From Myxococcales bacterium (GTDB lineage Bacteria > Myxococcota_A > Polyangia > Polyangiales > DASUME01): a stretch of DNA of 64,000 nucleotides. Under the pieces are notes generated by a model that saw only the letters and a program-made list of their open reading frames with translations, was not told the DNA's origin and did no database searches. Position numbers and translations under genes: made by a program. Location of the stretch: positions 6,496,001 through 6,560,000 of the forward strand of contig JASGJH010000001.1 in assembly GCA_047601445.1 (NCBI GenBank), in the 5' to 3' direction. This document shows positions 1 through 64,000 of the stretch, piece after piece (position 1 is the stretch's first letter; each line of letters begins with the position of its first letter).

Positions 1-90
1 CTGAGAGATGTACTTGCGCAGGTTCTGGCGGATTTTTCCGCGGACGATATGGCGGAAGCGCCCGTGATCCTGGTCGATCTTCAGGGACAT
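1..90 (-). CDS. DUF444 (YeaH/YhbH family) protein, N-terminal 30 aa; runs off the window edge
   Basis: Reverse strand from ATG at 90 reads [30 protein letters not shown], resembling the YeaH/YhbH N-terminus. Not in the ORF track because it is truncated. Confidence 0.8.
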
Positions 91-173
91 GCCCTTGGAG
101 TGTACCCTCCTTTCCTCCCCCGGGAGCGCAACAAATCACCAGTCGGTACGGCCGTGTGGGCGATGGTCGTATT

Positions 174-385
174 GGACGGGGAGGGCACGCGCCCCTCCCC
201 GCCCGTCGCGGCAGTTGCTGGGGGAGGTCACGGGACCTCCCCGCCCGTCGCGGCAGTTGCTGGGGGAGGTCACGGGACCTCCCCGCCCGTCGCGGCAAAG
301 CCGCGCCGGGACCCACCCCACCGCGAGGTTCGCTTCGCTCACTGCGCCGGGACCCACCCCACCGCGAGGTTCGCTGCGCTCACGA
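174..385. repeat. REP-like composite repeat cluster
   Basis: GGGGAGG-N8-9-CCTCCCC hairpins recur with a 42-bp period (about 2.5 units, 194-296), followed by two 41-bp-period copies of GCGCCGGGACCCACCCCACCGCGAGGTTCGCTnCGCTCAC (303-383). Confidence 0.9.
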
Positions 386-688
386 GGTCGCCTTGCTTCA
401 AGCGACTGGCCAGACACCGCTACGAATTTGGCAAGCGACCGCCCAATTGTGTCGACCCGGGGCCGGGAACGACACCTAAACGTCACACTCCCTTCGTCTC
501 CCCGTGACGCACCGGCAGTAGCTCTCTGGCGTGGCTTTTCGAGGTCCGGGAGCTCCCGACTTGGGTGGGCTTAGTGCCCAGCCAGGGATCCCCATCTCTG
601 GGCCCGAAGTCCCCTAGGTCTCATGCGCAGGCGAACGAGCCTGACGCGGCGGATTCAAGCCTCGGAGTAGCCGGGGAAGGTACGGAGC

Positions 689-1390
689 ATGGAACAGCAC
701 GCGGAAAAAGGTCTCTCTCTGATCGAAACCTTCACCAAGCTCGCCGGCCTCGGTGCCGAGTGGGTGATGTGGATGCTCATCGGCATGTTCACGCTGGGCA
801 TCATCATCGCGGTGGAACGTCTTTACCTGTTCCTCTCCACCAAGGTCGACGTCACGGCCACCGCGCGCAAGCTCATCGGCTTCCTCGAGTCCGACCAGGT
901 GGACAAGGCGCGGGAACTCGTGCGTTCCGGCAAGGGCATGGAAGAGCGCGTGGTCTCGGACGCCCTCTCCATGTACGAGCGCGGCGCCGACGCCGTGGAA
1001 GAGGTGGCGCACGCCTCGCTGATCCGCGAGAAGCAGCGCTACGAGCGCGCCCTGATGTACCTCGGCACGGTGGGCAGCAACGGTCCGTTCATCGGTCTGC
1101 TCGGCACTGTTATCGGCGTCATCATCTCTTTCGCCGAGCTCGGTCGTAACCCGAAGGGCGGCCTCGAAGTGGTCGGTCCCGGTATCTCGGAGGCGCTCGT
1201 CGCCACCGCGGTGGGTCTGCTGGTCGCCATTCCCTCGGTCATCTCCTTCAACTGGTTCAAGTCGCTGCTCAAGACGCGCGTGAACAACACGGACTTCTTG
1301 ACCCGCCTCGTGGTGGCGCAGCTCAAGCGCAACGACCGCGTGCCTGGCGGCTCTCTGATGGCCGACGCCGCTGCCGCCGAGGAGGAGTGA
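689..1390 (+). CDS. exbB: MotA/TolQ/ExbB proton channel protein
   Basis: LGTVGSNGPFIGLLGTVIG and GISEALVATAVGLLVAIP transmembrane motifs. Confidence 0.93.
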   Translation: MEQHAEKGLSLIETFTKLAGLGAEWVMWMLIGMFTLGIIIAVERLYLFLSTKVDVTATARKLIGFLESDQVDKARELVRSGKGMEERVVSDALSMYERGADAVEEVAHASLIREKQRYERALMYLGTVGSNGPFIGLLGTVIGVIISFAELGRNPKGGLEVVGPGISEALVATAVGLLVAIPSVISFNWFKSLLKTRVNNTDFLTRLVVAQLKRNDRVPGGSLMADAAAAEEE

Positions 1391-1391
1391 C

Positions 1392-1817
1392 ATGGCTGGC
1401 TCCGCAAAGATGGACGATGACGAGGGCATCAACGAGATCAACGTGACCCCCCTCGTGGATGTGATGCTGGTGCTGCTCGTGATCTTCATGGTGGCTTCGG
1501 TGTACATCGTGAAGGAGTCGATCGAGATCGAGCTGCCCAAGGCGGCCACCGCCACCGACACGGTCGAGACCACGGTCTCCATCGTGATGGACAAGAACCG
1601 CGACCTCTACCTGAACGGCGAGAAGATCAGCGATAACGCCTTGGCAGCTGCGTGTCAGAAGGCTGCGGCCAAGGATGCCAGCACGCAGGCGATCATTGCG
1701 GCTGACCACGCGGTGTCGCACGGCGACGTGATTCGCCTGATCGACCTGGTGCGCAGCAATGGGCTCGAACGCTTCGCCCTGAACGTGAAGCGCCCCGAGA
1801 CCGCCAAGGCCAACTGA
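1392..1817 (+). CDS. exbD: ExbD/TolR biopolymer transport protein
   Basis: EINVTPLVDVMLVLLVIFMV signature; starts 1 bp after the exbB stop. Confidence 0.95.
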   Translation: MAGSAKMDDDEGINEINVTPLVDVMLVLLVIFMVASVYIVKESIEIELPKAATATDTVETTVSIVMDKNRDLYLNGEKISDNALAAACQKAAAKDASTQAIIAADHAVSHGDVIRLIDLVRSNGLERFALNVKRPETAKAN

Positions 1818-1853
1818 ACCTTCCCCGAGCACGAGCGCGAGAACGAGGCAGTC

Positions 1854-2603
1854 ATGAATGCACTTGGACCTGAGCCAGAGAGCGGCGGCCGCCTGGGCCG
1901 CATGGGAATCGGACTCGGCATCGCCTTGGCGCTAGGCCTCGGTCTGGTGTTCGGAGCGGATCACATCGTGCCCACCAAGCGCCTGCTGGCCGAGGTGCTG
2001 CCGATCACGATGGTGGAAGACCGTCCGATTCCGCCGAAGAAGGAAGAAGAGCCGCCGCCGCCTCCTCCGCCCCCGCTCGAGGCGCCCAAGCCCAAGCCCC
2101 AGAAGGCTGACAAGCCCGCTCCGGCCGAGGCACCGCCGCCCGACGCACCCCCGCCTCCCTCCGACCAGCCCCAGCAGGACCCGGTCGGCCTGGACGCCGA
2201 TAGCTTCGGCGCGGGCAGCGGTGGCGCTGCGTTCCACGTGGGCACCAGCCAGATGGGTACCCCCGGCGGCTTCGGCCGCGGTGGAGTCCAGCAGCAGCCC
2301 ACGAACCAGGACATGCGCGGCCCCGGTCCCCGTCTGGTGGAAGCCAGGGCTCGTCCCGGCAACGCCATCCCGGCCTACTCGGACCGCGCTCGTCGCCGCA
2401 ATATCCAGGGCATGATCGTGATCGAGGCCGACATCGACGAGTCCGGTCACGTCACGCGCGCCGTGGTGCGTGGCAAGGTGGACCCGGAGCTCGACGCCGC
2501 GGCCCTGAAGGCCGTGAAGACCTGGAGTTTCGAGCCCGCGACCCTGGCCGGCAAGGCCGTGGCGAGCACCAAGTTCCTCAAGTTCCGCTTCGAGCTGAAC
2601 TGA
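1854..2603 (+). CDS. tonB: TonB family energy transducer
   Basis: N-terminal TM helix, Pro-rich linker, TonB C-domain (YSDRARRRNIQG...LDAAALKAVKTWSFEPA). Confidence 0.9.
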   Translation: MNALGPEPESGGRLGRMGIGLGIALALGLGLVFGADHIVPTKRLLAEVLPITMVEDRPIPPKKEEEPPPPPPPPLEAPKPKPQKADKPAPAEAPPPDAPPPPSDQPQQDPVGLDADSFGAGSGGAAFHVGTSQMGTPGGFGRGGVQQQPTNQDMRGPGPRLVEARARPGNAIPAYSDRARRRNIQGMIVIEADIDESGHVTRAVVRGKVDPELDAAALKAVKTWSFEPATLAGKAVASTKFLKFRFELN

Positions 2604-2681
2604 CTTGGTGTCCTGGCCCACCCCCTCCCGGAGGGTGAGCGGCCGGCCGAGTACGTTCTTGGTGTCTTGAGGTCATTATCT

Positions 2682-2727
2682 CGAAGGCCCTGTCCCGGTT
2701 AGGTTCCGGGCAGGGCCTTTCGCCTTT
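2682..2727 (+). terminator. probable intrinsic terminator after exbBD-tonB
   Basis: Long stem GAAGGCCCTG(T)CCCGG / CCGGGCAGGGCCTTT followed by short T-runs. Confidence 0.6.
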
Positions 2728-2786
2728 GGATCTCCTCCCGAGCGGACCGCCCTTTTTGGCTTGGCTGCTTTGCTTGGAGACGATCC

Positions 2787-4736
2787 ATGAACATTCGCGA
2801 CGTCCGCGTGCGCGGGCCCGTACTGGGGCTGCTTCTCTGCGCGTTGAGCGCTGGCTGTCACGGCGACAAACCCACCGTCGGCACCAACCAGGGCCCGTCG
2901 ACCGGAGACGGTGATGGCGACGGCAGCGGGGACGGCGATGGGGATGGCCGCGGTGACGGCGATGGTGACGGCGACGGTGATGGCGACGGCGACGGCGACG
3001 GTGGCGATTCGGGCGAGGCCGTGGTCATCGACGAGTGCAAGTCGGGAGCTGCCGGGCTGAGCAACGATCAGATCAGCGCGCTCAAGAAGGGGGGCGACGC
3101 CAGCAAGGCGCGCCTGCTCTATCCCTACGACGGCACCGTGTTCCCCCGTGGACTCGAGGGCCCTCAGCTGATGTGGGAGCTCGACCCGAAGGCCGACGCG
3201 GTGTTCGTGCACCTCAAGTCCTCGCGCTTCGAATACAGCGGCTGCCTGAAGCCCACCGCCAACAACACGCTGCTGTTGCCCCAGAAGATCTGGCAGCAAG
3301 CTGGCACCAAGACCCTGGGCCTGAAGGATCCATTCGCGGTGGAGGTGACGCTGCTATCGGGCAAGAGCGCGCGCGGTCCGCTCAAGCAGCAGTGGATCAT
3401 CGCGCAGGCGACCATCAAGGGGTCCATCTACTACAACAGCTATATCTCGGCGGCGGGTGGAGGGATCCCCGGCGGCAAGGTGTTCCGCATCCCACCCGGC
3501 AAGAAGTTCGAGCCGTTCTCGGCCATGGAGTGCAACGGCTGTCACTCGGTCTCGGCCAACGGCGCGCGCATGACGAGCCAGGCCTTGAGCACCATCCCCG
3601 GTTTTCCGGTGGGCCGTACTTTCGACATCGAGAACGGCAAGGCCAAGCAGCTCTCGACGCCTGGGGCGGCTCCATACACCGCGCTCTATCCCGATGGATC
3701 CGTGTACGTGATGCCTTCGCTGGGGACCGAGGTCGCGCGCTCCGTGCTCAGCACGAACACCGCCGTGGCGCTGCTGCCGAACACCGACGCGGCGCTCTAC
3801 GAGACCGACACGGGCACGTTGATCCCCAACTCCAACATCCCACCTGGCGCGCTGATGCCGAGCTTCGCGCCCGACGGTTCGCTGCTGGTGTTCAACGACA
3901 ACGCCCGCAGCGCGGACGAGCTCGCGATGGTGACCTTCGACGGTAAGACCAATAAAGCTGGCACCTATACGCAAGTCTTCAAGGACACGGCGGCGGACAC
4001 GCGGCCGGGCTGGCCCTTCTTTCTTCCCGACAAGAAGGGCGTGGTCTTCGTGCGCGCGGGCGGGGACTTTTCGGGCAATGGCGCCGGCGTGGCGGGTGGT
4101 GTGCTCGCGGAGCTCGGTCCCTACAGCGAGTTGTTCTCCGTGGATCTCGACACCGGCAAGTCCACCGTGCTCGCGCGCGCCATGGGCTTCAACAGCGCAG
4201 CCGACGCCGCCGCGGGCAAGACGTACATGCCGTTCGGCAACGCCGACATCAAGAAGGCCTACTTCCCCACGGTGTCTCCCGTGGCCGCGGGCGGCTTCTT
4301 CTGGGTGTTCTACGATGCGGTACGCCACTACGGAAACCTCGGGCAGCAACGCGCGCTGTGGGGCAGCGCCGTGGAGATCTCCAAGGACGGCGACTACTCC
4401 GTGGATCGTAGCCATCCGCCCTTCTACATCCCGGGCCAAGAGCTGAACACCGGCAACCATCGCGCCTTCACCGCGCTCGATCCGTGCAAAGCGGACGGCG
4501 ACAAGTGCACGAGCGGCGTGGACTGCTGCGGCGGGTTCTGCACCTTCCCCGACGACACGAGCGGTAGTGAGTTCTCCGAAGGCGAGCGCGTGGGCTCCTG
4601 CGCCTCCACGCCCAAGGAGTGCTCCGGCACCGACGAACGTTGCAAGGTGGACGCCGACTGCTGCGCGCCCGCTTCCGACAAGGAGGCGCCCTTGAGCTGC
4701 ATCTCGGGCTACTGCGCCGGGTTGATCCTGCTCTGA
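2787..4736 (+). CDS. lipoprotein with (GD)n linker, TolB/PD40-like beta-propeller and Cys-rich C-terminus
   Basis: Lipobox LSAGC, long GD tract, PD40-like PSFAPDGSLLVF motif, CNGCH, terminal C-x-C-CC knots. Confidence 0.75.
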   Translation: MNIRDVRVRGPVLGLLLCALSAGCHGDKPTVGTNQGPSTGDGDGDGSGDGDGDGRGDGDGDGDGDGDGDGDGGDSGEAVVIDECKSGAAGLSNDQISALKKGGDASKARLLYPYDGTVFPRGLEGPQLMWELDPKADAVFVHLKSSRFEYSGCLKPTANNTLLLPQKIWQQAGTKTLGLKDPFAVEVTLLSGKSARGPLKQQWIIAQATIKGSIYYNSYISAAGGGIPGGKVFRIPPGKKFEPFSAMECNGCHSVSANGARMTSQALSTIPGFPVGRTFDIENGKAKQLSTPGAAPYTALYPDGSVYVMPSLGTEVARSVLSTNTAVALLPNTDAALYETDTGTLIPNSNIPPGALMPSFAPDGSLLVFNDNARSADELAMVTFDGKTNKAGTYTQVFKDTAADTRPGWPFFLPDKKGVVFVRAGGDFSGNGAGVAGGVLAELGPYSELFSVDLDTGKSTVLARAMGFNSAADAAAGKTYMPFGNADIKKAYFPTVSPVAAGGFFWVFYDAVRHYGNLGQQRALWGSAVEISKDGDYSVDRSHPPFYIPGQELNTGNHRAFTALDPCKADGDKCTSGVDCCGGFCTFPDDTSGSEFSEGERVGSCASTPKECSGTDERCKVDADCCAPASDKEAPLSCISGYCAGLILL

Positions 4737-4826
4737 GGAGACGCGGTCCAACCAATCGTGCGCGTGCGGCCGTTTCGGGGGGTCGGGACGCTTGCGCCTC
4801 GTGCCTCCATGGGTGAGTTTTCCCAG

Positions 4827-5171
4827 ATGTCGATGATCATCGCCTGGTTGAGTGCCTCCCTCGGTCTCTTCATCGCCTCGCGCGTGCTGTCCGGCGTGAA
4901 GTTGGCGTCGGCCACGGACGCGCTCTGGGCGGGTGCCCTGCTTGGCGTGCTGCAGTGGGCCCTCTACAAGTTCATCTTCCTTGCGCTCGGGGTGGCCACG
5001 CTCGGCATCGGGTTCTTGCTGTGGTTCATCACGCGCTGGATCGCCTCGGCCCTGGTCATTTTGCTGACCTCGAAGCTGAGTTCACGTCTGCACGTCGACG
5101 GCTTCTTCAGCGCCCTGATCACCGCATTCATCGTCGCCGCAGCCGGTAGCGCCGTCCGCTGGGCCATGTGA
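4827..5171 (+). CDS. small 4-TM membrane protein, YvlD / 'phage holin 4' family
   Basis: About 114 aa with four hydrophobic segments and TLG..F and HVDGFFSALI motifs. Start could be 4809, 4827 or 4833. Confidence 0.75.
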   Translation: MSMIIAWLSASLGLFIASRVLSGVKLASATDALWAGALLGVLQWALYKFIFLALGVATLGIGFLLWFITRWIASALVILLTSKLSSRLHVDGFFSALITAFIVAAAGSAVRWAM

Positions 5172-5182
5172 GCGGCTTTTGT

Positions 5183-5266
5183 ACGGGGAGGTCACGCGAC
5201 CTCCCCGCCCTGCGCAGCAAAGCCGCGCCGGGACCCACCCCACCGCGAGGTTCGCTCCGCTCACGA
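5183..5266. repeat. REP-like composite repeat, single copy of the family at 174-385
   Basis: ACGGGGAGGTCACGCGACCTCCCCGCCC...GCAAAGCCGCGCCGGGACCCACCCCACCGCGAGGTTCGCTCCGCTCACGA. Confidence 0.9.
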
Positions 5267-5433
5267 AACGCTTCGCGCCTGTGCTCCCTTGCCTTCGTGA
5301 GCGAACCCTGCCACGCGCACCGCCTCGAAATTAATCTCTGGTGTTCGCCCACGGAAATGGGCTTCTCTGGCCACCTGAGCCGAAGGGGAAACTCGATTTC
5401 ACCCCGGCTGCGACTTTTCCGCTCGAGGTGGCT

Positions 5434-6501
5434 ATGAAACGGTTTGCCCTGGTCTGTCCGCTGATTTTTGCTCTGGCCTGCAGTGGAGACAAAGACCCCA
5501 AGGGGGGCAACGGTCTAGGAAGTGGCAACGGCGGTGATGGCGATGGTGACGTCGAAGGCTCAGGCATGTCTGGCGACGGCTGCGAGGAGCACATCGTCAA
5601 ACCCATGCGCGTGACGCCCGATATGCTCATCGTGCTGGACCGTTCCGGCAGCATGGAAATGTTCAAGCGTTGGCAGCCCTCGGTAAAGGGACTCGAGGCG
5701 ATCGTCGACAAGCTCGATAACGTGATCAACTTCGGTTTGATGACGTTCCCCAACAAGTCGGGCGATCGACAGGCCTCGGGCGATACCCAGAACTGCACCC
5801 CGGGTGAGATCGACGTGCCGGTGGCCGCGAAGAACGCCTCCAAGATCGACAGCTTCTTGAGCAGCACGAGCTCCAATGGACGCACGCCCACGGCGGCCAC
5901 GCTGCAGAACGTGCTCAAGAACTTCCAGGCCGACTCGGAGGATCCCGACCAGGTTTACACGGGTCGCTACGTGCTGCTCGTCACGGATGGTGCTCCCAAC
6001 TGCAGCAATCCCAACGGCGGTGGCGGCTTTGGCGGTGGCGGCTTCGGCGGCGGCGGCGCGGGCGGAGAGCCCCAGGCGGTTGACGACTCGGTGGCAGCCG
6101 TGAAGGCGCTGGCGGCTGCTGGCATCCCCACCTACGTGTTGGGTTACGACGCCAAGAGCGACATGACTCTGAGCGCAGCGCTCGACCGCATGGCCCAGGC
6201 GGGCGACACGGGTGACACCTCGTATCGACCGATCGAAGACGAAGCGAGCCTCGTGAAGGAATTCGATCAGATCGCGGGTGGTGCCGTGACCTGCGATTAC
6301 TTGCTCGACAACGTGCAGAAGAACCCGGCGCTGGTGCGCGTGGAGCTCGATGGCGAGATGCTGAACTACGACGACCCCAACGGCTGGCGCTTGCGCCAGG
6401 ACAACCGCACGGTGTCGCTGCAGGGCACTGCCTGCGACAAGCTACGCACGGGAGACGATCACACCTTCTCGGTGGTCGTGCAGTGCGTGGAGTTGTTCTG
6501 A
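5434..6501 (+). CDS. VWA-domain lipoprotein (CglB-like architecture)
   Basis: Lipobox ALAC, MIDAS motifs DRSGS, TPT and VTDG, C-terminal Cys-containing domain. Confidence 0.85.
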   Translation: MKRFALVCPLIFALACSGDKDPKGGNGLGSGNGGDGDGDVEGSGMSGDGCEEHIVKPMRVTPDMLIVLDRSGSMEMFKRWQPSVKGLEAIVDKLDNVINFGLMTFPNKSGDRQASGDTQNCTPGEIDVPVAAKNASKIDSFLSSTSSNGRTPTAATLQNVLKNFQADSEDPDQVYTGRYVLLVTDGAPNCSNPNGGGGFGGGGFGGGGAGGEPQAVDDSVAAVKALAAAGIPTYVLGYDAKSDMTLSAALDRMAQAGDTGDTSYRPIEDEASLVKEFDQIAGGAVTCDYLLDNVQKNPALVRVELDGEMLNYDDPNGWRLRQDNRTVSLQGTACDKLRTGDDHTFSVVVQCVELF

Positions 6502-6548
6502 GGGTAAGGGGCTTCCCCCTGGGAGCCCACGTGGTGTAGAAGGCAGGC

Positions 6549-8336
6549 GTGCCTGAACGTAGTCAGCTGAGTTGGGCGCGCCGCGTTCTGCTTTCGGACC
6601 GAGCCGTGTGGTGGGTGGCAGCTGCGGCCATGCTGGCGGCCCTGCCATCGACCGCCATCGGCTTCTACACCGACGACTACACGCTCTTCGCGTATCTGAC
6701 CAAGGTCTTCTCCGAGAGCCCTCCCTGGTACGACCTGTATCGCTTCGTGCCAGGTGATCCGCAGGTCAATCGCGTATACATCGACGAGGGCTTCTTGGCC
6801 TGGTGGTCCGCACCCGAGCTCCGCGTGCGTCTCCTGCGTCCGCTCTCGAGCGTGCTCTTCAGCTGGGAGCGCGCGGCCTTCGGCGACCATGCGCTGCTCT
6901 ACCACGTGCACTCGCTGGCCTGGTTCGCGGGCTTGCTCGCCGCACTCTGGTCGTTCTATCGACGCTTGTTCACCCGTGAGCTCGCCGCGCTGGCGTTGCT
7001 CGTGTACGGCGTGTCGTCGGCCAACCTGCACCTCTATGGCTGGGTCTCGGCGCGGCACCTGCTCCTGAGCACCACCTTCGTGGCGCTCGCGCTGGGCCTG
7101 CAGGAGCGCGCACAGCGGGAGAACTCGACCCGCTTTCGCGGGCTGTCGTGGCTCTCGTTGGTGCTGGGCCTGCTTTGTGGTGAGAGCGGTCTGTGCGGTT
7201 TGATCTTCGCGGGCGCCTATGCCGTGGCCCACGCGCACGAGGGCGGCAAGAACCGTCCCTGGCGGGCCGCATTGCCCTATCTCGCGGGAGCCCTGGGCTA
7301 CTTGCTGTTCTACGCGGCGCTCGGTGGCGGGGCCAAGTACAGCGGTATGTACATCTCGCCGCTGGCTTCGCCCGCTGCCTATCTCAAGGCGACCGTGGTA
7401 CGCGTGCCCGCGCTGATCGGCAACGCGCTGTGGAGCATTCCAGCGGACTTCATCAACGTGGTGCCTCCAGCCAGCATCGCGCTGCTCGGGCTCGTCGCGT
7501 TCGCTGCCTTCGGTTGGCTGGTCAGCCGCATCTGGAGCACGCTCTCGGAGTTCGAGCAGACGACGCTACGTTGGCTCGGACTGGCTGCGCTGATTTCGTT
7601 GCCTGCCATGGTGGGAGGCTCTCCGGGCTCGCGCATGCTCGCGATTCCCAACATCGGGTTCGCACCCGTGTGCGCGGCCGTACTGCTCTATGGAAAGCGG
7701 GCCTTCGAGGACGAGCCGCGCGGGCTCGCGCTCACCGGCAGGGGACTCGTGAGGCTATTCGGGTTCACCACGCTGGTATTGGCGCCCTTGCAGCTGTTGG
7801 TGGGTGTCGCCATGCATCGATCGATGGCCGACAAGACGCGTTTCGTGGCCGAACACCTGCCGTCTTCAGCGCTGCGCGCGGACACCCGCCTGGTGATGGT
7901 CGCTTCGTCGGATCCGCTGGCCTATATGTATCCGCGCTCCATTCTGGGCGCGCAGCACGCTACCCAGGCGCGCTGCTGGTCGGTGCTGTCGGGAGCACGC
8001 GCCGATCACCGAATCACGCGGGTTGGCGAGCGCGAACTGATGATCGCACCCATCGGCCGGACGATGCTGCAGGGGGAGTTCGAGGGACTCTATCGCGCGG
8101 CGGAGATCCCGCTGCGGGTCGGCGACGAGGTGGAGCAGTGCGGACTCAAGATCCGCGTGGCTGCCCTGCAAGACGGAAAGCCCAGCCGCATCCACGTGGC
8201 CTTCGACGCTGCGCTCGACGACCCCACGCTCAGCCTGGTGGAATGGAAAGACGAACGCTTCGTCCCCTTCGTGCCGCCTGCGGTGGGCCAGAGCGTGCTG
8301 TGGAAGTGGTCGAGCGGACCCACCGGATTGTTCTAG
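6549..8336 (+). CDS. polytopic membrane protein, probable GT-C fold glycosyltransferase
   Basis: DDY acidic motif after TM1, RPLS...YH motif, many TM segments, soluble C-terminal domain. Confidence 0.6.
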   Translation: MPERSQLSWARRVLLSDRAVWWVAAAAMLAALPSTAIGFYTDDYTLFAYLTKVFSESPPWYDLYRFVPGDPQVNRVYIDEGFLAWWSAPELRVRLLRPLSSVLFSWERAAFGDHALLYHVHSLAWFAGLLAALWSFYRRLFTRELAALALLVYGVSSANLHLYGWVSARHLLLSTTFVALALGLQERAQRENSTRFRGLSWLSLVLGLLCGESGLCGLIFAGAYAVAHAHEGGKNRPWRAALPYLAGALGYLLFYAALGGGAKYSGMYISPLASPAAYLKATVVRVPALIGNALWSIPADFINVVPPASIALLGLVAFAAFGWLVSRIWSTLSEFEQTTLRWLGLAALISLPAMVGGSPGSRMLAIPNIGFAPVCAAVLLYGKRAFEDEPRGLALTGRGLVRLFGFTTLVLAPLQLLVGVAMHRSMADKTRFVAEHLPSSALRADTRLVMVASSDPLAYMYPRSILGAQHATQARCWSVLSGARADHRITRVGERELMIAPIGRTMLQGEFEGLYRAAEIPLRVGDEVEQCGLKIRVAALQDGKPSRIHVAFDAALDDPTLSLVEWKDERFVPFVPPAVGQSVLWKWSSGPTGLF

Positions 8337-9127
8337 CGAGTGGCTCCTGCATCGGGCGAGACCCGATGCAGGAGCCACGGCGTGAGCGCGCCGAATGCGG
8401 TGCCCAATGCGGCGCCCACCAGGACATCGCTCATGTAGTGCCGATCGGCCGCGATACGCAGGTAGCCGCTCAACAACGCGAGCGGGATCCCCACCGCCCA
8501 AACGTAGGGCGCGCCGCGATACCCGCGCATCGTGGCCACAGTGCCCGCGGCGACCGCCATCGAAAACGCCAACGAGGTATGACCCGAGTAGAAGGATAGG
8601 TTGTTGTCGGAGGGGTGATCGGTGGACCCCTTGTCCGCCTCGGGCAGAGCGTGCACGAAGGGACGCTCACGGCCCGCGATGAACTTGATGCCTTGGTTTG
8701 CCAGGCCAGCCAGGGCCACCGCCTCCGAGATGAACAGCAGATCCTCGGGCAGCCGGTCAGCCGCATGGTCGCGAACGGCGGCCACGCTCATGATGGCGGC
8801 CAGGCCCAAGGGTAAGACCCCTACGGTGACCCAGTTGCTGGCGCGCCGCGCAGCCGTGGTGTTCTCCCACTTCAACCCCTCGCGAATGCCCTCGTCGAAC
8901 CCGTTGGTCCGACACCATCGACAATCCTCGGGAGCCAGCGCCGACTTGCCCAACTCCGTACCCACCCAGATGCTCAGGGCACCCAGTGTGAGCGGCAGAT
9001 CCAGCTTGAGATTGTAGGGCAGCTCATGGACCGCGCTGGTGCCGCTTTGCGCGGGAGCCTCGGCGAGCGCCTGAGCACGAGCGGACGACGGGGCCGCCGC
9101 GGCCAAAAGCGAGAGCACTGCCAGCAT
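8333..9127 (-). CDS. PAP2 family phosphatase
   Basis: K-x6-RP (KFIAGRERP), SFYSGH and R-x5-H-x3-D (RIAADRHYMSD) motifs. Start uncertain; ORF is open to 9184. Confidence 0.9.
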   Translation of the reverse strand: MLAVLSLLAAAAPSSARAQALAEAPAQSGTSAVHELPYNLKLDLPLTLGALSIWVGTELGKSALAPEDCRWCRTNGFDEGIREGLKWENTTAARRASNWVTVGVLPLGLAAIMSVAAVRDHAADRLPEDLLFISEAVALAGLANQGIKFIAGRERPFVHALPEADKGSTDHPSDNNLSFYSGHTSLAFSMAVAAGTVATMRGYRGAPYVWAVGIPLALLSGYLRIAADRHYMSDVLVGAALGTAFGALTPWLLHRVSPDAGATR

Positions 9128-9397
9128 TACCAGCGACCCGGTCCACAGACGCAACATTCCGGGGCGGATCTTGCCATCGGCCATCTGCCCACGGCAAATG
9201 GCCGATCGGTCCGTCGGCCAACCGCGAGCGACCCGCGGCGCCCGGCGAGCTAAAGCGTCGTCTGGACGCTTGGCACGCGGTAGTCGGCGCTCGATGTGCG
9301 GCAGCTCTCAGGCTGTCAGCTACGGATGGGGTGACCGGCTCGAGCACGATTTGCTTTGCTTGTCACCCCACCTTAAGGTCGCGGTACGTCCAGGTGC

Positions 9398-11053
9398 GTG
9401 ATGCGTCTTTTGGTCTCGTTTGTAGCGATTTGCTTTGGCGGATGCGCGTTCGATTGGTCCTCGTCGCCGGAGCATGCTGGAAAACTCATGACTTCGCCCG
9501 ATGCGTCGACACCGTTCGATGCCTCGACGGAAATGGATGGGGCCGCTCGACTGTCTGATGCCTCGGTGCCCGAGCGCGACGCGGCGACTTGTGTCGGTGA
9601 CTGCCGTGTTCGCTGCATGGAAAGCACGGAGTGTGCTGCGGGCAAGGTCTGCGAAGTGGACACGGGGAGCTGTGTCGAGTGCTACCAGCACGCCCAATGT
9701 TCTGGAGACAAGCCCTTCTGCGATCTCGAAAGCCGCACCTGCGTAGCCTGCCTCGAACAGAAGGACTGTGACCAGGCGGGAGCGAATGACCGATGCGTCG
9801 ACGGCGCATGCGTGTCGGCGTGCAGCACTGGATACGATTGTGCTGCACAACCAGGTAGCGTCTGCGACGCCGCTGAAGGCGCCTGCCTGTGCCTCGCAGC
9901 GGCCACTTCGTGTGCTCCCGACGGCCAAGTCCGAGCCAAGGACAGTTGCGGCTCCTACGGCAAGGTCGTCCAAGACTGTTGCGGTGCCGGCTGCGCGGGT
10001 GCCGCCTGCAACGCGCCCGTCGCCCATGCACGCATGGGGTGTCACGCAGGAGATTTGTACTGGATCGACAGCTGTGGCGTGGCCACGGACTTGATCCAGG
10101 ACTGTTGCGGCGCTGGATGCTCGAACGGCACCTGCGCGCCGGTCGACCCGCAAGCATCCAAGACCTGTTCGGGTGGTGACAGCTACTGGACCGATAGCTG
10201 CGGCGAGCTCGGATCCTTGGCGCAAGGATGCTGCGGTGTCGGCTGCAGCAGCGGTCAATGCAGCGCCGTCAACACGCAGGCGACAAAGCAGTGCTACCAG
10301 GGGCACGTGTACTGGTTCGACAGCTGCGGCACTCCCACCTCGATCGCGGAAAACTGCGGCTCGCGCGACTGCCTCAATGCGAAATGTCGGGCTGCTTGTC
10401 CTTCGGGTACCGTGCCGGTGCCTGGATTTGCCACGTGCATCGATCGCTACGAGGCGAGCTTCTGGAGCGCGAGCGCATGTTCGGGAACGCGCTACGACGC
10501 GGCGCCTGCAGGCTTTCCCAAGTACGTGACCAGCCAAGGCTTGCCCGCAACCTACACGCAGTGGGACACGGGCCAGGTGTACACGTTGCAGCAACCCACC
10601 GTGAACGTGTACGCCTGCAGCGTAGCGGGCGTGCGCCCCACCACCAACATCACGTACTTCCAGGCCAAGCGCGCCTGTGAAAACTCAGGCAAGCGGCTGT
10701 GTTCGGACGCCGAATGGGGCGCGTCCTGCCCCGGCACGTACCCCTACGGGGAGACGTACATCGAGGGAGCGTGCCACCGCACCTACTCGTCGACCGTTGC
10801 CACCACGGGAAGCTCGCCGCAGTGTGAGGGTGGGTTGACCGGACTCTTCGACATGGTTGGCAACGTGAGCGAGTGGCTGCAATGCCCGATCGACGCGCAG
10901 TACTGCAACCTGGCGAGCGGCATCCAGGTCGACAAGGACATGGGTTGTGCGTATCGGCAGGGAAACTCTCTCCGAGAGCCCGGTGTCTATCTCACTAGTG
11001 GCGGCACGTACGTCCCCACCGAAGAAGGAACGCGCTGCTGTCTTTCGCAGTAG
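9398..11053 (+). CDS. Cys-rich repeat lipoprotein with C-terminal FGE-sulfatase (SUMF1/CLec-like) domain
   Basis: Lipobox FGGC, four 42-aa Cys repeats, IDRYEA, GKRLCSDAEW, GLFDMVGNVSEW and terminal GTRCC. Confidence 0.85.
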   Translation: MMRLLVSFVAICFGGCAFDWSSSPEHAGKLMTSPDASTPFDASTEMDGAARLSDASVPERDAATCVGDCRVRCMESTECAAGKVCEVDTGSCVECYQHAQCSGDKPFCDLESRTCVACLEQKDCDQAGANDRCVDGACVSACSTGYDCAAQPGSVCDAAEGACLCLAAATSCAPDGQVRAKDSCGSYGKVVQDCCGAGCAGAACNAPVAHARMGCHAGDLYWIDSCGVATDLIQDCCGAGCSNGTCAPVDPQASKTCSGGDSYWTDSCGELGSLAQGCCGVGCSSGQCSAVNTQATKQCYQGHVYWFDSCGTPTSIAENCGSRDCLNAKCRAACPSGTVPVPGFATCIDRYEASFWSASACSGTRYDAAPAGFPKYVTSQGLPATYTQWDTGQVYTLQQPTVNVYACSVAGVRPTTNITYFQAKRACENSGKRLCSDAEWGASCPGTYPYGETYIEGACHRTYSSTVATTGSSPQCEGGLTGLFDMVGNVSEWLQCPIDAQYCNLASGIQVDKDMGCAYRQGNSLREPGVYLTSGGTYVPTEEGTRCCLSQ

Positions 11054-11064
11054 CTCCCTCTCGC

Positions 11065-12957
11065 CTAATCTCGCCGCCCGAGAGCTCGGTCGAGGTTGTA
11101 CGCGGCGCTGATCAAGGCGAGGTGCGTAAAGGCTTGAGGAAAGTTCCCGAGCGCCGCGCCCGAGGGGCCGATTTCCTCGGAGTAGAGGCCGAGGTGGTTC
11201 GCGTAGCCAAGCATGCGCTCGAACATGAGGCGGGCGCTGTCGAGGTACTTGCGGTCGGCTACGCTTGCTCTGGTGAGTGCTTCGACGAGCCAGAAGGAGC
11301 ACAGGTTGAAGGTTCCCTCGTGGCCGACGAGTCCGTCGGGACTGCGGTCGAGGTCGTAGCGGTACACGAGGCTGTCGGAGACCAGGCCGCCCGCGGACGG
11401 TGGCTTGAGGGTGGCGTCGAGCGTGCTGAGCATGCGCGGGTCCACGGGGGACATGAAGAAGACGAGTGGCATGGAGAGGTTGGCGGCGTCGAGTGAGTCC
11501 ACGCCGTAGGCCTGCAGGAAGGCGCCGCGCTCGCTGCTGTAGCCGCGTGCTTGCACCTGTTCGTAGATGGCGTCGCGCACCGCGAGCCAGCGCTGCCGAT
11601 CGGCCGGGAAGGAGCGCTTGTCCGCCAAGCGCAGCGCGCGGTCGACCGCCACCCAGCACATCACCTTGGAATAGATGAAGTGCTTGGGGCCCCCGCGCAC
11701 TTCCCAGATGCCGTCGTCCTCCTCTTCCCAGTGATCGCACACCCAGTTGACGAGCCGACGCAAGTGCAGCCAGAGATCGTAGCTGATGGGTGCACCGTGC
11801 TTGTTGTAGAGGTAGACCGCGTCCATCAGCTCGCCGTAAATGTCGAGCTGCTTCTGCAAGTGCGCCCCGTTCCCGATGCGTACGGGAGCGCTGCCACGGT
11901 GTCCCCGCAAGTGCGGCAAGATCTCTTCGTGGAGCTCGTGCCGGCCGTCGATTCCATACATGATCTGTAGGGAACCATCGGGCTCCAGCTCCTTGCAGCG
12001 CGCCTCGACCCAGCCCATGAAGTGCCCGGCCTCGCGCGTGAATCCGATGCGCATGAAGGCGTACACGGTGAAGGCCGCGTCGCGTAGCCACGTGTAGCGA
12101 TAGTCCCAGTTGCGCGTGCCACCGATGAACTCGGGCAGACTGCAAGTGGGGGAGGCCACGATGGCTCCCGTGGGTTCGAAGGTCATGAGCTTGAGAGCCA
12201 GGGCCGAGCGATGCACCATCTCGCGCCAGCGACCGGTGTACGTGCACCCGCCGATCCAGTGGCGCCAGTACTCCGCGGTCTGTTGAAACAGCAGGTCCCC
12301 GGTGTGTCCCGCGTACACCGTTCGCGTGCAGTTCTCGCAGGCGCCCTCCGTGAGCGTGAACACGGCGGACTGCCCTTCTTCGAGCGAAAACGTGGTCACC
12401 GCAGCGGGCCCTTCGAGGTAGAGCTTGGTCTCGCTGGCCAGGCTGAAGGCGAGATCGCGGGAGCGAAAGCAGACCCCGCCCGTGATGCGTTGGCTCGTGT
12501 GGACGTCGCGTCCGTAGTTGAAGGCAGGCCGGCAATCGAGCTTGAACTCCATGTGCCCGCGCACGAGGGTCACGCGGCGGATCAAGCGTCTCGGCGTCTG
12601 GTCGCTGGCCTTCGAGATCGGCATGAAGTCGTAGAGCTCGGCCACGCCGTCCGCGCTCATGAAGCGCGTGACGAGCACGTTGGTTTCGGGCCAATAGAAC
12701 TGTTTGCTGACGACCCCATCGGGTTCGACGGGAGCGATCTGGTAGTAGCCGCCGCGCTCGCTATCGAGGATGGAGGCGAACAGCGCTGGGCTATCGAAGT
12801 AGGGGTAGCAGAACCAATCGATGGTGCCGTCGCTGGCCACCAGGGCGCAGCTCCGCAGGTCCCCGATGATGCCGTGATCCTCGATGGCCGGGGCGGCGCG
12901 CGGGGCGCTGATTCCGCGGTGTTCCGCGCTGACGTGAGATGCCGACTGCGCGTGCAT
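11065..12957 (-). CDS. glycoside hydrolase family 15 (trehalase/glucoamylase-like)
   Basis: [35 protein letters not shown] and [10 protein letters not shown] motifs. Confidence 0.95.
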
Positions 12958-13043
12958 GCTGCTGGACCTCAGCGCACCGAGGTAAGCGCAGGCCGGAGAC
13001 GGGCAAGTCGGGTAAGCACGCGCCGGTCACGGGCGATGTGAGC

Positions 13044-13931
13044 TCAGGGAATTCCGCGCCACTTTGCGGCGTCGCGCACGAACAGTTCGGTGAGGAAGTC
13101 CATGCAGGCTCGCACACGGGCGACGCGCGTGAGGTCGGGATGCACTACCAGCAAGATGTCTCGCGCCCCCACCAGCTCGGGCACCAAGCGCACCAGGGAG
13201 TCGTCGCGATCGGCGGTGAAGCACGGCAGCGCCACGACGCCAAAGCCGTAGCTGCCCGCTGACTGCGCGGCCGCGATGCTGTTGGCTCTCAGCACCACGT
13301 TCGCCCCGCGTCCATGTCGCTGCAACCACTGAGCGCCGATGATGCTGGTCAGGCTCGTGTCGAAGCCGATCACGTCATGGCCCACCACGTCGGAGTGACT
13401 CGTCACCGGTCCCTTGCGCTCCAGGTACTTGGCCGAGGCGTAGAGTGACCAGCCCGCTTCCCCGAAGCGCTTCACCACGAGCTCCGGGTCCGTCACGTCG
13501 CGAAAGCGCACCGCGAGGTCCGCCTCGCCGCGTCGCAGATCGAGCTCGCGATTGTCGCTCAAGAGCTCCACGAGCAACCCCGGATGGAGCTCGCGCAGCA
13601 CGGCCAGCTCCTGCACCATGTAGGAGTCGATGGATTCGGGCACCGTGAGTCGCACGCTGCCTTCGACTCTGGAGTCTCCGCCGCGCACGCGGCGTGCCAC
13701 GGCTTCGGCATGTTCGAGCATGGCTTCGGCGTGGGGCAGGATATCGAGGCCGGCCGGCGTCAGATGGAGCCCTTCGGGCCCCCGCGTGAAGAGCTTCGTG
13801 CCGAGCGCAGTCTCGAGGGCACCGACTCGGCGGCTCACCGTGGTGTGTTCGCAGCCCAGGCTGCGCCCTGCGGCGACCCAGGTTTGAGCCTGAGCGGCGG
13901 CCAGGAAATAGCGGAGATCATTCCAGTCCAC
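13044..13931 (-). CDS. LysR family transcriptional regulator
   Basis: DWNDLRYFL...TTVSRRVGALE...LFTR HTH and DLRRGEADLAVR. Divergent from the cytochrome c gene. Confidence 0.95.
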   Translation of the reverse strand: MDWNDLRYFLAAAQAQTWVAAGRSLGCEHTTVSRRVGALETALGTKLFTRGPEGLHLTPAGLDILPHAEAMLEHAEAVARRVRGGDSRVEGSVRLTVPESIDSYMVQELAVLRELHPGLLVELLSDNRELDLRRGEADLAVRFRDVTDPELVVKRFGEAGWSLYASAKYLERKGPVTSHSDVVGHDVIGFDTSLTSIIGAQWLQRHGRGANVVLRANSIAAAQSAGSYGFGVVALPCFTADRDDSLVRLVPELVGARDILLVVHPDLTRVARVRACMDFLTELFVRDAAKWRGIP

Positions 13932-14024
13932 GGCAGGCGTGCAGGCTTGCACAGGGGCTGTGCGCAATCAATCCGCCAGAGTCTGCTCGGGGCTTGCGTA
14001 AGACCGCGCAAAGGACCTCACGCC

Positions 14025-14642
14025 ATGTCTTCACAGAAATCATTCTCTGCCCTCACACTCAGTTGGACCGGCACCGCGCTGCTCACGTGTCTTTCGATCA
14101 CGGCCTGCTCCAGCTCCGACGCTCCCAAGTCGCAGGCCCGGGAGCTCATGCCCAGTCAGCGCGACCGCGTCGCGCGCGGCGAGTATCTGGTCACCACCAG
14201 CGGCTGCCACGACTGTCATTCCCCCAAGGTGATGACCGAGCACGGGCCCGAACCAGATCCCAATCGCCTGATGTCGGGTCACCCGTCGGGCGAGGCACTG
14301 CCGCCGGTGGCGAGCACCGATCCTCGCTGGATCGCCTTCAGCATGGGGCTCACCGCCACGGTGGGCCCGTGGGGAGTCTCCCATGCGGCCAACCTCACGC
14401 CGGATGACACCGGCATCGGGACCTGGAGCTTCGAGCAATTCGAGACCGCGATTCGCCGCGGCAAGTCCAAGGGCCTGGTGGGTGCGCGCGACCTGCTGCC
14501 GCCCATGCCGTGGCCCATGTACAAGCACTTCAACGACGAAGACCTGCGCTCCATCTTCGCCTATTTGAAGTCGCTCAAGCCCGTGAAGAACCTGGTGCCC
14601 GCACCGATCCCGCCGGGGGCGGCGCCGCAGGTCGACGGCTGA
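14025..14642 (+). CDS. c-type cytochrome lipoprotein (one CxxCH)
   Basis: Lipobox ITAC, RGEYLV...GCHDCH, ANLTPDDTGIG, PPMPW and DLRSIFAYLKSL. Confidence 0.9.
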   Translation: MSSQKSFSALTLSWTGTALLTCLSITACSSSDAPKSQARELMPSQRDRVARGEYLVTTSGCHDCHSPKVMTEHGPEPDPNRLMSGHPSGEALPPVASTDPRWIAFSMGLTATVGPWGVSHAANLTPDDTGIGTWSFEQFETAIRRGKSKGLVGARDLLPPMPWPMYKHFNDEDLRSIFAYLKSLKPVKNLVPAPIPPGAAPQVDG

Positions 14643-14682
14643 GTGCCCCCGTTCCCTGGCGGAGTTGCCGTTCGCCGGCCCC

Positions 14683-14722
14683 TGTTGTGCCGGCTGCAAC
14701 AGGTGTCGCCGACCACGCGACA
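14683..14722. promoter_or_regulatory. two tandem 19-bp palindromes (TGTYG-N9-CRACA), candidate activator binding sites
   Basis: TGTTGTGCCGGCTGCAACA (14683-14701) and TGTCGCCGACCACGCGACA (14704-14722), starts 21 bp apart. Confidence 0.65.
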
Positions 14723-14763
14723 GTTGGATGAGATGAAGCCTGGAAATTACGAGGGAATCGGAT

Positions 14764-14779
14764 CGGTCCGAAGCTTGCT
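14764..14779 (+). promoter_or_regulatory. candidate sigma54 (-24/-12) promoter of the globin gene
   Basis: CGGTCCG-AAGC-TTGCT has GG-N10-GC spacing with a consensus TTGC -12 box, about 50 bp upstream of the ATG. Confidence 0.55.
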
Positions 14780-14829
14780 GTAGGGGCTGGTACGGCTCGC
14801 ACGGGGCCGCCTACTCAAGGAGCACTCCG

Positions 14830-15243
14830 ATGGCACTCCAGGTCGACCTTCTGCGGCAGAGCTTCGAGCTCGTGGTGGAGCGGAACCCCGATCTCACGGT
14901 TCGATTCTATGAAATCCTGTTCGAGCGCTATCCGCAGCTGAAGCCGATGTTCGACCCGAGCCGGCGCGCCCAGCAGGCCAAGATGTTGGCCACCGCCTTG
15001 GGGGCCGTACTCGATCACCTGGAAGACGCCGCCTGGCTCGAAGCCCACCTGTCGGCGCTGGGCACCCGTCACGTGGACTACGGCGTGACCCACCAGATGT
15101 ACGACTGGGTCGGTGACTCGCTCTTGATCACGCTCGCCGAAGTGGCCGGCGGAGACTGGACTCCCCATCTCCAGGAAGCCTGGAGCGAGGCCTATGGCGC
15201 CATCGTGGGCTTGATGCTGCGACCGGCAGCGGCCGCCGAGTAA
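14830..15243 (+). CDS. single-domain globin (flavohaemoglobin-type 3/3 fold)
   Basis: SF...RFY (B10 Tyr), PMF (CD1 Phe), QQ (E7 Gln), LGTRHVDYGV (F8 His), AWSEAY. AAGGAG RBS present. Confidence 0.95.
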   Translation: MALQVDLLRQSFELVVERNPDLTVRFYEILFERYPQLKPMFDPSRRAQQAKMLATALGAVLDHLEDAAWLEAHLSALGTRHVDYGVTHQMYDWVGDSLLITLAEVAGGDWTPHLQEAWSEAYGAIVGLMLRPAAAAE

Positions 15244-15260
15244 TGCGGTGGAGGAGCGCG

Positions 15261-16766
15261 CTACAACGACGGACGGGAGGAGCGCTTGTTGCCGGTGTTC
15301 ATCCCTCGCTGCATGGCGCTGGAGATCTGTTGGTAGGCACCGGTCCACGCCGCGTTGAGCGCCGGGTTCCAGTGCGCGGAATCGAACTCGGCCAGGCTCT
15401 CGAGCAGCGCCGTGCCCACGTCGTCGAAGTCGGTCGCGCGCACGCCGTAGAGGGCATGTCGACGACCCAGCTCTTCCAGCAGCGGCGTGAGGCGTTCGGG
15501 GCGGTCGAGGTGTTCGAGGGCGAGCTGCAGGGCACCCACGAGCTTGAGCTGTTGTTCTCCCAGGTCGGCCGGGAACAGCCCACGCACGTCGGGACGGGCC
15601 TCGAAGAGGCGCGCGTAGAAGCGGGCCGTCAGTTCCACCGCGCGGGATTCGATGCGGGCGAACGACGCCACCACGAGCTTTTGGCCGCCATCAGGGGCGC
15701 TGGACGGTGCGCGCTGCACCAGCCGCAGCAGCCGCTCGAGGTCCTCCAGGGCGCCGCACAGCTCGATCGCGGTGGGAAAGCGCAAGCTGGGATCGCGCTT
15801 GAGGGAGCGGTCGACGATCTCCGCGAGCATCGCCGGCACCTCCGGGACCAGGCTCGCCAGCGGAGCGGGATCGCGAAACGCGGGATCACGCAGGCCTTCT
15901 CCCGGCCCGATGGTCCCGCGCGGGGGCGAGCCGGTGCACAGCTCGTGCAGCACGAGGCCGAGGCTGTAGACGTCGGAGCGCGCGTCGCCGAGGCCGAGCC
16001 AGACTTCGGGCGCCACGTAGAGCGGCGTGCCGAGGATCATGCCGGGTGCGGTGAGTCCCTCGGCCGCTCCCAAACTCCATTGCTCGTGGGCGCCAAGCTC
16101 TCCGGTTTGCTTCCAGGAATCGGAGATCGGCTGACTGTCCGACGGTTTCAGCGCGCTGTCGGAGTCGGCCGCGCGGGCGGCGGCGCCGAGTGGCAGGGTC
16201 GCGGCAGCGTTGCCTTCGTGCCAGGGCGTGACCGGTTGCCACGAGACCCGCGAGTTAGGGCCGAGCGAGAACTTGGCCAGACCGAAGTCGAGCAGCTTCA
16301 CCACACCGCTGGCATCGACCATGGCATTGGCGGGCTTGATGTCGCGGTGGACCGTGCCCGAGCGATGGACCGCCGAGAGGCCACGCGCCAATCCGAGGGC
16401 GAGATCGAAGACGCGGCGCCAGTGGACCGGTCGCGGGATTTGCTCGAGGCTCTCCCCCTCCACGAACTCGTAGGCGATGTAGGGGCGACCCAGCACGTCA
16501 CCGATGCGATAGATGGCGACCACATTGGGATGCTGCAGGCGCGCGATGGCCTGGGCCTCGACCAGAAAGCGACCGCGCAGGGCCAGGTCCGGCTTACCGG
16601 CGATGAACTTGAGCGCCACGCGCCGGTCGAGCAGCGTGTCGTGTCCGAGGTAGACGTGGCCCATGCCGCCGCGACCGAGCGGCCGGATGACCTTGAACTC
16701 ATCCACCTGTCCGGAGGGGGTCCACTCCTCTGAAGCTGTGCCGAAGCTATCCACGAGTGACGACAA
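15261..16766 (-). CDS. Hanks-type Ser/Thr kinase fused to a C-terminal globin domain
   Basis: GRGGMG, VALK, HRDIKPAN, DFG, GTPLYVAPE and SDVYSLG, then a globin (RFY, GLF, EQQ, LGRRHALYGV, AWTGAY). No TM helix. Start TTG 16766 or GTG 16754. Confidence 0.92.
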   Translation of the reverse strand: MSSLVDSFGTASEEWTPSGQVDEFKVIRPLGRGGMGHVYLGHDTLLDRRVALKFIAGKPDLALRGRFLVEAQAIARLQHPNVVAIYRIGDVLGRPYIAYEFVEGESLEQIPRPVHWRRVFDLALGLARGLSAVHRSGTVHRDIKPANAMVDASGVVKLLDFGLAKFSLGPNSRVSWQPVTPWHEGNAAATLPLGAAARAADSDSALKPSDSQPISDSWKQTGELGAHEQWSLGAAEGLTAPGMILGTPLYVAPEVWLGLGDARSDVYSLGLVLHELCTGSPPRGTIGPGEGLRDPAFRDPAPLASLVPEVPAMLAEIVDRSLKRDPSLRFPTAIELCGALEDLERLLRLVQRAPSSAPDGGQKLVVASFARIESRAVELTARFYARLFEARPDVRGLFPADLGEQQLKLVGALQLALEHLDRPERLTPLLEELGRRHALYGVRATDFDDVGTALLESLAEFDSAHWNPALNAAWTGAYQQISSAMQRGMNTGNKRSSRPSL

Positions 16767-16824
16767 CCGGCCGCATCCTACTTGGATCCCAGGGCCGGGA
16801 GCAAACCGTCTGAGGTGAAAAACC

Positions 16825-18216
16825 CTACTTGAGTCCGGCGCGCCACAGCAGTCGGTAAAATTGTGCGCGATCCAACCCTGCAGCGCGCGCGGCGGCACTC
16901 ACGTTTCCTGCGTGTCGTGCGAGTAGGGCGGTCAGGTAGCGACGCTCGAGCTGGCTGCTCCAGCGCTCCCGGGACTCGCGGTAAGGCAGACTCGGATCGA
17001 TCAGGGCGTCGAGCGAGTCTGACGAATCTGGAGGGGTGGCGTCGAGGTTCGCGGGTACGGCCGTCTGATGCAAGATGCAGCGCTCGAGGTAGTTGCGAAG
17101 TTCGCGCACATTGCCTGGCCAGCGATGACGGGCGAGCTCGCTCAAGAACGCCGGGGAGCGCAGGAACGAAAGCTCAGCACGCTCGGGGTCGTGGCCGAGT
17201 TTGCGCAAGAGATGCGGGACCAATACCGCGAAGTCTTCGCTGCGCTCGCGCAGGGGTGGCAACCTCACCTCCAGCACCGCCAAGCGGAAGAAGAGATCGC
17301 TGCGGAAGCGGCGCGCGTTGACCTCGGCCCGGAGGTCTCGGTGAGTGGCGGCGATGACCCGCACGTCCACTTGCTGCGTGCGGTCGCTGCCCACGGGCTT
17401 GATGGTGTGTCGTTCGAGGACCCGCAGCAGCTTGGGTTGAAGCTCCAGGTCGAGCTCCCCGATCTCGTCCAGCAGCAAGGTGCCGCCGTGCGCCGCCGCG
17501 AAGGCTCCCTGGCGTGTGCCCGTGGCGCCGGTGAAAGCGCCCTTCTCGTGCCCGAATAACTCGCTCTCGAGCAACGCACCGGGGATCGCTCCGCAGTCGA
17601 CTACCACGAAGGGACCATCGCGGCGCGGGCTCTGATCGTGCAGGGCCTCCGCCACGGCTTCCTTGCCCGTGCCCGTCTCTCCCAGCACGAGCACGGTGGA
17701 TTCGCTGGCCCCCACGCGCTCGAGCAGTGCGAACACCTGCCGCATCGCGAGCGAGCTACCGACCATGTCACCGAACACGCTCTGGGTGGAGAGCGGCACC
17801 CGCAGGGAGCCCGGGTCGAGCTCCACGCGCAGGCGGGTCCGGCCCACCTCCACGACCGAGCCAGGCCGAAGCCGCGCGTGCAGCACCGAGACGCCGTCCA
17901 GGCGCGTGCCATTGCGACTCCCCAGATCGCGCACGTGGACTTCATTGCCCACCACGCTGAGCTCGCAATGAAAGCGCGACACCGTGGGGTCTTCGAGGCA
18001 GATGGGGGCACCCTTGGCCGACCCGATGGCGAACTGGGATGCCGGAGCGACGAAGCGCGTGCCCTTTTGGTTTCCGTCGAGCACCACGAGAGCCAGCTGG
18101 CGCACCATGGCGTGGGGACCGTCCGGCGCCTCGAGCATGAGCGTGGACAGGCCCGTAATGGCTTGCTCTGGCGCGTGGGACTCGGGCTCGTCGTCGGCGG
18201 AATTCACGGCGAACAT
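16825..18216 (-). CDS. FHA-domain sigma54-dependent enhancer-binding protein
   Basis: FHA (IG...VSRFHC...DLGSRNGT), Walker [28 protein letters not shown] and a Fis-type HTH ([11 protein letters not shown]). Confidence 0.95.
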
Positions 18217-18378
18217 AGTACTAGAGCGCGCGTGTCCACGCGCAAGCTGGGTTGGCAGGTGAAGGGCGAATTGCGTGCTTGCCGTGCCGAGTTGTTCTGG
18301 TTAACTCAGTTACAGAGCCCGCTGCGGCGCAGCGATCTGCCGGACCCTCGGCAGCCAAGCACTCTTTGTTTTGCGCGG

Positions 18379-18529
18379 CGCGCTCGGGGCGCCCAGCACT
18401 CGTGTCGCGCTCGGAGCGCCCGGCACTCGTCTCTTCGCGTAGTGCGCTCGATATTTCTGCTCGCGCAGTACGCTCGATATTTCTGCTCGCGCAGTACGCT
18501 CGATATTTCTGCTCGCGCAATGCGCTCGA
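18379..18529. repeat. intergenic tandem repeats (27 bp x2, then 26 bp x3.3)
   Basis: CGCGCTCGGrGCGCCCrGCACTCGTsT at 18379 and 18406; CGCTCGATATTTCTGCTCGCGCAGTA at 18445, 18471 and 18497, with a partial copy at 18523. Confidence 0.9.
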
Positions 18530-18588
18530 CCGCGCCGCGCGCCTTCCCTGCCGCCTCTCGCCTTTCAGCCAAATCGACAGGAGAATCC

Positions 18589-19788
18589 ATGCGCTCGAAG
18601 CCTTCCGCGGCCCTGTCCGCGGCGTTGGTCACGTTGTCTTTCGTCTCGCAGGCTTGTTTGCCGGCGCCCGAGCCTGCGGCCTACGAGGAGTGCGTCAAAG
18701 ATCAGCTCCACAAAGGTATCCCCTTGCTCGAAGCCCAACATTTTTGCCGAGCGCACGAGCCGCCTCCGCGGCCTGACCCCTCGAACTGCTTCACGGGCGA
18801 CGCGGTCATCGACGACGCCAGCGACGTGGCCACGTTCGCACCGTTCTCCGAAATCCATGGCGCGCTGCGTGTGTTGTCCGGTGCTCCCAACGTGGTGTCG
18901 TTGCCGAATCTCACGCGTGTGACCGGAGACGTGGAGCTCGTGTACTCCAGCTACCGCCCGGAACCGCCGCCGATGTCGGCTTCCTATCCCGCCATGCGCT
19001 GCGGAGCGATCCGCCAGGTCACGGCCGACGTGCGGGTCTTCCAGCTTCCTCAGCTAACCACCATCGGTGGCGATCTCACGATGGAGCAGGAGAACAGCTT
19101 CTCGGGCATCTCCACGCAACCCATCGAGCTGGGCATGGACCAACTGACCTCACTCGGGGGCAGCCTCAGCATCTCCATCGGACAGTTCGGCGGATCTCCC
19201 TGTGGTCTCACCGGCCTGGGGCAGATCCCCGCAGACCTGACGGTGCGCTTTCTGACTTCGGGCGAGGTCGATGGCAGCATCAGTGGTCTGCTCACCACCC
19301 TCACGCAGGTGGGTGGAACCTTCACCTTCGAGCGATCGCACAACTCCTTTGGCGTGCCGCTCCCTTTGCTCGCTCGGGTAGGTGCGCTGCGTATCCTGAA
19401 GGACGATCCATCCCTCAGCGGCTTTCACTTCCCGAGTCTCACCGATGTCGCCGGATTGGCTGAGCTGTCGGGCACGGGGCCGCTCAGCAACCTCACGGCC
19501 CTCACGCGCGTGGGCTCCCTGTTGGTGCATGACAGTGGCTATCTCTCGCTCGAGGACGTCGGAGGAGCGAGCCTCGAACTCGGCGGCCTCGAGCTGCGGG
19601 ACAACCCCGCGCTGGCTGCCCTCACCACGCCCGCCGGCACGAGCAAGGTCACGCTCGCGGTAAGCGCGCCGCTCACCATCGTGGACAACCCGCTCTTGAG
19701 CGCCGCCGCCATCTGCGCCTTCGTGGACTACGAAGAGGGCCAGAGCTGGAGTGGACCGAGCGACCTCGGCGGCACCGTGTGCCCCTGA
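18589..19788 (+). CDS. lipoprotein with receptor-L-domain-like / leucine-rich repeats
   Basis: Lipobox-like SQAC and repeated LPxLTxxGGxLxI / xDNPxL units. AGGAG RBS present. Confidence 0.75.
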   Translation: MRSKPSAALSAALVTLSFVSQACLPAPEPAAYEECVKDQLHKGIPLLEAQHFCRAHEPPPRPDPSNCFTGDAVIDDASDVATFAPFSEIHGALRVLSGAPNVVSLPNLTRVTGDVELVYSSYRPEPPPMSASYPAMRCGAIRQVTADVRVFQLPQLTTIGGDLTMEQENSFSGISTQPIELGMDQLTSLGGSLSISIGQFGGSPCGLTGLGQIPADLTVRFLTSGEVDGSISGLLTTLTQVGGTFTFERSHNSFGVPLPLLARVGALRILKDDPSLSGFHFPSLTDVAGLAELSGTGPLSNLTALTRVGSLLVHDSGYLSLEDVGGASLELGGLELRDNPALAALTTPAGTSKVTLAVSAPLTIVDNPLLSAAAICAFVDYEEGQSWSGPSDLGGTVCP

Positions 19789-19820
19789 CGGGCGGGGAGG
19801 GCGCGTACCCTCCCCGTTCA
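19786..19820. repeat. REP-like hairpin between convergent genes (inverted copy of 174-207)
   Basis: Reverse complement TGAACGGGGAGGGTACGCGCCCTCCCCGCCCGTCA closely matches GGACGGGGAGGGCACGCGCCCCTCCCCGCCCGTC. Confidence 0.85.
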
Positions 19821-20684
19821 TTCCATCGGCCGCAGCGGCGTGTCACCGACCGGTGCGTTCTGGGGCACCGGCCCGAGACCCTGGGTCTTGATGCTGGCCT
19901 TGCCCGCTGGCATGGCCTCACGCTGGATCTGCACCTTCTTGTCGCCCTTTTGGACCTTCTCCGCCACGAGCAAGTAGCTGTTGTTGACCTGGATCTTTTG
20001 CCCGTCGACATTGAGGTGGTCGCCCTCGTCGACATCGAAGGCCTTGAGCTGATCGACCGGTCCCAGGTCCACCAGCATGCGCGAGCCGTCGACGTCGATC
20101 ACCGCGAGCTCGTGATCGATGTGTGTCTCCTTGGCGTTCATCTTTTCCTTGTCCACGACCTTGCCGGAGATGTGCTGCCTCTGCGGCTGCTTGGTGGCGC
20201 CCAGTGACGCTGCCTTCACCTGCGCGTTGGCGGGTGCGGGACCGGTGGCCTTGGCCCCCACCTTCACGGTCGCCGGCACGAAGCGCTGCGTACCTTCCAC
20301 GCTGCGCATTTCGCCCATCACTGTGGCAGGTGTGCCCTCCTCAACTTTGGTCGTCTCGCTGGGACCGAGATCCGCGAGCACCACTTGGCCCTGATCCGTT
20401 TCGATCAAGACCACCTTGTTCTCCTTGTCCTTGTTGCGTACTTCCGCTTCCCACACGTCGGAGACGCGGCCGCGCACTTCGATGGAGACCTTGGTCAGCG
20501 CGGGTGGCGGAGCGACCTTCGAGGTGGCGCCCGGCACCGCCGGCGTGCTCGGACTCGGTGTGGCGGGTTGCGTGGGCGCGGTCGGTTGGGGGCTGGGATT
20601 CATCGTGTCTTGCGCCAGCCCGTTCGCCGATACGCCTGCCGTGAGCCCGGCAATCATCAGCGTTCCAGTAAGAAGCTTTCTCAT
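19818..20684 (-). CDS. secreted protein with two OB-fold-like repeats
   Basis: Signal peptide, Pro/Thr linker, duplicated G.V...(L/V)DLGP...V.EG....V.G unit. AGGAGG RBS present. Confidence 0.65.
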   Translation of the reverse strand: MRKLLTGTLMIAGLTAGVSANGLAQDTMNPSPQPTAPTQPATPSPSTPAVPGATSKVAPPPALTKVSIEVRGRVSDVWEAEVRNKDKENKVVLIETDQGQVVLADLGPSETTKVEEGTPATVMGEMRSVEGTQRFVPATVKVGAKATGPAPANAQVKAASLGATKQPQRQHISGKVVDKEKMNAKETHIDHELAVIDVDGSRMLVDLGPVDQLKAFDVDEGDHLNVDGQKIQVNNSYLLVAEKVQKGDKKVQIQREAMPAGKASIKTQGLGPVPQNAPVGDTPLRPME

Positions 20685-20745
20685 GGTGTCCTCCTGGCCC
20701 GCGCGTTCCGGACAGCGAGCCCGCAATGCAACGCCCACACGAGGC

Positions 20746-20762
20746 TGCATCCTACGTGCCAA
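20746..20762 (-). promoter_or_regulatory. sigma54 promoter
   Basis: Minus strand TTGGCACG-TAGG-ATGCA is close to the TGGCACG-N4-TTGC consensus, about 60 bp upstream of the ATG at 20684. Confidence 0.7.
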
Positions 20763-20864
20763 ACGGGGAGCACTGGTCTTCGAGCAGCGTAGGTTGGAAA
20801 GGCGCCAGCTTCAGCGTAACGTCGCTGCCAAGCGCTTCCGGAATGCCCCCATGTCGAGGACTCC

Positions 20865-21725
20865 ATGAACCAGCCAGCTGCTCCAGCTCAACCCGCTCCA
20901 AGCCCTCTCGCTGTGCCCGCGCCGTGGGATCTGGTGGCGGAGGGATACTCCGCCGAGGTCGACTTGATCATGCGACCGGTCTCCCTCGAGGCGCTGCGCC
21001 GCGCGCAAAGTAAGGCGCCCCATGCCATCGGTCCCGACACTTCGGTGGTCGACGTGGCAGCCGGACCGGGCACGCTCACCTTCGAGCTGGCCTCGCGCAC
21101 CAAGCAGGTCGACGCCCTGGACTTTTCCGAGAACATGCTGGCCGAGCTCACGCAGGGGCTCGCACGACGCGCGATCCAGAACGTGCGCGCGGTGCAAGGC
21201 GATGGCATGGCGCTTCCGTACGCCGACGCGAGCTTCGAGGCGGGCTTCTCGATGTTCGGTCTGATGTTCTTTCCGGATCGCGGACGCGGCTTTCGAGAGC
21301 TCCTGCGCGTGCTCAAGCCGGGAGGCATCGCGGTGGTCTCGAGTTGGGGGCCCCTCGACATTTCCCCGGCCATGGACTTGATGTTCGGTGCCCTGCGCGC
21401 AGCGGACCCGAGCATGCCGCCCCCGCAGCGCAACCTGCTCTCCCTGGAGAACGCCGAGCTGTTCGAGCGTGAGTTCAAGCAAGCGGGCTTCCTGGACGTG
21501 AGCGTGGAGCCCTACGAGTACTTCGTGAAGCTCGATAGCGCCGAGGACTACTGGTACCTGATGACCCGCAGCGCTGCCCCTTGCATGCTCATGCGCAAGC
21601 GTCTGGGCGAGGAAGAGTGGGCGCGTCGGAGCGAGGTTGCACAGGCCTATTTGCGGGACGCCTTTCCCAAGGCGCGCGAGCGACTCTCCACCACAGCGTA
21701 CTTGGGCTTTGGGCGCAAGGTGTAG
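20865..21725 (+). CDS. class I SAM-dependent methyltransferase
   Basis: VVDVAAGPG, LDFSENML, GDGMALPY and RVLKPGG motifs. Confidence 0.93.
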   Translation: MNQPAAPAQPAPSPLAVPAPWDLVAEGYSAEVDLIMRPVSLEALRRAQSKAPHAIGPDTSVVDVAAGPGTLTFELASRTKQVDALDFSENMLAELTQGLARRAIQNVRAVQGDGMALPYADASFEAGFSMFGLMFFPDRGRGFRELLRVLKPGGIAVVSSWGPLDISPAMDLMFGALRAADPSMPPPQRNLLSLENAELFEREFKQAGFLDVSVEPYEYFVKLDSAEDYWYLMTRSAAPCMLMRKRLGEEEWARRSEVAQAYLRDAFPKARERLSTTAYLGFGRKV

Positions 21726-21744
21726 GGGCCGTAACCGCAGGAAC

Positions 21745-23028
21745 TCAGGCCTGTCGCGCGAGCTGCTCGGCGTGACGCGCGAGCCCCTGCACCACCGAGT
21801 GGAAGCTCTTCAGGCGACGTTGCACGGCCTGCGGCAAGCGGCGCGTGATCTCGGCTTCGATCAGCGGCATGCGCGAGGTGCCGCCCGTGAGGCACACGAT
21901 CTCCACGTCCGCATGGTCGACGCCGCCCGCCGCAAGGGTGCGATCCAGGGCCTCGAAGATGCGGTCGAGAGGACGCTGGGCGGCCTGCTGGAATTCGGAT
22001 TGAGCCACGTTGCGAGAGAACTCGGCCCCGGGGTAGTCGAGCGTGACCTCGGTGCGCTCGCGCTCGGAGAGCCGCCGCTTGGCTCCTTCGACGGCTTCGT
22101 ACAGGTCGAACCCGACGCCGTCTTCCACGATCACCCGATACTTCTCGAGCTTCTCGCGATCCGCCAGGTCGAGCACGCCATGCTGAATGTCTGCGAGGCG
22201 ACGCATGATCGTGGTGCGGTCCACCAGCGTGAGATCCGCCGGTGAGCAGAGCAGCTCGATGAGGTCCATCGGCATGGTCAGCACGTTGGAGCCAAAGGGC
22301 ACCCGAAAGCGCGCTTCGGAGCCGAGCTCCGGGGCCACCGAACAGCGCACGAGCGAGCCGTCGAAGGCATCGCCAGCCACCGCCACACCGCCCACGGCGA
22401 GCACGTCGGAGCTCGCGAACTCGCGTGCGGACATGCGCACCAGCGTGAAGTCCGAGGTGCCGCCTCCGAGGTCCACGATCAACACCAGGCGAGGCTCCGT
22501 GAGATCCGAAGCGAAGTCATAGGCCGCGGCCACCGGCTCGGGGCAGAAGCTCACCTGCGTGAACCCTGCGAGCTCGGCGGCGCGCGCCAGGCGCGCCTGG
22601 GCCAGGGCATCCTCATCGTCGTCGTTGGAGAAGCGGGCGGGTCGACCCAGCACCGCGCGCGTGACCTCGGCGTCGAAGTGTCGGCAGGCGCGCTCGCGCA
22701 TGGCGCGCAGGATCGCCGCGATGAGCTCTTCGATGGTCATCGTCTTTTCAGCGATGCGCGTGGCCGTGAAGGCACGCGAGGGGAGGTGACGCTTGATGGA
22801 ACGGATCAGGCGACCACGGAAGCCGTTGGCCACCAGGGCTTTGGTGGCCGCTACACCAAACGCGCTCTCACGAGCGCTCGCGAAATAGAGCGCACTGCGC
22901 AGCACCGTGGGATCCGACGCGTCCGGATCGAGCGGCGCCGGCTCGAACACATGACCGGGTGCTGCCGCAGCGAGCAAGGAGTTGCTGGTGCCGAAGTCGA
23001 TGGCGAAGATGGTGGGTTTCGGCGACAT
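21745..23028 (-). CDS. Hsp70-family protein (YegD-like, ATPase domain only)
   Basis: IDFGTSNS, GRPARF, PEPVAAA, DLGGGTSDF and LTGGTS motifs. Confidence 0.9.
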   Translation of the reverse strand: MSPKPTIFAIDFGTSNSLLAAAAPGHVFEPAPLDPDASDPTVLRSALYFASARESAFGVAATKALVANGFRGRLIRSIKRHLPSRAFTATRIAEKTMTIEELIAAILRAMRERACRHFDAEVTRAVLGRPARFSNDDDEDALAQARLARAAELAGFTQVSFCPEPVAAAYDFASDLTEPRLVLIVDLGGGTSDFTLVRMSAREFASSDVLAVGGVAVAGDAFDGSLVRCSVAPELGSEARFRVPFGSNVLTMPMDLIELLCSPADLTLVDRTTIMRRLADIQHGVLDLADREKLEKYRVIVEDGVGFDLYEAVEGAKRRLSERERTEVTLDYPGAEFSRNVAQSEFQQAAQRPLDRIFEALDRTLAAGGVDHADVEIVCLTGGTSRMPLIEAEITRRLPQAVQRRLKSFHSVVQGLARHAEQLARQA

Positions 23029-23083
23029 GCTCGGCCCGCTTTCGGATCGCGTGCAGCCCCGACTGGCTCGCGCGGCCAGTGCA

Positions 23084-23536
23084 CTAGCACGTGGCTTCGA
23101 GCGCGGGTGCTTCTCCGAGTGCAAACAACGAGGTGTCGGCGGCGTCGTCTCTCCGCGGGCGCCCTCGCCGCTTGGGGGCGGCACTCAAGGGAGCGCCGCG
23201 CTGGACCTCGCCCACCTGCTGCACACGCAAGGCCAGATCCGGATCGCTCTCCGCGAACACGCGGGCGTAAGCCAGGGCGCGTTGAGCGCGCTGGCTGAGC
23301 TGTTCGGCCTGGGCCTGCAGGGCTGCCCGGGCGGCGGCGAGCTCCGCCTCGATTTGCTCGAGCTCCACCTGGGCCGCGCGCAGGTCATCGGCGGCCGACT
23401 CGAGCACGGCCAGATCCATGTCGGGGAACCGCACGGTGGGGAGGGCCTCCGCGAACAGTTCGATCACGGCGCGCGCCAGCGCGGGCACGGGATCGGCGGC
23501 AAACTGGGGCTTGGGACGGTCGACGGGCGAAGACAT
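23084..23536 (-). CDS. hypothetical coiled-coil protein with AT-hook-like motif
   Basis: AAGGAG RBS, helical heptad region, PKRRGRPR. Confidence 0.65.
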   Translation of the reverse strand: MSSPVDRPKPQFAADPVPALARAVIELFAEALPTVRFPDMDLAVLESAADDLRAAQVELEQIEAELAAARAALQAQAEQLSQRAQRALAYARVFAESDPDLALRVQQVGEVQRGAPLSAAPKRRGRPRRDDAADTSLFALGEAPALEATC

Positions 23537-23759
23537 GGCGGCTCCTTTGCTGAACGTATGAGCAGTATATTGGAGGAAGCCTCCCGGGCGCGCAAGAAAG
23601 CAGATCCCCTCGAGCTGCCCATGATCGAGGAGCGAGCCCGCCTTGCCCCCATCGATGCGGGCACGCAATGACCAAGGCGGGCGCCGATCCAGTCCGTTCC
23701 CGTAAGGGCCAGGCGTTCTTCATCGCTCGTGCGGAGTGCGGGCTCGCCGCGGAAACAGC

Positions 23760-25370
23760 TCAGTAAGGCTGTTCGATGATGCGCCGACTCGCGGGCGGAG
23801 CCTCGGGTCCACCGAACGGGTCGGGCTTCCACTGAGGAGAGCGTTCCTTGCTCGCGGGCGCTGCGGGCGTGGTTGTCGCGGGCGTGCCGCTCGTGTTCTT
23901 GGCGGCGCCTGCCGTGAGCTTCTCGAGCTGGATGCGCGCGGGCGGCGGAGCGTCCTGAAACATCACGCTGGCGGAGCGATAGCCCGGTGCGGAGGCTTCG
24001 AGCACGTGCGTTGAGCCATCGACCTTGAAGGCGGCCACGAGCTTGCTCGTGGCCATGCGGTGGCCGTCCAGCACGATGGTGGCCTGGGGCGGATCCACCA
24101 GCACCGACACCTCGTAGCGAGCCACCTCTCCCTTGGCAGTCGAGCTCAACGCCTGGCTCGGCGCTTGCGCTTCAGCCGCGGGTTCCCTGGGCACGGCCGG
24201 CGCCATGGCTGCCGGAGCCGGAGCGGCCGTGCCGAGCTTGGTGGTGTCCTTCAGTGCGACCGTGGTGGGTTCGGGCACCCGCGCCTGGTCGCGCACCACG
24301 GCCCAGGCGACGCCGGCCACCAGGGCTGCGCCGAGTGCGATGGCGGCCTTGCGCTTGAGCGGCGCTGGAGGCGACGACGCCAATGAACCGTCGGGACTCT
24401 TGGTCCCCGAGTGACGCACCTGCACCGGGCGCGCCGTGGACTCCATGTGCACCTCGAGCTCGCTCGCATAGAGCGCGCGGGTGCGCTGACTCGAAAGCGG
24501 CAACAGCGCTCGGGCGAATTCGCGCATGGTCCCGAAGCGCGCGTCGGGCTGCTTTTGCAGGGCCTTGGCCAGTGCTTCGCGCAGCTCGATGGGGGCATCC
24601 GGGACGTAGTCCGAGAGTGGCTTGGGTGCCGCGGTGACGATGCTGCTCAAGAGGTCGTAGAGCGACTCGCCTTCGAAGGGCTTAACGCCCGTGACGCACT
24701 CGTAGAGGATGACGCCCAGCGCGAACACGTCGCTACGCGCGTCGACCGAGCGCTTGGCCTGGGCCTGCTCGGGCGACATGTAGAAGGGCGTGCCCAAGAG
24801 CGCCTTGGTGCCGGTGAGGTTGAAGGCGTCCTGGTCGAGCACCTTGGAGATGCCGAAGTCCACCACCTTGGGCACGCGCAGCTTGCCCTGCATGCTCAGG
24901 AAGATGTTTTGTGGCTTGAGATCGCGGTGGACGATGCCGGCTGCGTGGGCCGCCACCAGACCGGCCATGACCGGGATCAGGAGATCGGCGGTCTCTTGCA
25001 CCCCGAGCCGTCCCACGCGACGCAGGTAGTGGTCGAGGTCCTCACCGTCCAGGAACTCCATCACGAGGTAAGGGCAGCCCGAGTCCGTGGTGCCCACGTC
25101 GATGACGTCGACCACGTGCGGATGCTCGAGCTTGGCTGTGGCGCGCCCCTCGCGGACGAAGCGCTGGGCCAGGTCCGTGTTGGCGTGGGCGGGCAGGAGC
25201 ACCTTCACGGCCACGCGCTTCTGCAGCGTGTCGTGGTGCGCGGCGTAGACGAGCGCGCTCGCCCCCTCGCCGATGGGGCGCTCGATGACGTAAGCACCGA
25301 GCCGGTCGCCCCGGCGCGGCACCCCCGCGCTCCCTAGCGCGGCGAAATCGTTGTCCCCGCTACGCCCCAA
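23760..25370 (-). CDS. membrane Ser/Thr protein kinase with PEGA-like extracytoplasmic domain
   Basis: VAVK, HRDLKPQN, DFG, GTPFYMSPE, a TM helix, then V.VDPPQATIVLDG...HVLEASAPGY. Confidence 0.93.
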   Translation of the reverse strand: MGRSGDNDFAALGSAGVPRRGDRLGAYVIERPIGEGASALVYAAHHDTLQKRVAVKVLLPAHANTDLAQRFVREGRATAKLEHPHVVDVIDVGTTDSGCPYLVMEFLDGEDLDHYLRRVGRLGVQETADLLIPVMAGLVAAHAAGIVHRDLKPQNIFLSMQGKLRVPKVVDFGISKVLDQDAFNLTGTKALLGTPFYMSPEQAQAKRSVDARSDVFALGVILYECVTGVKPFEGESLYDLLSSIVTAAPKPLSDYVPDAPIELREALAKALQKQPDARFGTMREFARALLPLSSQRTRALYASELEVHMESTARPVQVRHSGTKSPDGSLASSPPAPLKRKAAIALGAALVAGVAWAVVRDQARVPEPTTVALKDTTKLGTAAPAPAAMAPAVPREPAAEAQAPSQALSSTAKGEVARYEVSVLVDPPQATIVLDGHRMATSKLVAAFKVDGSTHVLEASAPGYRSASVMFQDAPPPARIQLEKLTAGAAKNTSGTPATTTPAAPASKERSPQWKPDPFGGPEAPPASRRIIEQPY

Positions 25371-25678
25371 CGAAAACCCCTAGGTTTGGCCGCGAGCTTA
25401 TCACGCGACTGCCCAGAATGAAGTGTTGGACCAGTGCCGGCAACGCCGGAGGAGGCGCAAAAGGTGTGATCCGTACCGCAAATGGCCGACATGGACCGAC
25501 CCCGCCGACCAGACCGGGCCAGGCGATGGAGAGAAGGAAAGAAGAATCCCCTACGCCGGGGCCGAGGGGCCGACCCATGGGCCGGCGGGCGAGCGGTCCC
25601 ACGCCTCGGAACGCCTCGGGCACGAGAGCCGCGACGACTCGAGGCCACCGCGGCTCTTGTGTGAACGGGACGCCGAAC

Positions 25679-26854
25679 TCAGACGACTTCGAACAGCCCA
25701 GCGGCCCCCATGCCGCCGCCGATGCACATGGTCACGACCACGTACTTGGCGCCGCGCCGCTTGCCCTCGATCAGCGCGTGGCCGGTGAGGCGCGTCCCCG
25801 AGACGCCGTAGGGATGGCCCACGGCAATGGCGCCGCCGTTGACGTTCATGCGGTCCATTGGGATGCCTAGCTTGTCGGCGCAGTAGAGCACCTGCACTGC
25901 GAAGGCCTCATTGAGCTCCCACAGGCCGATGTCGTCCACCTTGAGTCCGTGGCGGGCGAGCAGCTTCGGCACCGCGAAGGCCGGGCCGATGCCCATCTCG
26001 TCGGGCTCACAGCCCGCCACCGCGAAGCCGCGGAACACGCCGAGCGGCTTGATGTTGCGCTTGGCGGCCAGGGCACCGTCCATCACCACCACCGCGGCCG
26101 CGCCGTCGGAGAACTGGCTGGCGTTGCCGGCGGCGATCACGCCACCGGGCACGGCGGGCTTGATCTTGGCGAGACCTTCGTAGGTGGTGTCCGCGCGGAT
26201 GCCCTCGTCGGTATCCAGCAGCACTTCCTTGGTGATCATGCCGAGCGCCTTGTCGGCCACGCCGGCCAGGGCCTTGAAGGGCACGATCTCGTCCTTGAAC
26301 TTGCCCGCAGCCAGCGCCGCCGCCGCGCGCTGCTGGCTCTGCACGCCGTACTGATCCTGCCGCTCGCGTGAGATGTTGTAGCGCTTGGCCACGGTCTCCG
26401 CGGTCTGCAGCATGGGCCAGTAGATGGCTGGCTTGTTCTCGCGCAACCAGCTCTCGGTGAACATGTGCTGGTTGATCTGGTTTTGCACGCAGGAGATCGA
26501 CTCCACGCCGCCCGCGACCATCACGGGAGACTTGTCGACGATCACGGCCTGTGCCGCCATGGCGATAGCCTGCAGACCCGAGGAGCAGAAGCGATTGATG
26601 GTGGCGCCCGAGGCGGTCACCGGCAGTCCGGCGCGCAGCGCAATCTGGCGCGCGATGTTGCTGCCGTCGGCGCCCTCGGGGAAGGCGCAACCCATCAGCA
26701 CGTCCTCGACTTCGCCGGGCTCGACGCCCGCGCGCTCGACGGCCGCTTTCACCACGTGACCACCCATGGTGGCACCGTGCGTCATGTTGAGGGCACCCTT
26801 CCAGGACTTGGCCAGGCCTGTGCGTGCGTAGGAAACGATCACTGCATCGGTCAT
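25679..26854 (-). CDS. acetyl-CoA C-acyltransferase (thiolase)
   Basis: NRFCSSG, NEAF, GHPYG and MCIGGGMG motifs. Confidence 0.96.
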
Positions 26855-26904
26855 CTTGGATCTCCGTGAAAAAAACTTTTGGGATGAGGGGACGTGAACT
26901 CACG

Positions 26905-26932
26905 TACGGGCACGGTCACGGGCGCGCGTACG
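26905..26932. repeat. CACGGG-hexamer intergenic element
   Basis: TACGGGCACGGTCACGGGCGCGCGTACG, 26/28 identical to 61001-61028. Confidence 0.75.
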
Positions 26933-26944
26933 CATCGGAAGCGG

Positions 26945-29030
26945 TCAGCCGTTGAAGGACTTGCCCTCCGCAGCGAGCTTCTTGATCAGGTCGGCGGGCT
27001 CCCAGAACTTGTCGCCGGTCTGCGCCTTGTAGCCCTCGAGGGCGCGCGCAACGCGATACAGGCCCTGGCTATCCGCGTAGAGCATGGGCCCGCCGCGGAA
27101 CAGCGGGAACCCGTAGCCCGTGAGATAGACCATATCGATGTCCGACGCGCGCTGAGCGATGCGCTCTTCCAGAATGCGCGCACCCTCGTTGACCAGGGCG
27201 TACACGCAACGCTCCAGGATCTCCTTGTCGCTGATCTTGCGAGCCTTGATGCCGTTCTGCTCACGGAACTTCAGGATCAGCTCATCCGTCGAGCTGTCCG
27301 GGATGGCGTCGCGTCGGCCGGCTTCGTAGCGGTAGTAGCCCGCGCCCGTCTTCTGCCCGAAGCGGTTCTGCTCGCACAGGCCGTCGGCCACGTGCGGCTT
27401 GAGCGCCTTGGGATTCTGGGCCGCGCGCGCCTTGCGGATCTGCCAGCCGATGTCGAGGCCCGCCAGGTCGGCGACGCGGAAAGGCCCCATCGCCATGCCG
27501 AACTTCTCGAGCACCTTGTCGACCTGCCACGGCGAAGCGCCCTCCTCGACCAGGAGGTCTGCCTGGTGGAAATACGCGTGCAGCATGCGGTTGCCGATGA
27601 AGCCGTCACACACGCCCGCGACCACCGCGGTCTTCTTGATCTTCTTGGCCAGCTGCATGACCGTGGCCAGTACGTCCTTGGCGGTCTTCTCGCCGCGCAC
27701 GACCTCGAGCAGCTTCATGATGTTGGCGGGGCTGAAGAAGTGCAGACCGAGCACGCTCTCCGGACGCTTGGTGAAGCTCGCGATCTGGTTGATGTCGAGG
27801 GTCGACGTGTTGCTGGCCAGGATGGCGCCCTGCTTCACCACGGAGTCGAGCGTGCTGAAGACCTTCTGCTTCACGTCCATGTTCTCGAACACGGCCTCGA
27901 TCACCAGATCGCAATCGGCGAGGTCGGCGTACTCGAGCGTGGGCTTGAGCAGGCTGATCGCCTTGTCGAGCTTCTCCTGCGTGAGCTTGCCCTTCTTGAG
28001 CGAGCCCTCGTAGTTCTTGCGGATGATGCCCACGCCCTTCTCGAGCGCCTCGGGCTTGACCTCGAGCAGCACCACCTGGATGCCGGCGCTCAAGAAGTTC
28101 ATCGCGATGCCACCGCCCATGGTGCCCGCGCCGATGATGCCTACCTTGTTCACGGGGCGGACGGCGGTGTCCTCGGGCACGTCGGCGATCTTGGAGGCGG
28201 CGCGCTCACCGAAGAACGCGTGACGCAGTGCCTTGGACTCGTCGCTCTGTACCAGCTGCGCGAACAGGTCGCGCTCGATGCGCAGCCCCTCGTCGAAGGG
28301 CTTGGCCACGGCTGCCGCCACGGCGTCGATGCACTTGAGCGGAGCGGGGAAGTTCTTGGACATCGCGCCCACGCCGTTGCGGGCGAACTGGAAGTAGCCG
28401 TCGGCCTCGGCGTAGCTGAGCTTGATGTCGCGCACCTTCTTGAGCTCGCGCTTCTCGGCCACGACCTTGTCGGCGAAGGCGACGGCTCCGTCGAGCAGCT
28501 TCTCGCTCAGGATCGCGTCGAAGAGCTGGGTGCCCTGCAGCTTGGCCGCGGGCACGATCTCGCCGGAGACGATCATGTTGAGCGCCGTCTCCACACCCAC
28601 CACGCGGGGCAGGCGCTGGGTGCCGCCTGCGCCGGGTAGGATGCCGAGCTTCACCTCGGGCAGGGCGATTCTGGGCGTCCGCCAGCGCCACGCGGAAGTG
28701 ACAGCCGAGGGCGAGCTCGAGGCCACCGCCCATGCAGGCGCCGCCGATGGCGGCGACGACGGGCTTGTTGGAGGACTCCACGACCTCGATGACGGTGTGG
28801 AGATTGGGCTCGGCGAAGGCCTTGGGGCTGCCGAATTCCTTGATGTCGGCGCCGCCCGAGAACGCACGCTCGGACCCGATCAAGACCACGGCTTGCACCT
28901 TGGCGTCGGCACGGGCGGCCTCGATCCCAGCCACGATCTGCGCGCGCAAGGCGTGGCTCAGGCCGTTGACGGGGGGGTTGTTGAGCGTGATGACGGCCAC
29001 GCTGCCTCGCAACTCATAGGGCGCTTGCAT
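26945..29030 (-). pseudogene. enoyl-CoA hydratase / 3-hydroxyacyl-CoA dehydrogenase multifunctional enzyme with a +1 frameshift near 28670 (pseudogene or assembly error)
   Basis: The hydratase N-terminus ([20 protein letters not shown]) is in one frame; [17 protein letters not shown] and GLHFFSP are in another. Removing one A from CAG-A-ATC restores ADAQIALPEV. Span is 2086 bp = 3n+1. Confidence 0.9.
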
Positions 29031-29088
29031 GCTCTCTCCTCGGGCTTGCCAAAAACGGCACTCGGCGATCTCGGGGCGCTGGCTCCGA

Positions 29089-29110
29089 AACCGAACGTTC
29101 GTTCTATATT
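29089..29110. promoter_or_regulatory. candidate repressor operator next to a -10-like element of the beta-oxidation operon
   Basis: Perfect 10-bp palindrome CGAACGTTCG (29092-29101) adjacent to minus-strand TATAGA, about 60 bp upstream of the ATG at 29030. Confidence 0.45.
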
Positions 29111-29348
29111 CGCGAAATGTTGGCCCGGAGAAAGCGGGCACGCAACCCGGGCCGCCGGCCACCCCGCTCGAGGGTGAAAAAGCGCGGCAGAACGGGCGAA
29201 TCACACGGAGTAGAGGCCGTTTTTCACCCCCTTTGGAGGGGGCCGAACCTTGACTGAAAAGGCCCGTAAAGAAAGGCTCGGGAGTAGCCCAAGCGGGCTT
29301 TTGACGGGGTTTCGACCACCCCGAGCGACGAGGGAGCGTCTGGAGCGC

Positions 29349-31010
29349 ATGGAGCAAGCCGCGCGAAATTCGTCGAACGAGGGACTATCCCGCTGTGGCC
29401 GCTACGAGATCCTCGGGGAGATCGCGCGCGGCGGGATGGGCATCGTGTACCTGGCGCGACTGTCCCGTGAGGGCGGGTTCTCGCGCATCTATTGTCTGAA
29501 GGTGATGCATCCGCACCTCGAGCAGAAGGCGGACTTCGCCGAGCTCATGCTCAGCGAGGCCAAGCTGGCCGCCCGCATCCACCATCCCAACGTGGTCGGC
29601 ACGGTGGACTTCGGCGTGCACGACGGGCGCTACTTCATGGTGCTGGACTATGTCGAAGGAGTCTCGTTGGCGACTGCTATGCGGCAAGCCGGGCAAGACG
29701 CGGTGCGGCTATTCGTGCCCTGCATCGTGGACGCGCTGCGCGGGCTGCAGGCGGCTCACGCCACCACCGACTACCACGGGCGAGCGTGCCCCATCGTCCA
29801 TCAGGACGTGTCGCCCGATAACATCTTGCTCGGGGTCGACGGCTCGGCGCGCATCAGCGACTTCGGCGTGGCATCGGAGGCGCGTCAGAGCTCGCCGGTC
29901 CACTCGCCGCGCGGCAAGGCCGCCTTCATGGCGCCGGAGCAGCTGATGGGAAAGCGCGTCGATGTGCGCGCCGACCTGTGGTCGATGGGCGTGGTGCTGT
30001 GGAACTTGCTCACGGGGCGCCGATTGTTCGCCGGGGGCAACACCGCCGAGATGTTTCGACGGGTGCTCTACTCCGAGATCCCGGTGCCGAGTCAGCTGGC
30101 GGGTGCATCGGTCGCGGTCTTCGACCAGGTTGTGATGCGGGCGCTCCGCCGTGACCGCGACGACCGCTATCAGAGCGCCGAGCAGATGGCGAGCGAGCTC
30201 GAGGCTGCAGCGCTCGCCTGGGGCAAGCTCGGCAGCCGCAGCGAACTGGGCGCTTTCGTGCAGCGCACCCACCACGACGAGCTGGAGCGGCGCCGCGACA
30301 TGTTGCGGCGCTCCGAGCTGGCCGAGGAGTCGCGGGTGTTCGAGACCGGGCGCGGTTCGCACGAACGTCCGCGCGGGGGCGAACCTTCGAGTCCGGCCCC
30401 GGCTCGCAGCTCGACGCACTTCGGTGACCTGCCCGGGGCAAGCTTCGCAGCCCGAGCGGTTTGGTTCGCGAGGGGCATGCGCGTCGCCTGTGTGGCCATG
30501 GCGGTCGGTTGTGCGGTTTGGTTCGGGGCGCGGGATTCGCAGCCCGAGTCCTCGGCGGCGCTCGCGGGGAGTGGCCTTTCCGGCGCGGTATTGGTCACAC
30601 CCGTCGCTCCCCAGGTCCCCGTGGTCAGTCGGCCCGAGAGCCTCGCGCCGCTCGCCACAGACACGCCCATCCGACTACACGCCCTACCAGCGGCGCCGAG
30701 CGACCCGCATCCGACGCAAGCTGCGCAAGTCGCGCAAGTTGAGCCCCCAAAGCTGCCGAAAGCGGCCACTCATAGGCTCGTCAGGGAGAGAAAAGCCCTT
30801 TCCCAGCGTAGCCATGGAGGCTCCAATGAAAGCGCTGGCCCGAGCGCGCCACGAAAGCTCACGAATGCAGTCCCATCTGAGCCAGAGATCGCGACGGAAT
30901 CCGTGCCTGTGCGGCCGGCGCTCAAAAGCGATCCGAGCCCGTATCCACGCGCGATCAAAGAGCGAGGCGCGGCGGTCCCCCGCGAACGCAATCCCTACTT
31001 GCTCCGCTAG
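29349..31010 (+). CDS. membrane Ser/Thr protein kinase (HQD catalytic-loop variant)
   Basis: ARGGMG, HQDVSPDN, DFG, GKAAFMAPE, TM helix, low-complexity tail ending NPYLLR. Confidence 0.9.
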   Translation: MEQAARNSSNEGLSRCGRYEILGEIARGGMGIVYLARLSREGGFSRIYCLKVMHPHLEQKADFAELMLSEAKLAARIHHPNVVGTVDFGVHDGRYFMVLDYVEGVSLATAMRQAGQDAVRLFVPCIVDALRGLQAAHATTDYHGRACPIVHQDVSPDNILLGVDGSARISDFGVASEARQSSPVHSPRGKAAFMAPEQLMGKRVDVRADLWSMGVVLWNLLTGRRLFAGGNTAEMFRRVLYSEIPVPSQLAGASVAVFDQVVMRALRRDRDDRYQSAEQMASELEAAALAWGKLGSRSELGAFVQRTHHDELERRRDMLRRSELAEESRVFETGRGSHERPRGGEPSSPAPARSSTHFGDLPGASFAARAVWFARGMRVACVAMAVGCAVWFGARDSQPESSAALAGSGLSGAVLVTPVAPQVPVVSRPESLAPLATDTPIRLHALPAAPSDPHPTQAAQVAQVEPPKLPKAATHRLVRERKALSQRSHGGSNESAGPSAPRKLTNAVPSEPEIATESVPVRPALKSDPSPYPRAIKERGAAVPRERNPYLLR

Positions 31011-31109
31011 CAAACGCGTGGCTGCCAGGAATCAGCTCCGAATCCACGGCAACCCTGCTAAGCTCAACGAGCCGCGCATGGTCTTGGGGGATCGCGCAGG
31101 ACGGCTCGG

Positions 31110-32747
<1,638 letters not shown>

Positions 32748-32888
32748 GCCGAGGCGTTCGGGTTGGCTGGTCGTCGCCTTAGGGGGTGTCCCTAACTCCA
32801 GCGCACGCCAGCATCGCGCCTTTCCGCCGTATCGCGGCTTTCGTGCTCGGCCCGACCTTCAGGTCGAGCCTGCGGGCGCACTCGCTAG

Positions 32889-34036
32889 CTAGGGCGCGGG
32901 CGTGGTGAGCGATACTTGAATCTGGTACTCGAACTGCGGGGCGCCCTGCGCGCCGCGCGATAGGCGCACGTAGTAGGTGCCCGCCTGCAGCGCCTGCAGC
33001 GCGATCTCCGGACACGCGCCGCCCGAACTTGCGTTGTGCGCGATCTGCACGTCTTCACGCAGTTCGCGCGAGTCGGCTCGACTCAGCGTGAGGTCGAGGG
33101 CAGGCGCGTCCGTGCACGCGGCGCCCGCACCGGTGGTGACCTTGAGGTTGAGCAAGCCCGACTTGGGCAAGCGGATGAGGAAGTTGTCGGGCTGGCAGAC
33201 GTTACCGCCGATCTTGCCGTTGACGCCCACCGGGGTGCTCGGATCGGCGGTCACGACGTTGGCCAGGTAGCTGTCGTCGTTGGGCTCGACCTCGTCGACG
33301 CGGGCCCCATTCAACTCCACGCGGCAGGCGTTGTCGCAGCCGTCGCCGTTGGTGAGGTTGCCGTCGTCGCACACCTCTCCATGGACCTTGGTGCCGTCGC
33401 CGCACTCCGGGCTGATAGCGAGCAAGCGCAGGGGCGTGGTGCTGCCAGGCTCGATGCCGTCGAGGACCACCACGTAGTCGCCAGCGCGATCGGCCACGAA
33501 GGTGAAGTGTTCGGACTCGTTGACGCCGCACACGTCCGCCGCGGCCACGCATTCACGTGGGTCGCAGCTGCCGGCCGCGAAGACCGCCAAGTTCTGGTTC
33601 GGCACCGGATCGAGGTGGAAGTGCCAGCGCTGCTGGGCGCGGGCGTGCACCGTGAAGAAGCCGTCGGCGCGCTGGAGCACGTCCGGGGCCACCGAGCACT
33701 CGCTGCTCTCCGAGACGTTCGACACGAGCCCCGTGACGTCGATCATCATCGGAGTCACGCTGCTCATCACGGACGGCAGGCTGTTGGTGCAGGTATCCGA
33801 AAGCTTAAGAGGGGCGGGCCGCCCGCGTCGTGGCCGGCGTCGGCAACGGCCCCGTCCGAGACGCTGCCTCCATCGCCGTCCCCATCGCCATCTCCATCGC
33901 CGTCACCGGTGTCGATGCGCTTCTCGAGGGATTCATCGAAAACGTTGCAAGCGGACAGTCCCAACCAACCGGCGAGTAGCCAGCGGAGCGTGTCGAAGCG
34001 CGCGCTCGGGCGCGCGAGCGAAGAATAGCGGGCCAT
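32889..34036 (-). pseudogene. lipoprotein with (GD)n linker, Myxococcus Cys-rich repeat and PPC-like domains; -1 frameshift near 33811
   Basis: Lipobox LSAC plus GD tract in one frame; CGDG..EVCDDGN...GDGC and EVEPND in another. One extra G in the G-run at 33811-33814 joins them (GPPPLKLSDTC). Span is 1148 bp = 3n-1. Confidence 0.8.
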
Positions 34037-35070
34037 CAGAAAGCCTTTCTCCAAGTCAGCTGGCTCGTGCGGCCATCCGTGTTGAAACCGAGCGCGGGAA
34101 TGCGCGAGCGGCGCGCCTGGGCGCGGCCAGAGTGTTTGCCGAAGTCCGTGAACAACCCGAGGACCACCGTCGTGGCGGCCAAGGCGCTGCTGCCGACGAT
34201 CAGAATCGTGGTCCGCAGGTCCTTGTTTTCACCGGAATCGAAGGCCTTCTGCGTGGGCATCGGGCTGTTCTTGAAGTCGTCTCGCGCGTTCAACAGGTCG
34301 ACACCCGACCAGATGGTGACCGCGCCGACCGCCACGGTGGCGCCGAGAAAGCTCCAGAAATACGCCTGATGAAGCCCCTTGTGCTCGGGAGCTTGGTCGA
34401 CCGGCGCGGCTGTCGGAGTGGCCACGCCGAGCGCGGGCGCCTCGGCGGCAGGCTCAGGGGCAGCCGGGCTCGCAGGCGCGCTCGTCGCCAAGCGTGTCAA
34501 CTCGAGCTTGCCGCTCTCTCCAGCGTGGGACTCCACGCGCGCTCGGCTCCCTTCGCCACCCTCGAAGCTTGCCGAGATGGTGTGGGGCCCGGGTTGCAGG
34601 TACACGGTATGGCTCGTCCTGGCCTGAGTCCCCACCGCCAGACCATTCACGGACAACACGCAGGGGCTGGTGCAGTCCACCTGAAATCGGCCCAGCTGGG
34701 GTCGGGCGCGGCCCAGGATCTCCTCCGCCAGCTGACGCGACGTGGGATCGCTGCCGTAGCGGCGCAGCAGCTCTTCCGCGTTGGTGGCCGCCGGAACCAG
34801 ACGGTTGGCGGCGAGCCAGGCACGCGCGGCATTGCGCAGGGCTTCGGGCGCCGGTGCGATGCTGTCGGCCAGCTCGTAGAGCTCGGCAGCGCGGGCTGAG
34901 TCGCCAGAGAGTTCGGCCCGCTGGGCTTGCCCGAAGGCATTGGCAGCAGCGGAGACGTCGTCCGTCTGGGCTCCCGCCGAAGTCCCCTGAAGCAGCAGCA
35001 AACAAATCAAACCCAAGTACCAAGGCGCACGCGGCAGATCGATCGGCACAGGCCCCCCTCGCGGATCCAT
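34036..35070 (-). CDS. secreted TPR/PEGA-like protein
   Basis: Signal peptide, TPR-like helices, PEGA-like LSVNG...LQPGPHTI, two hydrophobic helices, terminal Phe. ATGA overlap with the next gene. Confidence 0.7.
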   Translation of the reverse strand: MDPRGGPVPIDLPRAPWYLGLICLLLLQGTSAGAQTDDVSAAANAFGQAQRAELSGDSARAAELYELADSIAPAPEALRNAARAWLAANRLVPAATNAEELLRRYGSDPTSRQLAEEILGRARPQLGRFQVDCTSPCVLSVNGLAVGTQARTSHTVYLQPGPHTISASFEGGEGSRARVESHAGESGKLELTRLATSAPASPAAPEPAAEAPALGVATPTAAPVDQAPEHKGLHQAYFWSFLGATVAVGAVTIWSGVDLLNARDDFKNSPMPTQKAFDSGENKDLRTTILIVGSSALAATTVVLGLFTDFGKHSGRAQARRSRIPALGFNTDGRTSQLTWRKAF

Positions 35071-35413
35071 GATCCGTTCGCCCCCGCCTGTACTGCAAGA
35101 TTATCGTGCGTGCACGACGCAACCTCGCATGGGGGCGATCTGGCCGGCTCCCGGCCCGTCGCGTGACGTCCCACGCTGGCGTCGAAACGAGCCCTTGCCC
35201 CCGCTGACCGGTCCCGGACGATGCGCGCGGAGGGTGCAGGTAGACTGGATCCCCGGCGGGGGCTTTCCGAGGCAGCCTCCGAAGTGAGCAGCAGCTTGCG
35301 GGGCACCCTGGGCTGGGTGCGCCGCCCGGCCGCGGACCCACGGTAGGTGGTGATGCCCTGTGGTCGCGGACGGCGCGGCCTCGCGCGGTAGACTGCGCGC
35401 TCCGCGAGGCCTC

Positions 35414-36178
35414 GTGTTCTTCTGGCTATCCAAGACCTTCGATATCTTCACATCGCCGCCCTTCCTGGTTCTGGTCTTGGCGCTCCTGGCCGCCCGCAAC
35501 GCCCGGCGCGGGAACGCGCGGGGCGCCTGGCGATTCGCGATCGCGGGCGGCGTGCTGCTCTATGGCCTGTCGGTCCCCCTGCTGGCCGACCCGTTGCTCA
35601 CCTACACCGAGGAAAACGACGGGCATCCCTACGACCCGCGAGCCTCCTATGACGCAGTCATCGTGCTCGGAGGCTTTCTGGGGCGTGACTTGGACTACGG
35701 CTATGCGCTGAGTGAGCCAGGCGAGCGCTTGCTGCGCGGCTTCGAGGCCTTTCGCAGCGGCAAGACCTCCCTCGTGATCCTGTCAGGCGGCGGCTTTGGC
35801 GACGAGGTGGAGGCCGACCTGATGGCCAAATTGCTCACGGAGTGGGGCGTGCCGAGGGACCGTCTGTTGCTGGACCGTGACAGCTTGAACACGCGCGAGA
35901 ACGCGCTCGGGGTGCAGCGAATCGTGGAGCGGCACGGCTTGCGCAGATTGCTGCTGGTGACCAGCGCCTTTCACATGCAGCGCGCACTCGACTGCTTCCG
36001 GGCGCTCGGTCTCGAGCCCGATGTGCTGCCATGTGATTTCCAGGCGCCTGGCACCGCGGGCTGGTTCTGGACGCTGGCGCCGCGCGCCGGCACGCTCGCT
36101 GTGTCCGAAATCGCGCTGCGGGAGTTGCTGGGCCGCCTAGTGTACCGAGGGATGGGCTATGCCAAGCCCGGAGCCTGA
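35414..36178 (+). CDS. YdcF/ElyC/SanA (DUF218) family protein
   Basis: VIVLGG, ILSGG, SLNTRENA and LVTSAFHMQRA motifs. Confidence 0.92.
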   Translation: MFFWLSKTFDIFTSPPFLVLVLALLAARNARRGNARGAWRFAIAGGVLLYGLSVPLLADPLLTYTEENDGHPYDPRASYDAVIVLGGFLGRDLDYGYALSEPGERLLRGFEAFRSGKTSLVILSGGGFGDEVEADLMAKLLTEWGVPRDRLLLDRDSLNTRENALGVQRIVERHGLRRLLLVTSAFHMQRALDCFRALGLEPDVLPCDFQAPGTAGWFWTLAPRAGTLAVSEIALRELLGRLVYRGMGYAKPGA

Positions 36179-37716
36179 GCTGGTCCGAAGTCGAGGCCGT
36201 CGAGCTCCAAGGTGGTCAACACCAGCGTGACCTGCGCGAGCCGTGTGTCTTCGAAGCGCAGCGTTGCGTCTTCGAGGCGGGTCAGGTGAGCACTCGAGGT
36301 CAGTACGCTCGAGCCCAGAGGCATGGCATGGACGCTCGCCGTCAGCTTGTCCCCATCCACGCGCAAGAGTCCCGCGCGCGGTGCAGATTCGGGATCGTGG
36401 TGGACGGTGCCTTGCACGCGCAGGCTTCCCAGCACCAGCTCGCGCAGGGCTGCGTTCATGGGGCGTGCCTGGGGGGCGAGCGAAAAATCCGTGTCGATGT
36501 TGGCGAGGGTCATGTGACGCAGGGCAAAGCGTGGGCCGCTCCCGCCGTTCGCGCTGGGCTCGGGAGGCGGCTCGCTCTGGCGCGGGCTCGAGAGGCGTGC
36601 CTGCGGCAACACCGCGAGGCGCACGCGGTTGCGCTCGGCGAGTCGATAGTCCTCCGGCGTGAGGTCCCAAATCACGAGCGGCTTGCCACGCCCGCGCACG
36701 CCCACCAGGGGGATACCCACCTCGAGCACGAGTGCGCCTTCGCGCACGGCGAAGTCGAGCAAGGAGTCCTCGAGGCGCGAGAGTCCGCTCTCGAGCACCA
36801 GATAGTCGAGGCTGCCATCTGCGATGGGCACGCGGATTTCGTGGGTGGCGCGGCGACGGCCGATGATGGGGACCGCTAGATCGACTTCGACGTCCACATT
36901 GAGATTGCCGGACACGCGATCGAGCAGGCTGCGATCCCACAAAGGGTTCGTGGAGGGTGCCCCGGGGGCACGTGACTGACGCGGTTCGGGTGGGCGCGAC
37001 TGGCGTGGCTCGGGTGGCTTGGGCGCCGGTGGGAGTGAGAGGTTGCCCTCGACGCGCTCGAGCTTGGCGCGTCGGGCCTGGATGGAACCTGCTTGATAGG
37101 AGCCCTGCTCGAGCGCCACGGCGCTGCCGCGCAGTTGCACGTTGGCCTGGGTGAGCTCGAGCTCAGGGGCCCGGAGCTGCCCGAAGCTGAGCTTGAACTC
37201 CGGGTCGCCCCAGCCGATGTGGAGAGCTTCTGCCCGCAACTCGGGAACCGCGACACGCAGGGCCCCGGCGGACTCGACCACGAGATTGCGGAACACGGCG
37301 ACGTCTGCCTGCACGCTGCCAGCGGAGCCCTTGAGCTCGAGCACCAACTGGTCAGCTTCGAGCAACGCGCTGATGTGTAGCTTGCCGATCTGGACCGACA
37401 ACTCCACGGCGCGCGTGCGCTCGGTCGCAACGCGACCCTCGAGTTGTCCGCTGCGCGTGCCGAGCGCGGCCTGGAGCCCATCGAAGACGGTTTCGCCCTT
37501 GGAGAGCAGGGTGAGCGAACCAAAGGTCAGCTGGAGAAGGTCGAGCTGCAAGCTCGGCGCGCGCACGCCCTCGAGCTCGAAGCCCCGAGAGTCGGAGAAC
37601 ATCTTGCCCGAGATGCCATCGGCGGAGCGCACGCTGACCCGGTCGGACGGATGGCCCTCTCGGGCGAGGTCCAGTGCGAGTCCATGGAGCGCAAGCCGCT
37701 CGAGATCGATGCGCAT
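36157..37716 (-). CDS. hypothetical beta-strand-rich protein
   Basis: 519-aa ORF with alternating hydrophobic pattern and PEPRQSR repeats. No recognised family. Confidence 0.7.
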   Translation of the reverse strand: MRIDLERLALHGLALDLAREGHPSDRVSVRSADGISGKMFSDSRGFELEGVRAPSLQLDLLQLTFGSLTLLSKGETVFDGLQAALGTRSGQLEGRVATERTRAVELSVQIGKLHISALLEADQLVLELKGSAGSVQADVAVFRNLVVESAGALRVAVPELRAEALHIGWGDPEFKLSFGQLRAPELELTQANVQLRGSAVALEQGSYQAGSIQARRAKLERVEGNLSLPPAPKPPEPRQSRPPEPRQSRAPGAPSTNPLWDRSLLDRVSGNLNVDVEVDLAVPIIGRRRATHEIRVPIADGSLDYLVLESGLSRLEDSLLDFAVREGALVLEVGIPLVGVRGRGKPLVIWDLTPEDYRLAERNRVRLAVLPQARLSSPRQSEPPPEPSANGGSGPRFALRHMTLANIDTDFSLAPQARPMNAALRELVLGSLRVQGTVHHDPESAPRAGLLRVDGDKLTASVHAMPLGSSVLTSSAHLTRLEDATLRFEDTRLAQVTLVLTTLELDGLDFGPAQAPGLA

Positions 37717-37970
37717 CTCGGAAACCTGCCATTCCTCACGAAGGGATGCCAGTTTGGAGCCCGCGCGCTTCGAGCAGGGACGCTCCTCCCCTGGTGCTCA
37801 ACGGTGGCGAAAGCGAAAGCCGTCCCTCTAAAGCTCCTCTAAAGCGCGAGAGGCGAGAATCGCTGCTGCGATGCCCGCCTCCCGTGATGAGCACCAGCTG
37901 GTCGCTCAGTCCTTCACGTCGCCTCGAGCGAAGATCGAGCCACGCAATGTTACTGAGTGACCCTGGTCGC

Positions 37971-40028
<2,058 letters not shown>

Positions 40029-40269
40029 GAGCGAATACCCCCGGAAGTCATGGTCTCGACTTAGGCTACCACAACGCGAGAAGCGAGGGGGCGGCGATCA
40101 CTCTTTCATTTCGTACACGTACGCGTGCCCGTGCCGGCGCTCGCGCCGAGCCGTCCATGGGTGCTGTGTAGGGACACGCCGCGCCAGCCTCGCGGGGACG
40201 CGCCGCGCGCGCTGAACCCACACGAAATTCACAGGCCGCCGGGGCGTGCGGGCCTGCTACCCTCGTCGG

Positions 40270-41562
40270 ATGCGCTCCGAGCTCGAGATCGCATTGCGCC
40301 TGGATTTCATGTTGGCCCAAGCGGCCAGCATGGCTCGGCCGCTGCCCTCGCTCACGCCCGAAGACGCGGCGAGCGAACGCGCCCGCTTGATCGCCAGCCT
40401 GGGCCGGGGCGAGCTGCCGGTGCCCGCATTCAAGGCCCAACGACAGCGTCTCGCCTCCGATGCCTATCGCTTGATCGATGACGCACGCAGGCTGTCGTCG
40501 GAGTGCGTGATTGGTGGCCTTTATACCGATCGTCTCGACGAACTCGAGCTTGATTTGGCCATTTTGGAGGCCTGGGGCGACGCCAAGTTGATCCGCCCGC
40601 TGTGCGCTCGTCGTTATGGACGAGGGGACGAGCGCGTGGCGCCCGGGGCGCTACGCGTGCGCTCCATGGTTTGCTCGCGGGCGGACCCGCCCGCTTCGAC
40701 CGCGGGCGGCCCGGATGGGGACACGACGCGAGAGTTCACCCTGATCGAGGTCGCACGCGAGCTCTTGCGCACCTTGCCACGCAGCGAGCTACCCGAGGCC
40801 ACGCTGCCCGCCGTCGCGACCAAAGGTGCGCCTTCGGTGGCCGCCCTCATGCAGCGCGCCTTCCTCGGCATCGGGCTGGATGCCGAGGTTCGCGTGGAGC
40901 CGCGCTTGTCTTCCCTGGCAGCCACCGGGGAACGCACGGTGTTCTTGGCCGATCGCTTGTTCAGCCTGCGGGAGGCGCGTCGGCTCACCGCGCACGAGGT
41001 CTTCGGCCATTTGGTGGTGGCAGCCAATGCGCGCGCGCAGTCGCTGCGGCTCCTGCAGATTGGACTCAAGGGGTCCTTCGCCGATCAGGAGGGGCTCTCG
41101 CTGTACCTCGAGGAACAGCTGGGCTTCATGTGCAGCGAGCGCCTGCGGACGCTGTCTGCGCGCGTCGTGGCCACCGAACTGCTCCACGCGGGCGCGTCGT
41201 TTGGTGAGACTGCGCGACTGATGTCCGTGGAGTACGGCTTCTCGGCGGAGGCCTCGGTCTTGATCGCCGAACGCACCTATCGAGGTGGCGGTGCCGCGCG
41301 GGATGTCGGCTATCTGGCGGGCTATCTGCGTGTGCGCGCGGCCATCGCTGCCGGAACTGCTGAAGTCGATGAGCTGCGTCGTGGGCGCGTGTCGGTCGCT
41401 TCGCTGCCTGCGCTGCGCGAGCTCGAGGGGCGCGGTTGGGTGCGCCCGAGCGTCTATCGGCCGAGCTTCTCTCTCAGCCGCAAGTTGATATTGGGCGGCA
41501 CCAACGCGGACACGTCACCGCCGAGCGACGCAGCCTCCTTGACGATGTTGGAGCTCACGTAG
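40270..41562 (+). CDS. DUF1704 / QEGLA-motif metallopeptidase-like protein
   Basis: HExxxH (HEVFGH), QEGLS, RTYRG and YLAGY motifs. Confidence 0.8.
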
Positions 41563-41933
41563 AAGTAGGCGTCGTTGGCCATCAAGAACACGGTCTCCAT
41601 CCCTTCGAACAGGTGCCGGTTCATGTTCGCCATCTGCAGCTCGTACTCGAAGTCGGCCACCGCGCGCAGTCCGCGCAGCACGACCTTCACGTTCTTACGG
41701 CGGCAGTAGTCCACCAACAAGCCATCGAACGAGTCGACCTCGATGCGCGTCTCGTCCCCGACGGCCTCGCGGATCATGTCGATGCGCTCTTGCACGCTGA
41801 AGAGCGACTGCTTCTTGGGGTTCGACAGCACCGCGACGATCAGGCGATCGACCACGACCAGGCCACCCTTGATGATGCTCAGATGGCCGTTCGTCATCGG
41901 GTCGAACGAACCGGGATAGATCGCCACGCTCAT
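41454..41933 (-). CDS. coaD: pantetheine-phosphate adenylyltransferase
   Basis: [24 protein letters not shown] and SSNIVKE motifs. Confidence 0.97.
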
Positions 41934-42523
41934 CGCACTTCGCCTCTCGGGTTGGTTGGGGGCGTCCCCCAGGTCAGGATCTCCACGGCCGTGTCGCCGT
42001 AGCGGTAGCTCGATTGAACGGCGAAAGCAGTTGGCAGCGCCAAGTGTCCCTTCGCCGCATGCTCTAGCAGAAGGACGGCGTCCTCGGCCAGCAGGCCGTC
42101 CCGGCACAGCTGCTCCAGGGCGAGCAGGGCTCCGTCGACCTCGCGATAGGGCGGATCGAGCAGCACCAGATCGAACGGAGCTAGCGCCAGAATCGCTTTT
42201 TGGCCCCGGGCTTTGCCGATGTCCTCGCGCAACACCCGCACGCTCGAAACAACGTCGAGCTCCTGGGCCGCCATGCGGATGTGTTCGGCCACGCGAGCGT
42301 CCCGCTCCACGAACAAGACCTGCGTCGCGCCCCGGGAAAGCATCTCGAATCCGAGCGCCCCACTGCCCGCGAAGAGATCGACCACGCGCGCTCCTTCGAT
42401 GGCGCCGCGCGCCGATAGCGCCGAGGTCAATGCCTCACGTACGCGCTCGGAGGTGGGTCGAGTCACGTTCCCAGGCGGGGGCGCGATGCGACGACCCCCC
42501 AAGCGTCCGCCCACGATCCGCAC
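41930..42523 (-). CDS. rsmD: 16S rRNA m2G966 methyltransferase
   Basis: RIVGG...[20 protein letters not shown] and DPPY motifs; usual rsmD-coaD pair. Confidence 0.95.
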
Positions 42524-42527
42524 GGCT

Positions 42528-43712
42528 CTAGAACTGCACGGTCGCGTTCAGCATGGCTTGGCCATGACGGTAGCTCGGGCGGAAGCTCACGCGTTGCTGC
42601 TTTCGCAGCGGGTCGGTGACGAGCAAGTAGGTGCCGACACCACCAAAGACGATGGCGCTACCCAGGAAGACGTACTGCAGCACTTCCAGAGTGTCCGCCT
42701 CGTTGCACAGCGAGTTCGCCTTGCTCTCGAGCCCTGCCTGGCTGGGATGCTTGTGCGCCAGGGTGCCAGCCTCGGCCGCGACACAGACGTCCTGGACGTT
42801 GGGCGGGAAGGCGGCGCGATACTCTTTCAGGTACGGGTCGTCGTTGATGTTCCCGATACGGACCCAGCTGTAGATGGTGGCGCCGGTGAGGCCGAGCGCG
42901 AGTCCGATGGAGGTCCAGCCGAGCACGCGACGCAGCTTGCTGGGCTGAAGGTCCTCGGGGGCTTCCATGCCTGCGAACGCGGATGCGGGTTCCTCGACGA
43001 GCGGGGCATCCGCCGGCTTGAGCACCACGCGCAAGGTGGCCGTGGCATTCTCGCCGACCATGACGGGCACGTCGCGCACGCGGTCCTCGACCGGGTCGTG
43101 CACCGTGACGCTGTGCTTGCCCGCCGCGATCTCCGAGAGCAGGAGCTCGCCGCGCGGGTTCAGCTCGCCCACCGGATCGCCATCGATGGCGACCTCGGCG
43201 CCCGGGCTGTCGCCGACGATGCGCAGGGATCCGAGCGCCCGTTTGCCCGCCAGACGCTCCATGAGGGCCTGGGCGCTCGGGCCGAGGTTCGGACCTTCCA
43301 TGCGCTCCGCGGGGACCTTTTGCTCGATGGACGACTCGACCTGCCCGCTCACGGCGTCGAAGCTGAACAGGGCGATCTGGACCTCGCCTCCACTGCGCGC
43401 CGTGGTGCCGTAGATCAAGCGATCGACCTTCAGGGTGCTCGCGATGTCGGCCATGCAGCGTGCGTCCGGCTCGTCGCAGCCGTGGGCCAGGCTCATCTGC
43501 GCGAGCGACACGTCGCGATCGCTCACCTGAAAGCCCTGGATCTTTTTCGCCGCCTGGCGAAGGGCATTCGATACGTCGCGCGCTTCGTCGTCGTCGCCGT
43601 CCAAGGAGCGCACGCCCAACACCACGACGGAGCTGTCGGCGGCCACGGGAAGCGGCGAGCTGGCCAGCACGAACATCGTTGGAATAGCCAACCACAGCCA
43701 CAGCAGCTTCAT
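42528..43712 (-). CDS. secreted PEGA-domain protein
   Basis: Signal peptide, GCDEPDARC, PEGA (GAEVAIDG...AGKHSVTV), two hydrophobic helices, terminal ...ATVQF. Confidence 0.75.
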   Translation of the reverse strand: MKLLWLWLAIPTMFVLASSPLPVAADSSVVVLGVRSLDGDDDEARDVSNALRQAAKKIQGFQVSDRDVSLAQMSLAHGCDEPDARCMADIASTLKVDRLIYGTTARSGGEVQIALFSFDAVSGQVESSIEQKVPAERMEGPNLGPSAQALMERLAGKRALGSLRIVGDSPGAEVAIDGDPVGELNPRGELLLSEIAAGKHSVTVHDPVEDRVRDVPVMVGENATATLRVVLKPADAPLVEEPASAFAGMEAPEDLQPSKLRRVLGWTSIGLALGLTGATIYSWVRIGNINDDPYLKEYRAAFPPNVQDVCVAAEAGTLAHKHPSQAGLESKANSLCNEADTLEVLQYVFLGSAIVFGGVGTYLLVTDPLRKQQRVSFRPSYRHGQAMLNATVQF

Positions 43713-43894
43713 GCGTTCCTCGTACCCACCATTCACTCCGCACCATACTGATAGTTCACCTGCTCCCGCAATGTTTTCGGGGCTTGCTCAGGTCCTCCGG
43801 ATGTGTCCTGCTGGGGCCCCAAATGCGGGCAGCACAGCAAGACGTCTGCGGATGTTTCCCCACAGGGCGGCACTATCCGGGCATTTCCGAGTTC

Positions 43895-44575
43895 ATGGCC
43901 CAGCTGCTCGAGAAGGTGGAAGGCGTTTTCCACGCTTTCGACCCGAAGCTGCCCTGGACCGACTTCCCGATCGCCGTAATCGATTTCGAAACCACCGGCT
44001 TCGACGAGCAGGTCGATCGCGTGGTCGAGGTCGGCGTGGTGTGTTTCCACCGGGGCGTGCTGACCGACAAAAAGAGCTGGCTAATTCAGCCCGGCATGCC
44101 GATTCCAGAGTCGGCGGTCAACGTCCACGGCATCACCGACGCCATGGTGGCGGACGCGCCCTTCTTCCACGAGATCGCCCAGGAGCTGAGGCAGGTCCTC
44201 TCGGGCCACCTGCCGGTGGCCTACAACGCGACCTTCGATCGCAAGTTCATGCACGCTGAGATGCGCCGGGCGGGTATCTCGGATGATCGGGTTGCGGCGC
44301 TCGACGCCAAGACCACCTGGGTCAATCCGTTGGTGTGGACCCGCGAGCTGATGGCCGAAGCCAAGAGCAAGCGCCTGGCCGACATCTGCGAATTGCTCGG
44401 TATCCCGCTGAATGACGCCCACCGCGCCTGGGCCGACGCCGAGGCCACGGGTCGCGTGCTCTTGGCCCTCGCCGATCGCATGCCGCGGGGCTACGCGGAG
44501 CTGGTGCGCGTTCAGGATCAGTACTCGGCCCGCCAGGAAGCCGAGCTGGCTGATTGGCGCAGGCGGCGTGGTTGA
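43895..44575 (+). CDS. DEDDh 3'-5' exonuclease (DnaQ-like)
   Basis: IDFETTG, AYNATFD and AHRAWADA motifs. Confidence 0.93.
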   Translation: MAQLLEKVEGVFHAFDPKLPWTDFPIAVIDFETTGFDEQVDRVVEVGVVCFHRGVLTDKKSWLIQPGMPIPESAVNVHGITDAMVADAPFFHEIAQELRQVLSGHLPVAYNATFDRKFMHAEMRRAGISDDRVAALDAKTTWVNPLVWTRELMAEAKSKRLADICELLGIPLNDAHRAWADAEATGRVLLALADRMPRGYAELVRVQDQYSARQEAELADWRRRRG

Positions 44576-44602
44576 GTCGACTGGGTCCGTGTCCGGGACC
44601 GT

Positions 44603-45457
44603 TCAGCGCTCGGCGGCTTCTTCCATCCACATCGTGAGCAGCATATTGCGCAGGCGCAGCTCGCCGCGCTGGGCATAGGCCGTCTCGAGCAGGGCGGTGC
44701 CATCGTTCAGCGCCCCCCCTTGGTACAGAAAGACTCCGTAGGCCTCGGCGCTCCGCTTCCCACCCGCCTCGTGGAAACGCTGCGCGGAGAGAGCCCGTTC
44801 CTGCGGTGGGAACAGCTCGGCGTGCAGGGCCTTGAAGCCCTCGAATGCCTGCAGCTCCACCGCGGCCAAGCCTTCGTGTGGCGCTCGCGCGTGGATCAGG
44901 TTCCAACGCGCCTTGTAGGCCGCGCGGATGGAGAGCCAGGGGGCCCGGAAGAGACCTTCCGCGGTGACCAAGCGATGCTCGACGAGGGAGCGCGGAAAGA
45001 CTCCGAGCTGTCCCGCACCCTCCGGCCCGCCGCCTCCGGTTCGCAGCGCAGCCATGGCGCGCTCCGTGGCCCTCACCCGCAGTAGGTTGCGATCGGTCGG
45101 GCTCAGGCCGTCCGCGTAGATCGAGAGTCGGCGTTGCCGTCCGGCGTCGTAGCGAGCGTTCGGGTCGAGCTCGGAGAGGCCATGGGCCACGTAGAGTTGT
45201 TCGAGCTCGTCCGCGCGCTGGAACTGGGGCGTGCGCTGGGCGAGAGCACGATCCGCCTCCAGTACCGCCTCGACCAGCTTGTCGTCGAGGACCAGGGGCG
45301 GGAGCACGTTGGGCTCGATGGCACGCGGAATCGCCAGGGCGGTGATCGCGCAGGCCACCGCGCAGGCCACCAACGTGAAGAAGCCCGTGAACGCGCGATC
45401 GCGCGGCACGGGCTTCGGAGCTTCCTGGGAAGGTTCGTTGAGCACGACCCCGCTCAC
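44603..45457 (-). CDS. hypothetical membrane-anchored helical protein
   Basis: GTGA overlap with the pssA stop; N-terminal TM helix. The longer ORF-track extension overlaps pssA out of frame. Confidence 0.7.
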   Translation of the reverse strand: MSGVVLNEPSQEAPKPVPRDRAFTGFFTLVACAVACAITALAIPRAIEPNVLPPLVLDDKLVEAVLEADRALAQRTPQFQRADELEQLYVAHGLSELDPNARYDAGRQRRLSIYADGLSPTDRNLLRVRATERAMAALRTGGGGPEGAGQLGVFPRSLVEHRLVTAEGLFRAPWLSIRAAYKARWNLIHARAPHEGLAAVELQAFEGFKALHAELFPPQERALSAQRFHEAGGKRSAEAYGVFLYQGGALNDGTALLETAYAQRGELRLRNMLLTMWMEEAAER

Positions 45458-46290
45458 CGCGGGCGACGGTGCTCCACGGGCTGGGGCTGCGCCTCGGGCT
45501 GCACACCCGGGTGCCCGGTCCGCGGCGAGTGCCGCCCGCGGCGCAGGGTGCGGGCCGTGAGGCTGAGGAAGGCCTCGGCCAAGCCGATGACGACGTAGCT
45601 CGTCAGCAGCCAGACCAGCGCGAAGGCCGGCTTGAAGCGCAGCGCGATGAAGGTGGTGGAGCCCACCGCGAACAGCACGAACAGCACCGTGCGCAGCGAG
45701 AGGTGGAGGTCCTTGAAGGAACGGAAACGGATGGTGCTGACCATGCAGGCGGACAGCACGAGCACCACGGCCAGCACCAGCATCTTCAGCTGGGGCAGGT
45801 GGCCGCTGATCGAGTGGTTGGCCACCACGAGCGAAACCACGATGCCCGCGGCGCCGGGGATGGGCAGACCGAGGATGTACTTGCCGGGCTTCTTGGGCGC
45901 GCCCGAGTCGTTGGTGGCGAGCACGTTGAAGCGGGCCAGGCGAATGACGCCGGCCGAGACGAAGGCGAAGCACGCCGCCAAGCCCACCGGGCCCAGGCTT
46001 TCGAGCGACCAGCGATAGAGCAGACAGCCCGGCGCGACGCCGAAGCTGATGACGTCCGCCAGTGAGTCCAGCTGCACACCGAGCGCCGACTGGGTCTTCG
46101 TCAGCCGAGCCACGCGGCCGTCGATGGTGTCGAAGAACATCGCGTACACGATGAGCAGGGCGGCTCGGTAGAAGTCGTTCTCCGAGGCGCCGGTCCCGCA
46201 CAGGAGGATCGCGCTGAAGCCGCAGAACACGCTGCTCAGGGTGATCAAGTTGGGCAGCAAGAACAGGCTCTTGCGCAGATTGACTCGCAC
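45454..46290 (-). CDS. pssA: CDP-diacylglycerol--serine O-phosphatidyltransferase
   Basis: LPNLIT, D..DGRVAR...G..LDSLAD..SFGVAP, RLARFN and GLPIP motifs. Confidence 0.92.
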   Translation of the reverse strand: MRVNLRKSLFLLPNLITLSSVFCGFSAILLCGTGASENDFYRAALLIVYAMFFDTIDGRVARLTKTQSALGVQLDSLADVISFGVAPGCLLYRWSLESLGPVGLAACFAFVSAGVIRLARFNVLATNDSGAPKKPGKYILGLPIPGAAGIVVSLVVANHSISGHLPQLKMLVLAVVLVLSACMVSTIRFRSFKDLHLSLRTVLFVLFAVGSTTFIALRFKPAFALVWLLTSYVVIGLAEAFLSLTARTLRRGRHSPRTGHPGVQPEAQPQPVEHRRPR

Positions 46291-46383
46291 GTGCGGCGCC
46301 TCCCGGAAGGAATGGAAGAGGACCGAGACTACAGAAGGCGGCCCGGGCTGTCCAGGTTGGATGGCAATATCACTGAACAAAGG

Positions 46384-48117
46384 TCAAGGCATTTTGGGAC
46401 GCCGGCGAGGATGCTCGTAGACGCTCACGATAGGCACCCCGTCGTAAGTCAGCACGTGGGCCGGCTGCACCGAGCCGAAGGCCTGCCAGGCCTGGAAATC
46501 GACCTCGGCCATGTGGCGCTCATGGTGGACCAGCACGAAGTCGGCATCGGCCAGGTTGGCTGCTGCGCGGATATTTCGGGGCAGGCGGCCGTCCTTCTTG
46601 AGCATGTCGAAGGCCGTGGTGGTGGTGTCGTGCAGGAACACGCTGCCTCCGTTGGGCATCTGCTCGCGTAGGTAGTCGACCACGTTGCCCGTGGTGAAGC
46701 CCCAGAACTGGCGGTTCATGCCCAGGTCGGCCGCGCCCGGTACGCCCCCAGCGGGCAGCGTGTAGTGCGAGAGCCCGAAGCGGTGGCTGTGGGCGGTCTC
46801 CGCGAAGCTCGGCGCGAGCAGTACCGTCATCGACACGATGGCCACCGGCGTGGTGTCCACCAGGCCCCGACTGATCAAGCGCGACTCGATGGAGACCACC
46901 ACGTAGAGCGCGGCGTAGCCGGCGAACAAGCACAGGAAAGGGTAGGCCGTGAACCAGTGCTTGGTGCCGCCGAAGATGGGCGTGTCCGGCATGAGGAACA
47001 CCGCGTACGGCGTGAGGGCCCCGCCGAGCCACAGCACGTCCGTGGCGCGCACGTCCGCGCGCAGGCTGCTGCGAGGCATCAGGCGTGCGGCGAGGCCGCT
47101 GGGCAAGAGCGCGCGCGCCCGCACCACGATGCCCGTGAGGGCCAGGGCCGTGATGGTGAGGGGCAGCGTGAAGAGCGTCATCACGAACGCGTAGCTGCGC
47201 GGGAAGGGCGGCGTGAAGTAGTTCACGCCGAAGTACTCCATGTTGTAGTAGACGTGATGCAGGTGGAACTGCGCGTAAGCCGCGAGCCGCGTGGCCGTGT
47301 CGAACCAGATCCACGGCCAGCTCACGAAGAACACCAGGGGTCCCAGCGTGGCCATGCTCAAGAGCCAGTAGGGTGCGATCACGAGCCGTGGGCGCTCTCC
47401 GCGTCGCCGCCGCACGAGCTCTTCGCTGACCACCCAGACCCAGTGCACGAAGAGCATCCCCGGCACTAGCCAGCTGTTGTGCTTGGTGGCCAGCGCGCAG
47501 CCGAAGGCGATGCCCGTCATGATCGACCAGCGGCGATTCACCAGTGAGCGCCAGTACGCATAGACCGTCCAGGTGATCATCAGGACGATCGGGATGTCGA
47601 AGCAGTCGAGGTGAGAGTGGTAGAAAATGCGTGGCAGCGTGGCGAAGGCCAGCGCGCCGAACATGCCCACCCGTCGGTCGGCTCCGCGCGCGCCGAAGAT
47701 ATAGATGAGCCACAGCGTCAGCGATGCGCACACCATGCCGAAGAAGCGGTAGGCCATGGAGGCCTTGGGAAACAGCGGCTCCGGGCTGAGTCCGACGGCT
47801 TCGCGCAGCTTGGGGTAGCCCTTCTGGTCGAGCAGCCAGGTCCAGGCGAACATGGTCTTCGGCAGGGCCGGGTGTTCGCTGTTGTAGGACCAGTAGCGGT
47901 CCACGATCTCGCGCTTGGTGGCTTCGCTCGGGTCGTCGAGCAAGCGGTCGTACCACATGCCGTAGCGCTCCGCGGCGATGACGTAGAAGCCCTCGTCGCG
48001 CGACATGCCGAGCTCGGTGGAGGTGGCCAGCAAGATCACCAGATAGGCCAGGGCCATGAAGGCGCCGAGCAAATGATCGCGCAGTCCCACGTGGGTCGGC
48101 GTGGAAAGGATGCTCAC
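46384..48117 (-). CDS. GT-C glycosyltransferase (family 39 / ArnT-PMT-like)
   Basis: DE motif after TM1 (RDEGFY), EHPALPK, ALATK and many TM segments. Confidence 0.85.
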   Translation of the reverse strand: MSILSTPTHVGLRDHLLGAFMALAYLVILLATSTELGMSRDEGFYVIAAERYGMWYDRLLDDPSEATKREIVDRYWSYNSEHPALPKTMFAWTWLLDQKGYPKLREAVGLSPEPLFPKASMAYRFFGMVCASLTLWLIYIFGARGADRRVGMFGALAFATLPRIFYHSHLDCFDIPIVLMITWTVYAYWRSLVNRRWSIMTGIAFGCALATKHNSWLVPGMLFVHWVWVVSEELVRRRRGERPRLVIAPYWLLSMATLGPLVFFVSWPWIWFDTATRLAAYAQFHLHHVYYNMEYFGVNYFTPPFPRSYAFVMTLFTLPLTITALALTGIVVRARALLPSGLAARLMPRSSLRADVRATDVLWLGGALTPYAVFLMPDTPIFGGTKHWFTAYPFLCLFAGYAALYVVVSIESRLISRGLVDTTPVAIVSMTVLLAPSFAETAHSHRFGLSHYTLPAGGVPGAADLGMNRQFWGFTTGNVVDYLREQMPNGGSVFLHDTTTTAFDMLKKDGRLPRNIRAAANLADADFVLVHHERHMAEVDFQAWQAFGSVQPAHVLTYDGVPIVSVYEHPRRRPKMP

Positions 48118-49178
48118 GGCGCCTCCCTGCGGCGTGCGTCCTGCACCGTGCCGGCCCAGCAGAACCAGCGGTCACGGCGGCTCGAGGAGCTCACCTCGAC
48201 CCGCACCTCTCCGCGCGCGCTCGCGCTGCGCTTTTGGGCGGGACGCGTGTCGACCTCGTAGCGCTTGAAGCCCTCTCCGTCCCGGTGCACCAACTTGGCC
48301 GCCTCCTCGCCGTCGATCAGCACGCGCATGATCACGGGCGCGCCCTGCTCGTCGCGTTCGCGGTGATAGTCGAGGCCGGCGTAGAGCACGAGGCGGGTGC
48401 CCAGGTGCACGTCCTTGAAGGTGGCGCTCACCGGGTCGCGGCCCTGCGGGTGTTGCCAAATGCAGCGCCGCGGCGCGAGCGAGAGGTCCTCCAGGATGGT
48501 GGTGCCGACCCAGGCCGAGGCTTCACGGGCGTCACACACGAAGCGTTGACGGGGCGGCATCGGACCGAAGCCGAGTCCGCCGCGGCCAGGTCCCCCGACC
48601 CGCTCTTTCCAAGGGCAATCGGTGAGCTCTCCGCGTGGGCGATAGTCCACCTGCGCGCTCGGCAGGGCATCGACGAAGTCGAACACCACGGGCGACGGGC
48701 CGAAGTCGTAGCGGGAGACGTTGACCCGTCCGAAGTCCTGCTCGAAGTCCGGCGCGCGCGCGGGTGCTTCCGGCGAGCGCTTGCCGCGGATGGAGAGCAC
48801 CCACAGGCGTTCGAAGGAGGACAGGTCGGCGCGCCCCGAGAGCTTGGCGTTCATGCGGTCCCCGAGGTGCAGGCGCAGCAAGGGGTCGGCCCAGCTGGGG
48901 GCCACGGTGATGGCGTCGTTGGTCTCGAGCTGCGCCCGCACCAGGGCCGCGGCGGCCACCCAGTCGTCCTCCGGCGGGACCCGCGAGACGCGCACCGTGA
49001 GGGCCACCAGCTCGGCCAGCGCCAGGCCCAGGAACACGAGCCACCAAGGGCTAGCCCAGCGCGGCGCCGGAATGACGCCCGAGATGGTGGCGTGGGCCGC
49101 GCGAAACGTGTGATGACCGCTCGAGACGGTTAAGGAATCCCCCGACTTAGGGGCCTCACGTTCGGTCTCGCCACTCAT
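48114..49178 (-). CDS. hypothetical membrane-anchored protein, co-transcribed with the GT-C gene
   Basis: N-terminal TM helix, beta-rich C-terminal domain; 4-bp overlap with the next gene. Confidence 0.7.
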   Translation of the reverse strand: MSGETEREAPKSGDSLTVSSGHHTFRAAHATISGVIPAPRWASPWWLVFLGLALAELVALTVRVSRVPPEDDWVAAAALVRAQLETNDAITVAPSWADPLLRLHLGDRMNAKLSGRADLSSFERLWVLSIRGKRSPEAPARAPDFEQDFGRVNVSRYDFGPSPVVFDFVDALPSAQVDYRPRGELTDCPWKERVGGPGRGGLGFGPMPPRQRFVCDAREASAWVGTTILEDLSLAPRRCIWQHPQGRDPVSATFKDVHLGTRLVLYAGLDYHRERDEQGAPVIMRVLIDGEEAAKLVHRDGEGFKRYEVDTRPAQKRSASARGEVRVEVSSSSRRDRWFCWAGTVQDARRREAP

Positions 49179-49279
49179 GCGGGCGGCATCCTACAGCGAG
49201 TCGTGCGCTCGTCGATTCGATTTTCCGGGTTTCGTAGTGCTTGACGGCAAGGCCTCGCGCGCCCAGCGTGAAAGCTCAG

Positions 49280-50698
49280 ATGAGCGTGAACGCACCGGGT
49301 TCGAATTTCGCGCGGGCTTTGATCGAGATCGATAGGGCCCTGGCGAGCGACCAGATTCTGACCGACCCGGACGTGTGCGCCGGCTATGGGCACGACGAGA
49401 GCGAGGTGCCCGCGCGAACCCCCGACGCGGTGGTGCGGGTGCGCTCCGCCTCGGACGTGGTGGCCGTGATGAAGGCGTGCTCGCGTCATGGGGTCTTCGT
49501 GACCCCGCGTGCTGGCGGTACCGGGCGCACGGGCGGGGCGGTGCCCGTGCAGGGTGGCATCGTGCTCGCGTTCGAGGGCATGAACCAGCTGGAGGAGATC
49601 CACCGGGGAGACCTGGTGACGGTGGTCGAGCCTGGCTTGGTGCTAGGCGCGCTGCATCAGGCAGTCGAGGGCGAAGGGCTGTTTTACGGGCCCGATCCGA
49701 ACTCGCTCGGGAGCTGCGCGTTGGGTGGCAACTTGGCGGAGAATGCGGGCGGGCCGCGCGCCTTCAAGTACGGGGTCACGCGTGACTGGGCACTCGGACT
49801 CGAGGTGGTGACCGCGGACGGCACCATGCTCTCGCTGGGCAAGCGCACGGTGAAGGGTGTGGCGGGCTACGACTTGGCGGCGCTGATGGTGGGCAGCGAG
49901 GGCACGCTCGGCATCATCACCAAGGCCACGCTCAAGTTGCTTCCCAAGCCGGAGACCGTGGTCACCTTGCTCGCGCTGTTGCCTGACGTGCATGCCGCCG
50001 GACGTGCGGTGAACGCGCTGCTCGCGCTGGGCATCATGCCGCGCTGTCTGGAATTGATGGACGGACACACGCTGTCGTTGGTGCGGCCGGCGGTGGCGCT
50101 GCAAATCCCCGAGGCGGCGCAGGCGGCGTTGTTGGTGGAGCTCGACGGCAGCGCGAGCCAGTGCGAACAGGGCCTCGAGCGAGCAGGCAATGCGGCGCTC
50201 GAGGCGGGCGCGCTCGAGGTGCTGGTGGCGCGTCACGGCGGAGAGCGCGAGAAGTTGTGGGCGGCGCGGCGCGAGCTGTCGCGTGTGTTGCGGGCTACCG
50301 CGCGCTTCAAGCTGGCCGAAGACGTGGTGGTGCCGAAGAGTCAGATCCCGGCGTTGCTCGAGTTCGTGTCCGAGACGAGTCGCAAGCAAGGCATTCCCAT
50401 GCCCACTTATGGACACGCGGGCGATGGCAACCTCCACGTGAACTTCCTGTGGAACGACCCGAGCGAGGAACCCACGGTGCACGCGGCCATCGAGGCCACC
50501 TTCCGCAAGGTGGTGGAGCTGCGCGGGACCATCAGCGGAGAGCACGGCATCGGCGTGCTCAAGATGCCTTACCTGCCGCTCGAGCAGAGTCCCGAGCTCA
50601 TCGCCATGCAGCGACGGGTGAAGGCCACCTTCGATCCGCAGGGCATCCTCAACCCGGGCAAGATCTTCGGGGAAGCCTCACCTCACCGCGCGTGCTGA
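49280..50698 (+). CDS. FAD-linked oxidase (GlcD / D-2-hydroxyacid dehydrogenase family)
   Basis: PDPNS, NAGG...KYG, GSEGTLG, GHAGDGNLH, SGEHGIG and DP.GILNPGK motifs. Confidence 0.94.
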   Translation: MSVNAPGSNFARALIEIDRALASDQILTDPDVCAGYGHDESEVPARTPDAVVRVRSASDVVAVMKACSRHGVFVTPRAGGTGRTGGAVPVQGGIVLAFEGMNQLEEIHRGDLVTVVEPGLVLGALHQAVEGEGLFYGPDPNSLGSCALGGNLAENAGGPRAFKYGVTRDWALGLEVVTADGTMLSLGKRTVKGVAGYDLAALMVGSEGTLGIITKATLKLLPKPETVVTLLALLPDVHAAGRAVNALLALGIMPRCLELMDGHTLSLVRPAVALQIPEAAQAALLVELDGSASQCEQGLERAGNAALEAGALEVLVARHGGEREKLWAARRELSRVLRATARFKLAEDVVVPKSQIPALLEFVSETSRKQGIPMPTYGHAGDGNLHVNFLWNDPSEEPTVHAAIEATFRKVVELRGTISGEHGIGVLKMPYLPLEQSPELIAMQRRVKATFDPQGILNPGKIFGEASPHRAC

Positions 50699-52008
50699 GC
50701 GACGAACCCTGCGACGACGCGCTCGGCCTGCTTCTGCACCGGCTTCTTGGCGCGCCCCACGCTCACGATGTGCAGGCCCGAAGCGCGCACGATGCGCTGC
50801 GCGGCGGCGCGGATGTCCGCCGCCGTGACGTGGGCCACGTCGCTCCACAGGCCGGACAGGTCGATGGCGCGCCCGAATACGGCCTGGGTGCCCGCATAGA
50901 GCGCCATGTCCTCGGGTGAATCCACCAAGCGCCGCAGGGTCCAGGCGTAGCGCGTGCGGGCCTTCTCGAGCTCACGAGGCTCCACGTCGCGCTCGGTGAG
51001 CTCGTGCAACATGCCCAGGATGGCGCTCAGCACCTCCGGGACCTTCTCGTGCTCCACGCTGGCGCCCACCTCGAGCAGCCCAGTCTCTTCGTAGGGGTCG
51101 AGCGCCGCGAAGGCCTCGTAGGCCAGGCCGCTCTCGTCGGTGAGCCTGCGGTGCAGGCGGGTGCTCATGCCGTCGTCGAGGATGCGCACCATCAGCTTGA
51201 GCGCCGTGTAGTGCGGGTCGTCCGGGCCGAAGGCGCGCAAGCACACGCGTACGTCGCTTTGGCTGGCGTCGTGGTTCACGAAGCGTAGGCGCTCGTCGTG
51301 GCGCGCAGGAGGTGGCTCCTCCACCAAGGTCAGGCGCCCGCGCGGGAAGTCCCCAAACAGCCGGCGCGCGTGCTCCACGATGGCTTCCGGCTCCACGGCG
51401 CCAGTGGCCACCACCGCCATGTTGGCAGCGCCGTAGTGGTTCGACAGGTGCGCGTGCAGCTCGGCTGGACCGAAGCCCTCCACGTTGTCCGCTTCGCCCG
51501 TGATCTTGAAGCCCAGTGCGTGGTCGCCGTAGACCAACAAACGCGACAGGTTCTCGGCGTCCACCTCGCGTCCGTCGGCGTCGCGATCGGCCAGGATCTC
51601 CTCGCGCACGATCTTCTTCTCGAGGGCGAGCTCGCCGAAGCGTGGCGCCCGCAGGAGCTCGGCGAGAAGCTCGAGCGCCTTGCCCGCGTGCTCGCGCGGG
51701 ACACCGAGCTGGTAGTGCGTGAAGTCGGCGTAGGTGGCGGCATCGATGGCGCCGCCGAGCTGCTCCGCCGCGAAGCTCAGATCGTAAGCGGTGGGATAGC
51801 TCGGCGTACCTCGAAACAGCATGTGCTCGAGGAAGTGGCTGATGCCGTTGGTCTCCGCGCGCTCGTAGCGTGGACCCACCTTCACGAATACGGACAGCGA
51901 GGCGCCCTGCAGGTGGCCGAGGGGCACCACCACGACACGCAGTCCGTTCTCGAGCGTGGCTTCAAAGCTCTGCGGAGCGCGCAAAGGTTCGAAGCGCTGC
52001 TCGCTCAA
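50683..52008 (-). CDS. M16 family (pitrilysin) zinc peptidase
   Basis: HFLEHMLFRGT (HxxEH) motif. Confidence 0.94.
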   Translation of the reverse strand: MSEQRFEPLRAPQSFEATLENGLRVVVVPLGHLQGASLSVFVKVGPRYERAETNGISHFLEHMLFRGTPSYPTAYDLSFAAEQLGGAIDAATYADFTHYQLGVPREHAGKALELLAELLRAPRFGELALEKKIVREEILADRDADGREVDAENLSRLLVYGDHALGFKITGEADNVEGFGPAELHAHLSNHYGAANMAVVATGAVEPEAIVEHARRLFGDFPRGRLTLVEEPPPARHDERLRFVNHDASQSDVRVCLRAFGPDDPHYTALKLMVRILDDGMSTRLHRRLTDESGLAYEAFAALDPYEETGLLEVGASVEHEKVPEVLSAILGMLHELTERDVEPRELEKARTRYAWTLRRLVDSPEDMALYAGTQAVFGRAIDLSGLWSDVAHVTAADIRAAAQRIVRASGLHIVSVGRAKKPVQKQAERVVAGFVAQHAR

Positions 52009-53627
52009 AGCGACGCCGTCTCTTCGGAGGCGCTGTAGCGCACGGCCTCCGGGTTGATGCTGATCGCGCCCTCGCCGTCGGCGCGCTTGCGGAGCTCACG
52101 CACGTAGCTCTCGAGCACTTCCAGGCGCTTGCGACGCAGCAGGGCGTCGTTCAGGCGAGCCTGCTCGGTCCCGGCGAAGGCGGCCTTGTCGGGGCTTTCG
52201 CGCGAGAGGAGCTGGATCACCACCCAACTGTCGCCGGCCTTGATGGGCGCGCCGGGCAGCGGGCTCTCCTTGGTCAGGTCGAAAGCCGTCTTCACGAGCT
52301 CGGTGTTGTCGACGCCCACGATGGGGCTGTCACCGCGGCCGAAGGGCCGGGTCTCCTTCACGACGGGCGCCTGGGGCTTGTCGCCGCCGGCTTCCTTTTC
52401 GGCCTTCAAGCGCGCCTCGAGGGCGTCCATGCTTCCGCCCTTGAGCTCGGCCAGCACCTTCTCGGCGGCCGCCTTGGCCTTCTGCTCGGCGCTGCCCGCC
52501 TTGAACTGCTTCTCGGCGATCTCGCGCTTGGCGTCGGCCACGGGCACATCGCCCTCGCGTACGCCTTCGACCTTGATCACGTGATAGCCGAAGCGCGTCT
52601 CGACCACCTCGGAGACGTCGCCCGGCTTGAGCGCGAACTGCGCGTCGTCGAAGGGCGCCACCATCTTGCCGCGCGTGTTGTAGCCGAGGTCGCCGCCTTC
52701 CTTGGCGCTGCCGGTGTCCTCGCTGAGTTCACTGGCCAGCTTGGAGAAGTCTTCGCCCTTGAGTGCGCGCGCGCGGACCGCTTCGGCCTTCGCTTTGGCG
52801 GCCTGCTTCGTGGCGGCATCGGCGTCACTCGCCACCTTGAAGAGGATGTGACGTGCACGCACCTGCTTCTCGAGGCCGGTGTAGCGGTGCTTCTCCTTCT
52901 CGAACTCCGCGTCCACGTCTTGCTGGTGGTCCTTCAGCCAACCGTCGATCTCCGCCGCGCTGGCGGGGCCTTGCTGGCGGAAGCTTGCGGCATCGAAGCG
53001 CACGTACTTGAGCGTGGCCTTGTCCTTCTCACGCACGTAGGCGTCCCAGACTTCGCTCGGAGCGACGGCCACCGAGGCCGCCACGGTGTCGCGCATGCGC
53101 TGCGCGAGGGTCTCCTGGATCTGGGAGTTGGCGAACTCCTCCACGGTGCGACCCAGTCGGTTCTGGATGAAGCGACGCACGTTCTCGGGATCGAAATTGC
53201 CGTCCTTGTCCTCGAAGCTGACCGGCATCGGTCCGGACGGCATCGAGCTGGGCGCTCCGATCGGCGCGGACACGTAGAGGAAGCCCTCTTCGGCCAGGCG
53301 CACCATCACGTCGTCCTTGGTGGTGTTGAAGCCGACCTGCCGCGCCTCGCGCGCCAGCAGATCGCGCTCGATGAGGCCGGCCAACACCAGCTCCTTGAGC
53401 TTCATCTCCCGCGCCGTCTCGGTGCTGTAGCGCGTGCCATTGGCGAGCACGTAGGCGGCTTTCATCTCGCCCAAGCTGATGGTGTCGCCGTACACACGGG
53501 CCGCGTAGCGCGCCTTCGCTTCGCCGGCGCAGCCGCGTGACTGGGGACCGCCAAACTCGATCAGGAATACCGCGCTCAGCGCGAGCACGATGACGAGAAG
53601 ACCGAGATTCTGAATCGTTTGACGCAT
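52005..53627 (-). CDS. SurA/PpiD-like membrane-anchored parvulin PPIase
   Basis: N-terminal TM helix, SurA-N-like region, RARHIL...SEDTGS..GGDLG...FGYHVIKV. Confidence 0.9.
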   Translation of the reverse strand: MRQTIQNLGLLVIVLALSAVFLIEFGGPQSRGCAGEAKARYAARVYGDTISLGEMKAAYVLANGTRYSTETAREMKLKELVLAGLIERDLLAREARQVGFNTTKDDVMVRLAEEGFLYVSAPIGAPSSMPSGPMPVSFEDKDGNFDPENVRRFIQNRLGRTVEEFANSQIQETLAQRMRDTVAASVAVAPSEVWDAYVREKDKATLKYVRFDAASFRQQGPASAAEIDGWLKDHQQDVDAEFEKEKHRYTGLEKQVRARHILFKVASDADAATKQAAKAKAEAVRARALKGEDFSKLASELSEDTGSAKEGGDLGYNTRGKMVAPFDDAQFALKPGDVSEVVETRFGYHVIKVEGVREGDVPVADAKREIAEKQFKAGSAEQKAKAAAEKVLAELKGGSMDALEARLKAEKEAGGDKPQAPVVKETRPFGRGDSPIVGVDNTELVKTAFDLTKESPLPGAPIKAGDSWVVIQLLSRESPDKAAFAGTEQARLNDALLRRKRLEVLESYVRELRKRADGEGAISINPEAVRYSASEETASL

Positions 53628-54002
53628 GTTCGCCCTTGCCTGGCGCAAGCCTGGCACCGCAGGCGGGCGCGTGCCCGGCCTGAAAAAGGCCCGAACCATA
53701 TCGAACCGTCCCAACCTGAGCAAGCTGGCTACGGGGCCGCGCCTGTTTCGCGGGCCGGGTGCTCAATGCTCTGAAATCATGTGGCATTTTGCGCACGATC
53801 TGGCGCAGTTGGTGGCCGCGCGCGGTCATCTTGCGGTCAAAGTCACTCGTGCGCGCCAAGGCGCCTACCGGCCACGCACGAGCGCAGCGCCCGAAAAGCA
53901 CCCCGAACAAACCGGCCGCGGGCCCCCTGGCGAGCGCCGTTCCGGCAGCGCCATCTCGCTTTGCTCGGTCGCTGGGAGGGCGTGTGTTAGCGTGCCTGGT
54001 TC

Positions 54003-55262
54003 GTGCGCCACCCCTTCCTCGGCCTCGCGTGGGCCTCGCTGGCCTTGCCCCTCGCGGTCTTCTGCGGGCCCGCGCGGCGTACGTGCGCGCAGGAGCTGGC
54101 GGCGCTCCCGGCTCCCCCCGAACCCGCCTACTACGTGCTGACCTCCGCAGAGCCCGCGCGCCGGGAAGTGCTGGAGTCCGCTGCGAGTGCCTGGCTGGTG
54201 GCGCATGGCGAGCACGCGGAGCCACTCCGCCCGACCGCGCTGACCCAGGTGCCCGCGCTGACCCCCCGCTCCGAGCTGCGCGTGCTCGAACAGGTCGAGT
54301 CGCTCTTGCGGGAGGGCCGCGAGCTATCGGCCCGTTTCGACGAGCGGCTCGCGTTGCGCCGCTATGCGGAGGCGGAGCAACTGCTGCGCTCATCGCTCGA
54401 GATTCCACAGGTGCACGCCTGGCTTGCCGAGGTGAACCTGCAACTTGGGCTATGTGCGGCTCAGCTTGGTGAGCTCGGACTCGCGGAAACGGCCCTCGGG
54501 CGCGCCGCCTCGCTCGATCCGCAGCGCACGGTGCAAGCTGCCGAAGCGCCGCCCTCCCTCGTTCATCTTGCGCACGCCATCGAGCAGCGACGGGCGCGTG
54601 CGCCAGCGAGCCAGGTGCTCATCGAGACCGAGCCCGCGGGGGCGACGCTTTGGCTCGATGGTCGACGGGTGGGCCAAGCGCCGCACGAGATGAGCTTGAG
54701 CAGCGGCATGCATGTGCTGCGCGTGGCCGCCCCCGGTCGCCGAACCTACGCCGCTCTGCTGGAGCTGGGGCCTGGCCGGCGCTCGCCCGTACGTGTGGAG
54801 TTGGATGAGGAGCCGGCGGAGCAGGCGCGCCGAGAGCTCCTGGCCCAGCTAGGGCGACCCTCACAGGTTGCGGTCCATGCGCACGCGTTGTCGGCGTTGA
54901 TCGAGCGGCCACTGTGGATCTTCGAGGCCGGCACGGGGCCGCTCGCGCGCGGTCTGGTGCGGCGCTGCGATCCCGAGTGCACGTTGGTCGCCACGCTGGG
55001 CGAGGGGCCGGCGCTCGCGCTCACTCCTGTGCCCAGCTCCGCCGAGGAGTTGGCCTGGCTCTCAGCCGAGCCGCGTCCGAGCGCGCACGAGGCTCCCGCC
55101 AACGTGGAGCGACCTTGGTGGAAGCGCTGGCCGGCCTGGACGGTCGGTGCGCTCGTCGTGGTAGGGGCAGGTGTCACCGCGGCGGTGCTTGCGGCGCGCG
55201 ACCCCAAAGTGGTCGACGAGCGACAGCTGGTGCTCGACCCCGGCAGTTTGCCGCCGCCGTGA
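54003..55262 (+). CDS. TPR/PEGA-domain protein
   Basis: TEPAGATLWLDG...G.HVLRV PEGA and a C-terminal PWWKRW..W + TM segment. Confidence 0.75.
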   Translation: MRHPFLGLAWASLALPLAVFCGPARRTCAQELAALPAPPEPAYYVLTSAEPARREVLESAASAWLVAHGEHAEPLRPTALTQVPALTPRSELRVLEQVESLLREGRELSARFDERLALRRYAEAEQLLRSSLEIPQVHAWLAEVNLQLGLCAAQLGELGLAETALGRAASLDPQRTVQAAEAPPSLVHLAHAIEQRRARAPASQVLIETEPAGATLWLDGRRVGQAPHEMSLSSGMHVLRVAAPGRRTYAALLELGPGRRSPVRVELDEEPAEQARRELLAQLGRPSQVAVHAHALSALIERPLWIFEAGTGPLARGLVRRCDPECTLVATLGEGPALALTPVPSSAEELAWLSAEPRPSAHEAPANVERPWWKRWPAWTVGALVVVGAGVTAAVLAARDPKVVDERQLVLDPGSLPPP

Positions 55263-55398
55263 CCTGGCGGGTGCAGGTGCATGCAACGTCGCGGGCCCGC
55301 AGCCGACCAGCATGCATGCACTTCGAAGGGGGGAGCGGGGCGCGCCTCCGCGTCAGAATACGTGGCGAGGCACACCTCTTGAGGTAGACTTCCCGGCC

Positions 55399-55989
55399 AT
55401 GGCCGATGACTCACTTGCTCCGCCCCCACCCAGTCAAGGCGGAGGGACTGCGAAGTACCTGATCGCACTCTTGCTCCTGTTGGGAGGAGGCTTGGGAGTG
55501 TATTTCGCGACCCGGCCACCCGAAGCGCCTCCTCCTCCGCCGCCACCTCCGGTGAAGAACGCGGACCGCAGCACGGCCCTCGACAACAACGTCATGGCCA
55601 TCCCGGAAGACGAGCCGGACGCAGCTGCCCCCGTCGCGGAGCAGCAGCCGGTGAAGAAGCCGCGCGTCGCTGCGGGCGACCCCTGGGAGTGTGCCGGTGA
55701 CGTCGCGCCCAAGGACATCACCAAGATTCTCAATGAGTCCCAGAGCGCCATCCGCAGCTGCTACGAGCGCCAGCTCCGCAACGACAACGCGCTTCAGGGC
55801 GACCTCAAGCTTCAGGTCAAGATCGGCACCGATGGCGCCGTCGCCAGCACGCGCGTACGCGGCAGCCTCAACGACAAGACGGTCCGCGAGTGCATTCAGA
55901 GCATCGCCAAGCGCTGGAGCTTCCCGGCGCCCACCGGCGGCCCCTGTGCCGTATTCGATGCTCCCTACAACTTCATGCCCAAGAACTGA
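55399..55989 (+). CDS. AgmX/PglI C-terminal (TonB-C-like) domain protein
   Basis: TM helix, poly-Pro tract, IRSCYERQLR...G...CI....WSFPAP. Confidence 0.85.
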   Translation: MADDSLAPPPPSQGGGTAKYLIALLLLLGGGLGVYFATRPPEAPPPPPPPPVKNADRSTALDNNVMAIPEDEPDAAAPVAEQQPVKKPRVAAGDPWECAGDVAPKDITKILNESQSAIRSCYERQLRNDNALQGDLKLQVKIGTDGAVASTRVRGSLNDKTVRECIQSIAKRWSFPAPTGGPCAVFDAPYNFMPKN

Positions 55990-56024
55990 GGATTTTCACG
56001 GGGAGGTCATGCGACCTTCCTGTT

Positions 56025-57692
56025 TCAGCCCAGTAGGTCGACGTGGTGCGGTGGCCTGAGCACGCGGCCTGCGCCGCTGCGTTCGAGCTCGGCCATCAGC
56101 GCGAGCACCGTGGGTTCGTCCCACGCGTCGCCCACGATCTGCAGCCCCATCGGTAGGCCGTCTGCGTCGAGGCCCACGGGCACCGTTCCCGCCGGCAAAC
56201 CCGTGAGGTTGGCCAGGAAGGTGTAGCGGCACATGGCCTGTACGCCCTGCGCGTCCAGCCGCCCCGTGCGATCGTCGCTCGAGATCAGAGGCAATCCGGT
56301 CTTGGCCGTGGTCGGCAAGGCGAGCGCGTCGACGTCACCGAAGCTGCGCGCCACCTGCACGCGCAGGCGCTCCCGCAGGGTCTGTGCCCAGAGATACTCG
56401 CGCGCGCTGAGTTGATTCACCATCAACATGAACGCCTGAACATCGAGCCCGAACGCCTCTCGATGCCGCTCGAAGGCGTGGGAGTAGCAGGCGTAGCTTT
56501 CGGCCGCGATGGTCAGGGCCCCGATGGGCAAGGCGCTCTGGGCCAGTGGAATCGTGATCTCGACCAGCGTGGCCCCGGCCTGCTCCAGGGCCTTGAGGGC
56601 CTGCTCGCCCGCATTCGCGATGGCGCTGTCGGCGTCGCGCCATTCCTTGGGGTCGACGCCGATGCGCAGCCCGCGTACGGAGCGCCGCAAGGCACGCTCG
56701 AACGCGCCCGGTGCAGGTGTGGGTGCGGCCAGGCTCAGCGGATCGCCCGGATCCGGGGCGGCCACGGCGTCCAAGAAGACCGCTAGATCACGCGTGCTCG
56801 GACCGAGCGGACCGAGGTGGTTCACGCTGCCCGTGAATGCGTCGCCCTTGCGCGAGACGCGACCGAAGCTCGGCTTCAGCCCGAACACTCCGCAGATGGC
56901 AGCGGGGATGCGGATGGAGCCGCCGCCGTCAGCGCCCACCGAGATCGGCGTCAGGCCCACGGCCGCGGCGATCCCCGCGCCGGTGCTGCTGCCACCCGCC
57001 GCGCGCTCCACGTGGTGCGGGTTGCGCAGGGCAGGGCGGTTGGGGTTGACCCCGATGGGCGACATCCCGAGCTCGGTCATCGCGGTTTGGCCCACCACGA
57101 TGGCCCCCGCTTCGCGCAAGCGGGCCACCAGGGTGGCATCGTGCTGCATGGGAGCGGGGCTCGGCAGCTCGTGCCCGAGCCGACGCGGCAGGCCACGCAC
57201 CGCCAGCTGTTCCTTGATCAACACGGGTACGCCGTCGATGGGACTCTTGGGCTTACCTCGGGCATAACGCTGGCTCGAGGCGCGCGCGGCCTCACGAGCG
57301 CCGAGCTCGTCCCGAGTCCACAGACAGCCCAGCAGGGGCTGGCGTTGGGCCAGGCGGTCGGCCTCGGAGAACACGTACTCGAGGACCCGCTCGGGGGTGG
57401 AGCGGCCCTGGAGGAAGGCGTTGGTCAGGGTCTGGCACGTGGGGGCCCAGCTCGGTGCGGTGGGCGGCTCGACCGACTCGTTGCCCTCGCGCGGCGCTCG
57501 CCCCTGGCGAGGTGAAGCCGAGGGCTCGAGTCGCTCGTTGCCCTCGATCAGCTCCGGAAGCCCAGTCATCCCCAGCTCTGCACGCAGGACGTCGGCGCCA
57601 AGCGCCGCGATGCGGGGTTGTCTCAGTGCGCGCGCCGCCAGTGCCAGCGGGTGTCCCGAGAGGCGTCCCGACAACAGATGTTCGATGGCCAT
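56025..57692 (-). CDS. amidase signature family enzyme
   Basis: GVPVLIKE, GGSSTG and GADGGGSIRIPA motifs. Confidence 0.94.
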   Translation of the reverse strand: MAIEHLLSGRLSGHPLALAARALRQPRIAALGADVLRAELGMTGLPELIEGNERLEPSASPRQGRAPREGNESVEPPTAPSWAPTCQTLTNAFLQGRSTPERVLEYVFSEADRLAQRQPLLGCLWTRDELGAREAARASSQRYARGKPKSPIDGVPVLIKEQLAVRGLPRRLGHELPSPAPMQHDATLVARLREAGAIVVGQTAMTELGMSPIGVNPNRPALRNPHHVERAAGGSSTGAGIAAAVGLTPISVGADGGGSIRIPAAICGVFGLKPSFGRVSRKGDAFTGSVNHLGPLGPSTRDLAVFLDAVAAPDPGDPLSLAAPTPAPGAFERALRRSVRGLRIGVDPKEWRDADSAIANAGEQALKALEQAGATLVEITIPLAQSALPIGALTIAAESYACYSHAFERHREAFGLDVQAFMLMVNQLSAREYLWAQTLRERLRVQVARSFGDVDALALPTTAKTGLPLISSDDRTGRLDAQGVQAMCRYTFLANLTGLPAGTVPVGLDADGLPMGLQIVGDAWDEPTVLALMAELERSGAGRVLRPPHHVDLLG

Positions 57693-57864
57693 GTGATTCG
57701 AGCGTAAAGTCCGCCGGAGTTTAGAGCAATGCTCGCGGCGGATCGCGGTTCCATAGGTCGGGTCGGACTGCTCGGGATAGGCTCGATGGGGTGGCCAGTG
57801 GTATAGAGGGCGCCCAGAGCGGTGGCTTCAGCCGCCGGGCATCGACAGGCAGGGGAGTCGTTTC

Positions 57865-58611
57865 ATGAGCGGCCATAATAAGTGGTCCACCATCAAGCAC
57901 CGCAAGGGCGCGCAGGATGCGAAAAAGGGCAAGATCTTCACCAAGGTGATCAAGGAGATCACGGTGGCGGCCCGCATGGGAGGAGGCGATCCCGGAGCCA
58001 ATCCCCGACTGCGTCACGCGCTCGACTTGGCTCGCCTCAACAACATGCCCGCCGAGAACGTCAGCCGCGCCATCAAGAAGGGCACCGGCGAGCTCGAGGG
58101 TGTCACCTACGAAGAGCTGGTGTACGAGGGCGTGGGTCCTGCGGGCACGTTGATCGTGGCCGAGATCATGACCGACAACCGCAATCGCACGGCAGCCGAG
58201 CTGCGCAAGGTCTTCGACAAGAACGGCGGGGCGCTGGGCGCAAGCGGTTCGGCCATGTGGGCGTTCGAAGCCAAGGGCATGGTCACGCTACCGCTCGCGG
58301 CAGCCACCGAGGAGCAGCTCTTCGACGTGGCCGTGGGGGCCGGCGCGGAGGACGTGCAGAGCGACGACGAGCGCTGGGTCATCATGACGCCGGTGGAGGC
58401 CCTCGAAGGCGTCCGCGTGGCACTGGTGGGCGCCAAGCTTCCGGTGACCACGGCGGAGCTCACCAAGGTGGCCAAGACCCCCAAGGTCATCGGCGGCGCA
58501 GACGCCGAGTCCGGTATGGGCCTGGTGGAAGCCCTGGAAGACCACGACGACGTGCAGAAGGTCTACACGGACTTCGAGCTGTCGGACGAGGCGCTCGCGA
58601 ATCTCTCGTGA
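57865..58611 (+). CDS. yebC: YebC/PmpR family protein
   Basis: MSGHNKWSTIKHRK, YEG.GP.G, TDNRNRT and DDVQKVY motifs. Confidence 0.97.
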   Translation: MSGHNKWSTIKHRKGAQDAKKGKIFTKVIKEITVAARMGGGDPGANPRLRHALDLARLNNMPAENVSRAIKKGTGELEGVTYEELVYEGVGPAGTLIVAEIMTDNRNRTAAELRKVFDKNGGALGASGSAMWAFEAKGMVTLPLAAATEEQLFDVAVGAGAEDVQSDDERWVIMTPVEALEGVRVALVGAKLPVTTAELTKVAKTPKVIGGADAESGMGLVEALEDHDDVQKVYTDFELSDEALANLS

Positions 58612-58688
58612 AGGGCTCTCGCCGCGCCTGGCCGAACCTGCCCGGGGCAGCACCCGGGGCCGCCAAAGGCCCAGTCGGCCAGGGGGGC

Positions 58689-59168
58689 GTGCTACGTGTG
58701 CTGGGACTCGATCCCGGCAGCATCCGCACCGGCTGGGGTGTGATCGAGCGCCACGGGCAAACGGCGCGCGGCATCGCCGCGGGTGTCATCCGGGTCCCCG
58801 AGAAGGCGCCTTTGTCGGAGCGCCTGCACCAGATCCACGCGGGCGTGCGAGCGGTGTTGAGCGAGTACAAGCCCAACGCCGTGGCCGTGGAAGACATCTT
58901 CTTCGCGCGTTACCCGCAAGCGGCGCTGATGCTCGGACATGCGCGCGGCGTGGCCATCTTGGCAGTCGCCGAGGCGGGGCTCGGCGTGAGCGCTTATCCG
59001 CCGACCGTGGTGAAGCGGGCAGTGGTCGGCTCGGGCAAGGCCGAGAAATCACAGGTCGCCTTGCTGGTGGGCGCGCTGCTCGGGCTCAAGGAGCTGCCCA
59101 CCGTGGATGCCACCGACGCGCTGGCTGTAGCGATCACGCACCTCAATGTGATGCGGCTGGGCGCGTAG
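58689..59168 (+). CDS. ruvC: Holliday junction resolvase
   Basis: LGLDPG, AVEDIF, LGHARG, G.GKAEK.QV and DATDALAVA motifs. Start could be 58608. Confidence 0.95.
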   Translation: MLRVLGLDPGSIRTGWGVIERHGQTARGIAAGVIRVPEKAPLSERLHQIHAGVRAVLSEYKPNAVAVEDIFFARYPQAALMLGHARGVAILAVAEAGLGVSAYPPTVVKRAVVGSGKAEKSQVALLVGALLGLKELPTVDATDALAVAITHLNVMRLGA

Positions 59169-59172
59169 AGGG

Positions 59173-59361
59173 GCGGCGAGCGGCCATCTGTCAGGGGCCA
59201 ACGGCCATCCGCCGACAGCTAGCGACAAAGCGGCAAACAGCCACCGGCGAGCGGCAAGCAGCCCGCGGCGCGCGGCCGGCCGCTGTCCACTTGCTGTTGG
59301 CTGTCGGATGTCGGCGGGTTGCGGATGGCTGCTGGCTGATTGAGGCTGTCCGCTGGCCGCT
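59173..59361. repeat. inverted arrays of degenerate heptamers
   Basis: Left arm of RCRGCCA-like units; right arm of complementary TGGCTGY-like units. Confidence 0.75.
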
Positions 59362-59362
59362 C

Positions 59363-60196
59363 CTACTCGAACAACGCGTCCACGACGCTCACTGGCACCT
59401 CGTCGCGCCCGCGTCCGCGCCCGATCATCACGCCTGGCGTCGCTTCGCCGTGGAAGTCGCTACCGCCCGTGAGGCGCATGCCCAACTCTCGCGCGGTCTT
59501 GCGGATCCTGCGTCGCGAGTTGGCGTCGTGCGCCGGGTGAACTTCTTCCAGGCCATCGAGTCCCTGGTCGCGCAGCTCGCGCGCGAGTCGGTCGATGCCG
59601 CCCGGTCGCTGGAGGTTGCGCGCCAAGGGATGCGCCCACACGGCTTTGCCGCCCGCCTCGTGGATCCAGCGGATGGCTTCCTCGGGAGACGGCACCTGCT
59701 TGCGCACGTTGGCAGGCGCCGAGTCGCCCAGGAAGCGCCGAAACGCGTCGTCCACGTCGCGCGCGAAGCCCTTCTGTACCATGGCCTTGGCCACATGGGG
59801 ACGCCCGGGGTTGGCGCTGCCGGCGACCTCGTACACGTCCTCCACGCTGATCGCGACGCCCAGGCTGCGTAGCCGTTCGACCAGCGCAGGGATACGGTTC
59901 TGCCGCGCCTCACGCTGCTCCTGCAGGTGCTGCACGAGCCCGGTGTGCTCCGGGTCGAAGCCGTAGCCGAGGATGTGCAGCTCCAGGTTCTCGAGGCGCG
60001 TGGAGAGCTCCACTCCCGGCAACAGACGCAGCCCGTAAGCATCCGCCAGGCGCTTGGCCTCGGCGAGCCCCGCGACGGTGTCGTGGTCGGTGAGCGCGAA
60101 GACCGCCACACCCGCGTCGCGCACGGCCGCGACCAACTCCGCCACCTGCATGCTTCCATCGGAACAAGTGCTGTGCATATGCAGGTCGCAGCGCAT
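59363..60196 (-). CDS. PHP domain phosphoesterase (YciV/TrpH-like)
   Basis: DLHMHSTCSDG, LTDHD, GRPH, AHP and TGGSDFHG motifs. Confidence 0.94.
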   Translation of the reverse strand: MRCDLHMHSTCSDGSMQVAELVAAVRDAGVAVFALTDHDTVAGLAEAKRLADAYGLRLLPGVELSTRLENLELHILGYGFDPEHTGLVQHLQEQREARQNRIPALVERLRSLGVAISVEDVYEVAGSANPGRPHVAKAMVQKGFARDVDDAFRRFLGDSAPANVRKQVPSPEEAIRWIHEAGGKAVWAHPLARNLQRPGGIDRLARELRDQGLDGLEEVHPAHDANSRRRIRKTARELGMRLTGGSDFHGEATPGVMIGRGRGRDEVPVSVVDALFE

Positions 60197-60222
60197 CCCT
60201 CAAGTCTAGTAGTCTGTCCGTC

Positions 60223-60921
60223 ATGCTCACGCTCTTTCAGCTGCCGCGTGGACTGGGTGCGCCCAACTTGAGCCCTTTTTGCAGCAAGCTCGAGACCTAC
60301 CTGCGCATGGCCAAGATCCCCTACCAGATCCAGGTGAGCGACACCCGCAAGGCCCCCAAGGGCAAGGTGCCCTGGATCGAGCACGAGGGACATACGCTCG
60401 GGGACTCGAGTTTGATCATCGAGTATCTGAAGCAGCGCTTCGGTGATCCTCTCGATGGCGCGCTCAGCCCCGCGCAGCGGGCGCTCGGACGTCTCGTGCA
60501 GCGTACCCTCGAAGAGGGGACGTACTGGGTAGGTGTCTACGACCGTTGGGCGGTGGACGAGAACTTCGAGCGCATTCGTGAGCCCCTGTTCGGCGCCATC
60601 CTGGGCCGCCCCTTGATCTGGGTGGTGCCAGACTTGATCCGCAAGCGCATGCTGGGCGTGCTCTACGCGCAAGGGACATCCCGCCACACCCGCGACGAGG
60701 TCTACGCCATGGCCCGGGCCGACTTCGAGGCGCTCTCGCAGCTACTCGGCGATCAACCGTTCCTGTTCGGGGAGCAGCCCACCTCGTACGACGCGGTCCT
60801 CTACGCTTTCACCGCGCCCTCGCGCCATCCGTCCACCAGCACACGCTTCCGCGACCTGCCCCTGAACCTGCGCTCCTTCGCCGAACGCGTACACCAGGCC
60901 TACTTCCCCGAATTACCCTGA
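60223..60921 (+). CDS. glutathione S-transferase-like (metaxin/FAX-like) protein
   Basis: SPFCSKLETYLR, APKGKVPWI and GDSSLII motifs. Confidence 0.9.
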   Translation: MLTLFQLPRGLGAPNLSPFCSKLETYLRMAKIPYQIQVSDTRKAPKGKVPWIEHEGHTLGDSSLIIEYLKQRFGDPLDGALSPAQRALGRLVQRTLEEGTYWVGVYDRWAVDENFERIREPLFGAILGRPLIWVVPDLIRKRMLGVLYAQGTSRHTRDEVYAMARADFEALSQLLGDQPFLFGEQPTSYDAVLYAFTAPSRHPSTSTRFRDLPLNLRSFAERVHQAYFPELP

Positions 60922-60945
60922 GATTTTTCGGGATCTTGTCTCGTT

Positions 60946-61028
60946 CGTGCCCGTGTCCGTGCCCGATCTTCCGATCGGACCGTGAAGGGCCGAGATCGTT
61001 TACGGGCACGGGCACGCGCGCGCGTACG
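60946..61028. repeat. CACGGG/CCCGTG hexamer inverted element between convergent genes
   Basis: CGTGCCCGTGTCCGTGCCCG ... TACGGGCACGGGCACGCGCGCGCGTACG. Confidence 0.75.
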
Positions 61029-61063
61029 ACCCAGAAACGAGGCGCCCGACATCTCCGCGAAAG

Positions 61064-63169
61064 TCACGCGCTGCGGTTCTTACGCACCGCGCCCCGGCTC
61101 AACACTTCGCGCACCTTCTTGCCGATTTGTTCGACCGTGAAGGGCTTCGCCAGCGTGGGCCCCAGCGAGGCGTCGTAGGCCGACAGCATGTCCTTGCTGT
61201 AGCCGCTGATGAACAGCACCTTCAGCGAGGGGATGAGCTCGCGCAGGCGCGCCGCCACCACGGGACCGCTCGCCTTCGGCATCACGATGTCCGAGACCAA
61301 GAGGTCGATCTGCGGCGCTCCCGTGGCGTGGGCGATGGCTTGATCGATGTTCTCGGCCTCGAGCACGCGATAGCCGAGGTCCTTCAAGATCAGCGCGGTC
61401 ACCTCTCGCACCTGGGCCTCGTCCTCCACCAGCAACACGGTCTCGCTGCCCATCAGCTCGCCGCGCTCCGTGGGGCTCGCCACCGGCCCCGCCTCGGGCG
61501 ATGCCTCGGCGAAGCGCAGCAAGAAGCGCGAGCCCTTGCGCGGTGCACTCTTCACCTCGATGCTGCCGCCCATCTGGGCCACCGTGCCCCAGACCGTGAA
61601 GAGCCCGAGCCCCGAGCCCTTGCCCACGTCCTTGGTGGTGAAAAACGGCTCGAAAATGCGGTCCTGGACGTCCTTCGGCATGCCCATGCCGTTGTCGCTG
61701 ACTTCGAGCACCGCGAAGCGCCCGCTGCTGTTCTGCTTGCGTGGTCCACCGTCACGTAGGGTGCGCAGGGTGATGTTGCCGCCCTCCGGCGTGGCCGCGT
61801 CGCGCGCGTTGACCACCAGATTGAGCACGACCTGCTCGATCTGCCCGGGATCGGCGCGGATCAACAGCGGCTCCTTGGAGAGCGAAAGCTCCAGCGCGAT
61901 GTGCTCGCCGATCAAGCGGCGCAAAAAGGTCTCCATGCCGCGCAGCACCACGTTCAAGTCGAGCACCCGCGGCGCGACCGGATCGCGACGGCTGAGGGCG
62001 AGCAGCTTGCGCGTGATGTCCGCGGCGCGTTCGGCGGCCTTGCCGATCTCGGCCACCGGGCCCTGCAACGGGTCGTTCTTGTCCAGCTTGCGCGCTAGCA
62101 GGAACGCATAGCTGGAGACCACGGTGATGACGTTGTTGAAGTCGTGGGCCACACCGCCCGCCAAACGCCCCACGGCCTCGATGCGACGCGCGTCGTCTAG
62201 CTGGGCGTTGCTCGAGCGCAGGGCCTCCTCTGCGCGGCGATGCTCGTGGGACTCCACTGCCAGGGCGACGAAGTCGGCGAAGCTCCCCGCCAGCGCGTGG
62301 TCTTCGTCGGTCCACTGACGTGGCCGACCGAGCTGCTCGTAACACACCACGCCGAGCACCCGGTCACCCACGCGCACCGCGGCGTCAAGCGAAGACACGA
62401 TGCCGAGCGGGCTGAAGTAGTCCTGCAAGAAGCCCGCGAACACCGAGCGGTCGCGCACGTCGTCCACCGCGATCACGCGCTCGTCGTGCAGCACCTTGAA
62501 GTACTCGGGGTAGTCCTGAGCACTGAGCGGAGCGGTGACTGGGGGCTCGCTGAAGCGCGGGTCGAATACGTCGGCCATCACGAGCCGCGAGCCATCGGCC
62601 TCCAGCAGCCAAACGCTGACGCGTGCGACATCGAGGCTCTTCGAGGCAGCCTCCGTGATGGCCCGCAAGCCGGTTTGCAGGTCGCTCGAAGCCAGTTGCT
62701 TGGCCAGCGAGCGCAACGCCTCGTTGTGTCGCCGCAGCCGGTGCTGACGCTGGCGTTCGTTCTCCTCACGCGCGAGGTCGGCCCCTCGGCTGACCTCGCG
62801 GCGGCGCTGCTGCGCCTTGCTGACCGCACGCGTCAGCTCGATTTCGCCCACAGTCGCACACTCATCGATGCCCCAACCGATGGCCTCCACTTCGAGCGCG
62901 TACTCGGGCCGCACCACCAGGACGATAGGCAAGCCCGGCGCGCGGTAGCGCAGGGTGCGGGCGGTTTCGGGGACCCATCCGGCGATGCCCTGCCCATCCA
63001 GGCAAGCCAGGTCGAACTGGCTCAGATCCAGGCTGGTGAGCGCCTCTGGCTGCACCACCGTGAGCTCTCCGCCGGCGAAAGCGTTCCTCAACAGCAGGGC
63101 CAGGCCGTCTCGATTCAGGGGCTCGGGAGCCACCAACAGGACTTCCGAGACGGCACGATTCGAATCCAT
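61064..63169 (-). CDS. hybrid sensor histidine kinase (degenerate REC, GAF, HisKA, HATPase, REC)
   Basis: GAF (CYEQ..PRQWTDED), VAHDFNN, NLVVNARDA, DNGMGM, GKGSGLGL, LLVEDE and SDIVMP motifs. Confidence 0.93.
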   Translation of the reverse strand: MDSNRAVSEVLLVAPEPLNRDGLALLLRNAFAGGELTVVQPEALTSLDLSQFDLACLDGQGIAGWVPETARTLRYRAPGLPIVLVVRPEYALEVEAIGWGIDECATVGEIELTRAVSKAQQRRREVSRGADLAREENERQRQHRLRRHNEALRSLAKQLASSDLQTGLRAITEAASKSLDVARVSVWLLEADGSRLVMADVFDPRFSEPPVTAPLSAQDYPEYFKVLHDERVIAVDDVRDRSVFAGFLQDYFSPLGIVSSLDAAVRVGDRVLGVVCYEQLGRPRQWTDEDHALAGSFADFVALAVESHEHRRAEEALRSSNAQLDDARRIEAVGRLAGGVAHDFNNVITVVSSYAFLLARKLDKNDPLQGPVAEIGKAAERAADITRKLLALSRRDPVAPRVLDLNVVLRGMETFLRRLIGEHIALELSLSKEPLLIRADPGQIEQVVLNLVVNARDAATPEGGNITLRTLRDGGPRKQNSSGRFAVLEVSDNGMGMPKDVQDRIFEPFFTTKDVGKGSGLGLFTVWGTVAQMGGSIEVKSAPRKGSRFLLRFAEASPEAGPVASPTERGELMGSETVLLVEDEAQVREVTALILKDLGYRVLEAENIDQAIAHATGAPQIDLLVSDIVMPKASGPVVAARLRELIPSLKVLFISGYSKDMLSAYDASLGPTLAKPFTVEQIGKKVREVLSRGAVRKNRSA

Positions 63170-63352
63170 TGCGTGAACGTAATCAGACGGCGGCGAACTC
63201 TTCAAGCGGAGCTCCAACAAAGTGGTGGGATACTCTCTTTTCTCGCATCTTGATTGATGTCCTCCCAGCCGCAAAGCGACGGCGGATTCGAGCTTCGGAG
63301 GACCCCCCAACGCGGGGAACGCTCGACCAGTCCAGAGAGAGGAGCCGAGACC

Positions 63353-64000
63353 ATGGCCGACCGCGAAGCCGTTACCCAACCGAGCTTCATGCGAGCCCTG
63401 TGTATGGGCAGCATCGAAGAAGATTCGATCTTCCCCTATCCGAGCATGGACGCCGCGGAGCGCGACACCCTCAAGGACGTCATCGGATCCCTGGACTCCC
63501 TGCTCACCCCCCGCGAGGGCGAGTTTCGCCACTGGGACGAAAAGGGGGAAATGCCGGCCGAGTTTATCGAGGAGCTCAGGCAGTTTGGGCTGTTCGGCCT
63601 GGTCATCCCGGAAGCGCAGGGCGGGCTCGGATTTGGTAGTGCTGCATACTCTCGCGCCCTGCAGGAGATCGCGCGCCACGACGCCTCGGTGGCGGTCACC
63701 ATCGGCGCCCACAGCTCGATCGGCATGCGCGGCCTGCTGCTGTTCGGGACCGAAGCCCAGCGGGCGCGCTACTACCCCGAGCTCGCCAGCGGCAAGCGCA
63801 TCGCCGCCTTCTGTCTGACCGAGCCGGGCTCGGGGTCGGACGCCGCATCCATCCGGACCCACGCCGTGCAGGAAGGCGACCACTGGACCCTCAACGGCGA
63901 GAAGCTCTGGATCACCAACGGCGGCATCGGCAGCTTCTTCACGGTCTTTGCGCGCACCGAAGGGCAGGGGCACGGCCGCATCACGGCGTTCCTGGTTACG
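63353..64000 (+). CDS. acyl-CoA dehydrogenase (ACAD9/VLCAD-like), truncated by the window end
   Basis: MADREAVTQPSFMRALCMG...GLFG..IP...GGLG, AHSSIG, AAFCLTEPGSGSDA and NGEKLWITNG. GAGGAG RBS present. Confidence 0.93.
   Translation, partial: MADREAVTQPSFMRALCMGSIEEDSIFPYPSMDAAERDTLKDVIGSLDSLLTPREGEFRHWDEKGEMPAEFIEELRQFGLFGLVIPEAQGGLGFGSAAYSRALQEIARHDASVAVTIGAHSSIGMRGLLLFGTEAQRARYYPELASGKRIAAFCLTEPGSGSDAASIRTHAVQEGDHWTLNGEKLWITNGGIGSFFTVFARTEGQGHGRITAFLVT

Follow-up and report, generated by a model that had tools for sequence, protein, structure and literature searches.

A globin-fused Ser/Thr kinase, an FHA sigma54 activator and a stand-alone globin as a candidate haem-gas response locus in a Myxococcales genome

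Three adjacent genes in a 64,000-nucleotide stretch of DNA (the window) from a soil bacterium of the Myxococcales encode a Ser/Thr kinase fused to a globin, an FHA-containing sigma54 activator and a stand-alone globin, and we propose that they may form a sigma54-dependent haem-gas response loop in which the fusion is the predicted sensor, the activator the predicted transducer and the free globin the predicted output. The chances of the complete loop appear evenly balanced, and the step from activator to globin promoter is the best supported. All elements described in a sequence-only reading that preceded this work were recovered by Pfam profile search and by reading the window:

14025..14642, plus strand: c-type cytochrome gene (profile match), ending 40 bp before site 1
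14683..14701, no strand assigned: candidate upstream activator site 1, a TGTYG-N9-CRACA palindrome (sequence, and the same motif near activator relatives)
14704..14722, no strand assigned: candidate upstream activator site 2 (sequence), 21 bp after site 1
14764..14779, plus strand: candidate sigma54 -24/-12 promoter, GG at 14765-66 and GC at 14777-78 (promoter scoring)
14817..14822, plus strand: ribosome-binding site of the stand-alone globin gene (sequence)
14830-15243, plus strand: stand-alone globin gene, 137 aa (Pfam Globin, E 2e-17)
15261-16766, minus strand: kinase-globin fusion gene, 501 aa (Pkinase 5e-33, Globin 5e-16)
15282..15689, minus strand: globin domain of the fusion (residue alignment, globin matches)
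16825-18216, minus strand: sigma54 activator gene, 463 aa (FHA, Sigma54_activat with GAFTGA intact, HTH_8)
18133..18144, minus strand: Thr25-x-x-Leu28 in the activator N-terminal tail, candidate phosphosite and ligand of the protein's own FHA

The sequence-only reading had placed the activator and kinase-globin genes on the minus strand about 60 bp apart, converging on the free globin; Pfam confirmed their domains, and the gaps are 58 bp between activator and kinase and 17 bp between the convergent kinase-globin and free globin genes. A promoter scan of 13900-18700 gave no sigma70 promoter, and no terminator-like site was found between the cytochrome c and globin genes. The cytochrome c gene is probably context outside the three-gene unit; both it and LysR were rejected as members, since they do not recur beside other kinase-globin genes.

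The kinase-globin fusion belongs to what is, by homologue conservation, a real protein family. Its kinase domain (aa 24-351) shows the Gly loop, Lys, alphaC Glu, HRDxKxxN, DFG and APE, motifs by which it is a Hanks-type, PknB-like Ser/Thr kinase with predicted phosphotransfer activity; Lys53, Glu70, Asp142, Asn147, Asp160 and Thr247 are invariant in 91 of 91 homologues, and Thr239 is kept in 77 of them. The protein has no membrane helix and is predicted to be cytoplasmic, and PknB is the best fold match of its predicted structure (pLDDT 81.8, pTM 0.69). The F-family globin that follows (aa 360-495) matches Pfam PF00042 and the Hell's Gate globins 3s1i and 3wfw. Among the 120 best-scoring homologues of the fusion, 107 carry the globin domain, and over these Tyr B10, Phe CD1 and His F8 are each found in 106 and Gln E7 in 96; the window fusion has Tyr384, Phe398, His437 and Gln405 at these positions and Phe447 at G5, which is Phe or Leu in 97 of the 107 as opposed to the Tyr of free globins. 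Most relatives carry a further alpha/beta-hydrolase domain whose catalytic Ser is mostly absent (present in 5 of 38 scored, with 56 examined). The four closest homologues share 60-68% identity with it. Named Sorangium genomes also encode the fusion, and it was not found in the nine same-genus genomes searched (72-99% complete). The ESM Atlas gave generic kinase clusters and one Myxococcota kinase/hydrolase cluster, and a metagenome scan spanned the kinase-globin junction at 2 of 80 loci, both under 2 kb and too short for synteny. The openly accessible literature searched yielded no description of a globin-coupled Ser/Thr kinase, in agreement with the earlier statement that no characterised example was known; subscription reviews of bacterial globins and kinome supplements may list the architecture. 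Myxobacteria are rich in Ser/Thr kinases, of which this genome holds 145.

The free globin is a single-domain F-family protein with Tyr B10, Phe CD1, Gln E7, His F8 and Tyr G5. Judged by sequence, both globins are F-family (flavohaemoglobin-like) proteins of 3/3 fold with predicted haem and O2/NO binding; neither is a flavohaemoglobin (Hmp), as both lack the C-terminal FAD/NAD reductase domain and their matches to NF009805 are confined to its globin part (77 and 61 bits against a cut-off of 432). The free globin falls into one clade with sigma54-driven and NsrR-like-divergent globins (SH-aLRT 91, 20 rows), and because it groups with globins beside NsrR-like repressors, this placement hints at NO as the signal. 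The genome already has an NsrR-like-linked globin, which could make another NO circuit superfluous.

The activator is composed of an N-terminal tail, an FHA domain, an AAA+ domain with GAFTGA and both Walker A and B, and a Fis-type HTH, and these domains and motifs, together with rpoN in the same genome, identify it as a predicted sigma54 enhancer-binding protein. Its FHA keeps Ser80, Arg81 and His83 (Ser-Arg-x-His) and Asn102 Gly103 (Asn-Gly), and has Gly65-Ser66 where a canonical FHA has Gly-Arg, a replacement overlooked in the sequence-only reading. The Gly-Arg arginine of FHA domains is a phosphate contact. It is missing throughout the clade of the window activator (0 of 25 relatives; Ser in 9, Thr in 7, Lys in 9) and present in GarA, which with OdhI provides the nearest solved FHA domains. 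Among 16 close relatives, 13 carry Thr-x-x-[LIV] in the N-terminal tail, against 4.7 expected; this pattern, like the palindrome motif, was picked after the window was seen. A paralogue at C1:503679 is the sister of the window activator (100/95) and has a near-identical helix.

Control of the free globin by this activator through predicted palindromic sites and sigma54 is well supported, because the palindromes match a site found around activators whose recognition helix is the same. The motif lies near 9 of 11 activators with a YRLLW helix, within the 8-20 kb retrieved around each, versus 1 of 9 loci with other helices; 18 matches in 135 kb near same-helix activators, set against 3.1 per 237 kb for this genome, correspond to a roughly tenfold enrichment that is overstated, since kin are not independent. 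The motif was chosen after seeing the window. Single sites are common (25 in the genome, 45 expected); the tandem pair that the earlier reading had reported upstream of the globin occurs nowhere else in the 9.5 Mb of the genome (2e-4 expected). It is also the genome's top tandem site, on a matrix seeded from the window motif itself, with a matching-clade activator 2.1 kb away; other high-scoring tandem sites are at C1:7076869 and 516612. An identical 21-bp tandem spacing is found at loci L256 and L271. The intergenic stretch contains five GG-N10-GC strings, the pattern that the earlier reading took for a promoter; the best of them (14764-14779) scores 7/8 against the sigma54 consensus on our own scale, where 2.5% of 3000 random 110-bp stretches reach at least 6. 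The 13 bases ending in its -24 box, plus the -12 box, recur at L255 downstream of the same site type. Comparison by eye gave no match to the sites of NorR (GT-N7-AC), NsrR and HcpR (PMC1274295) or of NmpR (PMC11841059), nor to the spacings of MrpC and NifA sites.

The gene neighbourhoods of 52 kinase-globin loci, ten of them cut by contig ends, qualify the earlier expectation that genes and sites occur together across genomes. The trio of fusion, activator and free globin is present at 6 of the 52 in five gene orders; besides the window it is found in five further genomes, which represent four families, a recurrence that supports a functional unit of kinase-globin, FHA-fold activator and predicted sigma54-driven globin. 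The exact tandem TGTYG-N9-CRACA motif was confined to this genome among 401 (0 of the 400 others) and was rejected as a conserved marker. Of the 52 loci, 34 have no activator and 45 no free globin, the ten truncated loci bearing on both counts, and all 15 Sorangium loci examined lack both genes within 6 kb. A sigma54-type activator adjoins the kinase-globin gene at 18 loci, 17 of these activators having an FHA fold, and at least four separate FHA-fold lineages are involved. Measured from kinase domain to AAA domain, an activator lies no more than 1.5 kb away at 11 of 52 kinase-globin loci versus 5 of this genome's 145 kinases, a six-fold excess that is overstated because related genomes are not independent. 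Kinase/FHA-activator pairing is itself generic, since a kinase lies beside 5 of the 12 FHA activators in this genome. The circuit as first read is partly supported. Its limb from activator through palindromes and sigma54 to a predicted globin output is well supported, but the activators of the other five trios belong to a different FHA-fold clade, with a palindrome of their own and a clear sigma54 promoter, and their orthology with the window activator was rejected. Wherever else a free globin adjoins a kinase-globin (six cases), the palindrome of that second clade precedes it together with a good -24/-12 box. The window's exact gene combination was seen only in this genome, and none of 20 loci holding the closest HTH relatives of its activator contains a globin.

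In the mechanism that we propose, the C-terminal globin of the fusion, from its residues, very probably binds b-type haem, and the ligand state of this haem would likely switch the attached PknB-like kinase, probably by the globin packing against the kinase in cis, after which the activation loop would be autophosphorylated at Thr239/Thr247. NO is slightly favoured as the ligand, with O2 or hypoxia a less probable choice. It is fairly probable that the fusion kinase controls the neighbouring activator: it would phosphorylate Thr25 in the activator tail, and the phospho-tail would dock, in the manner of GarA/OdhI and DgcB, into the FHA of its own subunit or of an adjacent one and license the AAA+ ring. 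It is highly likely that a pair of activator dimers, bound at the two palindromes, then opens the promoter and induces the free globin, which, from knowledge of its family, may scavenge NO or buffer O2 and damp the signal.

The activator could drive the globin and yet take its input from another kinase or a phosphorylation-independent partner, the neighbouring fusion having other substrates. The genome's many kinases offer such inputs, most fusions have no adjoining activator, the canonical FHA Arg is missing, and the activator clade varies between kinase-globin loci; the excess of activators beside kinase-globins, their several lineages and the persistence of the trio through five gene orders nevertheless make this separation unlikely. 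We also judge it rather unlikely that a single circuit exists in which the fused globin senses no gas and instead reads haem supply or redox state, takes a lipid-like molecule as ligand or interacts with the free globin. The hydrolase domain, its catalytic Ser mostly missing, does suggest a small-molecule input, and Phe/Leu at G5 is unlike the free globins, but the fused globin retains Tyr B10 and Gln E7, a pair characteristic of F-family globins that bind O2/NO, and the output globin's clade is tied to NsrR-like repressors elsewhere.

The step from activator to globin would itself fall if the globin were transcribed by way of the C1:503679 paralogue, working through the same sites, or by read-through from the upstream LysR/cytochrome c unit, the cluster being a recent chance assembly. 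The sister relationship and near-identical helix of the paralogue, the two additional high-scoring tandem sites, the lack of a terminator-like site after cytochrome c and the restriction of the combination to one genome are compatible with this account; the top tandem site lying so close to a matching-clade activator, the site's presence around 9 of 11 such activators and the recurrence of analogous trios render it improbable. Returning to the proposed loop, a broader reading can be offered tentatively: Polyangia may hold a haem-gas-regulated Hanks kinase family that acts on FHA sigma54 activators via a GarA-like phospho-tail, the loop having been rewired at least twice by joint exchange of activator and DNA site with retention of the globin output, and one partner clade driving sigma54 promoters with NYPN instead of GAFTGA.

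The closest known systems are the His-Asp pathways NmpRSTU and AfGcHK and the tail-FHA switch of GarA and DgcB. The M. xanthus FHA enhancer-binding proteins, reportedly described by Jelsbak et al. in 2005, are said to have an FHA-AAA-HTH plan and Ser/Thr kinases nearby, as does the window activator, and neither an input signal nor a cognate site nor any tie to a globin is known to us for them. NorR and NsrR sense NO themselves (non-haem Fe, Fe-S), without a kinase. Both link NO to F-family globin (hmp) induction, as proposed here, and NorR does so via sigma54 and tandem sites (GT-N7-AC; PMC1274295); the window activator is not NorR, having FHA in place of GAF, 312 bits on the NorR model (cut-off 476) and a different palindrome. 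NmpRSTU of Myxococcus xanthus and AfGcHK of Anaeromyxobacter comprise a protoglobin S-family sensor, histidine kinases, a REC activator and the site GCGCA-N5-TGCGC, and share with the window a soluble haem-globin sensor kinase (here predicted), a sigma54 enhancer-binding protein, tandem palindromes and the phylum (PMC11841059). Unlike them, the window has a C-terminal F-family globin, a Hanks kinase, an FHA activator, TGTYG-N9-CRACA and a globin as output; since none of its three proteins has a REC or a histidine kinase domain and its palindrome differs, it is not an NmpRSTU system. S-family globin-coupled sensors likewise join a 3/3 globin to a signalling domain, with the globin N-terminal to MCP, cyclase, histidine kinase, STAS or other outputs (PMC7475203, PMC3287990); the fused globin is C-terminal, matches PF00042 and gives no protoglobin match at E 0.001, and so lies outside that class. 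GarA/OdhI and Bdellovibrio DgcB resemble the activator in their N-terminal Thr tail ahead of an FHA and in the Ser-Arg-x-His pocket (PMC6733907), and differ in that the window output is an AAA+ sigma54 activator and the Gly-Arg arginine is replaced by Ser/Thr.

Candidates for the ligand, the kinase, the phosphosite, the DNA site, the promoter and the reporter gene are all provided by this locus, which makes activation from kinase through FHA to sigma54 testable with three soluble proteins, and since named Sorangium genomes have the fusion, cultured material exists for the sensor. To our knowledge, the inputs of myxobacterial FHA activators are mostly undefined, and the joint reading, if true, would supply the first defined chemical input for them. 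Globin-coupled sensor outputs in reviews include MCP, cyclase, STAS and histidine kinase (PMC7475203 and PMC3287990), and a gas-controlled Ser/Thr kinase, if real, would bring into haem sensing an output and a globin lineage that are both new, in a proposed gas-sensing pathway that would signal by threonine instead of histidine phosphorylation.

The three genes that the sequence-only reading had placed at this locus are present at the positions it claimed, as judged from the window sequence and a domain search, and the tandem palindromes (TGTYG-N9-CRACA) are found before the free globin:

14683 and 14704: two palindromes, spacing 21 bp
14830-15243, plus strand: free globin
15261-16766, minus strand: kinase-globin fusion, 501 aa
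16825-18216, minus strand: FHA-AAA-HTH activator, 58 bp upstream of the kinase gene

The genome (9.5 Mb, 66% GC, closest named homologues in Polyangiales) contains rpoN, ~145 kinases, 49 sigma54-type activators and three globin matches. Single palindrome sites are not enriched in it (25 versus 45 expected); the tandem pair is unique, with 2e-4 expected. Five GG-N10-GC strings precede the free globin, the best of which (14764-14779) scores 7/8 on our own scale; among random 110-bp stretches, 2.5% contain a site of this type scoring at least 6. Tandem repeats (27 bp × 1.9 and 26 bp × 3.7) lie upstream of the activator gene at 18379-18529. At 13044-14642, a LysR gene and a c-type cytochrome gene are divergent; the cytochrome gene stops 40 bp short of the palindromes. 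The genes at 9398-12957 and 20865-25370 (a Cys-rich protein with a formylglycine-enzyme-like domain, a GH15 trehalase-like gene, a methyltransferase, an Hsp70-like gene and a further Ser/Thr kinase) are regarded as ordinary neighbours.

Sequence comparison indicates that the kinase-globin fusion, the predicted sensor, is a family and no local accident. Among 8000 scored candidates, the 120 best homologues include 107 with the globin domain. The full junction occurs at 30 loci in 27/401 genomes of the class, with only seven candidates scored per genome, and in 26/401 genomes of the order, one partial match having been dropped. None of nine genomes from the same genus yielded it, a point against the circuit. 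Automated JGI names already combine kinase and haemoglobin for some homologues. The haem pocket is kept in the fusions (Tyr B10, Phe CD1 and His F8 in 106/107 each, Gln E7 in 96/107), and the nearest structures to the globin domain are Hell's Gate globins. Position G5 is Phe or Leu in 97/107 fusions and Tyr in both free globins of this genome. Tyr G5 aids the proximal push in NO dioxygenases, so its loss would be in keeping with binding rather than catalysis. The catalytic residues of the kinase do not vary (91/91), activation-loop threonines are kept, and no membrane helix was found in the protein. An alignment-based model (pLDDT 81.8, pTM 0.69, despite ~90 disordered residues) is compatible with a fixed packing of kinase and globin; the pTM of the Atlas model is 0.58.

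In many homologues an alpha/beta-hydrolase domain follows at the C-terminus, and in some a zinc finger precedes at the N-terminus (L014:5779-8331 and many of proteins P0006-P0120); by a crude pattern, most of the hydrolase domains are without the nucleophilic Ser (present in 5/38). Loci L059:6707-10000 and L058:6988-9615 encode other F-family globin fusions, one type with kinase, leucine-rich-like repeats and globin, the other with globin before a chemoreceptor-like tail. Loci L180-L184 have double-globin open frames (357-581 aa), each next to a Ser/Thr kinase gene.

Flanks were compared at 52 kinase-globin loci, the window's included and a further full-junction match (genome G683) left out; 10 of them end less than 2.5 kb from the gene. 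A sigma54-type activator adjoins 18, a free globin 7, and both 6. Kinase and AAA domains lie within 1.5 kb at 11/52 loci versus 5/145 kinases of the window's genome, an excess inflated by kin. The six trios (the window, L055, L056, L155, L211 and L222, the last with an apparent frameshift at the end of its globin) represent five families and five gene orders; a seventh case, genome G470, has its activator 7 kb away. Genome G475 underlies no claim. Counted against the circuit, the activator is absent beside 34/52 loci, and all 15 Sorangium loci checked lack both activator and free globin. Kinase/FHA-activator pairing is also generic: a kinase adjoins 5/12 FHA activators in the window's genome versus 0/37 other activators.

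The expectation that the three genes would co-occur elsewhere thus held for the trio, but not for its exact components: the window's exact tandem is absent from 400 other genomes, and the activators of the other five trios form a separate clade (100/99) with NYPN or a similar sequence in place of GAFTGA. The parts therefore recur, but the window activator is not an orthologue of the usual partner. The NYPN clade's N-terminal domain has no Pfam call, yet its model aligns with FHA folds (DgcB: Z 12.4, rmsd 2.0, 94 aligned). Elsewhere, each of the six free globins next to a kinase-globin has GTGCGCGMAC palindromes and a clear -24/-12 box upstream. Further kinase-globin neighbours include a third activator clade (GAYSGA) and one more FHA activator. 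NYPN activators are widespread, with 93 matches in 66/401 genomes; globins adjoin 7 of 20 further high-scoring loci compared, and the NYPN family's site also lies upstream of non-globin genes.

NYPN FHA-fold activators (L055:10906-12372, L056:7289-8710, L232-L251 and, in the window's genome, G000:C1:4020422-4022059) adjoin near-perfect sigma54 promoters and their own palindrome without GAFTGA; they may be activators with a non-canonical loop, repressors, or partners of a second activator. At L151 and L152, two activators flank the fusion. Globins of a separate clade (SH 99), with Phe at E11, are encoded immediately downstream of NYPN activators (L062:7984-8376, L233:5112-5484, L234, L235, L238, L240, L248, L232). 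A kinase and another sigma54-driven globin are often close by, and this may be a split form of the module in which the sensor stands alone.

The proposed path from activator through palindromes to free globin gains comparative support. Twenty regions were taken around the best matches to the activator's HTH, irrespective of motif. In them, the window motif (one mismatch) occurs at 9/11 loci with a YRLLW helix (18 matches in 135 kb) versus 1/9 with other helices; the pattern was derived from the window, so this is an association test rather than free motif discovery. Background is 3.1 per 237 kb in the window's genome; the NYPN loci (233 kb) contain 1 match and the kinase-globin loci (669 kb) 4. 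Among these regions, the 21-bp tandem is repeated in L256 and L271, and the window's unusual promoter string recurs in L255 downstream of the same kind of site; none of the 20 contains a globin. The sites could also be bound by a paralogue whose helix is almost identical. Further clusters of this TGTTGC-type site lie at G000:C1:515800-516700, ~11 kb from that paralogue (C1:503679), and at C1:7076869. We consider the predicted activator-to-globin step highly probable.

Kinase to activator is the weakest step of the chain. The activator FHA keeps Ser80-Arg81-x-His83 and Asn102-Gly103; the DgcB pocket residues named in PMC6733907 include Ser, Arg and His. The Gly-Arg arginine is Ser66 here, with Arg in 0/25 relatives, and Arg101 might substitute for it. 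Thr25 in the activator tail would be the phospho-switch, a proposal made because Thr-x-x-[LIV] lies within 20 residues before the FHA in 13/16 Gly-Ser/Thr relatives versus 4.7 expected by shuffling (a pattern picked after inspection), GarA and OdhI are the nearest solved domains, and phosphorylation of its own tail switches DgcB on (PMC6733907).

As to the signal, a quick globin tree (64 rows, kinase-fused rows thinned by name) places the free globin in a clade (SH-aLRT 91) with sigma54-driven globins and globins divergent from an Rrf2 gene. Since NsrR-globin pairing marks NO defence (PMC1274295), we lean towards NO as the cue. The Rrf2 protein resembles NsrR and RirA, scoring below both cut-offs, and the divergent arrangement occurs in the window's genome, four same-genus genomes and G050. 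A second globin copy independent of NsrR could just as well respond to a different cue, for instance hypoxia. The free globin has no fused reductase domain, and no flavohaemoglobin is among the genome's three globin matches. The genome's second free globin (G000:C1:2764568-2765543, locus L052; likewise L065-L068 and L070) and its NsrR/RirA-like Rrf2 gene are transcribed divergently, an inverted repeat separating them; the L052 pair adjoins rpoB/rpoC.

The closest known system is NmpRSTU of M. xanthus, in which a protoglobin histidine kinase requiring haem feeds a sigma54 activator (PMC11841059). The proposed route from globin-bearing kinase to sigma54 activator is alike, but the two systems differ in the globin's family and position, the chemistry of the kinase, the input domain of the activator and the DNA site, and on these five differences we rejected membership. 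Domain and family profile matches likewise rejected NorR, Hmp and S-family globin-coupled sensors. We found no description of a globin-coupled Ser/Thr kinase in the literature searched; subscription globin surveys and supplements may list the architecture.

Of the circuit first proposed (globin-fused kinase, FHA sigma54 activator, sigma54-driven globin, O2/NO-responsive), the three-part arrangement stands as recurrent, while the window's own activator and exact tandem are not shared with the other trios; the whole chain from gas to globin we hold to be evenly poised. The locus and the family are real, and together they define a recurrent three-part module whose regulator has apparently been swapped; in our reading of the sequences, activator and cis-site would have been exchanged jointly, with the kinase-globin and the globin output retained.
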